A stretch of DNA of 64,000 nucleotides, from assembly GCA_964016885.1 (NCBI GenBank), contig OZ024762.1:21762001-21826000 (forward strand), in the 5' to 3' direction. This stretch comes from Eledone cirrhosa (Eukaryota). A program made the position numbers and the translations under genes. This document shows, piece after piece, positions 1-64,000 of this stretch. The notes under the pieces are model-generated. The model saw only the letters and a program-made list of their open reading frames with translations, searched no databases and was not told where the DNA came from. Numbering within the stretch: position 1 is the first letter of the stretch; the number at the start of each line of letters is the position of its first letter.

Positions 1-141
1 CAACTAGTATCAAACAGATAGTTTATTATTGTTATTGTTATTTATATTTTATTGGTTTAAATGCGTGTGTGACGGAAGGGGGACTTTGAAGGTAAATAAG
101 TCATGTGTTGACCAGTGTGGTCGAGCAAGCTACTATATATA

Positions 142-984
142 TCAGGGGGCTTGAAAAGTTTATTACGGTGTTTCTTTTTCAACATATACTCCATCTAGGT
201 CAATACTTATCTGCAAGTCATGATACCAGCCTTTAAGTCCATCTCTGTAAAACTGAGGGTCCATCTCTGTAAAACTGAGGGTCCATCTCTGTAAAACTGA
301 GGGTCCATCTCTGTAAAACTGAGGGTCCATCTCTGTAAAACTGAGGGTCCATCTCTGTAAAACTGAAGGTCCATCTCTGTAAAACTGAGAGTCCATCTCT
401 GTAAAACTGAGAGTCCATCTCTGTAAAACTGAGAGTCCATCTCTGTAAAACTGAGAGTCCATCTCTGTAAAACTGAGAGTCAATCTCTGTAAAACTGAGG
501 GTCCATCTCTGTAAAACTGAGGGTCCATCTCTGTAAAACTGAGGGTCCATCTCTGTAAAACTGAGGGTCCATCTCTGTAAAACTGAGGGTCTGATTTAAA
601 CCATGTCAAAGCAGCTTTTTTTTGTTACATCAGCTGGGGATCATCTTCAACCTCATCTCTTCCACTTCTAAAATGACTTATCCATTTGTAGGTTGTTGAT
701 TTCTGTGGGGCATTGTTCCCATAAACTTGCTCCAGAGTGTCAATGATTTGGCTGCCCTTCCATCCAAGCTTCACCAAGTATTTGATGTTTTGATGGAGGC
801 CATGTTGCTCGAGTGGGTGCTGACTTCCAACTGGCGGTGCCACGTTGCAACATGCATTTAAGGGTTCATGTCAGAACATTTTATGATACGTTAGTATGAG
901 AACGTACCGGTGCATTGAGAAACGAATCCCTGCATATGATTTTTAGCAATGGACTTATTCTACGAACGTTTTGAAACCCCCTCG
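142..984 (-). mobile_element. Internally deleted mariner transposon (N-terminal HTH fused to C-terminus), TA-flanked
   Basis: Minus-strand 625-830 reads QNIKYLVKLGWKGSQIIDTLEQVYGNNAPQKSTTYKWISHFRSGRDEVEDDP (mariner HTH). 163-620 reads TWFKSDPQFYRDG...LKGWYHDLQISIDLDGVYVEK (mariner C-terminus). Ends are TA|tcagggggcttgaaaagtt and aacgttttgaaaccccctcg|TA. Confidence 0.8.
237..591. repeat. 22-bp minisatellite (gtccatctctgtaaaactgagg), ~16 copies
   Basis: Direct tandem copies are visible, and the translation repeats every 22 aa. Confidence 0.97.
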
Positions 985-1178
985 TATATAGAAACAAAGG
1001 AGCTGATCGTTAGATCGGACCAAGGAAACAACCTTGTTGAGTTTTCCATTGCTGATACTGGGTTAGTCGCAATACCTAGCAGAAGAAAGAAGCTAATTAT
1101 TTGTCCATGTGTCAAGGGAACAATATTATATTTACTGTGCGATCACAGTATACATAGAAGAAATATATCTATACCATA

Positions 1179-1300
1179 CGAGGGCCTGCTCAAAAGTTCC
1201 TGGATTTGGGTAAAAGACAATACAGGAGGATCAGTAAATTATGATTTTATTCAACATATTCCACTCTCAGATTCACACACTTATTGCAGTAGTCCTACCT
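1179..1300 (+). mobile_element. Partial mariner-type MITE (same family as 3181-3371)
   Basis: TA|cgagggcctgctcaaaagttcctgg... is near-identical to the left half of 3181-3371. Confidence 0.75.
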
Positions 1301-1747
1301 CTCCTGTGAAGATAACAACTATACATATAGACAAAGAAATGAGCTGATCGTTAGATTGGACCAAGGAAACAATAAATCTGTTTGGTTTTCTATTGCTGGT
1401 ACTGTGTTGGTAGCAATACCTAGCAATACCTGGTAGAAGAAAGACGCTGATTATTTGACCAGATCAAGGAAACAATGTTTCTATTGTTCTTATCCAATGC
1501 TGATACTATCTGTTGATTACAACTCCTCCTGGGAGAAGTAAGAAGTTCACCATCAGATTAGACCAAAAAACAATGTTTCTATTTTATTTCCATTGCTGAT
1601 ACTATCTGCCAATCGCAACACTTAGCAGTAGAAAGAAGGTAATCGTCAGATCGGAAAGAAGGAAACAATATTTCCATTAGTCTTCCCATTAGTAATACTT
1701 TCTGTCGCTTGCAACTCCTGATAGAAGGAGCAACATCAAATAAAATA

Positions 1748-1835
1748 TATTGCTCAAGAACAGAGCGCTCCCTACTGTCAAGGAATCGAACCCACGACCT
1801 TTTTGTGAGTCCAGTACCATAACCCCTTGGCCATA
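1748..1835 (-). mobile_element. tRNA-derived SINE fragment (family 2)
   Basis: The reverse complement has a B-box-like gggttcgattcc followed by cttgagca, as in 20478-20760. Confidence 0.55.
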
Positions 1836-2037
1836 TACCAGTCACTAACAAATAAAAAGAAAAGGCCATCAGATTAGACCAAGGGAACAATGAGATGGTG
1901 TGGTGTTTGTTATCAATTAATGGGTTTTTATCACAAAGATGAGTTTGGTGACCTCGCACTCTGCCCCAGCTATCCCTGGCTACAACACATACAAAAGAAA
2001 TACACTAATAACACAATCGAAGCCCTCAGACAATTAC

Positions 2038-2069
2038 AGAGAGAGAGAGACACACACACACGCACACGC

Positions 2070-2119
<50 letters not shown>

Positions 2120-2161
2120 CCACCCTATTTTTGTTTGTCGTTGATTTCTCGTTTTTTATTC

Positions 2162-2216
<55 letters not shown>

Positions 2217-2345
2217 TTCTCTCTCTCTGTCTCTGTTTGTCTTTTGCACACACATAAATATATATATATATATATATATGTGTATGTGCGTAATGATATA
2301 TTCACACACACACACGTGTGTGTATATATATATATATATATACTG
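2038..2345. repeat. Compound (GA)/(CA)/(CT)/(TA) microsatellites
   Basis: Directly visible. Confidence 0.95.
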
Positions 2346-2872
2346 TCTGTGTGTCACTCTTTAAATTGATACCATTTTATTACAACTGCTAGTTGACACC
2401 TCATTGAGTCCGATCTACCAAATAAATGACAATTTAATAACTTTGAAGTCATGAGGGAGGGAAGGGGTCTCCCCCCGGGACTATAATGGTGGTGGTGTTG
2501 GTGGTGGTGAATATATAAATAAAAATTAATTAAATGTTTTCTTTACACACTCCACCTCTCAACACTATCTCTCCCCGAGCCCTTCTCTCTATTACACACT
2601 CCACCTATCAACACTATCTCTCCCCGAGCCCTTCTCTCTATTACCCCCCCCCCCCCGTCAACACCCCCCACCCCCAGACCATCTCTCCTCGGCACACACT
2701 CTCCCCTCATCCACGCCTCCTCTCCTCGACTACTCTCTCTATTCCTTTGTTCCATCCGTGAAAAAAAAAAAATTAAATTAAACTTTTCTCAAATTCTAAC
2801 TATTAACAACAAAAGGGGGAGAGTAACCACTTATATACACACGCACACACACACACATACACACACATATTG

Positions 2873-2906
<34 letters not shown>

Positions 2907-2921
2907 TACACACACACACAG

Positions 2922-2988
<67 letters not shown>

Positions 2989-3002
2989 ACATATATAACG
3001 AT

Positions 3003-3140
3003 TTCTATTATAGGCACAAGGCTAGATAGAAATTCGGTGACGATGGGGGGGGGGGGAGGGGGAGTCGATTGAATCGACCCCAGTGTATTACAGTGAGGAT
3101 GAAAGGCAAAGCTAACCTCGGCAGGATTTGAACTCAGAAC
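3003..3140 (-). mobile_element. tRNA-derived SINE (family 1), partial
   Basis: ggcacaagg...gatgaaaggcaaagctaacctcggcaggatttgaactcag matches other family 1 copies. Confidence 0.75.
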
Positions 3141-3180
3141 GTTGCGATCTAATAACATACGCACGAGAAATATATCTATA

Positions 3181-3371
3181 CGAGGGCCTGCTGAAAAGTT
3201 CCTGGCTTTGGGTAAAAGAAAACACAGGAAGATCAGTTAATTATGATTTTATTCAACATATCCCCCCTCTCAGATTCACTCACTTATTACAACGCCCCTA
3301 CTTCTCCTGTAGAGTTACGAGCTCTAACCTTTCGCAATAACCTTAAGCCAGGATCTTTTCAGCACCCCTCG
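3181..3371. mobile_element. Mariner-type MITE with ~30-bp TIRs
   Basis: TA|cgagggcctgctgaaaagttcctggctt ... aagccaggatcttttcagcacccctcg. Confidence 0.85.
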
Positions 3372-3703
3372 CATATATATATATATATATAATAAATACA
3401 ATAATATATAAATACAATATCGGAGAAAGCTTTTTAGCGATACTCCGGCCAAATTCCAACTCACTCAACAAACATTAGGAAATAAGTGATTATATTCCCA
3501 ATTATGTGTTCGGGGTGCTAACTAAAAGTATTGCGTGGAAAATTCGCTGTATTATTTCAAATGAGACATATCTAATATATATATATATATATAAGTATTA
3601 AGTTGTTAAACAATATTCGATGATTATGTCAAAGAATGAGTTTTACAGTAGATTGGAAGCACTCAACGATAAAATAATTTTCAGGAGTTATTAATATTAA
3701 AAT

Positions 3704-3798
3704 ATAAGTATTAATAAAATAGATGTTCTTTTGATCATGTTTCGAAATATGTGAAAAATGTCATTGATCAAAAGAACATCTATTTTATTAATACTTAT
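3704..3798. repeat. Inverted repeat, ~34-bp perfect arms, in a TA-flanked island
   Basis: ataagtattaataaaatagatgttcttttgatca / tgatcaaaagaacatctattttattaatacttat. Confidence 0.9.
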
Positions 3799-4155
3799 GT
3801 ATATATATATATATATATAGTGAAAAATGGAACGGGAACAAAACAGAGAGGCAGTACGAACAAAGGTTTATTAGTTTCACGCTCTTGAGAGTGGGGTGGT
3901 GGTATAAATGAAAATAGAGAAATTAATGTGAGCTAGAAGCCAACAGGAATTCATACATATAAGTGACTATTACGTCAAGATGGAAAATATTTAACGTAAG
4001 ATATGGGAAAATAATTCAATCTCAATTAAAAAAAAGTCAAGACAGAAACTTTATCCACAGATTTTGTGTAATCCAGGGAAAAAACCAATAGAGTCTTAAC
4101 TCAGAATAAAATTAAGGGTAAATACTTATCCTTCAGTTTGGAAAAATCTATAAAT

Positions 4156-4236
4156 GCTCTATATAGTCTTAAAAAGACTATTTCACGATACTTTTCAGTG
4201 GGGTTAATGACGGTTGGAGTCATTCATCAGTAGAGC
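4156..4236 (-). ncRNA. Type I hammerhead ribozyme motif
   Basis: Minus strand: GCTCTA-CTGATGA-(stem II region)-GAAA-TAGTCTT ttt AAGACTA-TA^-TAGAGC. Stem I is 6 bp, stem III is 7 bp plus A-U, and the site is AUA. Stem II is weak. Confidence 0.75.
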
Positions 4237-4291
4237 GCAAACGATAACTAGTACCCACAGCTAAAATATGCCAAAAGGGAATTTAAAAGCA

Positions 4292-4335
<44 letters not shown>

Positions 4336-4369
4336 TACACAGTTTTCTATACCTTTCATATATAATACC

Positions 4370-4432
<63 letters not shown>

Positions 4433-4566
4433 AGAAGGGGTATTTAATTTTTTGGAAATACAACAAATATAAATGTTTATAACTGATTCAGAGCACTTTA
4501 CAAATTTCTGGAGTGAATATTCAATGATATTAAATAAATGGAATCTATATTCATAAAACCATATTT

Positions 4567-4628
4567 ATTCTATTATATATATTTCAAGGGTACCAACAAA
4601 ACTTTGGTACGCTTTCATCAGATAAAAT
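4567..4628 (-). ncRNA. Minimal type I hammerhead ribozyme motif
   Basis: Minus strand: ATTTTAT-CTGATGA-AAGCGTACCAA agttttg TTGGTACCCTT-GAAA-TATATA-TA^-ATAGAAT. Stem I is 7 bp, stem II is 10/11 bp, and stem III is palindromic. Confidence 0.8.
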
Positions 4629-4694
4629 ACATGATTTCCTTGGCTATGTCAAAATTTATAAAACACTCTTTGTCAATAAATACAACAGGATTTT

Positions 4695-4755
4695 TTTCAT
4701 TCTGATGACTGAAAGCAAATTTTGTTTGCTTTCAAGAAACCACTGGTAAATGAAA
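4695..4755 (+). ncRNA. Minimal type I hammerhead ribozyme motif
   Basis: TTTCATT-CTGATGA-cTGAAAGCAAA ttttg TTTGCTTTCAa-GAAA-CC act GG-TA^-AATGAAA; GUA cleavage triplet. Confidence 0.82.
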
Positions 4756-4780
4756 TAATTATCTTATGTTGTTTATTACA

Positions 4781-4824
<44 letters not shown>

Positions 4825-5064
4825 CATTTATTCATACATATATGTATACTCAAACACGCACATACATGTGAGTGTGTGTATGTGTGTAAACACACAAATG
4901 TCGTCCAGTTATTCAGCAAACAAAAGACAGCCTGGCTTCCTGCCAAGAAGGAATCAACTGATACAGTTCCCCCAAAACAATATTTCAATAGAAATTTAAA
5001 TGCTCAAACTGGTCACTAGGAAAAGAGAAAGTCACTTATACCTCTTAGTCAGCTCAGCTGGTAT

Positions 5065-5071
5065 TATATAA

Positions 5072-5102
<31 letters not shown>

Positions 5103-5137
5103 CATATTTAGATATATATACATACACTCACACGCTA

Positions 5138-5196
<59 letters not shown>

Positions 5197-5493
5197 CATA
5201 TTTAGATATATATTCATACACACACTAATATATATATATACACACACACACATATTTAGATATACATACATACACACACACACTAATATATATATATATA
5301 TACACACGCATATTTAGATATATATTCATACACACACTAATATATATATATACACACACACGCATATTTAGATATATATTCATACACACACTAATATATA
5401 TATATACACACACACACACATATTTAGATATACATACACACACACACTAATATATATATATATACACACACACACTAATATATATACATACAT

Positions 5494-5552
<59 letters not shown>

Positions 5553-5625
5553 TGTGTGTGTATGAATATATATCTAAATATGCACGCATATTTAGATATA
5601 TATTCATACACACACACACACACTA

Positions 5626-5659
<34 letters not shown>

Positions 5660-5680
5660 ATGTGTGTATCCATACATACA
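5065..5680. repeat. Compound TA/CA minisatellite (cgcatatttagatatatattcatacacacactaa unit)
   Basis: Repeated unit with variable TA/CA runs. Confidence 0.85.
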
Positions 5681-5797
5681 TTTCAATGTAGTTATATCTA
5701 CGTGTACAAAACGCACACATTTTTATAGGTAAATTCACGTGTGTAATAAAATAATCGCTCTCCCTATATACAGATATATATATATATATATATATAT

Positions 5798-6002
5798 ATA
5801 GGAACCAGTAAGACCCCGACAGCTGAGCTCAAGCCGTTTCGACGGCTAATTCTGGACTAATTAGTCCAGAATTAGCCGTCGAAACGGCTTGAGCTCAGCT
5901 GTCGGGGTCTTACTGGTTCCTATTACCCACTCTACTACCTCAAGTATTGAGTACTTTGGTGCGTTATGGTCCACCTGGTTCCTTACCACTTTTCCTTCGT
6001 TA
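5798..6002. mobile_element. TA-embedded fold-back element: perfect 126-bp palindrome (5798-5923) plus tail
   Basis: 63-bp arms with no spacer. The same family occurs at 44533-44640 and 62798-62922. Confidence 0.85.
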
Positions 6003-6129
6003 TATATATATATATATATATTATATACACAATGAACCGGATGTGGTACGATGCTCCTCCGGTTGACCGAAAACAACAGAGCAACAATGGTGAGTGTTGA
6101 CAATAACCACAGGAATAATGAATCATTAT

Positions 6130-7875
6130 GGTGACCACCACCACTACCACCTCCACCATCAGCACTACCATCACCGCTACCACCACCACCTCCACCATCA
6201 GCACTACCATCACCTCTACCACCACCGCTACCACCACCACCACCTCCACCATCACACCACCACACCGCCTCCACCACCGCCAGCACAGCTTACAACAACG
6301 ATCATCACTATTGTTGTTGGTGTTAGTGTTTGGTGGTAGTGGTAGTGTTGGTGGTTTGTGGTAGTGTTGTGGTAGTGGTTGTGGTAGTGTTGGTGTTGGT
6401 GGTTTGTGGTAGTGTTGGTGATGTGGTAGTGGTTGTGGTAGTGTTTGTGGTATTGTTGGTGGTTTGTGGTAGTGTTGGTGGTTGTGGTAGTGTTGGTGGT
6501 TTGTGGTAGTGTTGTGGTAGTGGTTGTGGTAGTGTTGGTGGTTGTGGTCGCGTTGGTGGTTTGTAGTAGTGTTGGTGGTTTGTGGTAGTATTGGTAGTTG
6601 GGGGTAGTGTTGGTGTTGTGGTAGTATTGGTAGTTGGGGTAGTGTTGGTGGATGTGGTAGTGTTGGTGGTTGTGGTAGTGTTGGTGGTAGTGTTGGTGTT
6701 TGTAGTGTAGGTGTTGTTGTGGTAGTGTTGGTGGTGGTGTTGGTGTTTGTCGTGTAGGTGTTGTTGTGGTAGTGTTGGTATTTGTAGTGTTGGTGGTTGT
6801 GGTGGTGTTGGTGGTTGTGGTAGGTTTGTTGTGGTGGTGTTGGTAGTTGTGGTAGGTTTGTTGTGGTAGTGTTGGTGGTTGTGGTAGTGTTGGTGGTTGT
6901 GGTAGGTTTGTTGTGGTGGTGTTGGTGGTTTGTGGTAGGTTTGTTGTGGTAGGTTTGTTGTGGTAGGTTTGTTGTGGTAGGTTTGTTGTGGTCGCTGGTT
7001 GGATTCTGGCAGTGTAATACTTGTTACTATCAGTCTTCATATTGTTGTTAGCGGTTTTGTTTATTGTAGTGTTGTTGTTGTTGTTGTCCTTTGTATTTGC
7101 AATGTTGTTGTTGTTATTGTTGTCAATTCTAACTGTCGTGTTATTAACTTTGTCGACTGTTGTTTTCTGTGGTTTTGTTCGTAATATTACTGCTGTTGTT
7201 GTTGTTGTTGTTATTACTGTTGTTGTTGTTGTTGTTGTTGCTGTTATTACTGTTGTTGTTGTTGTTGTTGCTGTTATTACTGTTGTTGTTGTTGCTGTTA
7301 TTACTGTTGTTGTTGTTGTTGTTGCTGTTATTACTGTTGTTGTTGTTGCTTTTGTTTATCGTGGTCATTGACTGCTTGTTGCATCACTATTACCGAATGA
7401 CTGACAATGGCGGTGATGGAGGATGGTGGTGGATGGTGGCGGATGGTGGATGGTGGCGGATAGTGGTGATGGCGTTCGGCGGTGATGGCGGTGGTGGTAA
7501 TGGCGGTGATGACAGTGGTGGTAATGGCGGTGATGACGGTGGTGGTAATGGCGGTGATGACGGATGGTGGTGATGGTGGTGATGACGGATGGTGGTGATG
7601 GTGGTGATGGCGGGTGGTGGTGATGGTGGTGATGACGGATGGTGGTGATGGTGGTGATGACGGATGGTGGTGATGGTGGTGATGACGGATGGTGGTGATG
7701 GTGGTGATGGCGGATGGTGGTGATGGCGGTGGTGGTAATGGCGGTGGTGGTAATGGCGGTGATGACGGATGGTGGTGATGGCGGTGATGACGGATGGTGG
7801 TGATGGTGGTGATGACGGATGGTGGTGATGGTGGTGATGACGGATGGTGGTGATGGTGGTGATGGCGGATGCCGC
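6130..7875. repeat. Low-complexity (CAC)/(GGT,GTT)/(GAT,GGT) trinucleotide-based satellites
   Basis: Directly visible. Confidence 0.9.
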
Positions 7876-8274
7876 CCGTAATTGCGCAGTTGATATTGGT
7901 TTTCGTTTTATGGCCCTTACTGTTGTTGTTGTTGTTGTTGTTGTTGTTACCGTCGTTTGTCCGTAAAGGAAAAGAAGGAGGAGGTTTGGTGAAGACGGAG
8001 GTGGGGAGTTTTTCTGTACAACAAACACGCACACCTAGATGCACACATAGACACGCACATACACACACTAATAGAGAGAGAGAGAGGGTGAGGCACATAC
8101 ACACACACAGTTACACGCACACACACACACACACACACCAAACACACACACACACACTAACAGAGAGAGAAAGAGAGGTGAAGCACACACACACACACAC
8201 ACTAACACAGAGATACACACAATTCATTAGCTTCTAGTTCCCTTTCATTATGGCATCCAGCATCCGTCCTGCAC

Positions 8275-8560
8275 GCCACCATCTCACCACAGCTCCGCTA
8301 CACCACACCCCTCAGCATTACCTACGTCACACCCACCTCCCACAACACCACACCCCCATCTCACCACTATATCACCGCTACACCACACCCCCGGGATCAC
8401 CTACGTCACACCCACCTCCCACAACACCACACCACCATCTCACCACTATATCACCGCTACACCACACCCCCGGGATCACCTACGTCACACCCACCTCCCA
8501 CAATACCACACCACCATCTCACCACTATATCACCGCTACACCACAACACCACACCACCAT
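8275..8560. repeat. ~77-bp C-rich tandem repeat, ~3.5 copies
   Basis: ccgggatcacctacgtcacacccacctcccacaacaccacaccaccatctcaccactatatcaccgctacaccacacc is repeated. Confidence 0.85.
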
Positions 8561-8934
8561 CCCACCAATTCCATCAGCCTCCTTCTGCACCCACCTGCAC
8601 GTCACATATCTACATCATCATTTACATCATCTACATCACCTCCACTCCACCTCACACGAACCCCGACACCACCTACGTCACATCCACCCCACACTACATC
8701 ACATCCACCCCACACTACATCACCATGCTACCTACCAACCTACACGTCACCTCCTCGGCATTATCCTCTGTACATCACCAACAACACCACCACCACCACC
8801 ACAACCACCACCATACACTACACCACACCACACCACACCGACCTACCTTACCCCTCCATAACGCGCCGTCGCACCCCCACCCCCCACCCCGCCACCACCG
8901 CCACCGCCGCCACCACCATACTCCCACCACCGCC

Positions 8935-9945
8935 CTCATATATTCACATCACATCACATCAACCTACCCTACCCCCCTCCATATCGCCACCGTCGTCGTC
9001 GCTCACCACCACTACCGCCGCCACCACCACCATCACCACCACCATACCTCACACATCATATCATATCAACCTACCCTACCCCCTCCATATCGCCACCGTC
9101 GCCCTCACCTCAGCACTACCACCACTACCACCACCACCACCATCATACCCCACCACATCACATCACATCACATCAACCTACCCTACCCCTCCATATCGCC
9201 ACCGTCGGCGTCACCTCAGCACTACCACCACCACCACCACCACCATCATACCCCCACCACATCACATCAACCCACCCTACCCCCTCCATATCGCCACCGT
9301 CGTCGTCACCTCAGCACTACCACCACCACCACCACCACCACCATCATACCCCCACCACCATCATACCCCCACCACATCACATCAACCCACCCTACCCCTC
9401 CATATCGCCACCGTCGTCGTCACCTCAGCACTACCACCACCACCACCACCACCACCACCACCATCATACGCCCACCACCATCATACCCCACCACATCACA
9501 TCACATCAATCCACCCTACCCCTCCATATCGCCACCGTCGTCGTCACCTCAGCACCACCACCACCACCACCACCACCACCACCACCATCATACCCCCACC
9601 ACCATCATACCCCACCACACCACATCACATCAACCCACCCTACCATCTCTATATCGCCACCGTCGCCCTCACCTCAGCACCACCACCACCACCACCACCA
9701 CCACCACCACCACCATCATACCCCCACCACCATCATACCCCCCACCATATCACATCAACCTACCCTACCCCCTCCATATCGCCACCGTCGTCGTCACCTC
9801 AGCACTACCACCACCACCACCAACACCACCACCACCACCACCACCACCATCATACCCCCACCACCATCATACCCCCCACCACATCACATCAACCTACCCT
9901 ACCCCCTCTATATCGCCACCGTCGCCCTCACCTCAGCACGCCACC
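8935..9945. repeat. ~80-130-bp C-rich minisatellite (catcaacctaccctacccctccatatcgccaccgtcgtcgtcacctcagcac + (CAC)n)
   Basis: About 9 copies are visible. Confidence 0.88.
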
Positions 9946-9968
9946 TACGGTGCAGAGCGCCTTACACA

Positions 9969-10168
9969 NNNNNNNNNNNNNNNNNNNNNNNNNNNNNNNN
10001 NNNNNNNNNNNNNNNNNNNNNNNNNNNNNNNNNNNNNNNNNNNNNNNNNNNNNNNNNNNNNNNNNNNNNNNNNNNNNNNNNNNNNNNNNNNNNNNNNNNN
10101 NNNNNNNNNNNNNNNNNNNNNNNNNNNNNNNNNNNNNNNNNNNNNNNNNNNNNNNNNNNNNNNNNNNN
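9969..10168. other. Assembly gap (200 N)
   Basis: Run of N. Confidence 1.
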
Positions 10169-10210
10169 GTTCAAAAGTGGCCCGCCAATGGAATATGTTG
10201 CACACCCCTG
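10169..10210 (-). mobile_element. hAT(Charlie)-like transposon terminus
   Basis: Reverse complement tagat|CAGGGGTGTGCAAC...GGCGGGCCAC. The other end is lost in or beyond the gap. Confidence 0.5.
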
Positions 10211-10779
10211 ATCTAAACCCTATATATACTATCTAGAAATTAACTTAAAAAAAAACTTCTTATTTTTCTTACTAGTAACCAAAACGAATAACAGAACTAG
10301 AATTCGGGCCAAAAAGGACGAACTTAACGCGCCACTCCTCTGAAAATTGTAGGCCTGTGTTAACTAGTCCATCTGCTACTTCGCCATTCTAGTCTGACCT
10401 GGAATTAGGTACAATATAGATTTATAGTAGGTAATTTGAGAAAGAGGAATGACAGGAGTTCCCTCTCTTACTAGTGTATTTGTATATTATAGTTTGGTAG
10501 AATATTTATTGCAAAACAAAAGAGAGACAAATATATAAAATAACCCAGTAAGACAATATATGTGAACAGCAATAACAACAACAATGGAAATAAAAATGTT
10601 GGCAACAACAACAGCAATAACAACAATAACAATAACAATAACAACAACAACAGCAATAACAACAATCACAATAACAACAACAGCAATAACATGTTTGATA
10701 TTGAATCCAAAATGTACTTTTGACATACGTGAGAAAAACAATATACATAGATAAATCATTGTGAAAAAAAAATTATGTA

Positions 10780-10956
10780 AATGATATATATATATGTATG
10801 TGTGTATATATGTATATATTTATGTGTATGTAAGTATGTGTATGTATGTATGTGTGTGTGTATGTATGTATGTATGTATGTATGTATATGTATGTGTGTG
10901 TGTATGTATGTATGTATATATGTATATATATATGTATGTATGTATGTATGTATATG

Positions 10957-10987
<31 letters not shown>

Positions 10988-11282
10988 ATATATATGTATG
11001 TATGTATATATATATATGTGTATATATATATGTAAGTATGTATATATATATATGTGTATATATATATGTATGTATGTATGTATATATATATATATGTATA
11101 TATATATGTATGTATGTATGTATATATATATATATGTATATATGTATGTATGTATGTATATATATATATATGTATATATATATGTATGTATGTATATATA
11201 TATATATGTATATATATATGTATGTATGTATGTATATATATATATATATGTATATATATATGTATATATATATATATATATA
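10780..11282. repeat. (TATG)/(TA) microsatellite
   Basis: Directly visible. Confidence 0.95.
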
Positions 11283-11752
11283 TAAAATATTTAAAAAATA
11301 ATGAATAAAACAATGAAACAGTTCCTTATATTAAACAAAAAAAGTTCATTATTTAACGATCGTTTCTAGGATATATATGTGTTAGAATTGGCATGCATAT
11401 TCAATTATTTCTGAAGACGGCATATATATGTGTTTGGTATGTATATTTAATTTTGATAGTTTGTATAATTTTGTATAATTTTGTACATAGATCTGTTGAA
11501 TATGCATGCCAATTCTAACACATATATATCCTAGAAACGATCGTTAAATAATGAACTTTTTTTGTTTAATATAAGGAACTGTTTCATTGTTTTATTCATT
11601 ATTTTTTTAATATTTTATCTTGACTCTGTATTCCGTTTATCTTTCACCGAAAGTGATTTTTCATTGCATCTCTTCTTTCCATGATATCCGGATTACATTG
11701 AGTTCTTCATACGGATTGGACACTACCGTAAACTCTTAGTAGATTTATCTAC

Positions 11753-11753
<1 letters not shown>
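11282..11753 (+). mobile_element. TA-embedded element with ~123-bp inverted arms (11282-11404 / 11496-11618) and a hammerhead
   Basis: Near-perfect inverted arms. A deleted sibling lies at 25832-26015. Confidence 0.8.
11404..11552 (+). ncRNA. Type I hammerhead motif with extended stem II
   Basis: ATTATTT-CTGAAGA-cGGGcATATATATGTGTT...AACACATATATATCCTa-GAAA-CGATCG-TT^-AAATAAT. Stem III (ACGATCGT) is palindromic; GUU site. Confidence 0.72.
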
Positions 11754-14682
<2,929 letters not shown>

Positions 14683-14683
14683 A

Positions 14684-49414: not shown

Positions 49415-50696
49415 GTCTAATACCAACAGACCAATACCAGACATTTAGGCAACCAATAGTCTAATACCAATAGACCAATACCAGATATTTAGGCAACCAA
49501 TAGTCTAATACCAACAGACCAATACCAGATATTTAGGCAACCAATAGTCTAATACCAATAGACCAGTACCAGGTATTTAGGCAACCAATAGTCTAATACC
49601 AATAGACCACTACCAGGTATTTAGGCAACCAATAGTCTAATACCAATAGATCAGTACCAGGTATTTAGGCAACCAATAGTCTAATACCAATAGACCAGTA
49701 CTAGGTATTTAGGCAACCAATAGTCTAATACCAATAGATCAGTACCAGGTATTTAGGCAACCAATAGTCTAATACCAATAGATCAGTACCAGGTATTTAG
49801 GCAACCAATAGTCTAATACCAATAGACCAGTACCAGGTATTTAGGCAACCAATAGTCTAATACCAATAGACCAGTACCAGGTATTTAGGCAACCAATAGT
49901 CTAATACCAATAGACCAGTACCAGGTATTTAGGCAACCAATAGTCTAATACCAATAGACCAGTACCAGGTATTTAGGCAACCAATAGTCTAATACCAATA
50001 AACCACTACCAGGTATTTAGGCAACCAATAGTCTAATACCAATAGACCAGTACCAGGTATTTAGGCAACCAATAGTCTAATACCAATAAACCACTACCAG
50101 GTATTTAGGCAACCAATAGTCTAATACCAATAGACCAGTACCAGGTATTTAGGCAACCAATAGTCTAATACCAATAGACCAGTACCAGGTATTTAGGCAA
50201 CCAATAGTCTAATACCAATAGACCAGTACCAGGTATTTAGGCAACCAATAGTCTAATACCAATAGACCACTACCAGATATTTAGGCAACCAATAGTCTAA
50301 TATCAATAGACCAGTACCAGGTATTTAGGCAACCAATAGTCTAATATCAATAGACCCGTACCAGGTATTTAGGCAACCAATAGTCTAATATCAATAGACC
50401 AGTACCAGATATTTAGGCAACCAATAGTCTAATATCAATAGACCAGTACCAGGTATTTAGGCAACCAATAGTCTAATACCAATAGACCAATACCAGATAT
50501 TTAGGCAACCAATAGTCTAATATCAATAGACCAGTACCAGGTATTTAGGCAACCAATAGTCTAATACCAATAGACCAGTACCAGATATTTAGGCAACCAA
50601 TAGTCTAATACCAATAGACCAGTACCAGGTATTTAGGCAACCAATAGTCTAATACCAATAGACCAGTACCAGATATTTAGACAACTAACTGACTAA
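49415..50696. repeat. 44-bp minisatellite, ~29 copies
   Basis: taccaatagaccagtaccaggtatttaggcaaccaatagtctaa. Confidence 0.97.
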
Positions 50697-51450
50697 TACC
50701 AATAGACCAATATTTAGACACTATATATAGTAATACCAATAGACCAATATTTAGACACTATATATAGTAATACCAATAGACCAATATTTAGACACTATAT
50801 ATAGTAATACCAATAGACCAATATTTAGACACTATATATAGTAATACCAATAGACCAATATTTAGACACTATATATAGTAATACCAATAGACCAATATTT
50901 AGTCACTATATATAGTAATACCAATAGACCAATATTTAGACACTATATATAGTAATACCAATAGACCAATATTTAGACACTATATATAGTAATACCAATA
51001 GACCAATATTTAGTCACTATATATAGTAATACCAATAGACCAATATTTAGACACTATATATAGTAATACCAATAGACCAATATTTAGACACTATATATAG
51101 TAATACCAATAGACCAATATTTAGACACTATATATAGTAATACCAATAGACCAATATTTAGTCACTATATATAGTAATACCAATAGACCAATATTTAGAC
51201 ACTATATATAGTAATACCAATAGACCAATATTTAGACACTATATATAGTAATACCAATAGACCAATATTTAGACACTATATATAGTAATACCAATAGACC
51301 AATATTTAGTCACTATATATAGTAATACCAATAGACCAATATTTAGACACTATATATAGTAATACCAATAGACCAATATTTAGACACTATATATAGTAAT
51401 ACCAATAGACCAATATTTAGACACGCTATAGACCAATATTTAGACACACT
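50697..51450. repeat. 37-bp minisatellite, ~20 copies, related to the 44-mer
   Basis: taccaatagaccaatatttagacactatatatagtaa. Confidence 0.97.
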
Positions 51451-52037
51451 ATAGACTAATACCAAGGGACCAATATGGGTTATTTAGACACCATATAGAC
51501 CAAAATAAGATATATAGACAGGCAATAGACCCTCTCAGGATCCCAGCTTATTGGCTCTAGAGGGACGCCCATATCCCAGTTGATTCAATGGACTTCCTCA
51601 CACAACCCTTTGTCATCGTCAAGGGTACCACCTTCTTACTTTTCAACAGACACCCTCAACAAATTAGGCAGGTAGAGATGGAACGCCCCAATTATCCCGA
51701 TTGAATGGCGCCAACAAGTTATTGTCAAAGGATATGGCTACCACGTGATCCTCATTATGTCCAATGTGCAACCTTTTAAATAAAGGAAACTGTTCCTTTA
51801 CACACACACACGCGCACGCACGCGCACAGACACACACACATATACATATATATATTCATATATTTACACCCCCACCACATACACACATATATATGAAATA
51901 TATATATATATATATATATATGAATATTCAACGTACACCATGTTACGACCCAGCTTGTTATGGTACAATATACCTATTGTCCCCAAACTACATAAATAGG
52001 CCCTCTTGTAGGTTGTTTTATAGGCACCTTTTTCGGC

Positions 52038-52073
<36 letters not shown>

Positions 52074-52081
52074 ATAGGCCG

Positions 52082-52318
52082 AAAAATGTGATGAACATGG
52101 ATGTTGAGAGATGGGTGAAGAAGTGCCAGGAAATGCCAGTGGGGGTAGACCAGGAAAAACCTGGGCAAAGGTAGTAAGAGCTAACTTCAAATTGCTCAGA
52201 CTCTCAGAGGAAATGACGGAGAAACGCGGCGAGTGGAGAGATCCTGTGCTGAGAAGGACCCGTCCAACCCATGCAATTGTGGAAAAAAAATGGACGTAAA
52301 AACGATGATAATGATGAT
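52082..52318 (+). mobile_element. RTE-clade LINE 3' end
   Basis: GRPGKTWAKVVRANFKLLRLSEEMTEKRGEWR...RPTHA, then tggacgtaaaaacgatgataatgatg tail. Confidence 0.8.
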
Positions 52319-52864
52319 AGTGCTGTTTTGTAGTTTTCAACAATGTCTTGCTAATGTGACTTATTAATTCCAATATTTATAATATCTTTACTTGTGGGAC
52401 ATATTGATGTGAACATTTGCAATGAGCTAAAGTAGAGACTTTACTTTGTAATGTGTAAGTCATTCAACATTCTAGAAATATGTATACTACTAATGTAGTT
52501 CCCAGGAATATTCCGCATGAAAGAATGTGTGACAAGGCTGGCCGTTTCGTGCAAGTGGCTCAGCATTCCACAAGCATGATTAAACTTCACATAGTTTTCA
52601 GGAAGATTCGGCATGACACAGTGTATAACAAAGCTGGCCCTTGCGTGCAAGTGGCTGAGCATTTCACAAGCACATATGCACTTCACGTTGTTCTCAGGAA
52701 GATTCAGCAGAATGACAATGTGTGATAAGACCCACTTCTTAAATTACAGGAACAATTTCCAGCCTTCCCTTACATACAAAATTAAACCTACAGTCAGTAG
52801 GCACCTCTTAACCCAATATACACCCCATCCCACACACCCTACTCCATCCTCCCATTTCCATCCA

Positions 52865-53180
52865 CTGTGAAATGGTCGTGTCGGTGACAGAACAAAAAAA
52901 CACCCAGTCCACACAGTAAAGTGGTCGTGTAGGAGACACGGTAAAAAAAGCACCCAGTTTACAATGTAAAGTGGTCGTGTAGGAGACACGGTAAAGAGGC
53001 TCCCAGTTCACACTGTAAATATGGTTGGTGTTAGGAAGGGCATCCAGCCCTAGAAAACCCTGCCAGGGGCAGTTCTGTATGACCGAGACACGGTCTCCCG
53101 ACCAATCCCGCATCAAGTGGAACAAAACCGTCTAACCCATGCTAGCATGGAAGATGGACGTTAAACGATGATGATGATGA
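52865..53180 (+). mobile_element. Short element with RTE-type 3' tail and an internal ~57-bp triplication
   Basis: ggttggtgttaggaagggcatccagcc...acccatgctagcatggaagatggacgttaaacgatgatgatgatg; the tail is shared with 52260-52318. Confidence 0.7.
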
Positions 53181-53644
53181 ATTCATTTTAGCCAAGAGAT
53201 TGAACTAAAGTAACATGAAATAAAGTGTCTTGCTCAGGAAATACAATGGCGCCACCTGGAATCGAAACCATGACTGTTAAGATCGTTACATAAACATCTC
53301 CCAACTATTGGTTCGTCAAGTATGAAATTTGTAGAAATTTGTTTGTTTTTTTCTCTACAAATTTCATACTTGACAACCTAATACTAAGTCACTCACCTTT
53401 ACTAATACTACAGTAGCACTGTATTGGACAATGTAATATATTCGTATTAGGACAGGTACAGAGTAAGAAACGGTGTCATTGGTTACATGTAAACCACGTT
53501 ATCTATTGTATTCCCTAGTGGCCTTTTATTTCAAGGTATTCCATTGTTTAGTTGTTATTATGTGACAATACTTAGACATTGCATGGTTCTTATTGGTGAC
53601 TTTTGTTGGCTTTCTTGGTCGTTTTAGCTATTGACTCTCTTTTC

Positions 53645-53769
53645 TTTTCCTTTCTTTTGTATTGATAGGCACACAGGCACACACACACACTCACACATAC
53701 ACACACACACACACATACACATTGGCACATACATAGACACACACACACACACACAATACACATTGGCAC

Positions 53770-53802
<33 letters not shown>

Positions 53803-53915
53803 GACACATAGACACACACACATACACATTGGCACACACATAGACACACACACACACACACATACACATTGGCACATACATAGACACACACACACACACA
53901 CAATACACATTGGCA

Positions 53916-53957
<42 letters not shown>

Positions 53958-54160
53958 CACACACACATACGCATTGGCACACACATAGACACACACACAC
54001 ACACATACACATACACATTGGCACACACGCACACACAGACACACACACACACAAATACACATTGGCACACACACACAGACACACACAAATACACATTGGC
54101 ACACACATACACACATAGATACCTAGACACACACACACACATCGACATACACACGCATGC
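53645..54160. repeat. (CA)n-based minisatellite with cattggca interruptions
   Basis: Directly visible. Confidence 0.9.
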
Positions 54161-54251
54161 ATGTGCGTATATGAATGCATATATATATATATGAAGCAAG
54201 CACACACATGTGTGTGTGTATATATGTATAATTAAGCCTCAAACAGTCATA

Positions 54252-54293
<42 letters not shown>

Positions 54294-55325
54294 TGATTTG
54301 TAGGCAGTTGTGTTATGTTAGGTGTATATTGACGTTTCCAGGGTTCGTACGTATTGTGAATGGAAGTGTGCGTGTGTCTGTATATGTGTGTGTGTCTGTA
54401 TATGTGTGTGTGTCTGTATATATGTGAGTCTATGTGTCTGTATATATGTGAGTGTGTGTGAGTGCTTACATGAAAAGAGAGAGAGAGATTTGGAGAAGCG
54501 AAAATATATGTGAACATTCACACACACGCACACACACACGCGCGCAAACTTATAGAAACACACTCACGCATACACATAAATTGACATGCACATTCAGACA
54601 CATACACACGGGCAAATACTCACACCCACGGTCACACACAAACACTCATACAGACTAACACAAATACACACAAATATATATAGGTGAGAGCGTGTGATAA
54701 TATCATTCATTCGTTGCATATGTGAGCGCATGCGTACTTCTATTCCACCATATTGGAAATGATTTTCATTGAAGCCGGTTATATTTAGATTCCCTCAATA
54801 CATTCTATTTTTATTTTATTTTATCTATTTATTTATTTTTCCTTTTCTTACCTTTTTATGTCCGCCATTTTATTGTGTTTCTGTTGCACGGGTTTAGTCA
54901 CATATTAAAGCCAATCATATCGTTACACAGATCGAAATGCACAGCAGTGTGTGATTTCTAATCATTGATTACAATATAGCGTGCCTTTTTATTACTACAA
55001 TTGTATTAAGTACTCATTTGATCGAACCCTATTATTATTACGCTGGTTAATTTAACACCAACCTTCATTTTTTTTCTTTTTAAAGTTGATCAAGTGTTGA
55101 TGTTTTTTGTTTTGTTTTGTTCTATTTATTTATTTATTTATCTTTTATTGAACAGATTCGATATATAGATTAATATATTCACATATTTAATAACGTTAGA
55201 ATGTTAGACTCAAATAAACGTTACATTTCGTTACGCTGTGATGATTCATGTTTTGTGTGGGTGGTTTTAGTACTTGGTTAGCAACACAGGTAACTGATAT
55301 ATATCTATATAACTATATATATATA

Positions 55326-55376
<51 letters not shown>

Positions 55377-56207
55377 CGTTGAAAGAGATAGAAGGCCAAA
55401 CAATGCAAAATGGATTGTAAGATGAGGTAACGAAAAGTAAAAAGTTACCTCGTAATCGTTTTTTTTTTGTTTTGTTGTTGTTGTTGTTGTTATTTTATAT
55501 GTCCAATATTTCGGGACCTAAAATCCCTTCATCAGGGTTTAAGGAACCTCCAGTGGATAATGTTCTAATTTCCTCTCTTTGGGATAAAATTTTGATTTTT
55601 ATTTAAATTATTTCTAAGTCGGTTTCAAGCGTATTTTTATGGTTATTTCGCTTTCCATGTGAATGATATCAATTGGCAACCTTCTCTACTAATGTATTAA
55701 GTACCTTATTTAACAGTGGTTTCTAATTGATCAAAGTAATTTAAGGTTAGAATAAATTGATCAAGATAAAGTAATGTTTAAATTCATTGATCAGTTGTAA
55801 AAAAAATCATTGAAATTAATATATTAAAAGAAAACTAAGGTTAAAATTAATTGGTTAATATAAGGTAATCTTACAATCAATAAATGAATGTAAAACAACA
55901 TAAAACCCGATTTATGGACGTAAGATTAAAATTAATTGATCAAACAAAGCTAAGTTTAAAAGTAATTGGTTAATGCAAAGTAATATTAAAATGAATGGGC
56001 TCAACTTTGTCGACCTTCTCGCGATGGGCCTTGGAAACTGATCTCGATCAGGCGAACGACAATCGGAGACCAACTCATACGCAAGAAGATTAAAATTAAT
56101 ACATGAAGGTAGAGCAGCATTACATTTGATTTATCATCGTACAGTTAAAATGACTTAATCAAAGTTAAGACAAGGTTAAAATTAATTAAGAGAAGGCAAG
56201 GTTAAAA

Positions 56208-56532
56208 TTAAACGTGTCTTGGAGGGAACACCCAACAAATAAGGATCTCTATGGCAATAAACCACCTATCAGCAGGTAAATACGTGGACAGAGACTCAGA
56301 TTTGCTGGCCACTGTTGGCACAGCAAGGAAGAAATAGCAGGTGATGTGTTGTTATGAAGTCCATCTCATGGAGCAAGAAACGCTGGTCGTCCCAAGAAGA
56401 CATACGTCAAGCAACTTGAGGACGATACTGGATGCTGCACTGCGGAAGAACTGGCAAACGCTATGAGAGACAGAGATGGATGGAGGAAACGTGTCGTAGA
56501 AAGCCGAGCAAGCTCGACCTGATGATGATGAG
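56208..56532 (+). mobile_element. RTE/RTE-X LINE 3' end
   Basis: LNVSWREHPTNKDLYG...RLRFAGHC...GRPKKTYVKQLEDDTG...AMRDRDGWRKRV, (TGA)n tail. Confidence 0.85.
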
Positions 56533-56559
56533 TTAAGGCAAAATAAAAATTAATTGATG

Positions 56560-56955
56560 GAGGGAACGCGATACAAGCGGCCAAAATGAGGTTCATCCGA
56601 AGGGCCTTTGGAGTAACGTTATTCGATAGAGTAGCTCAGAGATCAGAGAGTCGCTCCAAGTAGAGCTGCTACTTCTCTGAACTGAGAGTTCACAGTTCCA
56701 ATATTACGAGCACGTGGTTAGAATGTCTCAGGAAAGAATCGCTGGACAGATTTTACGGGCAAAACCAACCAACAGGAGTCCTCGGAGTAGAGACTGAACA
56801 AGATAGTTAGATAACATCCAGTGTTGGTCTCGCTTGGGGATTCAGCCAAATCAATTGGATACGGTTACTTCTGGCTTGACCCACTGGAAGGAGAGTGTTT
56901 GAGGACACTGCCCCTACGACTCTCTCAGGAATAAGTGGGCAACGAAGAAGAATGT
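56560..56955 (+). mobile_element. RTE (Rex3/Expander-like) LINE 3' remnant
   Basis: IQAAKMRFIRRAFGVTLFDRV...YYEHVVRMSQERIA; frameshifted. Confidence 0.7.
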
Positions 56956-56959
56956 AATG

Positions 56960-57195
56960 TTGAAATTATTTGATCGAGGGAAGACAAGGTAAAAATTAAT
57001 TGGTCAAGGGAAGATAAGGTTAAAATTAATTGGTCAAGGGAAGGAAAGATTAAAATTATTTGGTCAAGGGAAAGCAAGGTAAAAATTAATTGGTCAAGAG
57101 AAGACAAGGTTAAAATTAATTGGTCAAGAGAAGATAAGGTTAAAATTAATTGGTCAAGGGAAGGCAAGATTAAAACTAATTAGTCAAAGTAAAGT
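56960..57195. repeat. 30-bp minisatellite (ggttaaaattaattggtcaagggaagacaa); decayed copies at 55720-56210
   Basis: About 8 clear copies. Confidence 0.9.
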
Positions 57196-57639
57196 AATAT
57201 CAAGACTTACTAGATTCGATTTTTTGTTAACGGTTCTTCATTGGTTAAAAGTGACTGATCAGTTTATAAGTATTGTAATGATAGATTCATTTGCTGATAT
57301 GATATAATTCACGTAATGATACCATATAGTCGACATAATGATATTATATAGTCCACATAATAATAATATATAGTCGAATGATGATAATGTCATATGAGGA
57401 TAGGATATTGTTTACGTAATGTTACGAATGTGTCACATGACTATGAGTTCTCGTGATAAGATATTTCCCATAATACTAAGTTCATATGATGTGAATATAT
57501 GTAGGCATCTTTCTATTTATATGATTGCATGTGAGTATATTTGCCTATATAAATGTATATGCTTGTATAGGATAATGTTTGTATTTACATGTATGTATAT
57601 ATGTGTGTGTGTGTATATATATATATAGATATAGATGTG

Positions 57640-59060
57640 TGTGTGTGCATATGTGTATGTAAATATATATGAATGTTTATATATATACACATATGAATGT
57701 GTGTGTTTGTATGCAAATATATATGTATGTTCATATATATACATATATGAATATATAAATGTATGTATGTGTGTGTATGTAAATATATATGTATGTTTAT
57801 ATATATATATATATGTATGTAAATATATATGCATATTTATATACATACATATATGAATTTCTAAATGTATGTGTGTGTGTATGTAAATATATATGTATGT
57901 TTATATATATATATATATGAATATATATATGTATGTATGTGTGTATGTAAATATATATGTATGTTTATATATATATACATATTTGAATATATAAATGTAT
58001 GTATGTGTGTGTGTAAATATATATGTATGTTTATATATATATACATATTTGAATATATAAATGCATGTGTGTGTGCATGTAAATATATATGTATGTTTAT
58101 ATATATATACATATATGAATATATAAATGTATGTGTGTGTGTATGTAAATATATATGTATGTTTATATATATATATACATATTTGAATATATAAATGTAT
58201 GTGTGTGTGTATGTAAATATATATGTATGTTTATATATATATATATACATATTTGAATATATAAATGTATGTGTGTGTGTGCATGTAAATATATATGTAT
58301 GTTTATATATATACATATTTGAATATATAAATGTATGTATGTGTGTATGCAAATATATATGTATGTTTATATATATATATATATATACATATTTGAATAT
58401 ATAAATGTATGTATGTGTGCATGTAAATATATATGTATGTTTATATATATATACATATATGAATATATAAATGTATGTGTGTGTGTATGTAAATATATAT
58501 GTATGTTTATATATATATATATACATATTTGAATATATAAATGTATGTGTGTGTGTGTGTGTGTATGTAAATATATATGTATGTTTATATATATATATAC
58601 ATATTTGAATATATAAATGTATGTGTGTGTGTGCATGTAAATATATATGTATGTTTATATATATATACATATATGAATATATAAATGTATGTGTGTGTGT
58701 ATGTAAATATATATGTATGTTTATATATATACATATATGAATATATATATGTATGTATGTGTGTATGTAAATATATATGTATGTTTATATATATACATAT
58801 TTGAATATATAAATGTATGTATGTGTGTATGTAAATATATATGTATGTTTATATATATATATACATATTTGAATATATAAATGTATGTATGTGTGTATGT
58901 ATGTGTGTGTGTATGTATGTGTATGTATGTATGTGTGTGTATGTGTATGTATCTATGTGTGTGTATGTATCTATGTGTGTGTATGTATGTATGTGTATGT
59001 ATGTGTGTATGTATCTATGTGTGTGTATGTATGTATGTATGTATATGTGTGTATGTATGT
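57640..59060. repeat. ~60-bp compound TA/TG minisatellite
   Basis: atgtaaatatatatgtatgtttata(ta)ncatatttgaatatataaatgtatgtgtgt is repeated. Confidence 0.92.
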
Positions 59061-59399
59061 ATGACACCTGTATGTATAACACCTGTATGTACCCATCTTA
59101 GACTCGCTCGGCTCTTCTCTCACCTGTCTTGATTAACAATATCCCGGCAGGTACACAACCTGACCCCGACACTCGCTTCCCCAATCCTCCTCAATTGAAA
59201 CATGGCTACCACCATCACCTCCACCTCCTGCCCCCTCTCCTCCTACGCATCCACCCCAACCATTGCTGTCACTTCCCACCCGTTTCCCTACCCCTAGATA
59301 ACACAATAGGGGGAACCTCTACGCTAGATATAGCAGCCAAATTCCTCACTCCTATTCCTCCACCTTACCACATTAAAAGTAAATACAAAAACAATATAA

Positions 59400-59587
59400 T
59401 TGTTTCTACTTGTTGGCACAAGGCCAGCAATTATCCCAGTGCATTACTGGTACTTTATTTTATCGACCCCGTAAGGATGAAAGGCAAAGTTAACCTCGGC
59501 GGGATTTGAATTCAGAATGGCGAGGGCCGTAACTCTATGCATCAAAGCATGGCGTCCGACCCTCTACCGATACTGCCAATCCACCGC
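59400..59587 (-). mobile_element. SINE family 1 (young copy)
   Basis: Consensus match. Confidence 0.9.
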
Positions 59588-59897
59588 TCTAATACAACAA
59601 TAGAAGTACTACATTAAATATCGTAGATAACCCACCCGCCCCTAAAAGGGGGTGAAGGCTATGGTTGGTAAAGGTATATCCACATATCTTCCAAGAGGGG
59701 CCGACGTCCTTTGAAAGAAAGCCCCCCGGGGGGGGGGGGGGTAGTGGTTAGTGCAGGTTCTGGAGCGTTGGTTGCTTAGTTCCATTCAAACTTTGATCGT
59801 ATAGACCTATGATAAAGGTCATTTCAGATCTGATCAATCCTACATTTGGGATCTATATCTACATCTAGATTATCCAAATTATGTATATTAAGGTTAA

Positions 59898-60036
59898 TGT
59901 ATGTTGATGCCCTAAGGACAGACACTGGTCTGTTGGAGACGCAGGACATGGCAGCGATAATGAGGGACAGAGACCGCTGGAGAGAACTCGTCCATGGATC
60001 TCGGGAATTTTACCCGCCTTAGATAGATAGATAGAT
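59898..60036 (+). mobile_element. RTE-X-like LINE 3' end with (TAGA)n tail
   Basis: YVDALRTDTGLLETQDMAAIMRDRDRWRELV. Confidence 0.7.
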
Positions 60037-60096
60037 ATTAAGTATTTCCGAAGAAAAAGCTAAGGAAAAAAGAGTGCTCTATGAATAAAACAGAGC

Positions 60097-60256
60097 TATT
60101 TAATTAGAAATTGAATAACACAATATATAACTACTCCATTACCAAAGGTTTCAGGACCCTAGACGATATTAACATACGTCTAAGTCACTCTAGGGTCCTG
60201 AAATTTTTGATAATGGAATAGTTATATATTGAGTTGTTTACTTCCTAATTAAATAA
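60097..60256. repeat. Imperfect fold-back (~63-bp arms)
   Basis: caatatataactactccattaccaaaggtttcaggaccctaga / tctagggtcctgaaatttttgataatggaatagttatatattg. Confidence 0.8.
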
Positions 60257-60267
60257 ATATATATATA

Positions 60268-61153
60268 CGAGGTGTGTCAGGAAAGTTCCAGGACTGATGT
60301 CACAAAAGATTTATTTCAAACCCAAACTTCACACTAAGAGTTTGCTCCTTCAAAATAATCCCCCTGGAGTCTAATGCAATTTTCCATCATTTTCTGTCAC
60401 GCTGGCATGCATTCCTGGAAGGATTCTTCCGGTATCCTCCGCAGTTCCGTCGTCACGGCCTTTTTGATATCGTCCACGTCTTCAAAACGGGTCCCCTCCG
60501 AGTCCTACTCGAAGATCCATGACTCATCACCGGTGATGACTGTCCCTAGCAAGTCTGGTTCGGTTTCAAGACGCTCGAGGATGTCCTGGCACACTTGCAT
60601 GCGTCGGCCCTTCTGGTCATCGTTCAGCAGTTTTGGCACCATCTTCGCGCAGACTTTCCGCATGTCCAAATCTTCAGTGAGAATCTTCCAGACGCTTTCC
60701 CTATTCATGCCCAACTAATTTGCCATCAGTCGAACAGTCAGCCAACGATCGCTACGCACCATCTGCCTGACGCGCTCAACGTTGACCTCAGTCCTGGTTG
60801 TTGAGGGCCTTCCGCTCCTGGGGTCATCTTGCACCACTCAAAATCACGTGAGCGTGACATCGTCTCATCCCCATACACTTGCTGCAGTAATCCCAGTGCT
60901 TCTGACGGAGTTTTCCCCAACTGTACCAGACACTTCAAGTTTGTTCGTTGCTCTGTGGTCATTGCTTGACGACCTGAAACAGAGGACATGTATATAAAAT
61001 TATGAAGAAAAAGGTTTGATCGCTGCAGAGAGCTAAGATTACAGTTACATACTCCAGGGAAATTACTTTGAAGGAGAAAACTCTTAGTGTGAAGTTTGGG
61101 TTTGAAAAAAATCTTTTGTGACATCAGTCCTGGAACTTTTCTGACACACCTCG
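60268..61153 (-). mobile_element. Mariner transposon, internally deleted, ~103-bp TIRs, TA TSD
   Basis: EQRTNLKCLVQLGKTPSE...QVYGDETMSRS / DDPRSGRP / LDMRKVCAKMVPKLL...VITGDESWIFE*DSE|GTRFEDVDDIKKAV...GDYFEG. Both TIRs are visible. Confidence 0.95.
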
Positions 61154-61177
61154 TATATATATATATATATGTGTGTG

Positions 61178-61208
<31 letters not shown>

Positions 61209-61457
61209 CTATATGTATGTGTGTGTGTGTCTATATGTATGTGTGTGTGTGTCTATATATATGTGTGTGTGTGTGTGTCTATATATATGTGTGTGTGTGT
61301 GTGTCTATATATATATGTGTGTGTGTGTGTGTCTATATATATGTGTGTGTGTGTATGTCTATATATATATATGAGTGTGTGTGTGTCTATATATCTATAT
61401 GTGTGTGTGTGTGTCTATATATCTATATATGTGTGTATGTGTGTATATATATGTGTC

Positions 61458-61539
<82 letters not shown>

Positions 61540-61543
61540 CATA

Positions 61544-61584
<41 letters not shown>

Positions 61585-61747
61585 AAACGTGTGTATGTGT
61601 GAGTGTGTATATATATATGCGTGTGTATATATATATATATATATATTCATGTATATAAGTGTGTATGTGTAAGTATGTGATATGTAATCATCACTGGATA
61701 AAAGTTCTGTAATATCGAACATCTTAAGACCTTTAATGATCATCATT

Positions 61748-61890
61748 AGTTACGGCCCTTGCCATTCTGAGTTCAAAACCGCCGAGGTTAACTTTGCCTT
61801 TCATCCTTACGGGGTCGATAAAATAAAGTACCAGTAATGTACTGGGTAATTGCTGGCCTTGTGCCAAAAGTAGAAACAATTATTATTATT
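61748..61890 (+). mobile_element. SINE family 1, 5'-truncated, with duplicated tail (61916-61960)
   Basis: Consensus match. Confidence 0.88.
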
Positions 61891-62286
61891 AAACCATCAT
61901 TATTAATATTATTATTCTGGCCTTGTGCCAAGAGTAGAAACAATTATTATTATTATTATTATTTATTTATTTATTTTTAATTTAATTTATTTATCTATTT
62001 TGAAAATAAAACTCTAACCACTTTAGATCTCCCTTCCCTGATTAATGGAAGTCATATTTAATGGACTTCCAATGATGAAAACACTTTCAAGTGATTGCAT
62101 AATTTACTCAATGAAAAGAAAACATTAGCCAGACATTTGAAATTGTATTAAATTAAAAAATATTATTTTGGAATACGTTAAATTATATTGCTTTTAAATT
62201 TGTTCTTTAATTCTTCATGTTGTGATTTTTGGGGGCTGTAATTTATCCCCTCTGTTGAACAGAGCTCTCATTATAGACTTAGAGAT

Positions 62287-62692
62287 ACTCACTCAGACTC
62301 AGAAACTCCCGCGTCTTGCGACGCATGAGGCAATCATAGTGTTCCATCGAGTTCGGTCAGCAGCCAGTTGCACAGCGTCCCGCCATTGTCTGTTTATCGC
62401 TCGCAGGTCCCTCTCAACTGTCTGGCGGCGCCAGTTCATATTGGGTCGCCCTCTCCGTCTGCTTCCCTGCGGGCTCCATTTAAGTACTTGGTTCGCCAGT
62501 CTCTCCGGGGGAAGTCCCAAAGCGTGTCCAAACCAGCCCAGGCTTCGCTTGCAGATGGTAGAAGAGACTAGCTGCTGGTTGGTGCGGTTCCTGACTTCCT
62601 CGTTTGTTACATGGTCACTCCATTTAATCCCCAGGATCTTTCGCAGACATCTGGAATCGAATGCGTCCAACTTCTTCTCTTAGCTGGTCTTA
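62287..62692 (-). mobile_element. RTE-clade LINE 3' end
   Basis: KLDAFDSRCLRKILGIKWSDHVTNEEVRNRT...LGWFGHAL...RRRGRPNMNWRR...AADRTRW. Confidence 0.92.
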
Positions 62693-62797
62693 AGAAACTG
62701 CAGCCATGAATATCCTATAGCGTTATTTTAAATACATTTTTATAGTCAGATCTGCAGCCATCTCTGTGTAGGGAAGGAGTTTACATATATATATATA

Positions 62798-62922
62798 GGA
62801 ACGAGTAGGACCCCGACGGCTGAGCTCAAGCCGTTTCGACGGCTAATTCTGGACTAAAAATTTTAGTCCAGAATTAGCCGTCGAAACGGGTTGAGCTCAG
62901 CCCTCGGGGTCCTACTCGTTCC
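62798..62922. mobile_element. Fold-back palindrome inserted in (TA)n, same family as 5798-5923
   Basis: ~62-bp arms with 2 mismatches; TA repeats on both sides. Confidence 0.88.
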
Positions 62923-63576
62923 TATATATATATATATATATATTAGAAAGTGAGGTTTTTTTTACAAAATGAAAAATAACCGAGGTGTCCTACACGAGTG
63001 AAAGTATAAAGAATAAAAGATGAAATCGAAAATGCAACTGGAATCTTATTTTAAAAAAAATATATATATATTCATTTGGTTCCTTTACCGGTTTCGCAGT
63101 TCTTCTGCTTTTCTCACAGTAGAGTTGAGATGGAGGGTCTGTGGTTTTTCTCACATCTGTGAGAGTCTTATTTTTAAATATTCTTATATATTATGGAATA
63201 CTGTTGGCTTCTTGCTACAATAATTTCTATACTTTTCATTTATATATATATATATATATATAGTAGAATAATCGAGTATCGAAAAATCGGCGTACGAGTT
63301 CACGACAAATAAAATTCGATATGAGCGGCAGAGTGCTCACTAATTTAGATAAATCAGAGCTATAACTATCGTTAAAATACCGTCACACACAGAACAAGTC
63401 TATAATCAACCGCACAATCGAAAATTTGCGATCCGGAAGATTCGGGACACTCAGATAAAAAATCTCAATAATTCAATAAATTAAATGAATGATATATATA
63501 TATATATATATTACGGTTCTTATATATTTGATATATATTTATTCTTATCGATTTTAGTCTTCAAATTTATTATTAT

Positions 63577-63641
<65 letters not shown>

Positions 63642-63833
63642 ACTCGCTATCACAAAGCATGGTATCAGACGCTCTGCCAATCCGCCATCTAGACATAAAA
63701 ATGATAAAATATCTAAAGAATATATCTGAGATGACTTTGATAGGTTTGGCCAGTATCGGCTCATACTGTGTATAACTTAATAGAACCACCTGGCGAAATC
63801 TGAAATCATGTTTCATATTTCAGTCATACTTTG

Positions 63834-63872
<39 letters not shown>

Positions 63873-64000
63873 GTGTGTATATATACACATATATATGTAT
63901 ATATGTATGTGTGTGTGTATATGTGTTTATATGTGTGTATGTGTATGCGTTTATATATATATACATGTATATATATATATGTGGGTGTGTGTGTATATAT

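What the first reader, a model, noticed from the sequence alone, without database searches (positions are those of the whole stretch)
4430..4785. Two divergently oriented hammerheads 66 bp apart in one TA-flanked island
4567-4628(-) and 4695-4755(+) both have CTGATGA/GAAA cores, 7-bp stem I and 10-11-bp stem II, but different sequences. Transcripts of either strand could self-cleave. A ribozyme on each polarity recalls ambisense viroid-like RNAs, though two adjacent insertions is the simpler reading. The (+) motif recurs alone at 41533-41593.
Basis: partly seen in the sequence, partly recalled or inferred. Interest (0 to 1): 0.75.

Follow-up and report, generated by a model that had tools for sequence, protein, structure and literature searches.

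The report
Two retrotransposon ends fused head-to-head
The two predicted self-cutting RNA motifs are the ends of two different families of Penelope-like jumping genes, joined back to back at this one spot, most likely because a second element landed on and replaced one arm of an ordinary mirror-image insertion; it is a rare scar, not a viroid-like RNA.

Summary
Both motifs are real type I hammerhead folds. Each is the 3' end of a different Penelope-like retroelement family: A (8,421 exact 21-mer matches in the genome) and B (743). Longer copies carry reverse-transcriptase/GIY-YIG frames with Hydra-clade motifs, 38% identical between families. Hammerheads pointing apart are the normal footprint of these elements, already described in 2014. 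Among divergent pairs without a microsatellite between them in the DNA fetched, 129 were same-family and 3 cross-family. The island reads: A arm (minus, with tail), 42 nt of A (plus), then B (plus, tail-less), switching at a shared TGT. Both junctions occur once in the genome, so the pair is not a mobile unit, and nothing supports the viroid reading. Most likely (0.6) an ordinary A/A insertion lost its right arm to a later B insertion or deletion. A single integration using RNAs of two families (0.3) is not excluded: a second cross-family join exists, and both keep the one-tail rule of single insertions. Cleavage is untested and is predicted to be weak as a monomer. The 41.5-kb copy is on the minus strand with a broken core.

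The parts
4374..4429 (.). (TA)n microsatellite, left target flank (start approximate)
   Evidence: Sequence; (TA)n is the usual flank of both families
4430..4631 (-). 3' end of Penelope-like family A, 5'-truncated 10 nt upstream of the hammerhead core, long (tail-bearing) end
   Evidence: 93-96% identical to many genomic copies over query 1-202; nearest 95.5%; linked to an RT/GIY-YIG frame in L093, L094
4430..4516 (-). Family A 'tail': the stretch (about 85 nt) between the two recurrent 3' ends of family A
   Evidence: Partner arms in A/A pairs end at query 85-93; tail concept from PMC11167929, PMC8557442
4566..4629 (-). Type I hammerhead of family A; predicted cleavage after AUA (A17 at 4574); AU-only palindromic stem III
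   Evidence: activity untested
4632..4673 (+). 42 nt of family A sequence lying just upstream of the A hammerhead, in plus orientation: the start of the right arm of an A/A head-to-head pair
   Evidence: 100% identical to A copies L008, L014, L017, L021; in intact A it runs on into the hammerhead
4671..4673 (+). TGT microhomology at the A-to-B switch; the same TGT of A is where the left arm stops (4629-4631, minus)
   Evidence: Sequence, piece map, joint 4628/4673 with 3 shared letters; junction single-copy
4671..4786 (+). 3' end of Penelope-like family B, 5'-truncated about 30 nt upstream of the core, short (tail-less) end
   Evidence: 97-98% identical to many copies; linked to an RT/GIY-YIG frame in L096, L100
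4695..4755 (+). Type I hammerhead of family B; predicted cleavage after GUA (A17 at 4748); near-palindromic stem III
   Evidence: activity untested
4785..4820 (.). (TA)n microsatellite, right target flank
   Evidence: Sequence
41502..41615 (-). Independent, older solo copy of family B between (TA)n tracts; core mutated to CTGATTA
   Evidence: nearest fetched copy 92%

Best explanation
The island is a one-off fusion of the hammerhead-bearing 3' ends of two different Penelope-like retroelement families, likely formed in two steps: an ordinary head-to-head A/A insertion in (TA)n, whose right arm was then likely replaced by a family-B copy joined at a 3-base microhomology. Shown: the identity of the three pieces (A minus, 42 nt A plus, B plus), the link of each family to an RT/GIY-YIG frame, the high frequency of same-family divergent pairs, and that both junctions are single-copy (identity of the pieces: about 0.95). 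Inferred: step 1, the A enzyme cuts (TA)n and extends both DNA ends on A RNA from its two start sites (one tail end, one short end), and the cDNAs are joined head to head. Step 2, a B element primes in the (TA)n next to the right arm and attaches its 5' end at TGT with loss of about 113 nt of A plus flank, or an already neighbouring B copy is brought up by a microhomology deletion. The switch sits at the stem/loop border of the hairpin that an A/A pair could form, which would favour that site. The hammerheads are passengers; a transcript of either strand holds one sense motif of dimer type, so little cleavage and no function of the locus are expected.
For: Copy numbers 8,421 and 743 exact 21-mers, controls 0. 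Same-family inverted partner in 45 of 90 A loci and 23 of 89 B loci taken in genome order. Over 314 records (887 kb), divergent pairs without microsatellite: 129 same-family, 3 cross-family; cross-family neighbours separated by a microsatellite are common (52 convergent, 29 tandem, 2 divergent), so landing beside an older copy is routine. The left junction (tail arm cut near -10, other arm starting near -42 to -67) has the same form in A/A pairs L108/109 and L116/117. B copies often start near -30 on their own (L051, L052, L066, L085, window 41.5 kb). Junctions single-copy. A arm 95.5% and B 98.3% to nearest copies, in the order expected if B is younger. Opposite-strand dual hammerheads and inverted 5'-truncated copies are published PLE features.
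Against: The island has exactly one tail end and one short end, as single insertions do (complementary in 39 of 42 A and 18 of 21 B readable pairs), and so does the second cross-family join L265; from solo-copy tail frequencies (16 of 44 A, 18 of 62 B) two-step origins give this in both cases about 1 time in 4, against about 4 in 5 for single events. The switch falls on the same TGT where the left arm ends, as twin priming on one A RNA would give. The age difference is weak: 9 differences in 244 nt of A (arm plus spacer) against 2 in 116 nt of B. No pre-insertion allele could be seen, and no independent run bridged the junction.
Confidence: 0.6

Rival explanations
1. Single cross-family integration: one break in (TA)n was extended at both ends, the left on an A RNA from its tail start site, the right on a B RNA from its short start site; the B cDNA jumped onto the A RNA at TGT, just where the first cDNA stopped, copied 42 nt and was joined to it.
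For: One tail plus one short end in the window and in L265. Switch point equals the left arm's end. Weak A/B likeness just upstream of the switch (B hits extend to query 226). Both DNA strands are cut and extended in vitro, two start sites, predicted dimer (PMC11167929). In 16 of 90 A loci a tail arm stops before the hammerhead while the short arm runs on, a twin-priming geometry.
Against: No direct A(-)/B(+) join without a bridging piece was found with three narrow patterns. In A pairs the two arms tend to be closer to each other than to other copies (median 94.5% against 90.3%; in B 96.1% against 95.5%, uninformative). The two RTs share only 38% identity. A rotifer study saw no cross-mobilisation between PLE families (PMC3846280). 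Cross-family joins are rare enough (1 of 179 genome-order loci) to be explained by insertion with deletion.
Confidence: 0.3
2. Assembly artefact: a collapse between an A/A palindrome and a nearby B copy.
For: The junction is single-copy and no contig from 5 public runs bridged it among the pieces listed; palindromes in microsatellite DNA are hard to assemble (PMC8557442).
Against: A second join of the same layout exists; the runs hold at most 0.45 of the island's words, so they need not contain this allele; the three pieces are clean and join at microhomologies.
Confidence: 0.05
3. An ambisense viroid-like or retrozyme-like RNA with a ribozyme on each polarity, integrated as DNA.
For: [quoted passage not shown]
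Against: Each half belongs to a separate coding retrotransposon family; the unit is single-copy; no terminal repeat (longest shared word of the two ends 8 nt) and a branched fold with 61-63% paired bases; the predicted cleavage sites lie on opposite strands and point outwards, so they cannot release a unit-length RNA.
Confidence: 0.02

Closest known systems
Inverted pseudo-LTR insertions of endonuclease-positive Penelope-like elements with minimal type I hammerheads (Cervera and De la Pena 2014, PMC4209133, text parts 1-2 of 4 read; Arkhipova et al. 2013, PMC3846280, passages; Craig et al. 2021, PMC8557442, passages and section 11)
   Same: Type I fold with long stem II and palindromic stem III; dual motifs close together on opposite strands (100-700 bp in S. 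mansoni); head-to-head arrangement; tail at one end only; 5' truncation; microsatellite target.
   Different: Here the two arms come from different families. The G10.1-C11.1 pair that the 2014 paper calls highly conserved is A-U in A and a C-A mismatch in B (family traits). Tails are longer (about 85 and 64 nt against 30-40).
Hydra clade of Penelope-like elements (Craig et al. 2021, PMC8557442, section 11 read)
   Same: C-terminal GIY-YIG, hammerhead, (TA)n target; B has RWK, DKT, CxxC and CxH; A has CxCx5C, CxxC and CxH; relatives among the 120 listed hits mostly about 700 aa and carry RWK (110), DKT (119), CxCx5C (111).
   Different: No tree was built. The paper lists a small number of families outside Cnidaria; here family A alone has more than 8,000 hammerhead copies.
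Poseidon element PAc of Anolis, in vitro mechanism (Frangieh et al. 2024, PMC11167929, text parts 1-2 of 4 read)
   Same: Two adjacent reverse-transcription start sites defining a tail; AT-rich target; both strands extended; hammerhead not needed for insertion and cleaving only with protein.
   Different: Different clade; there the hammerhead overlaps the ORF start, which I could not show for A or B; no cross-family products were described in the parts read.
L1 twin priming, insertion-mediated deletion and chimeric L1 (recalled; only a search listing seen)
   Same: Inverted 5' piece abutting the main arm, short microhomology, loss of target DNA.
   Different: Different enzyme class; PLE arms start at programmed internal sites.
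Symmetric viroid-like circular RNAs (bioRxiv 10.1101/2022.07.19.500677, passages)
   Same: A ribozyme motif on each polarity.
   Different: Genomic, single-copy, no circle or multimer evidence, halves derive from retrotransposons.

Membership tests
Type I hammerhead ribozyme | Core CUGANGA, GAAA, NUH in type I order with stems I-III | tested here: met
   for both motifs; the 41.5-kb copy fails (G8 lost)
Type I hammerhead ribozyme | G10.1-C11.1 pair | tested here: not met
   A-U in A, C-A mismatch in B; the same in family representatives. Described as highly conserved, not invariant, in PMC4209133
Type I hammerhead ribozyme | Self-cleavage | not testable with these tools
   No assay; no RNA run listed
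PLE-type minimal hammerhead | Short palindromic stem III suited to dimers | tested here: met
   AUAUAUAU self-duplex -3.2, ACCACUGGU self-duplex -8.2 kcal/mol; B homodimer forms through stem III; A/B duplex +2.4
EN+ Penelope-like element | RT followed by GIY-YIG endonuclease, same sense as the hammerhead end | tested here: met
   L093, L094 (A) and L096, L100 (B); Atlas neighbours carry PF26215, some PF00078 and PF01541 at 12-23% of members. Direct Pfam scan of four fragments found no RT or EN family
EN+ Penelope-like element | Inverted 5'-truncated copy and tail at one end | tested here: met
Hydra clade | RWK and DKT motifs | tested here: inconclusive
   Present in B (L096); the fetched A copies are truncated before this region
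Hydra clade | CxCx5C linker, CxxC and CxH in the endonuclease, no CCHH | tested here: met
   A: linker intact in L093, L094, CxxC and CxH in L093; B: CxxC and CxH in L096, L100, third linker cysteine substituted in the decayed L096 copy; no cysteine pair between the GIY-YIG strands
Hydra clade | (TA)n targeting | tested here: met
Hydra clade | Placement in the RT tree | not tested
   No named reference set was held
Viroid-like ambisense circular RNA | Ribozyme motif in both polarities | tested here: met
Viroid-like ambisense circular RNA | Propagates as a unit (multimer, terminal repeat or further copies) | tested here: not met
   Single-copy junctions; no terminal repeat
Viroid-like ambisense circular RNA | Exists as a circular RNA | not testable with these tools
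   No RNA holder listed
Non-LTR retrozyme | Head-to-tail tandem units each with a hammerhead on one strand | tested here: not met
   No tandem unit in the island; definition from bioRxiv 10.64898/2026.07.22.740005, part 1 of 5

The most novel reading that the evidence does not exclude
One Penelope-like integration can use the RNAs of two families whose enzymes share only 38% identity: each end of the cut (TA)n is primed on a different RNA, one at its tail start and one at its short start. The window and L265 would be fossils of such mixed complexes, and dozens to hundreds more should exist in this genome, giving a route to cross-mobilisation and end exchange between PLE families.
Probability: 0.3. 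Interest if true: 0.55.

Novelty: new member of a known kind. Interest (0 to 1): 0.24.

Why it matters
As it most likely stands, it matters little: it is retrotransposon debris, and it warns that 'a ribozyme on each strand' in animal DNA is the routine footprint of Penelope-like insertion, not a sign of a viroid-like agent. The by-products are of some use. Two abundant families with Hydra-clade motifs show a near-strict rule of one tail end and one short end per insertion, which fits two-ended priming at the two start sites seen in vitro. If the rare cross-family joins follow that rule in a full census, they would show that one integration complex can hold two unrelated RNAs, a testable point about a poorly understood transposition cycle.

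Tried and rejected
Rfam scans gave no hammerhead row; the rows shown for the window are chance hits below threshold, nearly all microRNA models on microsatellites. Pfam on four ORF fragments gave one weak irrelevant hit. I first read the families as Neptune-type from memory and changed to Hydra after reading the clade's motifs. Apparent second A/B joins were rejected: L179 and L199 are tail-to-tail neighbours with (TA)n between; L313, the only hit of an A/B pattern, is a same-family pair of a B-related family. Patterns for the reciprocal B-to-A switch and for a direct A/B join found nothing; they cover only narrow spacings and exact matches. No RNA holder was listed among public runs. Contigs of five runs were laid in two calls; none of the listed pieces bridged the A/B junction, which proves nothing. 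Earlier scan notes by sequence and by a first word set returned nothing; the eight notes shown concern a differently wired hammerhead and do not bear on this. PMC9977147 (passages) held nothing on cross-family joins. Paper searches for Penelope with twin priming and template switching (1 unrelated review) and with chimeric and cross-mobilization (4 papers listed) showed no description of cross-family head-to-head PLE joins; the library lacks most subscription papers and I read no supplements, so this is no proof of absence.

Full report
Observation. The island 4430-4786 lies between two (TA)n tracts. A scan for type I hammerheads that demands the core and all three stems found 4566-4629(-) and 4695-4755(+), and no hit in 5000 Markov resamplings of the island. 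B folds as a hammerhead in its minimum-energy structure; for A only stem II forms in the centroid structure. Neither has the G10.1-C11.1 pair. The copy at 41.5 kb is B on the minus strand with G8 lost. Rfam reports neither motif.

What the halves are. The window lies in a 3.0-Gb genome. The left 244 nt match a large family, A; none of the other places scored (40 of 4,323 candidates) reached beyond query position 245. The right 116 nt match a second family, B (40 of 1,485 scored). Exact 21-mers over the two cores occur 8,421 times (A, several subfamilies) and 743 times (B), controls 0. [quoted passage not shown] The A and B fragments share 38% identity. B shows RWK, DKT, CxxC and CxH, and A shows CxCx5C, CxxC and CxH: the marks given for the Hydra clade of Penelope-like elements, which also targets (TA)n (PMC8557442 section 11). 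The 120 listed homologs carry RWK (110), DKT (119) and CxCx5C (111). No tree was built, so the clade call rests on motifs. No such frame lies in the window.

Divergent hammerheads are the norm here. I took pattern matches in genome order: 90 A loci (from the first 100 matches; three places left out; three pairs counted from both arms; L238 and L239 look duplicated) and 89 B loci (two places left out because fetched earlier, one of them a B/B pair). A same-family inverted partner lay upstream, without a microsatellite between, in 45 of 90 and 23 of 89. Where both ends could be read, one had the tail and the other not in 39 of 42 and 18 of 21; the rest were short/short, none tail/tail; one tail/tail pair was seen in the best-hit set (L058). 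Across all 314 records held (887 kb, enriched for three families and for best hits), adjacent hammerheads within 400 bp that diverge with no microsatellite between were same-family in 129 cases and cross-family in 3; cross-family neighbours with a microsatellite between numbered 52 convergent, 29 tandem and 2 divergent. This layout is published: dual minimal hammerheads 100-700 bp apart on opposite strands (PMC4209133), an inverted 5'-truncated copy and a tail at one end (PMC8557442), head-to-head as the commonest form (PMC3846280).

Anatomy of this island. Counting from the first base of each core: A(-) from +190 (tail end) to -10; then 42 nt of A(+) ending at -8; then B(+) from about -30 to +84 (short end). 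The switch shares TGT (4671-4673), and this is the same TGT at which the left arm stops. The A/B junction 23-mer and the A/A junction 25-mer each occur once in the genome with up to one mismatch; a gapped version also gives only this site; a junction-centred DNA search found no other spanning copy among 40 scored of 2,389. The pair therefore does not travel as a unit.

Other cross-family joins. One of the 179 genome-order loci, L265, has the same layout with other partners: a third family's arm, 25 nt of that family folded back, then A with tail. That family's arm is the short form, so this join also has one tail. L114 may be a third case, but its second piece is a weak, core-less match. L179, L199 and L313 were rejected.

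Mechanism. Two steps is my best reading (0.6). The left junction looks like that of ordinary A/A pairs, B copies often begin near -30, and new insertions land beside old ones all the time, so an A/A pair losing its right arm to a B insertion or to a later microhomology deletion needs nothing new; the analogy to L1 insertion-mediated deletion is recalled, not tested. The single-event reading (0.3) has real support: both cross-family joins keep the one-tail rule (roughly threefold more likely under one event, from the solo-copy frequencies 16 of 44 and 18 of 62), the switch sits where the left arm ends, and the Anolis enzyme cuts and extends both strands from two start sites (PMC11167929). Against it: no direct join without a bridging piece was found, arms of A pairs tend to resemble each other, and no cross-mobilisation was seen in rotifers. 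Divergence from nearest copies (95.5% A arm, 100% spacer, 98.3% B) does not separate the models. An artefact cannot be excluded, since no public contig bridged the junction.

Activity. Both stems III are self-complementary and B's homodimer forms through stem III, while A and B stems do not pair. A minimal PLE hammerhead showed no cleavage as a monomer and low cleavage as a dimer (PMC4209133); the Anolis motif cleaved only with protein and was not needed for insertion. A transcript of either strand carries one sense motif, so weak or no cleavage is expected (inference). The island has no terminal repeat and folds as a branched structure with 61-63% pairing; nothing points to a viroid-like RNA.

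Verdict. Real motifs, known kind of arrangement, new family members, with a rare cross-family junction whose origin is open. Interest 0.24.

Noticed in passing
window 4156-4236 (-): A third type I hammerhead of another family, about 200 bp left of the island beyond (TA)n, with an 8-bp stem III that forms in the monomer (fold z -4.3); a better candidate for monomer cleavage than A or B.
   Followed up: partly
window 46653-46725 (+): A fourth hammerhead (CUGAGGA, palindromic stem III) of yet another repeat family also seen in L003 and L044.
   Followed up: partly
L265:420-890 (G000:C1 near 49.614 Mb): Second cross-family head-to-head join: family A with tail fused to a short-ended arm of a third family through a 25-nt fold-back piece.
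   Followed up: partly
L114:2070-2510: Possible third cross-family head-to-head join; the second piece lacks the first half of its core.
   Followed up: no
L096:1239-1305; also L036, L048, L056, L098, L100: The 3' UTR of family B holds a 67-nt stretch 78-82% identical to part of family A's tail, in the same sense, about 1 kb upstream of its own hammerhead: a relic end or a shared binding motif.
   Followed up: no
L044, L050, L052, L164 (B); L110, L111, L115, L123 (A): Insertions in which the tail-primed arm stops inside or at the end of the tail while the short-primed arm runs on; in L044 it stops at the base where the other starts. This is the geometry of twin priming at the two start sites.
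   Followed up: partly
B pairs (-42 to -45), A pairs, third-family pairs L283-L311: Inversion centres cluster at short palindromes upstream of the hammerhead, as if two cDNA ends anneal or fold back there.
   Followed up: partly
L313:1410-1675: A B-related family with a longer stem II and nearly the same sequence after the core, present as a one-tail head-to-head pair.
   Followed up: no
all fetched loci: The scan grouped type I hammerhead-like hits into 27 sequence clusters in 887 kb; singletons may include chance hits. No hammerhead row appeared in the Rfam scans of the window.
   Followed up: no
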